Source: Carcharhinus longimanus (Eukaryota). Taken from it: DNA of 64,000 nucleotides. The stretch is taken from contig JASCQW010000099.1 of the NCBI GenBank assembly GCA_030264375.1, positions 56,885,631-56,949,630 of the forward strand, given 5' to 3'. Numbering within the stretch: position 1 is the first letter of the stretch; every line of letters begins with the position of its first letter. Of this stretch, positions 1-64,000 are shown in pieces. The translations under genes were made by a program, and so were the position numbers. A model generated the notes under the pieces. The model was not told the origin of the DNA. It saw only the letters and a list, made by a program, of their open reading frames with translations, and did no database searches.

Positions 1-590
1 CAGGGGAAGGAATAAATACAATATCTATCACTAGAGAAAAAGTACGAGAGAAACTAACAGGGCTAAGGGCCAATAAGTCCCCTGTACCTGTTGGATTGCA
101 TCCCAGGATATTAAAGTAAGTAGCTACAGAGATAGTGGATTATTGATAATAATCTTTCAAGAATCATTAAATTCTGGAGAAGTCACAGAGGATTGGAAAA
201 TTGCCAACATTACACCCTTATTGAAAAAGAGAGAAAAAACACAGGTAACTATAGGCCAGATAGCTTGAATTGCGTCATTGGGAAAACGATAGAGTTCATC
301 ATAGATAATATAATAGCACAGCATTTAGAAATACATAATATAATCAGAGTCAGCACAGTTTCATGAAGGGGAATCATGCCCAACAAATTTTATTTGAATT
401 CTTTGAAAAGGTAGTGAGCAGGATAGATAAAGGGGAATCAACAATCGTAATATACTTGGATTTCCAAAAAGCATTCAATAAGGTACCACACAAAAGACAA
501 TACCCTAATAAGATAAGAATTCATTTGTTGGGTGTAGCATATTAGCATAGATAGGGGATTGGCTAATTGGATAGGTGTTAGATCCCTTAC
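1..590 (+). mobile_element. Decayed CR1-type LINE ORF2 fragment (reverse transcriptase N-terminal part)
   Basis: Frameshifted peptides resembling DWKIANITPL..KK, GNYRP.SL and LFEFFEKVVSRIDKGE..VIYLDFQKAFNKVPHKR. Confidence 0.9.
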
Positions 591-1661
591 ATATGTAAAT
601 AACCTGATAAATGAACACATGATATTCAATGACATGGATGAAGTTAATCCAGAGCACTACTTGAAGCTACACCAGAGTGAGAGCAAAGTGACGTAGGTTA
701 GAACTGATGAAAGGAAAATTTAGGACAGATTTCAGCAAGAACCTCTGCATATAAAGAATGACCTTCCTAGTGGAACTAAAGATGAAATTCTAAAGAGCTG
801 CTGGAGAAAGAGTTAGAATGGGATGATGGTGGGGATTTTTTTTAAGGTTAAGACAGATGAGCTAAGAATGACTAAATGATGTCCCTCATTGTCTTGGAAA
901 ATATATTTTTTTAAATGAAAGGTGTATTTTCTGTGGCTAGATAGAGGCACCAGATAGGTTGTTTTGAATGGCTTCGAAAGTGTACTCCAAGTGTAAGCAG
1001 GAAATCTTGGGAAAGTCCAAAAGAAAATAACATTCCATGCCTACTTCATTCACCATTTCAATTATGCTTTCTACTTTGTAACAGATATCATGGAAGAGGG
1101 ACAGAAAGATAATATCATGAAAATTAAGCATTCTCTACCAGGTAGGTGATCCGCTCACTCTACTACCCATCAGATGAAAATTAAAATGTATTCCATAATG
1201 TCAAATAGGAGTCAATCCTCATTAATTTCACTGATATTCATAAATATACACAAGGAATTAAAAATCATGGCAATGCATTATTTTCAGGTAATTAAAAGGA
1301 GAAAAATTGACTATGCAAGATAAATTCCTAATAAATGATTGCAAAGCAATTTTGAAATCCTTTTGAGTAACAGGCATGTATCATTAGTAGATGAAAAGCA
1401 CCCAAATGTAGGCTGACTAAAAAAGCCCTGAACTAAGTAAAATGTTGACTAAAACAATAGCTGTTGCAGTATACATCATTCACTTTCAATTGTAAATTTT
1501 AAGTATAATGGTCTAAATAGTTTAGAGAAATTGCATTATTGCTAGTAAATCAGTAATGAGTGTTGCCAGAGCTTAACACAGCTATCAAACCATCAAGTTT
1601 TAGCCATCAGAATCTATTCTGTTGACAGAAATAATGGAGGAGCTTTGAGCCTCTGACTGTG

Positions 1662-1679
1662 ATTGGTTGCTTAGCAACC
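1662..1679. promoter_or_regulatory. Candidate RFX X-box overlapping an inverted CCAAT box
   Basis: attGGTTGCttaGCAACC palindrome in non-repeat sequence; motif match only. Confidence 0.35.
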
Positions 1680-2049
1680 TACAGATGCTGTTAGCATTTG
1701 TGGTTCCAAGTGGTTAATATTGGGCAAATGCCAACCATAGATGATATTGTTGTAGCAAATGTAACTGATGGGCTTCAAAGAACTTGCCTTTTCATAAGAA
1801 CTGTAATTGACCATAGAAAGCAGTAAAAGATGTTCATCTTTTGACAATTCCTTAATTTTTTTTCCTTCTATTGGTGAATAATGGGAAAGATTTTTCATTA
1901 CNNNNNNNNNNNNNNNNNNNNNNNNNNNNNNNNNNNNNNNNNNNNNNNNNNNNNNNNNNNNNNNNNNNNNNNNNNNNNNNNNNNNNNNNNNNNNNNNNNN
2001 NATGGGATAGATTTTTCATTACCTGACAACTGTTCCAGATCTTAGGAAT

Positions 2050-2600
2050 ATGGGTGGAATTTAATGCCCTTCCTTGTGGCAAGTTTGCTGGTAGGGGTAT
2101 TTAATCAGGGGACCTGACTATTTTCCCACTTCACCCTGATTAATTCTATGGCAGCCAGGTCTGTAGACAAGTGGGTGAAGTGGATAGTTGCTTGTGGGCT
2201 CCTAGGTAGGAAAGTCCCTCATTCAATGGCACTTAGTGCTTGATCAAGGGATATGTCATTGGCGGAGGGTGGTGCAGTGCAGTGCCATCCCCCCTGCCAT
2301 TGCTGCCTAGTCCCCATGCCCCCCACCCCAACCCCTATAATCCTCCACCCATGATTCTGCCATCACTCATCAGCAATAATACTAGGTCTCAAATGGGTGC
2401 TGTACCGGCAGCAGCTACAAACACCACCCCAGTGGCAGCACTGTTCAATAGAACTGTTTTACTTTAATTGACTAGCAGCTCTTGGCAGGAGGGGCATCCA
2501 GGTAATTAATATGTCTTTCCCTAGAAGAGGCGACATGGAACTCTAACTGACTCTCCAGCCTGCAGTCAAGACTTTCACTGCCTCTATTTAATGCTACTGA
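2050..2600. mobile_element. Degenerate non-autonomous DNA transposon (Harbinger-type MITE-like)
   Basis: Starts tgggtggaatttaatgcc, like other GGG..GAATTT termini in the window; GC-richer interior with a C-rich tract. Confidence 0.4.
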
Positions 2601-2739
2601 TGAACTCTTTTGTCAGTTAGCTAATATAACAACACCAAAACATTTTTATCTTTTAACGTGGATATTCTCAAATGGTACTTTATTAACAAATGCAAGAAAA
2701 TTATAACTGAATAGGTATGGAATGTGAATGAAGGTTTTG

Positions 2740-3240
2740 TTGAAAAAAGTTTCTTAAAGGTTTTAAAGGTGAAGAAATAGGGCAGTGAAGCATTAAAGGA
2801 AGAAACTCTAAGAGTATATCTGACACAGCTGAAAGTTGCAGATTAGGATAACAGAAGAGGGGAACATGAAAGGAGGACCTAAAGGTGCGACAGGAAATAT
2901 AAGGTTGAAAGAGGTGCACAGATAATGTGGACAAAGGAGAAATTTGAAGACAAAGATCATTTCAAATTTAATGAGTTTCAGCACTGGGAGCCAACATAGC
3001 TCAGTCAAGATGGGTGGTGGGGAAGCAATGCCGTTCAGAATACCGATGGCTGCATTTTGGATGAGTCAGAGTTTAGTGAATTTGTATACGGGGGAGAGAA
3101 AGCAAGCAGAGTTTTAATAAAATAACTCTTGAGATGACATATAATAAAGTTCTCACTGGAACGTCCATAGTCTTGATGGGTTAGTAATACATTAGACACT
3201 AGGTTGGCTTTAATATTGTTGTGTAATATATAGCCTCTTG
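2740..3240 (-). mobile_element. Decayed L2-type LINE 3' fragment
   Basis: Purine-rich + strand resembling the reverse complement of an L2 ORF2 end (gacacagctgaaag, gcactgggagccaac, gcattttggatgag). Confidence 0.55.
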
Positions 3241-3779
3241 CATACTTACATATCAATTATTTTCATATTATAGTCTTTGTAAAAGAGTTTTTGCAAATGC
3301 AATAGAACTGTAGGGAAGTAGTTTTCAAGAAAGGTCAAAGATTTGTGCAACATGGGTGAAAATTTAGGTAATTATGGATTTGTTGTCCAAAACATCACAG
3401 CCTCCCTTTCTAATGTGTAAAAACATTTTCATAAATAATACTTGCTGCTCTACAATGATCTAAAAAAAAACTTCCAACATTTTAGGTTTCTGGTTTAATT
3501 CAAAAATGTTTTTTCAAGATATTGCTATATTCACAAATTAGATCAGATACATATGTTTCAACCATCATTGTGATTCTATTATTATCGCAATATACAGGTT
3601 GTCAGGAAGTACTCCCTGAAGCTTTTACAGTTCCTATGGTTACAGAAACAGGCACATTCAAACATGAAAGGTGGAATCCCTACGTTTATACATTACATAT
3701 CTAACAAAATGTTGGCAAGTTATCAGCTTTTTTAATATAATTTATAGAGGTGGGGGAATTGGATTAGGCCAATAATTGG

Positions 3780-4420
3780 CCACAGGAATAGCAATATGCA
3801 ATTAGCTAGCGCCTGTTCATACTGATGCAGGCAGCATCCAAATTTCATTCTGCCTGCTAAATTAAATGCTAGTGGCACAAAAGCTAATGCTAGCTGAGTA
3901 GCTACAAACCTCAGTAGAAAACACAAGTTGTGTAAGCATGCACCACTTAAAGCTAGCCTGCACCTCTTAAACGTGCAGTTAATTTTGGCTGTTACTGGTT
4001 CAAAAAGAGTCTGAGCAGAAAAAGACTAGAAATGGCTGAATAGGAGAGAGTCAATGATCAGGGTAGCCAATAGGGTTTAACCCAGGTGTCACCTGATTCC
4101 ATTTTTCAAAGCCATCTCAGCCTTTTGGTTAAGATGAAGCATCAGATCAAGCCCAAGATAGGCTGCAATGCCTCATCTTGTCAGCTTGAATATTGCTTGT
4201 CTCTTTAGTGGGGACCATAAACTTGGATTCAATTTGAATTTGTTTCTTTAGATAGAATAAAAGTTTTTTTCAAAAACAGGTCAGAAAGTGTACTTCCACA
4301 CAGTCCACTGCAGCACTGGAGGTGTTGATGCAGCAGGAGAGGTCTTTTTCCCTTCAATGCCCTCCAAACAGACAAAATGAAAACAATGGGAGCAGATAGC
4401 TATTGCAGTCAGTGGCATTT
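3780..4420 (+). mobile_element. PIF/Harbinger remnant (Myb/SANT-like ORF start), interrupted by the U2-derived element
   Basis: 4308-4415 gives AALEVLMQQ...KQWEQIAIAVS, resembling the start of Harbinger Myb/SANT proteins. Confidence 0.5.
4112..4310 (+). pseudogene. Diverged U2 snRNA-derived element (pseudogene or SINE-like copy)
   Basis: tctcagccttttggttaagatgaag vs U2 TCTCGGCCTTTTGGCTAAGATCAAG. Colinear weaker matches follow: tcttgtcagcttgaatattg ~ TCTTATCAGTTTAATATCTG; gtctctttagtggggaccata ~ GTCCTCTATCCGAGGACAATA. Confidence 0.65.
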
Positions 4421-4559
4421 GCCATTTCCTGTTCCAAGTTGCTATTTGCAAACAAAAGTTATTTGTGGTTTTAGGCTACCAATCTCTGGTCATGCAGTAA
4501 TATGCAAAATTTTGATGGGATATGGGTAAGTACTTAAAAATTAAATACAAAATATGCTG

Positions 4560-4655
4560 AGGTTTACACTAGTGCATTCTGCACTGAAAAAACACAGCAA
4601 GATTTACTCCAGTTTTTACACGAATTTGACACTTTGAGAAAATCACCCAGAACAT
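4560..4655 (-). mobile_element. Terminal fragment of the MITE family seen at 60563 and 62660
   Basis: Reverse complement aaactggagtaaatcttgctgtgttttttcagtg matches 60608-60642 aaactggagtaattcatgctgttttttcagtg. Confidence 0.7.
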
Positions 4656-5629
4656 GGGAAAACTTTTTTAATGCAGTTAGTGGTATTATGATCTGCAAGG
4701 TACTGCCTGAAAGAATGGTGTAGGCAGATTAAGTCATAGCTTTCAAAAGGGCATTATATACGTACATGAATGGAAAGGTTTTGCAGGCCTTTGGGAATGG
4801 GACTTGTTAAATTGCTTTTGCAGACAGTAGGCACGGGCTTGACAGGCTGAATGCTGCAACCATTCTATTCTATTTTTATGGCACTTTGATTCGACAGTCT
4901 TTTTAATTTTTTGGGCTCCACTGGTTCCCAGGGTTACTTCATTTTTATTTGTTTTATTTTCCATCTAACTCACTAGTTGATATATATACTGAATGGGCAC
5001 ATTTGTTCATGCAATGAGTTATAATTAATGTAATATTATAATATTTGCAGTTCTCAGCATATTTTGTTGATGATATTCCAGTATGTCTGTATTTTTAAAA
5101 CGTAAGCAGTTAAACACTATTACTGTAGGGATTGATTTATATCCTTTTCCTGTAAGTTTGATGATGCCCTCTTTTGCTGAAGGTGAAGCAGCTCCAAGCA
5201 TGAAAATTCTCAATATCATAGCAACAGCACAAGTGACACTAGGAACCCATTTATCATTGTTTTCTCCAGAAAAGAAAAAAATGCTTTGCAAGTGTGAAGA
5301 ATCTTACGTCGAATCTCAGATCAGAACAAACAAATGACAACACAACTGTAGTTATTGGATTCAGTGACAGGTAGACCTGCAACATTTAATTTAATAGTAA
5401 ATATTAAGGTTTTATCATTAAGAGAAAGCAATAACTACAAGAGTAATATGTGAAATTTGCACAGTTCTGAACTGGTATGCCCACAGGAACACAGCACAGA
5501 ACTGGCAACAGAAACATTCAGAAAGAGGTCACTAAAATAATTGGTATAAGAAATGGAAAATTGTCAAGCAATACAAGTACAAAAATGTCTGGCATATTTT
5601 GAGGCTGAAAAGAAGAAAGTAACAGAAAT

Positions 5630-5835
5630 ACAGCATTGCAAAAGTTGAAAACCTGAAATAAAAAACAGAAAAAACATATAACAGCAGGTCAGGCAGCATT
5701 TGTGGAAAAAGGAAAGTCGGGTTCATGTTTCAGGTTCTTTGACTTCACAAACATTAACCCTACCTACCTCTCTCTCTCTCCCTCTCTGCAGGTGCTGCCT
5801 GACCTGCTGTGCAATTCCAATTTTTTTTTAATTTC
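5630..5835. repeat. Palindromic (hairpin) Penelope-type repeat
   Basis: acagcaggtcaggcagcatttgtgga is the inverted partner of tctgcaggtgctgcctgacctgctgt. Related copies at 17280-17380, 54225-54390 and 59050-59120. Confidence 0.7.
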
Positions 5836-8800
5836 ATGCTGTGTCTGACTTGGGAGTACATGATGTTAACATTGGTGCCTGAAATAGAAAGTATTTAATT
5901 CCCCAGCATTAACATCTTTCACCTTGACGAGCACAGAATTCACAAAATAATTTCTGGCTTTTCTTTTTAAATGAACATGTTTTCTTCTAGGTCAACAGTC
6001 AGTGAATACAATCTGAAATGCCTGTAAGAATTATCACTTATCACTGTGTGGTTTAACAGGGTTTGAATTGAATAGCTAAACTTGCACTCAGCTATTTTTA
6101 ACTTGCCAAGTGTTTAATATATTTAAAATTCAAAGCATGTTTAAATTCTCCATCTAGAAGGGTAATGGAACTGTGACTCAGGCAGGCATGCATAATTCAA
6201 ATCAACATCCTCAGGCTTATAACTTGATGCTAAGGTTGGCTTTGAATGAATTGAAATACGACTGTACCATGTAAACCCATTATACAAATTTGGTAAAGAT
6301 ACTTTTTTAACATGCAAATTAACAACAACTGACTGTTTGGGTGGGAATACTAATTATTTTGTACAGCGCCTCTGAATTACAATTGTTCTGCTTTGCACAT
6401 ATACAATGCAAAAGCAACAGGGGCAAGCATGCTCCACTATTAGCATTTTGCAATAAAACATATTTTAAACAATTTAGGCAGGATCTTTATTTACTATAAA
6501 CTAACATTTCATATCTACTGGATATTTATTACAACAACATATAACCACTGTGCTACAGATTCCTCATTTATTCAGTGGGTAAACAGTACAACTAGAAGAC
6601 CATGCCTGCCATTAGAAACCAACAAGCGAACATAAAGGCAATTCTCTGAACACAAGGGTGTCACGTAATATGACATTGGAGTGGGTTTGCCATCTCCAAG
6701 TAGCATAGCATTTAGTTTTTCACCATTATATTGAATGCCGAAAGCTCAACACTCCATTTGCACTACTTCTTGAATCCTTCTGATGCTGTTATTAAATTGG
6801 CTACTTACACTACCACTTGGGACAGAAACATTCAGAGCAATCATCTCAGGATTTGACACTGTGAGAGACATGTGTAAACTTCAATGTGCACCGTCAGCCA
6901 TTATCGGTTGTCTAATTCAATCTCTGAGGAATGATTGGCTATATCATGTTACAGTTCAAATCAGACATTTTTAGAATAGCCACAGATCTGGGTTTTGTAG
7001 GAATCTAATGCAATTGTAGGGTCACAAAATTAATTTGCATAGACTATTTCAAGCAGCACAAAGAGGCTTACTTCATTCCCAAGAATAGGTATGATGCAGA
7101 CTGCTACCAGTGCGATGTTCATCTTTTGATATGGGTGCATGCACTTATGTCAGTTCACATGATTGAACATGTGGAAATGATGCTATTCTGATTTAAACAG
7201 CCAAACATGGTGTCAGGATACTAAAGTGGAAAGTGCAGACTCTAGCAAAGCCTGTGATGTCCACAATTGTGTGAAACAACAAGGTGAACTAGGCAGTAGC
7301 AACCTGATTACAGGTAAGTAACATTTTTGGAATCTTTTCTATTAAAAAATGCCTAAGAAGATAATCTGGATGATTTTAGAGATATCTTCATGCATTTGCT
7401 GCATCTGCACTGGGATGACTGAGGAGTAGCCCATGCAAAGGCTATAATGGGTATATGGGAAGCAGTGACAGTGCTTATGGTCTACAGCAGCCAGGAGATG
7501 TAGTAGTGGCTGCAGAGTGGGCAAACTCTGTGATATGCCCTCTGGCAAGTTTGAGCTGGACATACCCAAATTTCTTTAAAGTGATAGGAGGCTACAAATG
7601 TCTGAAAGCAGGAACTCATTGGGGTAAATTGGTTTGAGGGGAAACAGGTGGGTGAGAAGCAGAGATCCATGGTCATATCTTTAGCAGTTTGCTCATCATG
7701 CCAGAGAGCAGGATGTGGGTGTGTTGGGAATTGAGAGGGACTTTTGGATGGAAGCTGCTGTCATCCTCAAAGTTCTCAGCGATGTCAGATGGACGTGGGC
7801 AATGTTACAGTTTTTGTTGGAAGTTAGGATATGGAGTTTCAGCTCAACTCAGGATTGCAAAGTTCAGTCTGAAAGAATGACTGGGGAAAGGAATTGAGTC
7901 AGAAGCTGTGCAAATATTTTTTGGAAAATTATTTCTCTCCCCACTTGGTGTCACCTAGACAAAAACTGTTCCAAGGCTTGAAAATCCAGTTCTCTCTCCT
8001 CTGGTGTGGAGAATTCTTTTCCCTTAACATTCATTCACTGCATTACACTTTTATGTGCAGGCAGAATGTCTTTACAGCTTGGCAGGAGTGTCCTGTTAGT
8101 GAGAATACCACTCATGTTGCTCCCTCATAGTAGCAGTGAGAAATGGCTAGCTTCAACTATTGCTCAAACTTTTGAGATACCTTACCCAGTTGGCTGGGTA
8201 ATTTTCAAGACCAAAGGTGGCAGCCTTCAGCCCATTTGTGATTTTGCATAATATACAGCTGGCAATGATCTGATCAGGGTCATGATTATCTCACAGGATA
8301 GCTTTGATGTGCTCTCTTTCAGTATCAAGCTTAAAATGGTGAGTAAATATTTCCTGAGGGCATTCTCCATGGCAACACCCTGACCAGAGTCTACTTGCCA
8401 ACAAATCACCACCAATTAAACACCTTTTCACATGCAATATAAATTGTTTCCTTTGAAATTCGGTATTCTTGCAAATCTGTCCTGTTGAATGCAAAACGAA
8501 AAATTTTGACAGCATGCATCTTTTTATAGCAATGTGCATAATTAACTCCATAATTAAAATTTTTCAGTCCTCTTTCAATTGCTCCAATATCAAGATAGCA
8601 AGATTATGTTCTCACTGCCAATCTTTGAACAATGGATGCAGGGCCTGACAGGCACTTTGAATCTGGGCTTAAATTGGGAAAATATGGACTCCCAGGACAA
8701 GGAGTCACACTAGACAATATAAGTTAGAGACTTGCTGGGAAGGCCTTAGTTAGTTGTTGAAAGACTGAATGAGGCAGCTAGTTCAAGAATTTTTTTTAAG

Positions 8801-9012
8801 GGAGGCTAAAACATATTAATTATGGTGCTGGAGCCTGTGCATGGCTGTGCTGAAAGAGCAATCTTTCCTTGACACCCAGAAGCTCCAACCACCAACCTTT
8901 AAATATTGTTCAAGGAGCCTAGCAGGTTGCCACTGCATTAAGCATTCAATTGAAGAAAATGCAGGAAACAAAAAGAACGTTACATTTCTCTCATTTGCAC
9001 CATATTAACAAG

Positions 9013-9832
9013 TTGTAATGAAACTGTGCCTTTAAGAAATGTATTTTAATCATGTTTCTCTGCAGGAACTTTCGAGCAGTCCCTGGCCAATTTTCCTGCA
9101 GCCGTTGTCCTCTGTTACTGAAGCAGCATAATTGATACCATGTTTGTCTTAATTTGAACTAATGCAGTGTTCTGTTGTTCTAGTAGAGCTTGATTGGGAT
9201 GATTGAAATGTCAGATCATATGACTGGAAGCAGCTAGGCTTTCACAGATTTCCAGCTTAGTTTTTTTTCAGATACTGTCTGGAGTTGAGAGAGAGAGAGA
9301 GAGAGCATGAGCAGTGTCTCTTTTTTCCCCCCTCTCTGGAGCTGGAGATTCTGCTGCTGAGAGTGGTGTACTTTCCTGTCTCTGAAGTATGAAGACTGGA
9401 AGCTGCTGGAGACTAAGTTTATTTCTCTGTTTTGCTGCCTTGAGGATATATCCTTCTTTGAAAACTGATTTTGGATTTCTGTCCAGAAGTGTTAAAAAGC
9501 TGGAAATCTAGCATCACATGAGCATATTGTTTAGTGCCAACTCATTCTGTCTATGGGGTATAATTTTAAATTGGAACAGAGGTAGCTAGCTGTTAAGAAT
9601 TATACTGTGTCATGTTTAAGTCTTGTAATTGGCAAAAATTATGTTCATTCTTTTTGTTATATTTTAAATGTGTTCTTAAATAAACTTTGTTTAGCAAAAG
9701 CTTCCTAGTGGATGACTTGAATCATACCTGGAGTGAAACACATTGTGCTTACCAATGCCAAAATCAAATGTAAAACTTAGGGTCTAGCTAACTTCGCAAA
9801 ATACCTTGGAGTTTCTAGCCTAGGCTTTAATA
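9013..9832 (+). mobile_element. Probable solo LTR (Gypsy-like)
   Basis: Starts tgtaatg, contains a (GA)n tract, an aataaa at ~9679 and a 3' end related to the reverse complement of 62094-62250. Confidence 0.55.
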
Positions 9833-10049
9833 GTGTGGCAACCGACACAGAAACAGGAGTACCTAAATGTGTCCCCCAAAACTTCATACCCATCAACCAA
9901 TTTCCACCTCTGCTGTTCAGATCTGCTAAAGGTCTATATTCGGTATTTGAATTTCTACCTTACATTGACATACTGATTAAAATCATATCAATCTGCATAA
10001 CATAATAATCCAAAAGCTGATTATTTTTAGCAGAACAATTTGGGCTAAA

Positions 10050-10300
10050 CGGAGTTGAGGAGGAACTTCTTCACTCAAAGGGTGGTGAATCTCTGGAATT
10101 CTCTGCCCGTTGAAGTGGTGGAGNNNNNNNNNNNNNNNNNNNNNNNNNNNNNNNNNNNNNNNNNNNNNNNNNNNNNNNNNNNNNNNNNNNNNNNNNNNNN
10201 NNNNNNNNNNNNNNNNNNNNNNNCTTATTGAATGGCGGGGCAGGCTCGAAGGGCTAGATGGCCTACTCCTGCTCCTATTTCTTATGTTCTTATGTTTTAA
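10050..10300 (+). mobile_element. Young CR1-type LINE 3' end spanning an assembly gap
   Basis: Reads LRRNFFTQRVVNLWNSLP, then tail gcaggctcgaagggctagatggcctactcctgctcctatttcttatgttcttatg, near-identical to 19531-19608, 35105-35175 and 52558-52630. Confidence 0.9.
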
Positions 10301-12359
10301 AACCAGATATATTGGACATACTTAAAATATAGGAGGTATAGTTTATTACTAATACTGTAACTTCTGATCTCCCAGCATCTGATTTGGGGGAATACTCCAA
10401 GAATGTGCTGGAGAACCTCTCTCAGAAGTTCCCAGGTAAACATTTACACAGCAATTGCCCAGAAGTGCTAACTTCCTCTAGGCAAATATGCTGCACTCGG
10501 AACCATCTAAAAAAGTGATTTAAATTGCAAACTTTGAATGGTTCTGCCAGGGTTCCACTATTAGTTATTCAGAAAATATTGAAAGAAATAAAGCCTCTTA
10601 TAACATCAGCATAATAATTTTAAAGACCCAGATTGATCCCCGCACAGACATCCTCCATATCCCTGACCCACGAAGGGACTCCCCACACTTACGATTGACT
10701 ACCGTCTTGTGATATTCCCCATACCCCAACCCCTTCACCTGCACAGGATTCCCCCGCATCCCTAACTTATGGGCTGGACCCTCATCCCCAAACCAAACCT
10801 CATACGACCTGGCCCAATCTCCTGACCCAACTGGAAACCCAGACCTGACTCCACAATATTCAACCCCATCCAACCACCAATGTCCAACCTGACTGCCAAC
10901 ATTCTTCCCGATGTCCGACCAAACCCCACCTCCCCCCCACAACCACCAATCCTTCTACCCCTTCCCCCCGCCCACCCCCAAATCCTATCTAGTTACCTCT
11001 CCCTGGGTTGTCAGTTTCAATGGAATCCTTAAACTAACTTATTTTGCAATGGCTAAAGCAGTTAAAAAAGGTATGTCCTCCTTCACTCCAACTCTATTAG
11101 ACTCATGGCTGGACTTTGGAAACAGCTGTGCTGCCTAGATCTCACCTGGCTTGAATCAGGAAGGTCATGCAAGACAGGAAGAAACTTAGCACAACAGATA
11201 ATCTAACACTGATTGCTACTCCAAGGAAGTTACAGCCCACAATATTGCATTACAGGCATCCTTTTGTTAGAATGAGAGATAACATTTCACAGGAATAAAT
11301 AAACCTCTATTATGTGGCCTTAACAGTTTAATATGTGTAGCCTTTTAGATGACTATAGAAACATATTGTACAATGCAGTCCTTGAAGTTACAAACAAACT
11401 AATTAGATCTTATATTTTCACAATGGTCAATCATCATTTGTAAAGTTAATGATAATATCATATTTTATAACACAAATACGAATAAATCACAAACTTTTCA
11501 GCAAACTGTCTAGAATATTAAGCAAGCTGATTTTCACACTGAAGCAGCGCATTTGAAAGATGTTCAAGTAAAAAAGGGACACACTTTGTACATGTAAACC
11601 AAAAAGCTTCTTATTTTGTAAACTATTTAGTATTTATGTTCATAGGTGAATGCCCATATAGGCTACATATCTATTCCCATATAGGTTTATAAAAAAAACT
11701 TTAAACACTGTAAGCAACTTTTAATGAAGAGATTGTGCAGAATCACTTGTACCTTAACCAACATAGTGACATGTAATGCATTCTTGCAGCTTGCACTTAC
11801 AGTTTCTAACTCTTTTAAAATTTTGTTTTTTTTTACTTCATGCTCATCTGAACTACCCCTCCAGGTGCAGATGATTTTGATTGCAAACTACAAGAAACTT
11901 GTACATACGTGGCCACCTAGTGGATAAAATATCATCTGCATATACTGTCAAATCTTATGTCATGTTTCTTTCCATATCATAAATTACATATGGATCAGGA
12001 AAACTACTCAACTCAAACTGAATTATTCACACAGGAAGAAATCATACAATATCCCACTCTCATCTGTTTTTTAAACAATTCAAATTGGATCAAATAACAC
12101 CTGTTTTCCATTTGCTACTGGTTAACTAAAAAGGGGGACTCCAAAAAGGAGGGCAGGAATTGTGCACACACTTGGTCAAAATTATATTCTATACCATATT
12201 TGATGTCTTTCATCTTAAGGTTAAAAAAAGCAGACAATAGAAACTTTGCACATGTAAATAAGGGAGCAAATATTTCCTTCTAAGACATTGCTGGTTGCCT
12301 CAGGAAAACCAATCCAAAGCATCAGCTAAATGTGAAAAAGTGAATAATCGCCACGGTCA

Positions 12360-12950
12360 GCACTCTCATCACCATTGCTGGATTTCTCCCCTCCAGGCAA
12401 AGGGCATCAGTGATTGCACTCATGCGGCCATCAAAGCACCCAGTAAATGCCCATTCAGATTTAAGCGCTTCGTCCATGTGTGCACTCATTTTCTTGCCAG
12501 TTGCCATGACTGCTTCATCCTCAACCAGTCCAGGCTGCCTCAACCCCCGAAGTATGTGGATGGACATTAGGGGAAGAGGATATCCCTTGAAGACAAAGCT
12601 ATTCACGCATCTACAGGGCCACCATCAGAGGCACAGGGTGATACAATGAATGCCACCACTTCAGCAGGACGACCACTAAGGAAAGCATTGGACCTCTGAA
12701 GAAGGAATTCCAGTTCCTGGACCAGTCAGTTGGCACCCTTCAATAGCCTCTTGCAAGGGTATCAGTCATTGTGGAGGTCTGTTGTGCTCTCCATAATGTG
12801 GTCACACAGAGAGGTGTGGGCCTCGACACATGAGACCCTGGAAGGGGGCAGCTCTTCCAAACAGGAGCAGAAACAGGAGATGAGAGAGGAGGAGGAAGAC
12901 AAGATACATGGAGATGGTGCTGAACAGAAATGTGCCTCTACTGCACCATG
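12360..12950 (+). mobile_element. PIF/Harbinger DDE transposase pseudogene fragment
   Basis: Frameshifted motifs in the expected order: GISDCTHAAIKAP, VCTHFLASCHDCFILNQSRLP, GRGYPLKTKLFT, YNECH..SRTTTKESIGPLKKEFQFLDQSVGTLQ, VSVIVEVCCALHNV (HARBI1-family hallmarks IDCTH, GSxHD, GYPL, CxxLHN). Confidence 0.88.
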
Positions 12951-13074
12951 AGGTAGACTCCTTTTATCATCCTCCAGAAAAGAACTTCTCTTCTCTCCCT
13001 CACAACTTCCTACGTTAGATCTAGAATGGCAGCAACAAAGTAAGGGCTTCATTTTTGGGTAAGCTTAGTGTTGC

Positions 13075-13630
13075 TCCTGCACTCCTTATTGTACCAATAT
13101 TCATTCACCTGGCTTGATGTTAATGGTAGAATGAAGAATATCATGGACCATGAAATTGCAGATTGTGATTGAATATAATTCTACTGCTGTCAATGTCCCA
13201 CAGCACCTCATGGATGCCCAGTTTTGAGTTGCTAAATCTGTTGTGAATCTATCATAGTTAGCATGGTCATACTGCAATAGAAAATGATAGATGGTATTCT
13301 CAGTGTGAAAATGGGATTTTATGTCCACAAATCTGAAGTGGTCATCCCTGCCAATACTATCATAGACATGTATCTGTTACAGGNNNNNNNNNNNNNNNNN
13401 NNNNNNNNNNNNNNNNNNNNNNNNNNNNNNNNNNNNNTAATAAATCATTATGGGTGATGGGTATTAAAGTCTTCCACCCATGTAAGTTCTGTGCCCATGT
13501 TACCCTCTGCTTACTGCTTGCAAAAATGTTCAATATGGGGAAATCGCAAACATCAGTTGCAGAGGTATATTAGGTGTTAATCGGCAGAAGGTTTTATTGC
13601 CCATGTTTGACCTGTTGCCATAAACATTGC
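13075..13630 (-). mobile_element. Decayed non-LTR retrotransposon fragment (CR1/L2 group, second family)
   Basis: Peptide YDHANYDRFTTDLATQNWASMRCCG..AVELYSITICNFMVHDILHSTINIKPGE; homologous to 39940-40280 and 41283-41780. Confidence 0.75.
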
Positions 13631-13959
13631 GGAATCTCCATTCCTTTATCCCCTTTACTTCCCTCTTCTGCCCAATTAATATCAGGGTGGTTGAAATCCC
13701 CTGTGATTATTATTCTATGTTATTTCCCTCAATTCCCAAACTTGTCTACATATTACTTCAGCCACCTCCCTTCAACTATTAGATGCATTTACAAGATGCA
13801 CTACAGCAATTTAGCTCAATTATTCTAAGCAAGACAGATTTGAGAGCCAAATCAGTATTTTCAATTGGAAATACTGATTACAAACTCACCTCAATTCAGT
13901 TCCTGGTTGCTACAGATGTTGATTCTTAAATAAATAAACTTTTGATTATGATTATTATC

Positions 13960-14345
13960 CAAATAGGTCTGAGCAAGGTTTTTGACAAAGTCCCACATGG
14001 CACACTGTTCATAAAAGTAAATGTCAAGGGTATCCAAAGCAAAATGGCAAGTTGGCTTCAAAACTGGCTCAACAGCAGAAAGCAAAGAAGATGATCAAAA
14101 GGTGTTTTAGTGACTGGATGGCGGTTCCCAGTGGAGTTCCACAGGGCTTAGCACTGAGTCCTTTACTTTTTGTGGTACACATCATTAATGTAGATACAAA
14201 TTTAGGAGGCATGATTAAAATGTTTGCAGGTATTGGTTGTGTAGTTGGTTGTTGGAAAGAAAGCTAAAGGCTGCAGAAAGATGTCAATGAATTGGTCAGG
14301 TAGGCAGAAAAGTAGCAAATGGATTTCAGTCAGGAGAAACTGCAA
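13960..14345 (+). mobile_element. Decayed CR1-type LINE RT fragment
   Basis: SKVFDKVPHG..., FSDWMAVPSGVPQGLALSPLLFVVHI..MIKMFA (RT motifs SGVPQG and a degenerate FADD). Confidence 0.88.
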
Positions 14346-16123
14346 AATGTTGGCCTAGGCAGTGACGCCAATGAATTAATATAGAAATTAGTTAAATGGC
14401 CTCCTATGGTGCTGTAATTTCTTTTGATTTGATACAAGTAATGTTTACTATTTCACTGAACACAGAACTCAAAATATTTTAAAAAATCAAAAGCACATTC
14501 TATATTTTGGGTTTAATCTTTCCTTAATCTACTATTAATCCCTCATAATGAAATTGAAGATGGGAATCAAAAAGCAGAAATTCCAAAACTTAACTGGATN
14601 NNNNNNNNNNNNNNNNNNNNNNNNNNNNNNNNNNNNNNNNNNNNNNNNNNNNNNNNNNNNNNNNNNNNNNNNNNNNNNNNNNNNNNNNNNNNNNNNNNNT
14701 AACTGGATATATATTTGAAAAGAAAAGACAGGCCCTGAGGAAATGTGGGGAAGAGGGGCTAATTGGACCATGCTTTCAAACAGCCAGCATTTTCACAAGA
14801 GGCCAAATGGCCTCTTTCAGTGCTACACGATATTACAATCTGATTAATTTAAACCCAACTAGTCTGGTGCAAACAAGACAGCTGAACAGTTAAAATCATC
14901 TGGTACACTTGCTCTCCAATGCCCTACTCTCCGCAAAAATAGGTGGGATGCTTCTTTAAGTCTGCAGATCGAAATCAGGTGACAAAATTGAACTCAACAG
15001 TAATTTTACCCAACAGCCCAAGCAGTGAAGCATTTGTGGCTTTCCTATCAGATTAGACTGGTAGAAAGAGGAGCCAGAGCCAAGAGGGGTCAAAGATGCA
15101 CATTTAACTAACATTTTTCTACTGTCCTTATATAGTTAGGAGGCGCAAGGATGATCATCTGGGCCACAACAGACATTTAGGTCTCTGCTGATCATTAGAC
15201 CCACCTCCCATGCAGACCTCACCCCACTTCCCCCAAAACTCCATCCCTACAACTCTCCTGATCACCTGGAACTATTCCTTTAATTCCTAGTAGTGGTCTC
15301 AACTAACCAAATAGAGCAATTCTGACTGCTGGTCAACAGCCACTTCCCACAGGTTTCAGCCTGGCAACTACACATCATACAAATGAGGACCGTGAAGCTA
15401 AAATAACCTGTGCCTCACTACTAATAACAACTGTCTTGAGCCGTGCCTGTCTGATTCCCACTATCAAGTTCCTATTAAGGTTAAAGTTGCTGAACAAAGG
15501 TGCAGGATTAATCACTAAAATCTGAAAAGTCACAAATTAGTTCTCTAAATTTAAATTAGCGCTGATTAAATCGAAGTAACTTTATAATCGCATTTCTGAT
15601 TCAGACAGAATAAGTTTTATTAAATACATTTCATGTCTAATAATTTACCGCAAAGCATTCCTCAAAAAAGAAATACCAAACATTTTAAGCGCTATATGAG
15701 AAGTAACCAGTTTAAAAAGTAATAGAAATATAAAATAAGCATTATTTTTAAATGTTATTAACAAAATATGTATAGGATATCATTGTATATATAACATTTT
15801 ATGTATGTAAAAGTGCATTATATATACATATTTTTTAATAAACAGTAGCTAATATTAATTAATATCACATACTGATACACAGGTCAATTTTGCTTTCATT
15901 CTTCATAGAGATGGAAAAGTGATTTGTAGTGAAATAATATACATTTGGCACACATAGAGTTGTATAATAAGAAACTTAGTCTTCATTTGCTTTAGGTAAC
16001 TGCAGGTGTTCTACANNNNNNNNNNCATGAGTAGAAAATTGCACCTTAAACAGGTAATATCTCAATATCCATAGCATTTTCAGTTTTAGCTAGAGCTGTG
16101 TGAAATCATGTGATTCATCTTAC

Positions 16124-16345
16124 CTTCATCTGCAGATGCCTCACTGCTGTATCCATCATATTCTGCTGACAGAGGACTATATTTGAGTCTGGATTCCCAC
16201 ATATACCCTCTCTGATGGTGTCTGCTGTCTGATGCTGCACCAGAGGCGATCTGTGTTTTGGACAATGCCTCGTGGTATTTGCCAAGCACCTCATCTTCAC
16301 TGTCTGATGAGGAACCATGGTGGTCTCCATCACCATAACTGTTAT
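16124..16345 (-). CDS. SYT14: Synaptotagmin-14 internal exon (cytoplasmic linker before C2A)
   Basis: Translates NSYGDGDHHGSSSDSEDEVLGKYHEALSKTQIASGAASDSRHHQRGYMWESRLKYSPLSAEYDGYSSEASADE, matching recalled SYT14 (HGSSSESEDEALGKYHEALSRT...KYSPLSAEYDGYSSEASIDE). Acceptor gttgaccag|AT, donor GAAG|gtaaga; 222 nt, phase 1-1. Confidence 0.96.
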
Positions 16346-16799
16346 CTGGTCAACACAACAATGACAGTAAGCATCAGACACCAACCCCAGACGCATCAGA
16401 ATGATGAAGAAGAACAAGTCATCTCCCTATTATGATATTTGTTATTTAATGTCCCAAGGTGTTATCCCATTTGGTTTTTTAATGCATCTTTTTAACAGAT
16501 TTGATTAGCTCATTTGAGAAATACTTCAGACACTAATAACAATAATCATATTTGTGGCTTTGATTAGGAATAAATTGGAAGTGAATTTCCATGGGATTCC
16601 CTTGCTCATTTGTTATAACTTCAATAGATGAGCTGCAGAACCCTGAAAAAATGGCTGCAAGTACAACAAATTTCACCCATTCCTCAGTGACATCATCTAA
16701 AGACATGGCTTGAGGTGCCATACTCTCAACCATTTTGCTGGTCAGCTCCACTATTTCTATACTGTCATGTGCTATTGTGATATTCTATTCTGAATGAGT

Positions 16800-17265
16800 T
16801 CCAACTTTCACCAGTTAAAGTTTGGGAAGACTGAAGCATCATCTTCAGCTATCAAGCCACAAACTCTGTATCCTTGCCATTAATTCCACCTTCTTCTCAG
16901 TCATGGTCTCAAGTTGAAATCGACTGTTCTCATCTTCAGTGTCCTATTAGGCCCAAGTTGAGGTTTTGACTCCACCTTTTCTACATAGCTATGACTACCT
17001 ACTTCCATTTTCATAACATTGCTTGCCTTCATCCCTGCTCAGACAAAGTGTTGGCAAAGCCTCAGTCTATGCATTTGTCACCTTGAGATTCAACTCTTCC
17101 AATGATCTCCTTGTCAATCTCACATCCTACATTCCATAAGATTCAGCTCATTCAAAACATTTCCACCTACTTTCTAATCTTACTCACCATCATCTCTTTG
17201 TCACTAACATACGTTAACTTCTGTTCCCCAGTGCCTCAAATTTAAAATTCTCGTCTTTGTATTCC
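16800..17265 (+). mobile_element. Decayed L2-type LINE ORF2 C-terminal fragment
   Basis: Pyrimidine-rich sequence with ctacttccat..ataacattgct, tatgcatttgtcacc, cagctcattcaaaac and aaatttaaaattctc; homologous to 44560-44900. Confidence 0.65.
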
Positions 17266-18044
17266 CTTATGAACATTCTGGTAAAGATTATCAATCTGAA
17301 ATGGCAACTGTTTCAATCTCTCCATGGATGTTATCTAATGTGCTGAGTGGTTCCAGCATTTCCTGTTTTTATTTCATTAAACAACTTTCCAAACTCTCCT
17401 CTCAAATGTGCAGACCAGAAACAGCTATAAAAAAGTGTGCACTTTTATGTTGTTTTCTTCATTGTTCTTGACTCAAAATTGTTATTAAACATTTATGCAC
17501 TTAATGCGCTGATGAATGCTGAACAGCACTGTCAAAACTGCAGTCATTGGATTAATGGTAAGGAACCTTGCCCATTGTTGATGGCCATCAGGAAATTGCA
17601 GGTGCATTGTCCGCATGGATAAAAATTTACAAGCAGAGATTTTATATGATAATATGTGCAGACAGTGGATACGATTCTGTCCCCAGCACATCATCAAAAA
17701 TTTAGATTGAGAATTAACCTCAAACTGTTGTATAGTTAACTAATTAAAGACAATTAACAACCCATAAATAACATTATTTTAATTTCGATGTCAGATGATG
17801 CAAATTAAAAATGTTACAATTAAGAAAGTTTCCTTTCAATAATGGCGAATTGCTATTCAATGATCTGTACCACTGAATTATATCGACATTAACAGAACTC
17901 CCTGGTCATCTCTAAATAGTGCCATAGTAAAAGTCGAACAAGTATTTTCTGAATAATGACAAGGACAGTCAGTGACTAGCATATTTTAGTATGATGAACA
18001 TAGAAAGCAAAATAATTAAAATTCACCTGTTCCAATGCTTTAAA

Positions 18045-18425
18045 CAAGAAGGTTGTGAGTTCAAATTCCTCCAGGAATTTGAGCATGTCATTTAGGCAGA
18101 CACTTCAAGAACTACACAAGACGTGTTATATCATTGATAGTGATTTCCTTTGAACTATGTGTTCAAAAAAAAAGGTCATACCTACTTGTTTAGGATCAAA
18201 CAGCACCATTTGGAGAAGAGTAAATTACCCTGGGTGACAATAACCACTCAATTTAGACCATCAAAATAAGTTAACTGACTGTTGTTTGTGGATGATATGG
18301 TGCACAACTTATTGTTGCATTTGCCTGCATAACAATTGACAACGCTTCAATACCAATTTATTGATTACAAAGTGTTGTCGGATGCTTTTTTGGATATGGA
18401 AGATGCTATATAAGTGCAAGTTCTT
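18045..18425 (+). mobile_element. SacSINE1/DeuSINE-like tRNA-derived SINE, old copy
   Basis: B-box-like gaaggttgtgagttcaaattc, central Deu-domain-like ctgttgtttgtgga..., tail gctatataagtgcaagttctt. Confidence 0.7.
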
Positions 18426-19367
18426 AAATTTAAGGAAAATCTGTTAAAAGTATAGATCACCTTATAAACAGGTTTCCTGAAGAGGATGAAACTCCTGTTT
18501 TTGCTATAAAGCAGATGCAGGTGTGAAATTGTGAAATACGCTTGCAGCAAAATTAGCAAAGACAGGAATTTCACTGAATATGATAACAAAATTAAAAATC
18601 CTCAAGTGAAACTAGATAGAGGAAAATACCATGCCCAATGTTTCATTGGTTTGAAAAAACATGTATCCAAAGAAGTTAATGCTATGTGAATTGATTTCTT
18701 TCCAAAAGAAAATAATTTAGAAGCGAATTGTCAATGATACTGGTCAATGCCTTCATAGATGAACAAATGCTTTACAAAGCAGGATGCTTCCTATGGTGCT
18801 GATCCCTTGAAATATGGGAGGGCACTGGACCAAGTGGGAATTGGTGAGATTAGGTTCAACGCTGGCCTTGCACTGTACCTGATTTTGCTCTTCATTAAAG
18901 TCATGAAGTTTAATATCAGGTGGGTGTATATCTAGTGTTCTACCTATTCCTGCCAGTTTTCCACCAGACATGCAAGGATAACATGTCCCCCACATCTCTG
19001 GAAAACAATCAATTATGGTTGAACAATGCAGGTTGTAACGTTAGAATGGTGCCCTGAAGTTTCAGTACATTCCCTTAGAGGTTAGTGAAAAGACTTTACA
19101 GAGAGTTTTCATCTCAGAGTTTTAGACTTGGTCATCCCTTGTAGATGATTATTTTTGTCAGTCAGAGTCCATGATAGCACACATTGTACAGGGAAGAAGA
19201 GGCTTGCTTTTCTTGTTTATATTGAACTTCACATTTTTTTACTTTGTGTCTTTACCTCAAAAGCTACCAACACCATGCATGAATTGTATTTTGTTCCTTA
19301 TTGTAGCAAACAATGCCACCTAATATTTTCTTGAAGTAGCACTCAGAATTATAATTATTCTAGTATA

Positions 19368-19608
19368 CTTGCTAATGACACAAAGATTGGTGGAACGGCA
19401 AATTGTGCGGAGGGTGTGGAAAGTCTGCAGNNNNNNNNNNNNNNNNNNNNNNNNNNNNNNNNNNNNNNNNNNNNNNNNNNNNNNNNNNNNNNNNNNNNNN
19501 NNNNNNNNNNNNNNNNNNNNNNNNNNNNNNTTATTGTATGGCGGGGCAGGCTCGAAGGGCTAGATGGCCTACTCCTGCTCCTATTTCTTATGTTCTTATG
19601 TTCTTATG
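19368..19608 (+). mobile_element. Young CR1-type LINE 3' part spanning an assembly gap
   Basis: ANDTKIGGTANCAEGVESLQ before the gap; the same tail as 10224-10300 after it. Confidence 0.9.
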
Positions 19609-20859
19609 GAGTAGTCTCAGAAGTCAAAGTCCATATGTGCCAAATCTGTAACATGCATCCTATATGTGTATATTTATGACGACAGTATGCACTTCTTTAT
19701 TAATAATCTATTATTTATCACAATGTAACAGGATTTGATGTCAAATGTTACACTAAAAAAAATTCTGTTCCTGCATGAAAAACCTTCTACCCCCTGTGAA
19801 GTTTAAATAGTGCTTGTCATTTCTACTCTTAAGTGATAACTAGGAATCAAAGGACGCAAATTACAGAGTAATTACAGAAAGTGACATTAATACCTATTTG
19901 ATATCCATATTCAGTGGATTTCTGTTTCTGTTCTAAACTCACGTAGCTCTATTGCCACTAAAAAGTATAGTGGTTACTAGTAATTAATGACAAATGGGAC
20001 TATCTTTAAAAACTTAAAGACTGAAATGGTATCATTAATTTGAGAATGACATTCAAACAGTAATATGCTGCTTAAATTACTCTGTGTTATAGGCTGAAGA
20101 TCAGAGGTTTAACTGAAAGGTTAGAAAAACACCCTAGAAAAAATACTGCTTTTAATAGCAAAAACATGCAGCAAAGGAAAAATCAATACTGATTGGTTGC
20201 ATAAGTACTACAGTATTTTCTTAGTGAATATCACTTGAAGTAGGACTGCAAGATGTATTACAAATAGCAAGTATGACAGTTGTCCACTAATATCTGATAG
20301 TTTGCCCTTTGAGTGGTGACCTGTGCACAAGGATTCACATGAACATTCTGAGCCCCAAATTTCATACTTTCCCCAACCGCTTTTTAAGGAAGCGAGTTTG
20401 ATTTTAAATATGCATCACTTAATAAAGCATAAGTTTTCCGGGGTGAAGACAATGCAAAAATTTGAGGATGCCAATTTGATCAGCTTTTTAATCCCTTTAA
20501 AAGTTTATCACAAAGTCGTGTTAGCAGACAAAAGGAACAACAAATAACTGTCTTTTAAGTACAAAATGTAGAAGCATAAAGAGATCTCTCGGCATCTAGA
20601 AAGGCAAAGATAGGTTAAATTTGAGATAAAATCCTGCATCAAAACTGGAATGGGGAGCTTGATGCGTCCCTGTATAGGACTTAATAAAATAAAGAGCAAA
20701 GCTAAGGACAACATGGAAGACATGAGTAACATACAATAAGTATGCACACAAATAAACTGCTTTATTAGCTTGTAAATTTTCTTGTTTAAGCAGATTGGAA
20801 AGGTGTGAAAATGCTGGATTATATTCAAAATCAATTTAAGCAGGCTAAGTAAAGACTTA

Positions 20860-21190
20860 GAAAGACAGATATGAGCAAAATGTGAAGTATCAATGAGAAA
20901 ACTGAGGAAAAAAACTGGAGAAATTGTTGAAGTTGAAGCTGCAGAAATCAGTGCTCAGATCGGGTGGTTGTAGAGTACTCCAGAGGAAAATGAAATACTC
21001 TTGTTGAGATCTCTGTTGAGCAATTTAGAAGGAATGATCGAAATGTTGATAACTTGATGAACTGAAAGGGTAAGCCATGTGGAGATTAGAAGCATTCTCA
21101 AGGATAGGTCAGAGAAATTCACATACTATCTTGAAAAAGATGACCTTCCTGGCAAGATTATTGTCTACAGTGTCAACAGAGAAAAATCAG
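20860..21190 (-). mobile_element. Decayed LINE (L2-like) endonuclease-region fragment
   Basis: Reverse complement resembles an APE-type region (tactctacaaccacccg, tttcagttcatcaag, aatctccacatg). Confidence 0.4.
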
Positions 21191-21896
21191 GGAATCAAAT
21201 ATACATAATTAAAAATATTGCATATAACAAACACATCACCTATAAAATGCACATTAAAGTCCGCATAGCGTGAAAAATACTGTCAGCCGTGTTGATTAAC
21301 TCAAATGCAGACAGATACAAATAGCTGTCAATTATAAATGCTGATAACCATAAATAAAGAGCTCACATGGAACCAAATAATTCAATCATTCAATTTATTT
21401 CCAAACAAGTACGAGCAGCCACCAGCCACAAATCAAACATGTTGCTCAAGTTATTTTTCTCAAATCAATTTCCACTGACATTTTCAATTCCAGTCACGTT
21501 ATAGTTATATTTAATGCAAAATTTAAATCATTTGAAAAAAAACTTGCTCATATCTGAAAATCAGGGTTTGAGAAGTCTCCAAAAACTACCTTCACACAAT
21601 CCCGTTCCTCTAATTAACTTTTAACCTGTGTGGTTTTATGTTCAGTCATGTCCTCCATACTGACCCAGTTAGAATTTGCCAGGTGCAAATATAGAAGCGT
21701 GTGCCAATTTTCTTCAGTGATATCGTAAAGAAAAATATATGCCAACTAAAAGGGAACATCACATTGCTTGATCAGGTATGATCATGTCATGATGTTTCAG
21801 CTACTATTACTCAAGAACAGATTGTGAAAAGGCTACAATTGAACTGTACAGTTTAAAAACAATGTCTATTTAATAGAGCTGAATGGGGAGTTTCCA

Positions 21897-21968
21897 TGCT
21901 AATACAAAGTAGAAAGATTTGCAATGAGTTTCTTTGCTAATACAAAGTAGAAAGCTTTGCACTGAATA
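21897..21968. repeat. Short tandem duplication (~39 bp x2)
   Basis: tgctaatacaaagtagaaag(a/c)tttgca occurs twice in succession. Confidence 0.9.
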
Positions 21969-22067
21969 TTAGCTAAATCTCAATAACATTGCCACCTACA
22001 GGTATAACACATATACTGCACATGTATGTTGGCATTTTTAAAATCAGTATTTTTCCATGAGATCATC

Positions 22068-22658
22068 ATGGGCGCAATCTTACCGGCTCGCTACACTGAT
22101 TGACTGGTAAGATAGCACGGGAGGCCAAAAATCTGATTCACACCCTATCCTCCCAGCCCCTTTTTACCAATGAGAAAGGCTTGGGCGCGAAGCCTGTTCA
22201 CATAAAAATTACTAAATTAAAAAGTATTCATCTAGTTCAGCATGGCTGCTTCTGCCTTCGCCGGCGGAGAATCACTATTGCTCTGCAGTAGCAGGGACCA
22301 GTTGCCATGGCCATGCCGAGGGAATCGGACACCACGGAAGCCTCCGGGTCGCAGGGGGCATGGAAGCCAGTGTCTACTGGGCAATGCCAACCTGGCAGTG
22401 CCCACATAGCACTTTGGCAATGCCTGCCTGGGCACCATAAGTGTGCTGGGAACAGTGCCAAGCGGGTAGGGCCTGAGTAGGGGTGGGACTATGACGGGGG
22501 TTTGCACAATAATGGTGGACTTATGCAGGAGAGGGTGCTCTGCAAGGGGGTGGTCGACAGAGGGAGCTCTGACAAGAGGAGGCTGTGCAGGGGGAGTGTG
22601 CGTGGGAGATGGGTAGGGGGTGCCTGTGGAAGGAGTTGTGACGCTGGGGGACATGTCG
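22068..22658. mobile_element. GC-rich Harbinger-type MITE, truncated by an assembly gap
   Basis: Starts tgggcgcaatcttacc; interior rich in ggca/tgcc motifs like the MITEs at 60563 and 62660. Confidence 0.65.
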
Positions 22659-22758
22659 NNNNNNNNNNNNNNNNNNNNNNNNNNNNNNNNNNNNNNNNNN
22701 NNNNNNNNNNNNNNNNNNNNNNNNNNNNNNNNNNNNNNNNNNNNNNNNNNNNNNNNNN

Positions 22759-22902
22759 CTTTGGACTGTGGGAGGAAACCGGAGCACCCGGAGGAAACCC
22801 ATGCAGACACAGGGAGAATGTGCAGACTCCACACAGACAGTGACCCACGCCGGGAATCGAACCTTGGCGCTGAGAGGCCGGAGTGCTAACCACTGTGCCG
22901 CT
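22759..22902 (-). mobile_element. HE1-type V-SINE (5' part; rest in gap)
   Basis: tRNA-like head ggcacagtggttagcact...ggttcgattcc and V-domain gtctgcatgggtttcctccgggtgctccggtttcctcccacagtccaaag. Confidence 0.92.
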
Positions 22903-23040
22903 CCATGTAATTTCTATCGACTGAACACAGTCGGAAGCACACTTGTTCGGATCTTTGATGAAACTATGACTGAGGTCAGCATTCATGTCCGATTCCATCT
23001 CAAAGCTGAACAACTGGGAACACAAGAGCAAACATCCTTT

Positions 23041-23345
23041 ACGGTGGCACAGCGGTTAGCACTGCTGCCTCACAGCACCGGGGACCTGGGTTCAATTCTG
23101 GTCTCGGGTGGCTGTCTGCAAGGAATCTGCACACTCTCCCCATGTCTGCGTGGGTTTCCTGCGTGCTCCCACACACCAAAAATGTGCAGGTTGGGTTGAC
23201 TGGCCATGTTAAATTGGTCCTTCGTGTCTGGGGGAGCAGCGGGGTAAATGCATGGAGTTATGGGAATAGTGCCAGGGTGAGATTCTTTGTCAGCTTGATG
23301 TGCTGAATGGCCTCCTTCAACACTGTGGGGATTCTATGATTCTAA
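23041..23345 (+). mobile_element. HE1-type V-SINE, near full length
   Basis: Head acggtggcacagcggttagcactgctgcctcacagc..gggttcaattc; LINE-derived tail gaatggcctccttcaacactgtggggattctatgattcta. Confidence 0.92.
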
Positions 23346-24095
23346 GAATTGGCCATTCAGCCCCTCCGAGCCATTCAGTAAGATTCGGATCCACATCTCA
23401 ACTCCGTTTACTCATCAATCTTAATCCAACGAATATCTATTAACCTTAGCATCGAGAGTCCCCCAGAAACCACAGCCTTATTTGTGGGGTCGGAGTCGGG
23501 GAGAGAGGTCTCGATTTCCACAGTCCATTGCGCCGAGAAGTGGCTCCCTGGGTTTGTATCTGAGGCTCTGGCTCGCGTTCTATCATTCTGCTTCCTGCTG
23601 TAATAAAACCCCGGTTTTGGATTCGTTACTGTGTTTGAGGGCAACTTGGTTAAAATTCTATCATCTCACCCCTCTCCGGAGGCTCTTTCAGTACAAGGTT
23701 ATTAATTGACCCGGGTCATTGCACACCACTGAATATAAAATAGCCTATTCCCTCGTTGGTTCTTTGACATACTGATCAAGGAAATGATCTTGTGTACATT
23801 CCGTGAACTCGTCCTCCATACGGTTGCTGCATGTTTGATTTGCTTAATCTCCATGAAGATTAATGCCTCCCACAATCACTGTATTATCCTTGTTTCAAGA
23901 ACCTCTAATTTCCCAATTTATATTCTCCTTGACAAAACTATAGTTACTGTTCAGCGGCCTACGAACTACCCCCCAACCAACAGTTTCGTCTGCCCTTTGC
24001 TCCACCGAAAACTCATTTGACTCATCGATTTTCTGGGCTAAGGTCCCTTCTCTTTATGGTCTCTTTATTATTAGAGCTAGTCCCCTCCTCCTCCT
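23346..24095 (-). mobile_element. Highly diverged CR1-type LINE pieces (3' tail and endonuclease region), CpG-rich
   Basis: Tail-like ggccattcagcccctc.gagcc; 23720-24090 reverse complement resembles the APE domain (..GVVRRPLNS..., ..GGINLHGD*ANQ..). Confidence 0.55.
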
Positions 24096-24104
24096 CCTCT
24101 TCCA

Positions 24105-24160
24105 TTTTAAGAAGTCTCAAAACACCAGGCTAAAGTCCAACAGGTTTATTTGGAGTCAAA
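24105..24160. repeat. Penelope-type terminal fragment
   Basis: aagaagtctcaaaacaccaggctaaagtccaacaggtttatttgg resembles a recalled shark Penelope-like repeat end. Confidence 0.5.
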
Positions 24161-24640
24161 GAACAAAGAAAATTACAGCACAGGAACAGGCCCTTCGGCC
24201 CTCCAAGCCTTCTGACTATCCACTCTGTCCATGCCTCTCATAATCTCGTAGACTTCCATCAGGTTGCCCCTCACCTCTGTCGCTCCAGTGAGAACAAACC
24301 AGGTTTCTCCAACCTCTCTTCATAGCTAATGCCTTCCATACCAGGCAACATCCTGGTAAATCTTTTCTGTACCCTCTCCAAAGCCTCCACATCTTTCTGG
24401 TAGTGCAGCGAGCAGAATTGAACATTATATTCCAAGTGCGGCCTAATAAAGTTTTACAAAGCTACAACATGACTGGCCAATTTTTAAACTCAGTGCCCCA
24501 GCCACTGAAGGCAAGCGTGCTGTATGCCTTCTTAACTACCTTCTCCACCTGCATTGCCACTTTCAGTGATCTGTGTACCTGTACACCCAGATCCCTCTGC
24601 TTATCAATACTCCTAAGAGTTCTGCCATTTACTGCATAAA
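24160..24640 (-). mobile_element. CR1-type LINE 3' fragment
   Basis: YAVNGRTLRSIDKQRDLGVQVHRSLKVAMQVEKVVKKAYSTLAF; tail ggagggccgaagggcctgttcctgtgctgtaattttctttgttctttg. Confidence 0.92.
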
Positions 24641-25203
24641 ATCTGAGGATGTTGAGGAGACACAGAAAAGGAGGGAGAATAACACTCACCGGTTGAAGTT
24701 GGAACTGATAACGAGTCACACTTTCTTTCTATAGGAGAGATAAACACTGAGTGAGTTGGTGAAAGAAAATTAACAGCGTAAACCTGTCGACATTGGGGGG
24801 AGGTCTAAAAGCCTTTTCACCATCACCGCAAATCCCGTTATGGCTGTAAACTCTCATGAGAAGGCCGTAAAGGATTTGCTCTCCGGAGATCTCAGAATGA
24901 GATCCTGCCGCCCCCACTGTGATGTAATCAGATTCTTGCCCAATGAGGGTATGAACCAAATTACCACCATTTTGAATAGCTTTAAAAGGCAGGAGTGGCT
25001 TTATGCTGTTGTTTACAGGGATGTCAGATGCTCCCCTCGCCAGCAAGACGCCACATCAGCAGGAATCATTACTGCTCTCCAGCGGCTGAGCTGACCACAC
25101 CGGAGGGAAGGAGGCTGGTGTAGCCTCCTGGTGGTCAGCAACCTGCTACTGGCACCCTGTCAGTACCAACTTAGCGAGGAGAGGGTGGGGGATGCAGCAA
25201 TGA

Positions 25204-25512
25204 AATCATAGAATCGCTACAGCACAGGAGGCCATTTGGTCCATCGAGTCTGTACTGACCACAATCCCACCCAGGCCCTAGTCCTGTAACCTCCACATTT
25301 ACCCTGCTAATCCCCTTGACATTAATGGTTAATTTAGCATGGCCAATCAACCTAACCTGCACATTGTTGGACCGCGGGTGGAAACCAGAATGCCCGGAGG
25401 AAACCCACGCAGACATGGGGCAAACGTGCAAATCCCACACTGGGAGTGACCCGAGGCCGGAATTGAACCTGGGTCCCTGGCACTGTGAGGCAACAGTGCT
25501 AACCAATGTGCC
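25204..25512 (-). mobile_element. HE1-type V-SINE
   Basis: Head, V-domain and tail homologous to 23041-23345, reverse orientation. Confidence 0.92.
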
Positions 25513-25769
25513 AGTGTGTGCCCTCCAGTGGTGAGGGGGCTGTGCCTGCATTGCAGGGGGTGGCTTTGATGTTAATGTCCCGATGTCTGCGATGATGGCT
25601 GGTGTGACTTGTGAACCCCTCATTAAGTGTTTGGGGGGAAGTTTGCAGACAAGGTGTTCTCCTTGTCTGCTGGTGGTCCCGATGTCCGTGGGGTGGGGGG
25701 GGGTCTCTCCTGGTTAGTTAGGAGATTGAGGCACCCAAGCTGAGCTTCTACCTCAACTCACTTCCCCAT

Positions 25770-27640
25770 CCATTATCACTGTCCCTTAATTTCCTGAGAG
25801 ACCAGAACTCTATGCCAGCCTTGAATATACTCAATTTTAGAGCACCCACAAGCCTCTGGGGTTGAGCATTCTAAAGATTTGCAATCCTCTGAGTGAAGAA
25901 ATTTCTCTGCATTTCTAACTTAAATGATTGTTTCCTTATCCTGAGACTGTGCCCCCATGTTCTAGATTCCCCAATTAGAAGAAACATCCACCCTGCCAAG
26001 TCCCTTCAAAATATCACATGTTTCAATGAGATCACCCCTCGGTATTCCAAGAGCCAAAAAGAATGGACTCAATTTGTCACCACAGGACCAACCCTCTCAT
26101 CTCTGGAACACTGAACAAACTCTGAGTCAAGTTTATCCTTCCTTACATATGAATCATTTACAGTACCTCAGCTATGGTATCACCAAAGCCCTCTACAACT
26201 GTAGGACTCCTTCTTTGTTCTGGTATTCTAAATCCTTGTAATAAAGACCTATTTGTTACTTTCCTTCCATTTGCTTGCATGCTATCTTTGTTTTTCTTGT
26301 ATGTGTATAACCAAGTTTCTGTGAATATCAACATTTACAAGTTCCACATCCATTAAAAAAATACCTTGCTCTTCTATTTTTAGTACTAAAGTGAACATTC
26401 CCACATTTCCCCAAATTATGAGGAAATTATGCCCACTCAAACTGTTTATATCTCTTTGTAGTCTCTGTGTTCTCCTCACAGCTTACATTCCCATCAAGCT
26501 TTGTATCATCAACAATCGTGGCTGCACTGTTCTGTGTTTTTTTGTCATTAGCATAGATAGCAAATCATAGAATTGCCACAGTACAGAAGGAGACCATTCA
26601 GCCTATCAAATCTGTGCTGACCACAATCACACCCAGGCCCTACTCCCATAATCCCATTTATCCTGCTAGTCTCCCTGACACTAGGGTAAATTTAGCATGG
26701 CAACCAACCTAATCTAACCTTTGAGCTATGGAAGGAAACGAGAGCACCCAGGGGAAACCCATGCAGACACAAGAAGAAAATGCAAACTCCATACAGACAG
26801 TTACCTGAGGCTGGAATTGAACCTGGGACCGTGGTGGATCAGACAGAGTCAACACAGTTTTACAAAAAGGAAATTATGTCTGACCATTATTAGAATTTTT
26901 GAGGATGTACTAATAGAGTAGATAATGGGGAGCAAATAGATGTGGTATACATAGATTTTCAAAAAACATCCAATAATTAATACATAGGAGGATGGATTTT
27001 AAGGGGTGCCACGATCCCTGCCTGCCTCAGCCAGAAGTAGCTGGGAACCCACCTACTTTATTAATACATCCTCAAAAAATTCTAATTTGTATAACTGTGT
27101 TGACTCTGTCTAATCCACCATGATTTTGAGTGCTTTATTAAGAAAACCTTAATAATACCCTTCAGAATTTTCCCAGAGGGAATAAGGCCTGGATGGGATT
27201 GTGGTCAGTGCAGGCTTGATGGGCCAAATGGCCTTTTTCTGCACTGTAGGGATTCTATGACCATTGTCAAGTTAGCCTATAGTTCCCCTTTTTCACCTTC
27301 CCTCTTTTCTTGAATTTTGTTTATTATCTTCCAATCTATGAGAACTGTAGCAGAATCTAGGGAATTTTAAGAAATCAAAATTAATGCATCCACTATTCTT
27401 ACAGCAATCGTATTTAAAACACCAGGAGGCAAATTATCAGGTCCTGGGGATTTGTTAGCTTTTAATCCCTTGAGTTTTTCTCTCTGCTAATATTTTGTAT
27501 CACTCTTAGTCCCTTGGTTTCCCTTTGTTTCTGATGTGTAATTTGTGTCTTTTACTGTGAAAACAGACAAAATATATGTTCAATGTCTCTGCCATTTCCT
27601 CATTCCCCATGATAGATTCCCCTGTCTCTGTCTCTAAGAG
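25770..27640 (-). mobile_element. Decayed CR1-type LINE ORF2, interrupted by a SINE and an inverted duplication
   Basis: Peptides TQRLQRDINSLS, LETETGESIMGNEEMAETLNIYF, RKLKGLKANKSPGPDNLPPGVL. Confidence 0.85.
26563..26830 (-). mobile_element. HE1-type V-SINE, 5'-truncated
   Basis: Tail and V-domain present; stops just after the B-box (ggaattgaacctgggacc). Confidence 0.88.
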
Positions 27641-27699
27641 ACCGAGTATTGGGAAAAGATGAAGCTGCTTCATTGCATTGGGCTGCACTTTATCCTGCC

Positions 27700-28260
27700 T
27701 GTGATCAACATCATGGAAAGTTTCTAACTAGGGCAATGGATAAGGCAAAAGTTGGGGACTGGTGGGGTTGGAGGGGTCAGGTGAAGGAAAGTTTGGAAAT
27801 CTAAAGAGAAAAATCGAGGCAATAGGACAGTGTAGCAACTTGGATAAAGACAAGCAGAATGGAACAGGTAAAGATGGAAAATTTAGAGTATATCAGTGGA
27901 TCAGAGAAGGCAAGATGCAATCCTTGATTGTACTCAGTTCATTGGCCTCAACCGAGACCAGTAAGTCTTGAGTTTTAAACCAGAGCCTAGGGTTTTATCT
28001 TCCCAATTTACATTTAAAACTACTCAATATTAGGTGTTATTTTATATATTAAAAATACTGAATTAATTGCAAAAAAGAAATATGGTAGTGGCAAGTAATA
28101 GTATAGTCAGAAGGACATGCAAAGAATAATGGCTAAAACAATTAAAAAAATTCTTTATCTGACTGCACAAAGCAATCAAAATAAGATAGATAAATTAGTG
28201 GCATAAATAGAGATAAATGGGTTTAATCCAATCACCATTACAGGGATAGGGAGCTGGATT
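27700..28260 (+). mobile_element. CR1-type LINE ORF1 end / ORF2 start remnant
   Basis: 28150-28245 reads LYLTAQSNQNKIDKLVA*IEINGFNPITIT, a degenerate APE N-terminus (YxNAxSxxNK...ITE). Confidence 0.7.
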
Positions 28261-28739
28261 TTCAATTGTTGATGGGGATGGGAATAGGTGAGGACAAGAT
28301 CTCAAAATTCCATTTCTTGAGGACATCACTGGATTCCATTTTCTCAAGGGTAGTTTGCAATTTTGAAAGTGTCCATCGTGGCGAAGGAGCAGGAAACACA
28401 CTCACCAGAAATTAATAATACTAAGTTCCTTAAGGACCTTGTTAAAGGCCTGTCTAGAACAGAATGAGATTTTCAATGTTTTTTCCAAATGAAGCTGACC
28501 ATGCTAGTGCACGGGGTCATCACAGGACAAAAGGAAGTTAATTTCCATCCATATATTTTTGTGGAATTTCAGGGCTGTAATTCTCCAGGCATTCATAACC
28601 TGCAAGCAAGGAATGAAAATTTGATGCTCAGCTATATCTCCGTTCACTGCAGCTGGACTGGAGAATCCACCGGCCTGAACAGCTGGAGAATTCCAGTCCA
28701 GAAGTCGACTAGCACCAAGTTGAGCACTTTATGCTGTCT

Positions 28740-29200
28740 TTATTCTCCTGGCACTTTCATGAGCTGCCTGATTTCCTCAGTGCTCTTGTTCCAGACTCTC
28801 CCACTAGTGAAAACATCTTACCATCTACCCTCTAAAGCTCCCTCAGGATTTTATAGGTTTGAATAAGGTCACCCCTCACTTTTCTAAACTCCAAGGAATG
28901 CAGACCCTGGATATTTAGCCTCTCTTGATAGAGCAATCCTCTCATTCCAGGAATTAGCCTGCTGAATTTCCTTTGGACTGTATCCTTTTTTAAGTAAGGG
29001 GACCAAAACTGTAAGGCATACTCCAGGTGAGACCTCACCAATACTCTGTACAATTGCAACAAAATTTCCCTACTTTTAAACTCAAACCTCTTTGCAATAA
29101 ACACCAAAATGCTTTTTGCCTTCTTAACTATTTGTTGGATCTGCTTGCTAGCTTTTTGTAATTCATGCACTAGAACATCCAGATCTCTCTGTACTGACTC
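28740..29200 (-). mobile_element. CR1-type LINE ORF2 C-terminal fragment
   Basis: VQRDLDVLVH..KKAKSILVFIAKRFEFKSREILLQLYRVLVRSHLEYALQFWSPYLKKD..RGDLIQTYKIL. Confidence 0.93.
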
Positions 29201-30560
29201 ACCTGCAATTTCTCTCCCTGAATCAAAACCCTTCTTCCACACCACTCTTTGAGCCACTAATTCAGTGCTCTAATCTGCTTGACCCTCCATCAATTTGGCC
29301 CACTTAATAATCCAGAGATTATTATCCTTGAGGTTCTGCACATTAATTTAAAACCCAGGTCCTTAAATTCCATCTGCAGAACCACATTCCTAGTCTTACC
29401 AGTAATATTGGTTCCTACATGGACCACCACAACAAGATCCACACCTCCCACACCAAGGATGGAATTTATTTGCCCTCCCAGGGGTGGGATGGCAAACAGG
29501 GGGATATCATCTTCTTGCCACGACTGGTATTTTACCAGCAGGAGGAGGTGTCCATGCCACCTGGCAGTCTTTAAGTGGGCTGAGAGAATGTTCCTCTATT
29601 TCAGGCACCCTATCCACAACAGAGACTCTGCATGCAAAGTAGTCTCCTGCCTTAACCCCATGTTTCCCCACCTCTGCCCTATCAAACCTAATCCTCCAAT
29701 CCCTCACTTCAGCCTGCCACACTGGCTCTTGCTTAACTCTGGACTTACCTAGATATCCAGCAACATGGTTCTTCTTCATTGGGAACTGCCTGTAATCCCA
29801 GCAATGGTGTCAAGAGGAAACAGGCTGTGAACAATTTTCCTTCTATTAGCAACCTCATTTAGCTAATGGCGAGCTCAATAAGGGTGGCAGGTGAGTGAAG
29901 GTTTGGCTGGATATGGGGAGAGATGGGGTAGGTGGAGGGTAGGTGAGGTGGAGTTTGGATGGGTAAGGGATGGGGGAACTACATTTTAAAATACTTCTAA
30001 AATACTTTTTGAAATGCACTTAAATTCTTTCTGAGGCCTCCCCAATAATTCTCAACATTGACTACATATTTATGGGCCGATGTATTTAAGAATGAATGGA
30101 ATGGAGATGTTTCATGTAACCAGCCCCTTCTGTAATTGGTTTACCTCCACACGTGCCTCAGGTTTGCTTAATTGGGTTCCAGACCCCTCCAGCCAATTAA
30201 GGCCCTGGCAACTGCATGATTGGAACATAGGAAGAAGGAGGCAAATTCAGCCCTTCAAGCCTACTTCACTATTCAATCAGATCATGGCTGATCGCTCCCT
30301 GGTCTCAAATCCGTCTCACACCTGTTCCCCACATCCCTTTTTTATTAGAAATATAGCTATCTCATCCTGCTTCCTGATAGACTGAAGACAGAGGTGTAAC
30401 ACAACTCTTGTTTGCTAACTCTTGATTCCTACCTTCAACTGGAAAATTCCGGACCTCGTTTCGTACGCAGACAGCACTATCTATTCCTCTGACAATGCTA
30501 TTTCTCACCACTATCAAATTTCTTTTTAGTCCCCAACTTGAATGGCTTATTGACAAACAA
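29200..30560 (-). mobile_element. CR1 ORF1 (esterase-like) remnants split by a MITE-like insert (~29450-30210) and a LINE tail (~30220-30370)
   Basis: 30460-30530 gives LIVVRNSIVRGIDSAVC (degenerate GDS motif); 29300-29430 gives VVVHVGTNITGKTRNVVLQMEFKDLGFKL..IIISGLL (SGNH block III-like). Confidence 0.7.
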
Positions 30561-31140
30561 CCTAATGCAGTTTGAGTCTGAATGTTGCAATTCACTTATT
30601 ATTACTACAGTTTTGATATAAAGTATTTTCATTGAAGAAGTATCTGATATGCCATAGTTTTTTATGTATATTGGGAGAATAAAACCTCAGGAAACTTTGA
30701 TCTAAAACTCAAGGTCTATAACTTACTGCAGATCTCTGCTGAGATCAATCAAATTAGGACAGACCATTTAGCATAGCTCAGAGCTGTTGACTTTACCGCT
30801 GAACAATTTCTACATAATGTTTAAGTCCTGTGCTTTTCACATAATGTTACTGATATTAATAATAATTTTAATTGCATACATAACATTTGAAATAGTTCTT
30901 GCAAATCATCATCAAAAGTAAGACAGCCAACTACATGGAAGAGAATATAATTTCAGTTTTCCTTGAAGAATAGGAAAAAGTGAAAAAGAATACTTCTTTA
31001 ATAGAAGGTCAGAAATAGATATGTTGCCACGATTCCAAAAGTTAGATTAGAAAGTTCTGGAGTCTTTGCATAGTGCTGATGACAGCAGAGTAGTTCAGGC
31101 TGAAGTTATAGAGCAGATCAAGTTGAAAACATGCTCTCAC

Positions 31141-32413
31141 CTTTGTCTGAAGTTTTCTTTTCTTTTTTCTCTTTCTTGATCTTATTGTTTTTTTCTGATA
31201 TTTTGGTGCAAGAGATGTCATTTTTTCCTTGTTTATTAAGATCTTTTTGTATTTGTAACTCATTTTTATGATCTGTGGAGTGTTTTTTAACATTTGAAAG
31301 ACTTTCCTCATGATTTTTAGATATTTTTTCTGATGTATCAGATTTATTATTGGCTAATTTCTTTGCACCTTGTGATAGCCAGCTAGATAGGGACTTTTTT
31401 CCTTCATTATCTTTTTTTTGCCTTTCATTGTCCGACACTACTGCAGTTTGGTTAGTTGCTTGGTTATCCCCATAATCAAACATTGATAACTTCCTTTTGC
31501 CCTTTTTATGCACTTGCTCTTTCTGTTTATTTATAGCTGCAGATTCATTGTTTTGCATTTCACTATTTGAGCCTTCAGTATTACGTTTATTAGACTTGGC
31601 TGAACTATTCCTTTTGTCTTGTAAAGGTAGATCATTCACTTCGTTGTTGATCTTCTTCAGACCTACATCAGATGACATACGTTTGAACATTTTAGTCTCT
31701 TCCTCTGTTGTTTGAGATTCTGATGCTTGTGCAGCACTGCTGCAATCTGAAATAGTATAATTATCTTTCTTAAATATTGATCCTTTGCAATCTTCATGAT
31801 TCTTTCTTTTCACCTTTAGACTTTCCTTGACTTGTGTGCTGTTTAACTTCTTGGATTCCGTGAAGTCACTTTTTGATGTTTTGTGTTGTTGAACTTCATG
31901 TAGCCCCACATTAACATCTGAAACATCTGTGTATTGTGGAGAGGAAATCTTTTCCACTGGTTTATAATTATAATCCCTTGCACTTGTCTCTGCAGAAACA
32001 TCACTTCTTAAACTATAAACTGAAGATTGGTTTTGTAACTGCTTTTGCCTTTTTTCTTCTTTATCATCTGGTACAATGTACCTTGCAGTATTGTGCAACT
32101 CTCCTGAATTAACACAAGTTGATGCCCAGTTTCTTATTTTTTCTCCTTCTTCAACAGACCATTTATTTATTTCAACTTCTGAGTCAATGTATGGAGATGC
32201 TGCACCTTCATCTGCACAAACTTCAGAAGATTCCTCTTCTGTACGTAAACCATTTAGCATTTGTGTTACCTGCTCTGTAACTGAATCAGCCACAGTATAC
32301 CCAGCCTTCTCAACTGCATCACTCAGGTCCTCTACAACACTGTTAAATTGCTCTACTAAAGAGGACACTGATGGCAGAGTCAGGCTTTGTTGAAAACTCT
32401 TGAAAAACGACAT
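31141..32413 (-). CDS. SYT14: Large alternative first coding exon of SYT14 (424 codons + 1 nt), predicted transmembrane-less N-terminus
   Basis: 431-codon ORF in AT-rich DNA on the SYT14 strand, between two SYT14 exons. ATG at 32411-32413 is preceded by an in-frame TAA. Donor AAAG|gtgaga at 31141/31140 is phase 1, compatible with the acceptor at 16345. Assignment to SYT14 is inferred from position and phase. Confidence 0.75.
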
Positions 32414-33425
32414 TTAATCAAGCAGTCTTGTTATCCCCAAGAAAGCAAAACACCATTCAGATGCATAGTGTAATTGGTTAATGTTGCCAAACTGGTCATC
32501 CTTTTCAGCTTACCTCTGTTAGTAAATAAATGCAAAAGGGTTTAAAATTCGTTATATGATGTCTAGTAAACATTTAAGTGCAAACTTTCAAAAATTAACC
32601 TAAAATCAGCATTGGCATATTTATTAATAAGCCAGTGGCCTATAATCCTTAACTCAGATTTAAGAACAAGATGTTTTTGTGGAAAGAAATAAAAAATATG
32701 AGCTCTATAGACTAATACAGAAGACTTGGATTTGCAACCAGCCAGCATGTTGATCTTGACGTATCACGAAGAGGCACTTTATCAACATCAGGCCCAATAT
32801 TCTCATCTTTCTATTATGGACAGGCCTGCCCAGTGTATAAATGGGAAATCAGGCACCTATCCAATGATTTTACATCCACTGATTCCCCAGTGGTAACCCA
32901 AAATTGGCAAATTAACACCCATTACTCCTCGCCCATTATATTTTGGAAACTTTTTGGACATTTGGAAATCTGTAGATGAGGTGTTGTCAGATATTTGTTT
33001 CTTATTTTACCATTAGAAACATGCAAAATGTAGGAATCCATGTAGCAGTAATATTGGGTATGATGGTTATAGAATTATAAAGAGTAAATTATTTACAGAA
33101 CAAAGAACCATTGAAATATGACTCACTATTGTGATGTAATTACAGTTATCTTGAATTGTATTCAAGAATTGAATAGAATAAAAATGGCCTCCAGATTATC
33201 AATTATTTTATTCAATAGAATGATAGAATTCAAAAGAATTTCTTTCAACTGGAATTTGAAGACAGACATTTTAAAATAATTAATAGGATATTTTGTTTCT
33301 AACAACTTCGAAAAGAAATTGAGTTTAAAAAAATTGATTTGCTCATACTGGCCTTGTTCTAGCACAGTAAACATTTTCCACTTTTAGAAAAATAAAAATG
33401 TTAGGACCTAGAATAAAGCACTTAC

Positions 33426-33590
33426 GATTATTGTCTTGTAAATCTTTGTTGGCCCTGTATTCTGCATCAAGGCACGGAAACTCTCCTATATTCTCAATGC
33501 ACAGTCTTTTGTTGATATATAGAAAGAGGAGGATCATGAGAATGACAATCACTCCAACAGCAGAGAGAAAGCCAACTGCTTCTGGAGATA
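33426..33590 (-). CDS. SYT14: Synaptotagmin-14 internal exon encoding the N-terminal transmembrane segment
   Basis: Translates (V)SPEAVGFLSAVGVIVILMILLFLYINKRLCIENIGEFPCLDAEYRANKDLQDNN, matching recalled vertebrate SYT14 (VSPEAVGFLSAVGVFIILMLLLFLYINKKFCFENVGGFPDL). Acceptor ttttcattctctttcag|TA, donor AATC|gtaagt; 165 nt, phase 1-1. Confidence 0.96.
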
Positions 33591-33824
33591 CTGAAAGAGA
33601 ATGAAAAATGTTAAAATAATATCTCCAAGTCACCCTATGGGCATTGCAAGCAAATGTATATTTATATAAATATGGATTGTCACCAAAAAGTGTCAACCTT
33701 GGCTCAGCGCTAACATTCTTATCATAATAAGAAAATTGTGGATTCAAGCTCTAGTCAAGAGAATTCACTACCGCAATCTTCAGTGCACTGACAACCAAGG
33801 AGGGTTATCTGTGGCCAGAACTGG

Positions 33825-34365
33825 AGAGTGGTGAGACCACATTTGGAATTTTGTGCGCTGTTCTGGTCACCTCACTATAAGAAGGATGTGGAAGCATTGG
33901 AGAGAGTGCAGAGGAGATTTACCAGGATGCTGCNNNNNNNNNNNNNNNNNNNNNNNNNNNNNNNNNNNNNNNNNNNNNNNNNNNNNNNNNNNNNNGGAGG
34001 GTAGGTCTTATGAGGAAAGGTTGAGGGAGCTGGGGCTTTTCTCTTTAGAGCAGAGGAGGATGAGAGGTGACTATTTCCTCAGGTGGATGTAGCTGTTATT
34101 AGGGGGCATAACTATAAGGTTCATGGTGGAAGACATAAGAGGGATGTCCGAGGTAGATTCTTTACTCAGAGAGTGGTTGGAGTGTGGAATGTACTGCCTG
34201 CTATGATAGTGGAGTTGGACACTTTAGGAACTTTCAAGCAGTTATTGGATAGGCACATGGAACACGCCAGAACGATAGTGAGTGGGATAGCTTAATCTTG
34301 GGTTCGGACATAGCTTGGCACAACATTGAGGGCCGAAGGGCCTGTACTGTTCTACGTTCTATGTG
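33825..34365 (+). mobile_element. CR1-type LINE 3' fragment spanning a gap
   Basis: VRPHLEFCALFWSPHYKKDVEALERVQRRFTRML; RGHNYKVHGGRHKRDVRGRFFTQRVVGVWNVLP; tail shared with 40955-41050. Confidence 0.93.
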
Positions 34366-35097
34366 CTAACCTCAAGTGCTGCAGAAGGAAGACTGACGAT
34401 CATGGAGACAAGGGAGCTGGAGTGGTGGCAATTAGGTGTGTGTTTCTATATGGATCGGGTGGAGCACTCCTACTGCTCTCAGATCCAAGTTCACTAGGAA
34501 TAACTTACCTCTTTTGTTGCAGACTATCTGTGAGGTTGGATTACTTGAACACTACCACTGATGGTGTTCGGATCTCTTGCAGAAGAAAGCCCCTTATTCA
34601 CACATGCAAACATTCAAAATTTGCTTCAGGTTTAAATAAAGAACAGCAACTTTTTTCCATTTAAGACCAGGGAAAAGAAAATCAAAAGTGATGCAAAACT
34701 GGTTGTCCACTTATTACTGAATTACTCAATTTTTGGGCTAATGGTCATTGACCAAAAAGGTAAAGCAACAACATCTATGGAAGGTATAACTTTTCCAAGG
34801 CCTAACTTCACATACTGTTGTTGCATTTTGAGAAATTTTAAAGTACTAGATCATCATACACAGTGCTGCTGATAGGCTAAGGTGGGAGTTGAGCTATGTG
34901 TCTTCTATATTGGGAAGTTTGATTTTGCACTTACAGAATGTCATAATGCATCTTTAAGAGGTTCCCCACGCAATAAATTACTTTTGGATATAGCAACCAC
35001 ATTTATGTAAACAAACATGGGAAGTTTTCCATGAACATGGCAAGCTTTCCATTCAGCAAGGCTGCATCCCATTGAATGTTTCTGTTGTGCTTGATGA

Positions 35098-35175
35098 ACA
35101 TAAAAACATAATAAGAACATAAGAAATAGGAGCAGGAGTAGGCCATCTAGCCCTTCGAGCCTGCCCCGCCATTCA
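35098..35175 (-). mobile_element. Extreme 3' tail of the young CR1 family
   Basis: Reverse complement of the 10224-10300 tail. Confidence 0.9.
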
Positions 35176-37514
35176 GGAACGCTCACTATTAAAAATAAAA
35201 GCAGGGAAAATTACCCTTACTGGTTTCAAATTGTTCTCTGGGATCTTTAATTTCATCTGAAGTTGTATCCAACAATCCAGAACTCATTATTACAGCACTT
35301 AAGTGACAGCATAAATTATAGCCTGGATTTTGCAGGCAGCAGTTAAGGAACAGTGCTTGCCATTCACCTTGATATCAGCTGCACACAAAGTTTTGACAGG
35401 CTTCTGTATGGAGACTTGTTCTAGTCCAACGTCTCATCCAGAATGCAGTGCTCTACAAGGATCAGTGGTATCTGAGAGCACAGCAAGAACTGACCAGGCT
35501 TTTCAACCAGATTGAAGAATCCATAGAGACCAAAACAGGAGGTGTAAATTGGAATTATATTGGGTACAGAAAGTGATTCAAAGATTGTAGGAGGCATATG
35601 GGATTAAGTGAGAGATAATACAAAAACCCAGGTCTTCTGGTCAGCAGTGGAGTGGGAACACACCACTGACAATTTTCGAAACTGTGACATTATCTTTTCA
35701 CACTGGAGTCTTAGGACCTCCATTCCTGGCTGCAGAGTGGATCCAACAACAAGGTGAGAGGCAATTTCAACGATACCAAGCCCCTTTCACGTGATAAACT
35801 AGAGACACACCTCTTGAGGTCTGTCTTCAGTTCATTAAATTTCACTGTTTTTGAATATTCCAGTCTTTTTTTTTAATTGTGGGTAATTCCCACCCTGTCA
35901 GCCCTACCATTACTGATACAGCTCCTCTCCATGTACCACAACACTACTAATACCCCAGCATCTCTGACACTGCTCATCCACAGCCTCACGCAACCTCTCA
36001 CCACCAACACTACTCAAAACAGCATCCACCTCCCTGACACTGCTCATCCAGTCCCACACCCAAGGGAATTTCATCCAGCTCACTCTTATTAAACCCAGCA
36101 GAGCCTAAGCTTAGAGGGCAGATGCAATTTGCATTTTGGATCTCCTGAAAACCCCAAGACTTGAGCAAATGAAAACAATTAGATCACTTGGGTTTGAATA
36201 CCATTTTAAGACTGGCTCGATGCTTCCTGACTGGAAATCTGATCTTTCCTTTCATAACTATTTTTTGGCTTGCTTCAAACCTCATGCATCCCCTTTCAAA
36301 ATGACAAGGTTCCACTGCAACATTCATAGCAGAACGGTCACCTTTTTGACACAGGTGCTCATTCTCAATATTAAAACAACTCACCTTCAAGACTTGGGAA
36401 ACAGTCAAAAGTGAGTTAAAGTGCCAACAGATGTCCTGCATCACGGTATGTTCAACCATTTAGAGGCACTGAGATTTCATGTGTTGAAATTTACAGATAG
36501 GAGTTTTTATTGTAAGTATGTAACTCTCTTTCCTCCTTTAAGACACTCCTTAAGCTCTACTTTTTAACCAAACTGTTGGTCATCTGCCCTCAAAGCTATG
36601 GTTCATTTATAAAATTTGATTGATAATGTACCTGAAAATCACTGTAAGAGTTTTTACTACATTAAAGGTGCTACATAAATGCAAGTTGTTGGTGTTATTG
36701 ATTCAAAGGAGATATGTCTAGTCTTACAGTAATTTTTAAATAAATTACACAGACCAAATATTTTAGGGAAGAAACATTTCCTTCTTGCATGCATTTTGCA
36801 GCAGTAAAGCATGCAAACAGGATCAATGCCACAGAGCAATCTGTACTATGAGTACCGGTCATATCAAAAGAGTGGCTGCTTAGACCCTTGTGGCAGCTGC
36901 CAAGAAAATGCATTAGGTCTCTTGTATATCAAATTGAGATGTCCAGCATCTGTTTCAAGACAGCTGCCGAACATCAGGCCAAGACAAGTAAAGAAAAACA
37001 GACACTTGGGTATGTACCCCAAAGTATATTTTTTCTACCTTTCCCTTGCTTTACTGGCCCCCAAGAATTTAAAAGTAGATTGACCCTGCTTTTATTATGA
37101 GACACAAGCTTCCGGTCTCCCAGCCGTGGTGTACTCTGGTTATTCCCTGAAAACAGGCAATAACCAATTTTACTCGCATTGTATTCCCCTTCATGCCAAG
37201 TGGTTTCACCGACATCAGTGTTATTTTCTGACCCTAACAATTCTTAAACAGCAGGCTGCAATCAGATCACAGTTGCCCAGTGGAGCTGCACACTTATCCC
37301 TTTGTAACTTACCTCAGTTGCCTGGCTGTTCAATGTAAGGAGAGAGTGAAAACAATGGCTCTACATGAACTACACAAAGAACAAATTAATTGGACATATC
37401 ATCTGCAAGATAATATATTTTAAGCAGTACTTCCTTGAAATCTAATTGGATTTTGTAATAATTTCTTGGATAAATTGAGTCAGAAACACTTCATAAAAAG
37501 TTGCAATAACTTTA

Positions 37515-37824
37515 TCATAGAACCATCAAATCCACACCGACCACAATTCCACCCAGGCCCTATCCCCAAATCTCTACATATTTTACCCACTAATTCCTCT
37601 AACCTACGCACCTCAGGACACTAAGGGGCAATTTTAGCATGGCCAATCAACCTAACCCACACATCTCTGGACTGTAGGAGGAAACCGGAGCATCCGGAGG
37701 AAACCCATGCAGACATGAGGAGAATGTGCAAACTCCGCACAGACAGTGATCCAAGCTGGGAATTGAACCCAGGTCCCTGGAGCTGTGAAGCAGCAGTGCT
37801 AACCACTGTGCTACCATGCCACCC
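37515..37824 (-). mobile_element. HE1-type V-SINE, full length
   Basis: Head gggtggcatggtagcacagtggttagcactgctgc..gggttcaattcc, V-domain and tail present. Confidence 0.93.
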
Positions 37825-40280
37825 AATAACATTACAACATAGAAGATAATTCGCTTATTTTAATTCTCTCAACATATTTCGAAACAGTGAGATATTTTGT
37901 ACGCTCTAATCTCACTTTAAAATGTAAATATTTCCATCTTATACTGCACATTACTGTTCATAATTAGTACATGTGAGTTCATCACTCATAGTATCAGATG
38001 CCTGTCACAATACTTCATTATGCTGCTCACCTTTCACTTCGTCGAGGTAGCAGGATCAATTTCACCGCTACCTGTATCACCCTGACGCTTTCCACAAATT
38101 GTACAGCAGTTAAAAGTAGTTTGGCATCCAAAGGCAACTGGAAAATTCAATCAGGGTGTCTGGCAGGGTGACTGATCCTTTACATACCTTTGGAACGGGC
38201 TATTTCTAGCCTGTACTACCATGGCTTGTGGACAGGTTTAGGAAGCAATATTGGCAGAGCTGTCTGATAAGAAAACAACATCTGGATCCAAATCACACTT
38301 ATTAGGTCAATGCGCGTTTGCAACAGAAACAATGGTCACCTAAATCAAGGCCTGCTTAAAATAACAAGATGGCCTCCATCTGAACCTTAGTGACTTTTGT
38401 TCATAATTTCCATTGTACTTCTGCCCCCTTTACACCAAAACAAAGGGACTGTAGGTAGATGAAAATTGGTCCTATATATTGTAATATGAATTTTGAACTA
38501 CTTCTACCAAGATCATTTTGGGACAGTTATTTCATAGAGCTATTTTCAATTAATTAATTTCCATGAAAAATGTCTTCATATGTAAGGGCATATTTTGTAT
38601 TCAAAGCTGAGCTGAATTTTTAATAAACACTACGAAATTTTCTATGTAGTTGCTCATGACAATCCAAGATCTGCAGTGCGGTTTCTGATGGTTACCATGG
38701 TTCCAATGCATTCAAAATGTGGTATCACTGTAGTACAGCAAATTTAATGAAGGAATAATACACCTGTTTGAATGAAGGTAAAATATTACATGCCTTATTA
38801 TTATTCACCTATCAATTTGCTTAAGATGTAATTAATGTTGATCCTCCCAAATACTCTTATTCCTGGCAATTTTCATTAACATATATCTATATTCGTTAAA
38901 GCTGCAAGTATGCTTTTTTTAATGCTTTCCTCCTTCCTTTCCAAAATCCTCTTTCTTTCTCTGTGATTTACATAATGCAAAACACTCAAGTTTTTTGTGT
39001 CACGCTGAAAAGAAACAAAAGAAGTCATGTGCAACATACAAGAGAAAAGGCCCATCAATAGAGATCTTGGCACTTTAAACTCTGCAACTGACAAAAAAAA
39101 CTGGGCAGGAATAAGAATGTCACTGACTGGATTTTAGGTGTTCCTCAGCTTCAAACCTGCCAGCAGGTAAAATACAGTGAGTGGTCTCCTGCCATCTACC
39201 TATCCACCTGATTAAAATTTTACAAGGTGGGACGGGGAGGGATGGGAGTGTGGTCTGTGCAGGGTGGCACTGGGCTTACTGGAGTCCTTAAGCATCAACT
39301 AACGGCTACTTAAAGGCTTCATCCTGGTGGTATTTTACCCACAACTGGAGGAGCCCCACACCATACGAGAGATGTGGCAGCTTTAGCTCTATGAGCTGGT
39401 ATTGGGCAAGGAGTTGGGCTTCCTTTGTGAGATTCCCCAGCCCATCAGAGACATTCTCCTCAAGAACATTCCCTCAGTTATCCCATCCCTCTCCTCCCCA
39501 GGCTCTTGAACCAAGTTCCCCAACCTCTCATGCTCCTCACCAAAACACGCAACTCCAGACTTAGCTGAGCTCCTCAACCTGGTACAATCCTGGCTGGCAT
39601 TGCTGGGAACTACAGAGCTGCCTGCCATCCAATTGACCAGCAGCTCTTAAAGATGAGACTTCTTCCCAAAGCTTTGTCTTGAAGAAATTAACCCCATCAT
39701 CCAGAGGAACAAGAGGCAACATGGACATAAGAACATCAGCACCTGCAAACTCTCCTCCAAGTCATACACCATCCCAACTTGGAAATATACCCACCATGAT
39801 TCTGGATGAGGATGTGTCAGGGATGTTTCTCCCCACAATAGTTATTTAACTGCCTGCCACATTCAATTTTGTCTGTTACCATTCACAATAAAAAATGCAC
39901 ATCTGCAGAGGATTGATCAAATCCATTGTTTGTGGCATTGCTTTGCTCTGACTATAGCGTGCTGCTTCCACTATTCATCATGTTTATAGTCCTGTGGTAG
40001 AACTTCACCAGGTTAGTACTTCACTTTTTTGTATAGCTGGTGCTCCTGGCATGCTTTCCCATACACCTCATTGAACTAGGATCAGTCCCTTGATTTTATG
40101 GCAATAGGAAATTGAGAGATATCACAGGCTTTACAGATTGTAGTGGAATACAGAGTCTCATGGACGCACAGTTTTGAGCTGCCTGATCTGTTCTAAATCT
40201 ATCTCATTTAGCAAATTGGTAATGCCACACAACATGATGAAGCATGTCCTCAGTGTGAAAACAGGACTTTGTCTCCACAA

Positions 40281-41283
40281 AGTGGTCAATCAAGTCTTGA
40301 TTAAAGACACAGATAAGAGCCAAAGACCATAAAACTCCTAATTACAAGTAAAGTTTCAGGTGCACAATATAAAGAAGACTTCCACTGAATCATGCACAGC
40401 TGTTATAACAAGCAACGATAGACGTGGGAGGGCATGGCAAGTTAATATACTATTGGTCCGACATATAGCCATCATACTCATAGAATAGTTTCATAGAATT
40501 TCTACAGTGCAGGAGGAGGCCATTCGGCCCACCAAGCCTGCATTGACAACAATCCCACCCAGGTGCTATGCCCAAAATCCCATGTGTTTACCCTAATAAT
40601 CCACGTATTTACTTTGATAATTCCCCCTGTCACGAAGGGTCAATTTAGCATGGCTAATCCACACATCTTTGGAGTGTGGGAGAAAACTGAAGCACCCAGA
40701 GGAAACCCACACAGACATAGGGAAAATGTCCAAACTCCACACAGACAGAAACCCAAGGGTGGAATTGAACCCAGGTCCTTGGCACTGTGAGGCTATGGCA
40801 CCGTGCCACCAAGGACCCAGATGTCTGGAGGATGGTAGATAGTAAAGAAGAAGAACACTTGCTTGATGGCATTTTAATTAGGTAGATATGCACAAGTTGT
40901 AATTGGACAAATATACCCTCATGTAAAGCTAATCAAAGCTAAAGCACACCAGAATTGTAGAGAGGAGATAGCTTGATCATGGGATTGGACATAGTTCGGC
41001 ACAACATTGAGGGCCGAAGGGCCTGTACTGTGCTGTAATGTTCTATGTCCTAATCAATTGTTGTGAGTGGATATAGATAACTTTCATACAAATGTACATC
41101 TCTGATTGGTATATGCTAATTACTTGTAATCAAATCCGGAGGTATATCCGGAGTTTATGTAACTCTGTATCTAATGCTCCAGATTGTGCCACTAGCTGGC
41201 ATGCTGAAGCCCTTGCTATAGCTTATAATAAATGGCCAACTTCAAAACTTCAAAAATCTTCATCTTGTCTCTTGAGGGGAACA
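40281..41283 (+). mobile_element. Possible LTR-like insertion carrying a nested SINE and LINE tail
   Basis: Non-coding insert with ctgattgg (~41103), aataaa (~41227) and acaa at both junctions. Confidence 0.45.
40491..40810 (-). mobile_element. HE1-type V-SINE
   Basis: Tail tcatagaatttctacagtgcaggaggaggccattcggccc, V-domain and head recognisable. Confidence 0.9.
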
Positions 41284-42259
41284 AGGTCTGAAAGCAATCA
41301 CAGCACCACAACACTATCATTGATAGATACATGTCCAACAAGTAGATTGATGAGGGCTAGATGAAGCAGATTTTCCCTTATATTAGCTCTTCCACCACCT
41401 GCCTCAGGCTCAGACCAGCAACAAAGTCCTTCCGGACTTGGCCAACTTGCTAAGTAGTAATGTTACCACTCTTAGGGATAGACATGAAATCCACTGCCCA
41501 GGGTACATTTTGCACCCTGGATACCCTCAGTGCTTATTCCAAATGGTGCTCAACATAGAGGAATACTGATTCATCAGTTGAGGAAAGGCAGTAGGTGGTA
41601 ATCAACAGGAGATTGCCTTGCCCATGTATGACCTGATGCCATGAAACTTCGTGAGATTCAGAGTCAATGTTGAGAATTCATAGGGGCCACTTCATCCCAC
41701 TGTATATTTGTTCGCCTCCTTTGGCTGGTCTATCCTGCTGGTGCGACAGTACATACACAGGGATGGTGACGGAGGACAACAGCCATCACTCCTTCCACTA
41801 ACTTCCACTACAATTCCTCTACAAGAGTGTCAAAAATGACATTTGGTCACTTCAGGTTTTGTTTTACACTGCTGCACTGGCTCTGTTACCTTGGGTATGA
41901 TCCTGAATTGGTTAGCTAGAATACCATCTGGTTCAGGTGCGAGACCATTTACAATATGCAATGTACATTATCTGTGTTGTACACACAGAATCCTGCTTTC
42001 AATGAGTAGTGAGTTAGTAGCCCAACCACAAGTTCTCAAAGAGAGGTGCTGCTGAACTGATTGTCAGAAAGGGAACATTAGGGGAATAGTAATGATAGTA
42101 TCATAAGGTTTAGTTTAGCTATGGAATATGAGAGGACAGGGAACATTCCAGAGTAAAAAATACTGAGAGGAGGGCTAATTTCACTGGGATGAAAAAAGAT
42201 CTGTGCTAGGTAAATGGCCTCAATGCTTGGCAGACAAAAACAGAACAATAAGCTGTCTT

Positions 42260-44210
42260 TAAAGAGATCACAGAACTGTTACGGCACAGAAAAAGGCTAT
42301 TTGGCCTATCATGTCTGCACTGGTTCTGCATATGGACAATTCATTTAATGCCATTCTCCCACCTTCTCCTCACAACCCTGCATATTCTTCCTTTCCAGAT
42401 AACAACCAATTCCCTTTTGAATATTTTGACTGAACCACAATCTCAGACAGTGCATTCAGACCTTAACTACTCACTGCATGAAAAATTTTTCTCATATCGT
42501 TTTTGCTTATTTTGCGAATTTCTTCTCATCACTTCTCATCCTTAATCATTTCATGAGTGGGAATAGTTTCTCCCTATCAATACTGCCAAGACCCCTCATG
42601 ATTTTAAATACTCCTATCAAATCTCCTTTCAGTCTTCTTTTTTCCCAGTGAAACCAGTTTTAATTTCTCCAATCTATCTTCGTAACTGAACTTCTTAATC
42701 ATTCTGGAACAAGAGCACATCTTTGCACCCTTGTTTAATGTTTACAATTCCCAATCCTCTGGCACTACCCCGAGTGTAAGGAAGACTGAAAATTTATGGA
42801 CAGTGTCCCCACAATTTCCACTCATGGTTCCCTCACTAAGATGAATCACATCCAGACCTGGTGCTTTACCAGCTTTAAGTACTGACAGCCTATCCAATAG
42901 CTCCTCCTTGTCAGTTTTAAACTATTGTAGTGCCTGAATTACCTCTTCTTCCACCATGTCCTGGGTAGATATTCTTCATTGGTAAAGATAGATGCAAAGT
43001 ATTAATTTAATACCATTGCTATGCCCTCTGCATAAATTCTCTTTTTGTCCTTGAAATTACCTAATTTTCCCTTTTTTTTACACTTTTATTATTTTATATG
43101 CCTATAGAGGACTTTCAGAGTCCTTTTTATGTTAGCTATCGGTCTTTTTTCACAATCCCAGTTTGCTTCGCTTATTTGCTTTTGTAACCACCTGCTCCCT
43201 ACCTCCTACCTCCCCACCTCTCCCCGAACCATACTCAGCCTGCTTCTCAAATGTATTCTCTGTCTGCCATCTGTCATAAGCTTCTTTATCTTAATTCCTA
43301 TCTCTCATGTCATTCAGTGAGCTCTGGATTTGTTTGACCTATCTTTCCTTTTGAGGGAATATCCCTTGATTGTGACTCTCTTATTTAAAGGCATCCATTG
43401 TTTAGTTACCTTTTTTTCTCCCAAACTTTAATTCCAGCTTTTTCAACCCACATCATTCTTACCCCATTGAAGTTGATTTCCCCTAGTTAATTATTCTTAC
43501 TCTGGATTGTTCTTTGTCCTTTTTCATAGCCAGGCTAAACCTTATGATATAATGATTACTGTCCCCTAAATATTCTCCTAACAGTTAATCCATTTGGCCT
43601 ATCTCACTCTTATGAACCTGGTCTTAAGTGCCTCTTCTTATTGAACTGGAAACGTACTGCTGTCGAAAAGATTTCTGAGAAACTAGAAACTCTTTTCCCC
43701 TCTCTGCCCTTTTCATTACTACCATCCCAATCAATATTTGGATAATTAAAGTTCCCCATTATAACTTCTCACACCTCTTCGTAATTTCCTTGAAAATCTG
43801 TTCATCTGCAACCTTCTCAATACTTGGTGGCCTACAAAGTACACTAAGCAATGTAACTGCATCTTTTTAGTTCCTTAGCTCTAGCCAAATGAGTTCTGTC
43901 CTTGACTTCTGTGGGACATCTTTGTTCTCCAGCTACAATGTGCTCCTCAATCAATACCATCACCCCTTCCCTTTTTTCTTCCTGTCCCGTCTTTGCTGAG
44001 TATCTTGTGTCCAGGAAAATATTATCCAGCCTGCTCTTCTTTGTACCAGAAGCCATCACAATATCATATTTCATAGCAATTTGTGCCTATAACTCACAAA
44101 TCTTATTTACCATACATTCTGTATTCACATGCACAGTAACCCTGATGTTGTACTTATTAATCCTCCCCAAATCTGACCTCACCTAATAACATAGTATTCC
44201 TATTTCTAGT
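42260..44210 (-). mobile_element. Old, internally deleted CR1-type LINE (3' tail through endonuclease start)
   Basis: Tail at 42265-42330; 43700-44140 reverse complement gives ..VNKICEL*AQIAMKYDIVMASG.., KREGVMVLIEE and IMGNFNYPNIDW. Confidence 0.8.
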
Positions 44211-44559
44211 GCTACCTAGTGTATGATAATGAAGTCTGTGACATTCACTGAGTCGAAATGTGACTCGCCATTGATGACTGAAGTGCACAATCACTTCTTT
44301 ATTTTATGTAATCGGAGATCCCATTTTGAGCCTTCTCAATAGATTTAAGCTCTCATGACTGTCATGGCTGGGAGCAGAATATCCCGGCCAATATCACTGA
44401 GCAGAAAATGCACTCCCTTGTAAGAGGTTGGTGGAAAATTTGCCTAAACAGCTGACATACGAAGTGTAATCTAAGAGTTGTAACATAGGTGACAATGATC
44501 TAGCAATCATTCTAGTTCCTGCAAGCTAAGATTGCACACAGGGAGAATGCATGGCTCAT

Positions 44560-44900
44560 TTGCTGCTGAAACCCTCAACAATGCCTCTAGATGTAATGAT
44601 TCTAATGCTCCTCTGGCTAGCCTCTGATCTTCCATTCACCATAAAATTTGAGCTCATCTAAAACTCTGCTGCCTGTATCCTAATTCACATCAAGTTCGAT
44701 TCACCCAATACCCCCAAGTTTGCTGCCCTACACTGGTTCCCAGTCCGGCAACGTCTCAAATTTAAAATTCACATCTTGGCTTCCAAGCCCCTCCTTGCTC
44801 TTTCCCCTTTCTATCTCTAGTGTCCTCTTCTAACTCTAAAATCCTTTCAGATCTCTGTGCTGCTCCAATTCTGCACTATTTGTAAACCTCGAGTTTCATG
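44560..44900 (+). mobile_element. L2-type LINE 3' fragment
   Basis: gagctcatctaaaactctgctgcctgtatcc..cacccaatacccc..ctacactggttcccagtccggcaacgtctcaaatttaaaattc (QNSAA..HITP..LHWLPV..RI.FKI-like). Confidence 0.8.
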
Positions 44901-46319
44901 ACTCTATCATTGGAGACCCTAAGTTCTGGAATTCCAATGGGCACAGGGGACCTCTCAAAGAAGGGACATCCCCTCTTATTGGACAATGCCCACACAGTTA
45001 AAGTTGTCAAGCTACCCACGTGGATTGGGCCTTCTCCTGCCTGGGTAAAATAGCAGCGCAGGTGAGATGAGGCACTCAAGTTGCCTTTAATTTGCCACGT
45101 ATGGGCCTCAATAGACCCACGGTCAGAAGCGCCATCCGACAAATCCATTGCTTCCCCACAAAATGTGAAAAAGGTAAAGGGTGGATGGGGAGGTGGCCTG
45201 ATACTGTATTTTACATGCCTTCAAACTCACTGGCAGGTGACCATAAAGTTCCTCCTAAGGAATAAGTTATTTCTTTGCTCTTTAATTCATCTTTTCCATG
45301 TAATTCCTTTTAAAACACTGATGCATTTGTAAGTCATATTTGATCTTGTACAAGTTTGGACTGTTTTTTAAACATAATGTATGTAATATCTTGCTCTGAT
45401 ATGTTAATATGTAAAGCTTGAAGAAATGTACATTTCGAAATATTTTGAAATCATGCTTTTTTCAAACAATTTGAAGACTTAGATTGATACCTTATAAAAA
45501 CAATTTGGGTAATTTAGTATTTTTTTGTAATAAGTAGAGAACCAGACCAGCGTGAGCAGCCATCAATTTTAAAGAAAAGTTCAGAATTTCAGGTAGTAAC
45601 CTCAAATGGCACATATGTAGGTTACTTATACTTTAAATTACTCATCCTGATTTTATGTTTCTTCTTCTTTTCAAATCTTAAATTTGATATCCTGAGTTCT
45701 TAGTTAGAACATTCAACAGCATTTCCTCAAGCATTTCATGTTGCTGTTTGCACTCATGATTTGATATTTGCAAGCAATTCATTAAAATATGTTAGTTCCA
45801 AATTCAGAAATTCCTTTTAGCAGTCAGACACCAGTAAAAGGATGCCTTTGACTACATTATTGAACATATAATAAATAAGTTTTAAATTATTTCTGAAGTA
45901 AAATGATGAGTTTATTTCAGGCTTGTTGCAACCAGAGGTCATCTGTTAGTGAACCATACACCATTCTACTGTATTGAGTGACACCATATGGTTAACCACC
46001 TTTGTGTCAAGGGATATGAATTATTTATGTGATTGCTGCAACATTATCCTATTCATACACAAATGAGCAATCAAGTAACGAAGCTGAAGTAATGAAAATA
46101 AAATGTTCCTGATACCACTCAAGGATCTTCTTTTATAATTAGCTACCGGAGACAGGTGTACAGGGAAGGATACAGCTTCCACATTTTTTAATATGCTTTG
46201 TTCTATGTAAAATTTTTACAGGCTAATGACTTTATTGGGAAACAAATGCTAAGAATTTTACAGGCAACTGTAGTTTCAAAACCCCTAGGGGGCTTCAAAA
46301 TCTTTAAGGGGTAGGATTA

Positions 46320-47190
46320 GTAAGTTTACGAATGACACAAAGATTGGCCAGGTGGTTAACAGTGAGGCTAAAAGAAGTCGTCGAAGGAATGGTCAAATGG
46401 GCAGATAATTGGCAAATGGAATTTAACCCTGAAAAGTGTGAGGTGATACACTTTGGAAGGAGTAATCTGACAAGGATGTACTCAATGAATGGCAGGACAC
46501 TAGGAAATTCTGTGGAACAAAGGAACCTTGGCGAGGTCGTCCACAGATCTCTGAAGGCAGAACGTTATGTTAGTAAGGTGGCAAAAAAGGCATTAAGAAC
46601 CTTTATCAATCAAGGCATAGATTACAAAAGCAGGGAAGTCATGTTAGAGTTGCACATAACTTTGGTGAGGCCTCAGCTAGAGTATCGTGTGCAGTTCTGG
46701 TCGCCACATTATAGAAAGGAAATGATTGCACTGCATGGGGTGCAGAGGGGATTCACCAGGATGCTGCCTGGGATGGAACATTTAAGTTATGAAGAGAGGT
46801 TGGGTAAGCTTGGGTTGTTTTTGTTGGAGCAGAGAAGACTGATGGGTGACCTGATCAAAGTGTACAAGATTATGAGAGCCATGGGCAAGTAGATAGTGAG
46901 CAGCCAATCACCTTAGTTGAAGGGTCAGTCACAAGGGGACATAGATTCAAGGTGAGGGACAGGAGGTTTGGGGGGGATGTGAGGAAAATCTTTTTTTACC
47001 CAGAGGGTGGTGATGGTCTGTAATGCGCTGCCTGGCAAAGTGGTAGAGGGGGGTTCCCTGAGCACCTGACACTTCATAACATTCAGGGCTATGAGTCAAG
47101 TGCTGGCAAATGTGATTAGGTGGGACTTCAGGTGTTTCTAGTATATCAGTGTGGACTCAAAGGGCCTCTTCTGCGCTGTATGATTCTAAA
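46320..47190 (+). mobile_element. CR1-type LINE 3' portion with a 186-aa open segment
   Basis: WADNWQMEFNPEKCEVIHFG..LVRPQLEYRVQFWSPHYRK..GDLIKVYKIM; tail agggcctcttctgcgctgtatgattcta. Confidence 0.94.
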
Positions 47191-49749
47191 ACTTCCTTCC
47201 CCGTGATCAACCTCCACTGTGCAGTCCAAAGCACCCATTAGTATCTCCACCTGACTTCCCATCCGGCTCCATAATCTCTCTCAACCCTCATTATCTCCAA
47301 CAAAATGTTCATAATCTTCCCCCGACCAATCCACAATCTCATCCCCCCAGACACTTCCATAATATACCCCTGACCTGCAATCCGGTTCCAATCTTCAACA
47401 TCACTCCCCTGACTTCCAAGATCACTCCCTGACCTGTATGGTATTGCCTATTATCTACAATCTCTATCCCAACCTCCTCCCCCACTCCCCATTCTCCATG
47501 ATCCTGCTTGGTCTCCATCCCATCCATTTAATGAACAGAAAATCAAGTAGGCCTGTTAAGATAGAAGAACCCTATTACGTGTAATTTGAAGATATTGATT
47601 CTACAATATAGATGTTAACCTCTACCTGCAATTTTTGTTCTACCAGATGGCAAGAGGTGAATAACCTTCTTCCAATGAGTCAGAACCTCTCCTACTATTG
47701 TTTTTCTGCAAGGTTTAGGTAGTTCTCTCTGTTGCCAAATCCTGTCGTTCTACCTTCTATCTCCCAAACCTTAATCTCCTGCTGAAACCTACCAACCATC
47801 TGGCACTCAAAGCTGCAGCTTTGTAGTATACACACAAATACATTTCAGTCAATAATTCCGTGGCTGTACCATTACATGATGGCATATTGCCAAATACCTA
47901 TGGTGCTCTAATGCCGGAATCCTTATGCTATTTTCAGCCAAGGCACAAACATAAGAGATTGGGAGGAAAGGAATTCACCAGTCCTGTCAGGTGGCCCACA
48001 AGAATCCCAATGCCCCATCACATGTCAAGGAAATCAGGAAGCAATCGGGCTCCCACCCAGATGAGGTGGGAACCTGAAAATTACGCAAACTGCTAACTGT
48101 AATACAATTAGTGGGCTGGATGACCCATACAGTGACCTTTCCCCTTGCAGCCAGGTGGTACCTTTCAAAAGCAAGGCCCTGTCATCATGTATCCAAGGAG
48201 GACCAAGGAGATATGTGGACATCTTTAAATGACTTAGCGCACCTGAATGTTAATGGTGTCCATCCCTCTGTGTCCTGTAGCAAATCTGAGGCTCCTACTC
48301 AATGTGACCAGATGCACAATTGCCATCTGGACTCTGGCTTACTTGTATAAACAGTTTGCTCAGTCGGGCCTAGCCCTAGGTTCTTGGAAAGACACCCAGC
48401 TGATGCCAGCCCTCTCTCAACTCCCCTCACACACAGAAAGTGTCAGTGAACCAAGAGCTCTCTCTATTTCAACCCAGAACTCCCATCACACACATCAAGT
48501 GTCAGTGACCTAAGGGCTCTCTTCTCTGAAAACCTACATGAGCACAGGATGTTGGCGTACATAACGGATCTCTCCTCATTCACAATCCCACAGTCAGTGA
48601 GGGAGAGGAATCAGAAAAGTTAGTGCACGCAGGATCAGATACCCCAGTTGGAGGTAAACAAGGTGCTAGTAGGCAGCCCAAATCACAGCAAAAGCCTCAT
48701 CGCAGAGGATTTTCAAGGGACATTCAGTGAAGGTGGCTGCTCTCTGCCCCTGCCTCACAACTCTCCCTCTGATCTCATCTTTATACCACTGGATAACTGA
48801 GAGGCTCTCAGACCCTTGCTGGAGATCTCTCCAGTGCTCTCAAGCAATATGCACTCATACCACTGAGTGATAAAGTCAGTGTAGCCAAGCTTCCACCATA
48901 GGCACACATCTCTCACTGAACATAATTTTGTCAGTGGTACAACTTCAGCTTCAGGAACACAGTACTCCTTGACGAGTCATAAAGTTATTGCCCAGCTCCT
49001 TGCAGTCCATGCTGTCTGAGAAAATGTGTGTGTTATTAACCCAGGAGGTTCCACCAGGAGTCCTTCTTCATCTGTGTGGCCAAGATGTGACTTCTCTCAT
49101 TCATGTCTTCCCTGATCCTCCTAGCAGCTGTCCATCATGTTTGAGGAAAGCACAACCCCCACCCCTCAGGGGCAACACCACATCAAAGGTCATGGCAAGG
49201 TGTAGTAACAGGCATGGCCATGAGGCTCAGCCATTGGTCCACTGAGTGCTGTCCACTTCCACCACTGCAAGAAGCACTTTATAAGTGATCCCTTCACCTC
49301 ATCAATGGGAACAGGAGACCATGTTGCCAGATGAAGGGACAAGGGGCAGTGACTGTCACTGTGCAAGCTAATTGGTATAGACCCCCTTCCCTCAATCTTT
49401 GTCTTCCCCCTCTCAACCCTCATCTCCTCCAACCTCTCAATCCTGATCTCCTTCACTCCTCTCAAACACTCTTCCCCAACTCCTCTCAAGCTTTGTCTTC
49501 CCCTTCCTTTCAACCCTCATCTTCCCCTCTATCAAACCTGGTCTTCTTCACTTTCTCTGAACCCCTGTTTTGCCACTTCCTTTCAAGCCTTATCACACCC
49601 CCCACCATCCTCTCAACCCTTGTCCTCATTGCACAGCATCTGTTCCCCCTTCCCCCTCCAAGGGTCAGTCTTACATTACGCAGAGTGATAGGATTGGATT
49701 GGTAATGTCAGCAGGTCTGCTCACAAGGCAATTGAGTGATGAATATTCA

Positions 49750-52162
49750 CTGTGAGGAAAGCTGTGGTGGTCCTCATGAGAATGAGATATCTGACTCCTG
49801 TCTTCCTAAGACGTATCACTGACATCCTGGTTCAATCAGATGTGTGATGGGGGTTCTTTCATATGGACAGAGTAAGTCTGGGAGGGGCAGTCCTGGTGCT
49901 GGGAAGGGAGATGGATTCCAAACCTTTGGTTGGTCAAGTTGTTAATGCGGGATGTCTAACTCTGGCTCTCATGGCCTTCCACTTGAGGGTAAGGCTATAG
50001 GACCTGAGAGAAGATAAGATATCCAGCCGAAGGTAAAAGCTCCCCCAATCCCTTGCCCCATTCCCCATTCCTGAGGGGGACCATACATGGAGAAATGCAG
50101 GCTAGATGTAGAAATTGGGTTTAATGGGGATAGTGTACATTTGGTGGCTCCTTCTTTCTGACGAATGGTGTAAAATTGTACCCATACCAACTCAGTGGTC
50201 CTGTAACTTCCTAAACTTACATGGTCTCCTGCTTCTTCTAGGTGTTTCCCAGATTGCACATCAGACATGGAGGTGGCCTATTGTTTTTCACGCCTCTTGG
50301 CCTGGGATGCCCTTGGCGAACATCCTCTCAAGGGCCTGGACCTGGAGCAGCCTAGCTGATTTTCGGGCATCATAGGCGATGCTGTGTTACCCTAATCTGC
50401 CCGCTGCCCAGGAGATGTGTTGGTGTCAGGAGTGGGGGGTGATTCAGAAGGAACTGAGACTACCAGAATCTCCCTGGTGGAAAGCTGCAGGATGGGATCC
50501 AGTGCTTCTTCCTCCCTCAGGGCGCACAGTGGCCCCTGGGTCACTCCAAGGGATGGAGAAGCTGCTGGACTGAGCTCCATATGCTTCAATATCATCCGGC
50601 AAAGCCAGTCCTAGAGGTCTGCCATTATTTGAGCCATGTTCATGATGCTGTTTGACATGCTCCTTCGTGACTCTGCCAAGCATTCAATGCCCTCAGACAT
50701 GGTTCTGAGTGAACGGAACATATCCCTCTGCAATTTGCCCATGCTGTCGTTGGTCTGAGCCATGTCACAGTGTAACTGGGCCAAGCAATGTCCAGCTGCG
50801 CACTTGAGATGTCCCTTTGTGATGGGGCCTCACCAATGGACATCAGGAGTGAGCCAAGCTTTACGCATCACCTGACATGGTTCAGATCTCTTGGCCTAGG
50901 ATTTCCACTGCAGTCAGAGTCTTTGCATGTGTTTACCTGGGTATCACACATTGCTGGCACAATCTCCTATGAGAGGAGGCTTCCAGACTCTTCCAGGTGG
51001 TCTTGCACTTGCTGGAAGGTGGCTGACATCCCATCTGTAAAGCCTGGCTTTACTTTTTTTATCTGCAAGAGTGCTGGGTTGAGCTTGTCCCTGGGATTGG
51101 CATCTGCCTTGGGGGCAGCTGGTCCCTGGGGTTCAGCAAACCAGTGCCGGCTCACCTGAAAGTTCCTGCCACTACCCAATGTGCAACAGTGGCTGTGTGG
51201 TACTCATGAGAGAGTGTCCCAGAAGTCTAATCACTAATAATTCCCAGTGAGGTAAGTGTCTCTACACTGGTGAATGGTGTCTTTGAGAGTGGAGCCAAAA
51301 ATTTTATGTCCTTCCTGGAGCAATGGTCCAGGGTGCCCTGAGACGTTGGAGGATGGGCTGCAATTCCTTATGGCCCAGCCTCATCTGATGGAGACCTTGG
51401 AAGAGAAAGAACAGGGGATCTGCTTTTAGCAGTGTCAAGGGTGTGGGTGATGATGAACTCTCTTCAGATTGATACACCTTCCTCCAGATTATCTCTCCTC
51501 AGGTCATCCCAACGTCACAATTGGCCACTGTTCACTTCGGGGCCTCCCCTGCAATTTCCAGTGCCCTCTCTTTGAAGTGGACCATGACTCCAGCATACCC
51601 CCACCCATGTTTTGTTGCTCTCTTCTGCTCACACAAACCCTCTTGTGTGAGGGTTTGTCCTGCAGGACACAGAGAGGACATTGTGAGACAGTAGCCAGGA
51701 AGGTATGGGGTCTTGACATCAGGTGGCATGTGTGGGCACTGGGTCAAGCCTGTGAAAGGTAGTCATGGGGATTATTGGGTGTGGGAGGGTGTTTCTTAGG
51801 GTGATGCTGGTAGCTTGGGTGCTTGAAGGCTGCAAGCATTCACTGTTAGATGGCAGAGGTTTGAAATGGGACTGATGCCAGGGGAGGGCAGGTGCGTACT
51901 CACCCTTGCAGCTCGAAGCAGATTTTATTTATTGCATTTCATGGCATTCTTCCTGACTACCTCGGCCACCACTTCCCAGGCATCTCTTACCACATTGCAG
52001 GGAGTCTCCTGCCTACCCTGGGGAGAAGGGTGGCACTCCTCCCTTTGAAGGCATCTAGTTTTTGGTCCACATCTGTGTCCAGTAACCTTGGTGCCAACGT
52101 GATTCATTCCAGTTTTCACACTGACGGAAGCACTTAGAGTGAAAATGGGAGAATCGGGCCCT
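49750..52162 (-). mobile_element. Decayed PIF/Harbinger element with an intron-containing Myb/SANT-like ORF
   Basis: 51900-52060 gives ..VVRDAWEVVAEVVRKNAMKCNK..NLLRAAR followed by donor-like agg|gtgagt. Terminus (revcomp) tagggcccgattctcccatttt at ~52162. The left boundary is uncertain and may extend to ~47960. Confidence 0.65.
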
Positions 52163-52557
52163 AGGTTTTCAGGGACAGTATTTTAACACCAGTGCTCGCC
52201 AACATATGATACCCATTGAAAAACCTAGGCTGAGAAGTTCAAATTAGCAAAATTTTGCACATGATGCTTTTGACGTAGCCTTAGCAGATTTTCTCCAACA
52301 ATTTCTATTGCTGCTATTAAACTAATTTATGTAACAAGATTATATAACAGCAGAATTTTACAAGAACCACTGAAATGGATAAATAATTTGTTGGTACAAA
52401 GTCTACAAACTGCTTCACATTATCAGACTTCTTTTGTGGGATAATTATAACTGTTGGAAAAATCTTCCCATAAAATGATTTTGCAAGATTAAGATATTTT
52501 TGAGATTTTTCAGATTTCTGGGACAGGGTGAGGGGGAAGAAATGTTTCATAATGATA

Positions 52558-53118
52558 ACATAAGAACATAAGAAATGGGAGCAGGAATAAGCCATCTAGC
52601 CCTTTGAGCCTGCCCCGCCATTCAATAAGGTCATGACTGATCTGAAGTGGATCAGTTCCACTTTCCCGCTTTCTCCCCATAACCCTTAATTCCCNNNNNN
52701 NNNNNNNNNNNNNNNNNNNNNNNNNNNNNNNNNNNNNNNNNNNNNNNNNNNNNNNNNNNNNNNNNNNNNNNNNNNNNNNNNNNNNNNNNNNNNNAATCTA
52801 AAAACACCACATCCCCTCTGTCTACCGCACTAGTCATATCCTCATAGAAATCCAATAAATTCGTCAAACACAACTTCCCCTTAACGAATCCGTGCTGCAT
52901 CTGCTCAATCAAACCATTATTTTCTAGGTGCCTCACTATTTCTTCTTTGATGACGGACTCTAGCATTTTTTCAACTACAGACGTTAAACTAACCGGCCTA
53001 TAATTCCCTGCCTTTTATCTGCTACCTTTTTTAAACAACGGCGTAACATTAGCCGTTTTCCAATCTTCCGGCACTTCCCCAGAGTCCAGCGAGTTTTGAT
53101 AAGTAATTACTAAGGCAA
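52558..53118 (-). mobile_element. Young CR1-type LINE spanning an assembly gap
   Basis: EDWKTANVTPLFKKGSR..GNYRPVSLTSVV.KMLESVIKEEIVRHLE..QHGFVKGKLCLTNLLDFYED..VFLD; CpGs retained; family tail at 52558-52690. Confidence 0.94.
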
Positions 53119-53263
53119 TATAAGAAAATATCTTATTCAGATACAAGTAGGTGCCAAAAGTGGTCAACTACACAGCAGTATCATCCCTATCTCTATTTTC
53201 TTACTTCAGTTTTACTCAAATTTCCTATATTGCCAGCAGTTAAAATGCATGTAGAAAGCATTC

Positions 53264-53587
53264 TAGAATCATAGAATCCTACAGTGCAGAAAGAGGCCCA
53301 TTGAGTCTGCACCGAACACAATCTCACCCAGGCCCTACCCCCATATCCCTACATACCCACTAATCCCTCTAACCTATGACACTAAGGGGCAATTTCTTAG
53401 CATGGCCAATCAACCTAACCCGTACATCTTTGGTCTGTGGGAGGAAACCAGAATACCCGGAGGAAACCCAAGCAGACACAAGGAGAACGTGCAAACTCCA
53501 CACAGAGAGTGACCTGAGCAGGGAATCGAACCCAGGACCCTGGAGTTGTGAAGCAACAGTGCTAACCACTGTGCTGCCGTGCCACCC
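53264..53587 (-). mobile_element. HE1-type V-SINE, full length
   Basis: Head gggtggcacggcagcacagtggttagcactgttgc..gggttcgattcc, V-domain, tail ctgcactgtaggattctatgattcta. Confidence 0.93.
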
Positions 53588-54224
53588 TAATAAATTACCT
53601 CATTATAATTTCCACCTTTTTCCTAATATTGTATTTTTTCTCCTTTTTACCACCTCTCACAAAATGTTTCATTTAATGTTTCTGTGGTGGAGGAAAGTAA
53701 TGACATCGATGGAGGACTCTACAGTCTCAGCTGGTTATATGGTTAATAAAAAAGTGTGCATTGTTTCTCTTGTCATTGTTGTTTATGATGACAATGGAGT
53801 GCACACAATCCAGAAGCGACCTCTGTGGAACGCACTATTCGACCTCTGATTTATTTCTTATCTCGTTCCCTATGGCAAGACCAGTAAAATGTAGCCACTT
53901 GACACGAATTTCTTCAGCTTTGATAGTCTTCAAAAGTTTCATGTGCAGAATTTACCATGTCTTTCAAAATCCAGCCATTAATGCAGTTAACCCACTCAAA
54001 ATATTCCAGTATCTTTTAGAAACACAACCAATTGTTTTTTCTAACATGTGTTTGTTATCCTACCATCACCTGTGCATTCTACATATGAATAATTTGTCAA
54101 TATTGCATTTTTCTTGTAAGCAATAACATTGCATGTATTGCTTCTGGACTTGACATTTATAGCAATCTTATTATTTACAAGTAGTGCAATTTTCCCATCA
54201 CCTGCTTAACTACCATCTGTCTTA

Positions 54225-54390
54225 AAAGAGAAACAGAAAATACTGGACATGCACAGCACTTGAGTTATTTTCTGAAAGGAAAAAAGCAGTTAACATTTTG
54301 GTTACTTTTCATTATTAGCATCCAAAACATCAATCTTTTTTGAGCTGATCAATCTGTTATACATTTCCAGTGCTCTGTTTCTATTTCTGC
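54225..54390. repeat. Degenerate palindromic Penelope-type repeat
   Basis: aaacagaaaatactgga pairs with ttccagtgctctgttt; related to 5630-5835. Confidence 0.55.
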
Positions 54391-55646
54391 TCTGACTTTT
54401 ACAATATATCAGGATTATTTGCACCAGCATTTACCAGTATGTCTTTCTAAAAACCAAGAAGGATAATTTCTTAATAAATCTGTTCATCAACATTGATTAA
54501 TTGTACCTTAATTACATTCTATATCCATTATTTTTTCAAAGTGAAAATCAATTAGCAAAGCTATTAATGTCATGTTTGATGACACAGCGGAGAATAATAT
54601 GTTTTTTTTATAAAATCCACTGCACAGCTTTTCTTACAAACAATCTAGACTAGTAACTCCACTTTTATTCCAAATATTTTTGGATTCTTGTTGTTATTCC
54701 ATTAAAAATACTGGAATGGCTTTAAATGGAAACATTTACTTACTGAAGACAAATAATGGCAGACAGGTTGCAAGTGTATTAGAATAATTTATGATTTGAT
54801 AACAGGTTGCTTAATCCTTAAGAGTCTTGGCACGTTCACATGTAGAATTCTGTTTCCATGCCAACCAGGTTACCAAAATCTGTAGTGATAGATGGTAAGA
54901 AAATGAGAATTTTTTAGAACAGGTGAAGGGCATTCAGCCCAAACTATTAATTATTTATGGATCAGCAGCTGACTTCATATTTGCTCATTCCTTCTTTCAC
55001 CAGGAATTGCCCTGTAAATTCATTTATAAGGTAGCTGCAGTTATTTTTCTTGGTTGTTTAGAATAGTCAAGTGTCCATTTCACTCCTTCACCGCCCCGCC
55101 CACACACACACACACCACACCACACACCTCTCCTCAACAAACAAGCAGCATTTCAGCTACCTAGCTGTGTACTTTCTCCTCTGTTTTCCAGACAAGTCAG
55201 ATCAGTTGAAAACTAGGAGGCTGTCCAACAGATCTTCATCAACAATGGTAAAGAAATTGAGTTTTGAGAGTATATCCAAGTAAACACATTTAAGTAGTCA
55301 GCAAATTAGTTTATAAAATATTTGAAGAGAGGATAACATTGTGTTAAAGCAAGGACTTGAAAGGTCATGACTGTCAATGGAACTATAGGTAGCATGAATT
55401 TCCCTTTCCAATGTACTCAGAGTGAGTTTCGGCAATGTTTCGAGGTGTGAGCTTAAGAATCTGTATGTTTCAAGAAGATCATTTCTCATTCTTTTAAACT
55501 CCAGCAAATATAGACCCAAACTGCCGCATCCTTCCTCATAAGACAACCTCCATCTCAAGAAACAACCTACTAAACCTTTGCTGTATCCCTTCTAATGCAA
55601 GTAAACCCTCTTTAAATAAGGAGCCAAAATTGTACACAATACTCTA

Positions 55647-57136
55647 GGGGCAGGATTTTTCAGATGGCAGGGTTTCCTGCCCTGCCACCCAAAGAATTGG
55701 TGGGCAATGCATCCATACTAATGTCAGCTTCCTTAAAGCAACTTAACACTCCATACAGCATTAAATGGTCATGCAGTGCAGATGGCTGAGAGCTCTATAG
55801 TCCCTGCACCCGCGGAAGCAGTGGCTATTTCTGGGACTACATGCACTCCCACCAGACTAAGTGCTAAAGTCCATAGGACCAGGTGAATCTGGGGTTTTGT
55901 GACGAGATAAGACTTCCTTTCTCCCTGTCTTCTATGGACAGTCATCTTGCTATTGCCACCTTGCTGATGAACTGCCACCTTGGCAATGTCAAGGGCCTCC
56001 TTCTCCATGGATGTCAGAATAGCATGCTGTGCCATTCCAGCACCAGAATGAACTCTCTTTCCTGCAGGTCAAGAGAGAAAGAGATTTAAGACAATGATGC
56101 CCTTCCACACCCAGCCATTCACTCACATGCAATGTCACCATCTCTAGTGTATCCTCCTCAAGTGCTTGTGGCATGCGTTTTCTCAACAGCTCACGAGTGC
56201 ACACATATAGTCACTGGGCACACATGTGGTTGTTGTTCCTAAGCACCACCCTCAGGCAATTTATTAATTCCTGGGACATTGGCCTCATTGGTTGGCCAGC
56301 ATTTATTGCCCATCTGTAGTTGTCCGAGGGCAGTTGAGAGTCAACCACATTGTTGTGGCTCTGGACTCACATGTCGGCCAGACAAGTAAGGACAGCAGGT
56401 TTCCTTCCCTGAAGGCCATTAGCAAACCAGACAGGTTTTTTCGACAATCGGCAACGGTTTCATAGTCAGAAGATTCTTAATTTGAGATTTTTTTTATTGA
56501 ATTCAAATCCCACCATCTATCATGGTGAGATTTGAAGAGGGTCCTCAGAACATTAGCTGAGTTTCTGAATTAATTGTCTAGCAATAAAACCACTCGGCCA
56601 TCACCACCCAGTTCAGTTTGTGGGTCTGCTGCTGACTACAAACTTGGAAACCTGTCATCTGAGTGTCACGTTGCACGCATCTTGCCAGATCTCAAAAGAT
56701 TCTTGAAATGCTTCCAGCATTGCATCCGCATTCTGCCGACAACATTTCTTACTTTCTAGCCATGTTTTCTTCATCTGCCCCTGACTGGCCTTCTCTTGCC
56801 TCTCTTTAGTGACAGGATCTCCAATTGAGCTCCTGCCACCTTTAAAAGCACATTCATGGAGGCACCAGTAAATTCTGGGACCCCCCCTTCCACAGATGCC
56901 CAGCATTCAAATGTTCAACTGCTCTCCATTGTCTGCCATACTGATGAATACCGCTTACACATTAATGACTGCTGGGTGATCGTTAAATTGGGTGTGCCAT
57001 ATCTAATTCCACATCCTCACCGTAGGTGTGGCAAACACACCACTGAAACATTCATTGGCTGTCACCTTGAAAATTGCGTCTGACATCAGCCATCAACATA
57101 TGACTGGAGCTGGACCCTGAAATAAATACCCAGCCC
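55647..57136 (-). mobile_element. PIF/Harbinger deletion derivative with Myb/SANT-like ORF remnants
   Basis: Imperfect TIRs ggggcaggatttt / aaatacccagccc. Peptides QMKKTWLE..RNVVGRMRMQCWKHFKNLLRSGK (56680-56790) and GMAQHAILTSMEKEALDIA (55980-56040). Confidence 0.7.
56280..56608 (-). mobile_element. tRNA-derived SINE of a further family, nested in the Harbinger element
   Basis: Reverse complement starts with A-box-like ggtgatggccgagtggt, has B-box-like cttcaaatctcacc, and ends in the LINE-type tail gatgggcaataaatgctggcca. Confidence 0.8.
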
Positions 57137-57820
57137 TTTGTGTTCTCCTCACAGCTTGCTTTCTGATCTATCATTTTATCATCAGCAAATGTGACTACAA
57201 TACACTCAGTCCCCTCATCCAAATCAGTAGTAGATTGTAAATTGTTGAGGGCCCAGCACAGATTCTTCTGGCATCCTACTAGTTATACTATCCCAACTAT
57301 AAAATGATTTGCTTACCTCTATTTTACATTTGTTAGCTAATGCACTCTTCATGCTAATATATTATCTGTAAAACCATGGTCTGTTATCTTGGGCAGTAAC
57401 TTTTTTGTGTGATATCAAATGCCTTTTGGAAATCCAAATGTGCTTCATCTCTTTTATTTACCTGCTAAAAGTACTCTAAAGTTTGCCAAACACAATTTCC
57501 ATTTCATAAAACCAGAAAGTAAAGATGTATCCTCTTAGATTGACAATGAGTGTTACAGGAACTATTAGCACTATAAAAACATACAGCATTACAAAAGACA
57601 CCGTGGGGATCATTTTGATTGCGCAGTAGTATAAATTGGAAGATAGTGCATTTTGCATCTCTCTCAATTTTCATTCCTTTGAAAGTTTGGAGAGATGGAA
57701 TCATGGGATGGCTAGGGAAGTGAATTTGCAGTAATAGGAAAATATTTCAATACTGGCATTTTATAGTATCCAATATTTATCCAGCATCTGTTTCAATGAA
57801 AATATGATCTCAGTTTTGAT

Positions 57821-57908
57821 CAATATTCATGAACTAGTTAGCCACAGACCTAAAGCTTTTCAATATTTATCAACTAGTTAGTCATAGACCTAAAGCTTTT
57901 CAATATTT
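57821..57908. repeat. 40-bp tandem repeat (~2.2 copies)
   Basis: caatatt(c/t)at(g/c)aactagttag(c/t)ca(c/t)agacctaaagctttt x2, then caatatt. Confidence 0.92.
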
Positions 57909-60562
57909 TTAGTTCCTGGTAACTTCAGATCCAGATTTATAATTTTTTAAAAATGTAATTTGAAGATGAAAACACTTTTCATAGTTAGAATAATGTGGCC
58001 ATTCATAAAATTAAATGAGGACTGTCATAGAAGTATTCAAGTGCTTTGGTCTGTCTTTCAAACATTAATATTTAATCAGTTTTATGTGACTCTACAATTA
58101 TTTCTTAGTCTCAATGTTTTTTTTCTCGTCACACCTGTGTATTTTGGATTTCTGCCAGTGCTTGCTTTGCTTTGTTGCTTGTTTGTGTGTTCTCAGTATT
58201 GTTGTCCATGTTCATGGTCCCCCTTCGTTCCCATTTGACATTGAATTGTTTTCTGGTATTTCACATATTAAGGTAGGTCATGGTCCTGCTCCACATTGAG
58301 TTAATGGAAACTGATGGGTTACAATGACGAATCTGCCCTCTTTCATACAGTTGGTTAATTATTTCAATTGTATTTTGATGACTCTTGCTACTTAATTTGT
58401 TATTAATTTTGAACAGGAAAGATCTGTGTTTAATGCAAATTGCGAAAACATAGTGAACACGCAATACAATTTTGACATTGCTGATAGCAATATGATGAAA
58501 AAAATTGTAGGAATAATGCTTAATTTAACTGGAGCAAAGACATGGCCCCTGGGAAGATGGTGTCTCAGCCTTTGATAATTAAGTATGCCAAATAAGTTTG
58601 AGTTTTTTTGTATGCACCAGTCAGTATTTGTGTGTCAGTTATAGATAGCTAATGAGAGGTGATGACCTATTTTCTACCTCTCCTGTATTTTTGTTTTAGT
58701 AGATGTTATGAAAATTATCCATTCTGTAATTCTCACAGCTTCCACAAGAAGGATGTATCTTGCATATTCAAATCTACACCTGGAGCTGTACATAGTTATG
58801 ATTTGGAGTTGATCTTGCAAATTGGTTGCAAATTTATCCAAGTTCCATTCAATCAATGCAAGGTTTGCTAACTACTATTAAATACTCAGGTTCCTTATGT
58901 TAGATTGAGTTTTGAAAGCAAATAGAGTCCTATTTTTTCATTGTAAAATGTATTAACTAGGAAAACAATATATTATCGTATAGTAATGAACTCCTCAGAA
59001 TAGTAAAACAAAACATTAACTCAATTTCTATCTTATGGAAGCTGCATGACCTGATTGTTTTGAGTTGTAATATTTTCATTTCAGATTTTCAGCAGCCATA
59101 GCATTTTGCTTTTGATTTTGATTTAGAGGTGTTACACTTTGGGCCTCAGACTTGCTTTAGTACCAAGTGACAGATTGTAGGGGCCAGATTTTTCATCTGG
59201 TTGCTGTGCCAGTGCCTCTTTGATATAGCAGATCTTCCAACTGCCTATGCTCTTGAACATCAGTTCATTTCCATGGATCTTGATAATTTAAGTACGTAAG
59301 ATTGGCTCCACTACCAATAATGTCACCATTGCAGAGCCTATGCCAGATGTTGAGAGGGGAAATTTGCTGCACCACCTTGATGCAGTAACACAAGTACTGG
59401 CTGAAACTGGAAGAAAAAGTTTTTTTTAAACTTTAAGTTTGAAATTATGATTTGACAAATACAATTGATTGCCTGTTGGAAGCCAAAAACACATAAACAT
59501 TCTTTGTGCTCAGTGTGGGAAATACATCATAAAACAACCTACATTTTGCACCATTTTATCATCAATCTCCATATTTTGACAAATGTACTATTATACAAAG
59601 CTTCCTGCTACCTACTAGGATGCAAATGTACGCATAGTTTATTAGACAATAAATTCCCCAATTCAAGCATTGATTGTCCACTCCAAACTGACTCTGGCAA
59701 GTGTCAAGTGGTTATCAAATATTTCTTTTGGGAGTAAGGAAGAAAAGCTTTGGTAGTCATCTGCATCTTTAAACTAGTATAAATACTTTGTTCATTAAAT
59801 TATAAAATACAGGAAGCTAATTGAATTTTAGGCATGTTCCACTCATCTACTTAGCGCACCAGTTTCCTACCATCATTTTTGGACCTTACATCCTATCTCA
59901 CAAATTAATTCATGATCAAGCAAATTACAAACTTACAGACATGATCTGTTTACACACATAGCCAAAATAACTGTGAACTGTCTCCTATGGTTATCCACTG
60001 GCAGTCTGCTGTGCATCTCAACAACATGAATGACAGCAGCATGTAAGTAAGGAACTAGGAGCATAAAGTCGTATCTGTCCACTCAGTGGCACAGGATAGT
60101 TGATCTTCCATCTGCTACATAATGCCAGATACCCAATTGCTATGTACCCAATTATTTTATTCCGACTGAAAGGTTTCTCTTATTGCAAATGATAAATCTC
60201 TAAATGCATTAGATTCAAACTTTTTAAAGTTGCAAATTAGTTAAGTGAAGCTTCCAAACAAAATGGTTACATCTTCCACTGGCAATACATTAAAATTGCA
60301 AACAATAAAACATTTGCACTCAAATTTTCCACTTCATACAAGGCTCTATCTCAGCATAAAATCAAGTGTAATAATTTTGAATTTAAGTTCTCTTTACATT
60401 CCTCATTCAAGTCACCATTTTTCAATAAAAATATCAACTAACAACACACAAATTAATGTCACAAAGTACATGTATACTTAATTTCAGTTTGACATGTAGT
60501 TGTGAGGACTACAATGCAATCCATCAGTGTGGAAGTGTCTGTATCAGCAAATATAAAAGTTA

Positions 60563-61910
60563 TTGGCCAGAATTCCCCTAAAAACTTCTAAGTGTCGAAT
60601 TCACAAGAAAACTGGAGTAATTCATGCTGTTTTTTTCAGTGTGAGTTCACACCAAAATCTCCCACATTCTGTGCAATGCAGAGGCCACACCCCAACTTGG
60701 GCCTGCCTCCTGGGCAGCCCTATGCCTGCTGGGCAGTGCCAAAGAGCCTGGTGGACAGGGCCACTTTGCCCATTGGGCAGTGCCATGTGCACAGGCTGCC
60801 ACTGTCAGGGTGCCCGTGCCCTGGGGGCACTGCCACCCCACCGCCCAAACCCCTGGGGGGCTCCAACTGCCCTCCCTTCACTCCAGCAGGTTCCCCGAAA
60901 TTGGAGACCTACTGTCAACTGCGTTAGAGTGAAATCATTAGATTTCAGGGAGCGGAGCATGTTCCAGCCCAGGAGGCTAAAACCAGCAGACTTCTGCACA
61001 TGCAGAGTGGCCCTGAACTGTCAGCCTCACTCTTTGCTAGCCAGTCCGAGACCCCAGCAGTGCTGCCGCCTCAATCTCCAATCGTGACCTACAACTCAAT
61101 TTGCCCCTAACCCTGTCCCAGACCTCCCTGATCTTCAGGCTCCCCTACCCACAGATCCCTCCCCAGCAGTCCCAATACCACCCCCCAGGCAATGCCAATC
61201 CCTCAGCAGGCAGACATCCCCCCAGCCCTCCCCCCCAATCCACCCCGATCTCCCTCCCACAGTTCAGAGCTCCAGGGAGGCAGACTCCCCCAGCTGATCT
61301 CTGCCCCACCTCCCCACCCCAATCACTGGCCTCCTTCCTGCTCCAAACAATCGTGTCTGTAGAGTAGCAATGGGAACCCCACCACCACTTATTGGCCTTT
61401 CAGGCCACACCCCCTCTTGGGCCTGCATCCTGGGCAGCCCTATGCCTGCTGGGCAGTGCCAAAGAGCCTGATGGACAGGGCCACTTTGCCCATTGGGCAG
61501 TGCCATGTGCACAGGCTGCCACTGTCAGGGTGCCCATGCCCTGGGGGCACTGCCACCCCACCGCCCAAACCCCTGGGGGGGCTCCAACTGCCCTCCCTTC
61601 ACTCCAGCAGGTTCCCCGAAATTGGGGACCTACTGTAAACTGCGTTGGAGTGAAATACTCTGGCAGGTTGGGAGAAGCTACCGGGCCCAAGGAATTCAGT
61701 CCTGGGCCCGCTATTTACATTTAAATCATATTAAAAACATATGAGAATGGCTCACCTAATCTTCCCACCGATTTCCTGCGCAAATCTGTTAGTGCCAGTA
61801 ATTCAGTGCTGGGACATGCGCTCGCAGCAGGAACACATGCCCAGCTGCACGATTCTCTCATCCCCCTGCACTAGAAAATTAGGGCAGCAGTGTGGGAAAA
61901 TTGCCCCAAT
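60563..61910. mobile_element. Harbinger-type MITE with an internal ~255-bp duplication
   Basis: Imperfect TIRs ttggccagaattcccc / gggaaaattgccccaa; abrupt GC-rich block in AT-rich flanks; no credible ORF. Confidence 0.8.
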
Positions 61911-62093
61911 TGTGTCTAATTTATGATGATGGCTAAAGTCAACCCAGGCAATTTAGTTTTAAAATGTAATGCATAAAGATCCTTCTGTTACTCCCCAACT
62001 ACATTATTAGGAATTTGATTACTAATAAAAAGTTATTGACCAAAAGTGTTTTTGATTATGTGAATTTCATTCCCTTGTGTCATTAGGTAATTG

Positions 62094-62655
62094 TGTTAGG
62101 ATTCTAAACCTGAACCCACCAAGATATATTATGAAGCTAAACAAGTCCCCAACATTTTTTTATATTTTGGCATAAATGTGAGGAAGGATGCATCGCTCCA
62201 AGAGTAATCCCACTGACAAATTAGGAATGTTTTATCAAAATCAGCTTTATTCAATTCTAACAAAGGAAACAGCTTAACTATTAACAGTTGAAAAATGTTT
62301 TAAAAAGGATCTTCAATTTCTAACCTATCACTGTTTCAGTTCCAAATAAGCANNNNNNNNNNNNNNNNNNNNNNNNNNNNNNNNNNNNNNNNNNNNNNNN
62401 NNNNNNNNNNNNNNNNNNNNNNNNNNNNNNNNNNNNNNNNNNNNNNNNNNNNAGAGATCTTGATTTTCAGAGCAGCTTGCAGACCTCTGTCTTCAAAGAA
62501 ATCCCAGCTAGAACTGAAAGCTGATTTTTCTGTGCAACAACCTAGGTCCTCCCATTAACTGCATTATCACATGACCCTGTCAATCAACCTAATCAGAAGT
62601 TCCAGGAGAAATCTTCATCTACAAACAAAAATCCATCCGCTCTCTCCTAAATAAA
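62094..62655 (-). mobile_element. Probable LTR fragment (Gypsy-like), includes a gap
   Basis: Reverse complement ends ..gaatcctaaca, has an aataaa about 150 nt before that end, and resembles 9680-9832. Confidence 0.55.
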
Positions 62656-62659
62656 CTCT

Positions 62660-63590
62660 ATGGCTGAGATTCTCCCAAAATATTTCTAAGTGCCAAATTT
62701 GCATAAAAACTGGAGTAAAGTCTGCTGGTTTTATCAGCAGGGTTTTCAAAATGAATCTTCCACACTCCGAGCACTGCATAGTGCCTTGGCATGAATCATT
62801 CTGAAAATTAGTGGGCAGGACCTATTCCCACTGAAAAGGCCAGCAGCATAGCGCCAAGTTGTCAGAGCACTGCCTCCCGGACATCTCTGGGCAAGCCCCA
62901 ACGTGCCCCCATCCAACCCGGCAGTCTCAATCACCTGTTTCCCCCACCTCAATGGAAACCCCGACTCCCCCCACCACAGCCCCGACACCCCGGCAGGCCG
63001 ACCCCTCATCTTATCCTGATGACCAGCCCTGATCGCTGTTCTCCCTCCCTCTGTCACTGATCCCAAGTGCAGAGTGGCAGTGGAATTCCCCCACCCTCAC
63101 AAATCACCCCCCCCCCAACAGGACCCGCCCCCAATAGCTGCCTGCTACCCCCTCTGGCCCCATCTCCTTGGCACTGTCCAATGCCTGGTGGACTGTGCCA
63201 AGATGTCCCTTGGACATTGCCAGTTTGCCCTTGCAGTGCTGAGGGGGAGGGGGAGGGGGGGCAGGGGCAGGCTGACAATGCTCGGGGCAGTCCCCTTACC
63301 CCCAGGGGGCCTCCATGTCTTCCCTTCACTCTGGGGAGATTGGGCTGCCAGTTGTAAACTCCACTGGAGTGAACCACTCCTGCCAAGGTGTGGGAAGGAG
63401 AGGTTAGCAGGCCCAGAGACTTCAGTCACAAGCCTTCTAATGAAATTACAATGAAGATTTAAATATTTTAATCAGCTCTGCACCGGTTTCTGATGCAGAG
63501 CTGACGCCACCAGAAATCCAGAGCCCGGTGACACAAAAGCTTACTAAACAGCCTCTGCTTATGTCTCCCAGCCCACTGCACAGTTATGGA
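62660..63590. mobile_element. Harbinger-type MITE related to the 60563 element
   Basis: Start tggctgagattctcccaaaatatttctaagtgccaaatttgcataaaaactggagtaaa is homologous to 60563-60625; the right end is unclear. Confidence 0.75.
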
Positions 63591-64000
63591 TAAAATGAGT
63601 AATTATTCTGCATCAATTGTGATATAATTAGCAGGCTGGATGGTCTATTTAGCAGCCTCCCGCAATACACCAGCTTTCCCAGTGGGAACGGCATTGGGCG
63701 GGCTTTGATGTTGGTCATGAGTAACGTAAATTTGACATGTTGGACCTTGAGGGGGATCAAGGAGGCAGGTCCAGTGCCCATGTGCCCCTCTTGCCACTGC
63801 TAGGCTGCAAATGGAGGGTCCCTAGAGGTCCTGGGAGTTGGGGACGCTCAGACTGGGGGCCTGGGGTTGACCTCACTACTTTTCCCTAGTGTGGGAGTCT
63901 TGTGGCTGCCAGGAAAAGTGTTGTTCAGTTTCAGGATGGTGAATTCAGACCACCAATCTTGGTAAAGTACTCACTATTGTCTCTGTCCTCTAAAGCTATG

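Follow-up and report, generated by a model that had tools for sequence, protein, structure and literature searches.

A predicted alternative 5' coding exon of SYT14 that would replace the transmembrane exon in Carcharhinus longimanus

Open reading frame and exon layout at the SYT14 locus

The window analysed is a stretch of 64,000 nucleotides from the SYT14 locus of Carcharhinus longimanus (assembly GCA_030264375.1, contig JASCQW010000099.1, positions 56,885,631 to 56,949,630 of the forward strand), and positions given without another reference are those of the window. The transmembrane (TM) exon of SYT14 lies on the minus strand at 33426..33590 (compare file S33 of PMC2823689), and the first shared SYT14 exon, encoding NSYG..SSSDSEDE, lies at 16124..16345 (-). 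The remaining SYT14 exons, including those of the C2 domains, were located downstream on the same contig and strand with 80-99% identity, and the exon preceding the TM exon sits about 6 kb past the window end. Between the TM exon and the first shared exon, an ATG-initiated open reading frame (ORF) of 431 codons runs on the minus strand from 32413 to 31118, with a TAA standing directly before its ATG and in frame. A preliminary description, made from the sequence alone, had reported this ORF, the TAA and a distance of about 1 kb from the TM exon; all three are correct, the AT-rich interval 32414..33425 between TM exon and ATG measuring 1012 nt. No N gaps were present inside the ORF or between the ORF and the TM exon.

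Of the 16 ORFs in the 64-kb window that reach 100 aa or more, this one is the longest, the runner-up having 186 aa. Simulated 64-kb sequences of intron composition (n=60) gave a longest stop-free stretch of 157 codons on average and 204 at most, frames of 424 codons were expected by chance at 7e-8 per 64 kb, and in each of 500 base shuffles of the ORF no fewer than 16 stops arose. Protein and DNA searches both returned the ORF as a single copy in the genome, and no tandem repeats were found within 30500-34000. Comparison with Pfam gave no family at the cut-off, DUF3185 alone appearing below it (E 0.42). The earlier remark that the ORF shows no transposon motifs is borne out, its single copy and the lack of a mobile-element domain in Pfam speaking against a transposon or retrogene. 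Elsewhere in the window, further ORFs lie at 46332-46892 (-) and 52652-52966 (-), which may be fragments of a LINE reverse transcriptase.

Positions 31141..32413 (-) make up the coding portion of the alternative 5' exon predicted for SYT14. Its 5' splice donor, AAG|GTGAGA at 31135..31143 (-), would be cut after 31141 and leave 1273 coding nt, that is 424 codons plus 1 nt, in phase 1; beyond the donor, the open frame continues to its own stop at 31118. The TM exon, to which the ORF exon is an alternative, is in phase 1 at both ends and has the donor ATC|GTAAGT after 33426. The first shared exon (acceptor ..GACCAG|ATAAC) is in frame with either upstream exon, and the predicted join of the ORF exon to it reads ..KKTSDK-D-NSYGDGDHHGSSSDSEDE. 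Both the phase-1 donor and this join had been put forward previously and were confirmed, the catshark model XP_072366010.1 (Scyliorhinus torazame, P0002) having the identical join KKTSDK-DNSYGDGDHH. The ORF had been said, from the TAA before the ATG, to be unable to extend the TM exon; an in-frame continuation from the TM exon to the ORF was rejected for both candidate acceptors, each of which places the two out of frame.

The alternative transcript would begin either at its own promoter or from a non-coding upstream exon, and the interval 32414..33425 must contain the promoter or acceptor concerned. A scan of this interval revealed no CpG island, no TATA match and no strong acceptor near the ATG; candidate AG acceptors at 32516 and 32427 are weak, and five ATGs lie within 200 nt upstream of the ORF start. 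Four galliform models carry an F/L/S-rich extension ahead of the N-terminal motif, and because a translated pyrimidine tract would have this appearance, these models hint at an acceptor close to the ATG. Some 100 nt ahead of the ATG, at 32540-32505 (-), an AG comes immediately after a branch-point-like TACTAAC, and a donor-like GTAAGC begins two bases further on; this arrangement could represent the acceptor of the ORF exon, a micro-exon or chance.

Database models and conservation of the N-terminus

A search with residues 1-70 matched 75 of 113 candidates. These matches are shark, skate, frog, reptile and bird proteins, every one with a C2 domain; 69 of the 75 are named as synaptotagmin-14 and the remainder as 'hypothetical protein'. 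With the crocodile N-terminus as query, 226 of 252 candidates matched, 120 among those listed. A profile search against 50% representatives, for which the best 150 of 1575 were listed, added teleost models and a model of the black rhinoceros (Diceros bicornis, KAF5916746.1, P0165), all with the same N-terminus, which in the rhinoceros is joined to the shared exon. The rhinoceros was the single mammal with this N-terminus among the matches listed, human and mouse being absent from those listed. These orthologous models are automated NCBI/UniRef predictions ('synaptotagmin-14 isoform X'), and they share the motif by construction, having been chosen by N-terminal similarity. Multi-isoform NCBI models generally rest on RNA-seq.

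Shared SYT14 exons were reached in 146 of 146 database matches, and the TM motif occurred in none of them; likewise, the N-terminal motif stood at the start of 208 of 364 proteins and the TM motif was found in 0/208. TM and TM-less models coexist within one species in Malaclemys (P0320/P0332) and Paramormyrops (P0309/P0160). The models XP_072366010.1, XP_012817120.1 (Xenopus tropicalis), XP_019404974.1 (Crocodylus porosus) and KAF5916746.1 have the same N-terminus and the shared exons and are TM-less, and automated models of isoforms X1/X2 differ from the ORF exon in linker length and sequence alone. Every model keeps an open frame of some 230-400 residues here. One model (P0337) begins inside the alternative exon and does not include the helix described below. 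The proposal that the locus yields a TM-less SYT14 isoform was upheld to the extent that the predicted isoform and its exact junction match the database models of relatives. The exon had also been termed hidden, which proved mistaken, since automated models exist in sharks, skates, teleosts, frogs, reptiles, birds and one mammal; the accompanying guess that other vertebrates might have such predictions was right, as these are routine across jawed vertebrates.

Assigned by motif, the junctions in the 146 proteins lead into the SSSxSEDE exon in 92 cases and into the following exon in 54, so that two different downstream junctions are modelled for the alternative N-terminus. The acidic exon 16345-16124 is skipped in these 54 models, skates included, and shark SYT16 models likewise skip its homologue.

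The exon product divides into two parts. Residues 1-57 (32243..32413, -) open with M-x-F-F..QQ..LPS and continue as a Ser/Thr-rich, acidic amphipathic helix (15-57), and residues 58-424 (31141..32242, -) form a fast-evolving, charged, predicted disordered linker with a lysine-rich end. Identity to the catshark was 52/57 in the first part and 256/367 in the second, to two skates 46-47/57 and 153-154/367, and to five tetrapods 32-37/57 (56-65%) and 28-47/367 (8-13%). Conservation is limited to residues 1-57, and residues 58-424 are barely alignable outside cartilaginous fishes. The lysine-rich end (31215-31141, -) is kept in catshark and skates and is weaker in tetrapods; it may serve as a polybasic patch that binds lipid or as a signal for nuclear import. 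Within the variable linker of the teleost models P0164, P0168 and P0173, a second conserved motif, containing tryptophan (LEWxWxDGxWRV), was observed.

The alternative exon encodes no TM segment, its maximum 19-residue hydropathy being 0.56 versus 3.0 for the TM exon. Over residues 15-57 the hydrophobic moment is 0.47, a value reached in 0/5000 shuffles. The N-terminus M-x-F-F..LPS..D...EQ of the database models is present in the ORF and was compared across 24 orthologues chosen for diversity. At least 90% identity was found at 15 of 57 positions; F-F occupies positions 3-4 in 24/24 orthologues, and the polar residues Q8, Q9, P14, S15, S17, D43, E47 and Q48 are near-invariant (22-24/24). For the helix, the best angle is 97-99 degrees, the net charge -3 to -6 and the Ser/Thr content 9-15 per 43 residues; its hydrophobic face extends uninterrupted over about 43 residues and is maintained by interchangeable small residues. 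The AlphaFold model of the catshark protein, which is poor overall (mean pLDDT 48, with C2B poorly modelled too), places helices within the alternative exon at 2-8, 16-37 and 45-54 only (pLDDT 50-69) and leaves the linker unstructured. Residues 1-62 gave no usable match in the Atlas, and a PDB search returned six weak matches only (E 0.058-1.2), mostly to designed helical proteins.

Comparison with SYT16 and with other amphipathic helices

In the sections of Craxton 2010 (PMC2823689) drawn on here, vertebrate Syt16 is described with and without a TM segment, the TM-less form being produced from an alternative start further downstream; Ciona and sea urchin are likewise listed with variants of the TM-less kind. 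Human TM-less SYT14 variants are on record in the same source; they differ from the isoform considered here in starting inside the TM exon (MLLLFLYINK..) and not including the alternative exon. The sequences in part 1 of 3 of the Syt14 alignment in its file S33 all begin at TM starts or within the TM exon, and the first 400 characters per cell of its file S3 contained 0 matches to the N-terminal motif.

In the C. longimanus genome, SYT16 has a 191-codon alternative exon in phase 1 that joins the homologue of exon 16345-16124. SYT16 thus resembles SYT14 in pairing a TM exon with a large alternative N-terminal exon, each of which is phase 1 and connects to the homologous NSYG exon, and in having a conserved amphipathic start (first 40 residues; moment 0.37 in C. 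longimanus) followed by a variable linker; its alternative exon differs in being shorter (191 aa in C. longimanus) and acidic. The description of SYT16 as TM-less holds in that a downstream TM-less start exists, and fails in that a TM exon is present too (PMC2823689; C. longimanus genome). For the notion of an SYT16-like form of SYT14, similarly, the layout was found to agree and the alternative N-termini to have no significant homology. Hhalign gave these N-termini a probability of 1-4%, and profile HMM scores were 1.5-10.3 bits, mostly equalled by reversed sequences. With pattern-kept shuffles, the score was reached by 7-169 of 300 when eight SYT16 N-termini were tested and by 43-247 of 300 in the reverse direction; the lowest count among 18 tests, for P0167, was 7/300. 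Profile tests therefore gave no significant sequence homology, and the layout makes a common origin of the two alternative N-termini plausible, though unproven.

The SYT16-type TM exon of C. longimanus (L023:1501-1681; G000:C1:160976286, +) is intact and lies on a different scaffold from the remaining SYT16 (G000:C112:22.06-22.10 Mb, -). The region from 50 kb before this TM exon to 150 kb after it yielded no SYT14/16 exon, and the roughly 170 kb upstream of the alternative exon of SYT16 yielded no TM exon; either the TM exon has been mis-scaffolded, or there is a real break, which would leave SYT16 with the TM-less form only. An SYT16-like isoform X5 of the brittle star Amphiura filiformis (P0193) is TM-less, with a short hydrophobic/aromatic N-terminus and then an acidic linker, and its N-terminus had no significant match to the SYT14 or SYT16 vertebrate profile.

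Golgin N-termini of 20-50 residues with an aromatic tip capture vesicles, GMAP-210 adding an amphipathic helix, according to the sections of PMC5267433 used. Golgins of this type (GMAP-210 ALPS + M-S-W-L/F) share with SYT14 a short conserved N-terminus, aromatics at positions 3-4, an amphipathic helix and a long, poorly conserved spacer, and offer the nearest functional analogy, in the sense of working alike only. The conserved tryptophan of the golgin capture motif, however, is absent from the SYT14 N-terminus (M-x-F-F; F-F in all 24), the spacer is predicted to be disordered whereas that of golgins is a coiled coil, and the likeness does not extend to shown homology. An ALPS motif favours small liposomes over large ones, and its polar face is Ser/Thr-rich and nearly charge-free. 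That of the SYT14 helix is Ser/Thr-rich but bears a net charge of -3 to -6, for which reason the helix was not assigned to ALPS, despite the regularly spaced hydrophobic face that belongs to the definition as worded in PMC5267433. With the 11-residue helices of perilipin and synuclein (in the portion of PMC8064757 used) it shares small hydrophobics and an angle of 97-99 compared with 98.2 for the 3-11 helix; it differs in being acidic and in having about four turns of 11 only. The median best angle over 147 proteins was 99.0, and the SYT14 moment was 0.466 at 98.2 and 0.454 at 100, values by which the angle cannot separate a 3-11 helix from an ordinary one. By the features tested, the SYT14 N-terminus belongs neither to the golgin nor to the perilipin type.

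Interpretation and significance

The reading somewhat favoured here is that the ORF is an alternative 5' coding exon of SYT14 which replaces the TM exon and gives an anchor-free protein whose conserved N-terminal helix is likely to attach reversibly to a membrane or vesicle. Judged from the models of other species, it is very probable that the exon takes the place of the TM exon in C. longimanus and is spliced to the shared exons, and with them to the C2A-C2B domains. The anatomy suggests, at about even odds, that reversible membrane targeting falls to the helix and that the linker brings the C2 domains within reach of a second surface. In mechanistic terms, the alternative exon would take the place of the TM exon to yield anchor-free SYT14; the helix would fold on a neutral, loosely packed or curved membrane, assisted by the sequence-specific M-x-F-F..LPS tip; the flexible linker of 230-400 aa would give the C2 domains their reach to a second surface; and the protein would act as a Ca2+-independent tether or adaptor.

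The main rival to a membrane-binding helix accepts the same isoform and takes its N-terminus as a sequence-specific docking helix for a protein partner such as a small GTPase, an adaptor or a SNARE-related factor, the protein remaining soluble until recruited. The 15 of 57 positions with at least 90% identity include polar ones, near-invariant polar residues and acidic charge suit a protein partner as well as lipid, the net negative charge disfavours anionic lipid, and golgin N-termini work partly through sequence-specific contacts (PMC5267433, as far as used here). Docking of this kind is considered possible but distinctly less likely than membrane binding, given an uninterrupted hydrophobic face of some 43 residues whose small residues are interchangeable, as in lipid-binding helices, and the lack of any relative in Pfam, PDB or Atlas that would indicate a partner.

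Two further readings concern the exon itself. It could be coding yet be used chiefly as a retained or terminal segment following the TM exon, or yield the stand-alone ORF of 431 aa not connected to C2 domains, which seems improbable. The frame does pass the donor to its own stop, models P0157 and P0257 fuse the TM exon to part of the alternative exon, and four unspliced ORF calls in other vertebrates (among them P0263, from Logan assemblies) read K|GE across the same donor point. That shared point, however, fits a conserved donor, for the read-through tails vary in length and sequence while the K|G position is common to them; moreover, with either candidate acceptor the TM exon and the ORF are in different frames, and every one of the 146 database matches continues into shared SYT14 exons. 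A non-functional intronic ORF, transposon relic or retrogene joined to SYT14 by pipeline error is less probable still by a wide margin and is largely refuted: poor alignability of residues 58-424 beyond cartilaginous fishes would agree with it, but the single copy, the chance expectation of 7e-8, the lack of a Pfam family at cut-off, and the persistence, from sharks to a mammal, of the N-terminus and of a frame open over some 230-400 aa all speak against it.

The alternative coding exon is real and old and has already been annotated automatically; it is under-studied, with a layout known from the paralogue SYT16. The surprise is limited by its presence in automated annotation and by the publication of the same switch for SYT16. 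A literature search, which most subscription papers lay outside, found no paper on the isoform or the helix. SYT14 has been linked to recessive ataxia, and it is expressed in hair cells and electroreceptors. In mouse, exon 4 of Syt14-205 is subject to regulation in islet cells (PMC8527475) and might be the counterpart of the alternative exon. Its function is described as unknown in the passages of PMC13069148 and PMC8164606 consulted. The widest reading, which is speculative and rather doubtful, is that jawed vertebrates, mammals included, make an overlooked second major SYT14, a peripheral tether independent of Ca2+, whose unclassified, golgin-like amphipathic N-terminus would catch a specific class of vesicle or lipid droplet and whose long flexible linker would present the C2 domains; the switch between TM segment and helix would then predate the SYT14/SYT16 duplication, and this form might have a share in the role of SYT14 in ataxia, hair cells and endocrine cells. 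If much SYT14 is anchor-free and helix-targeted, studies of the TM form would miss a form with a different location, and variant screens could overlook a coding exon. The 57-residue motif offers a direct and cheap test.
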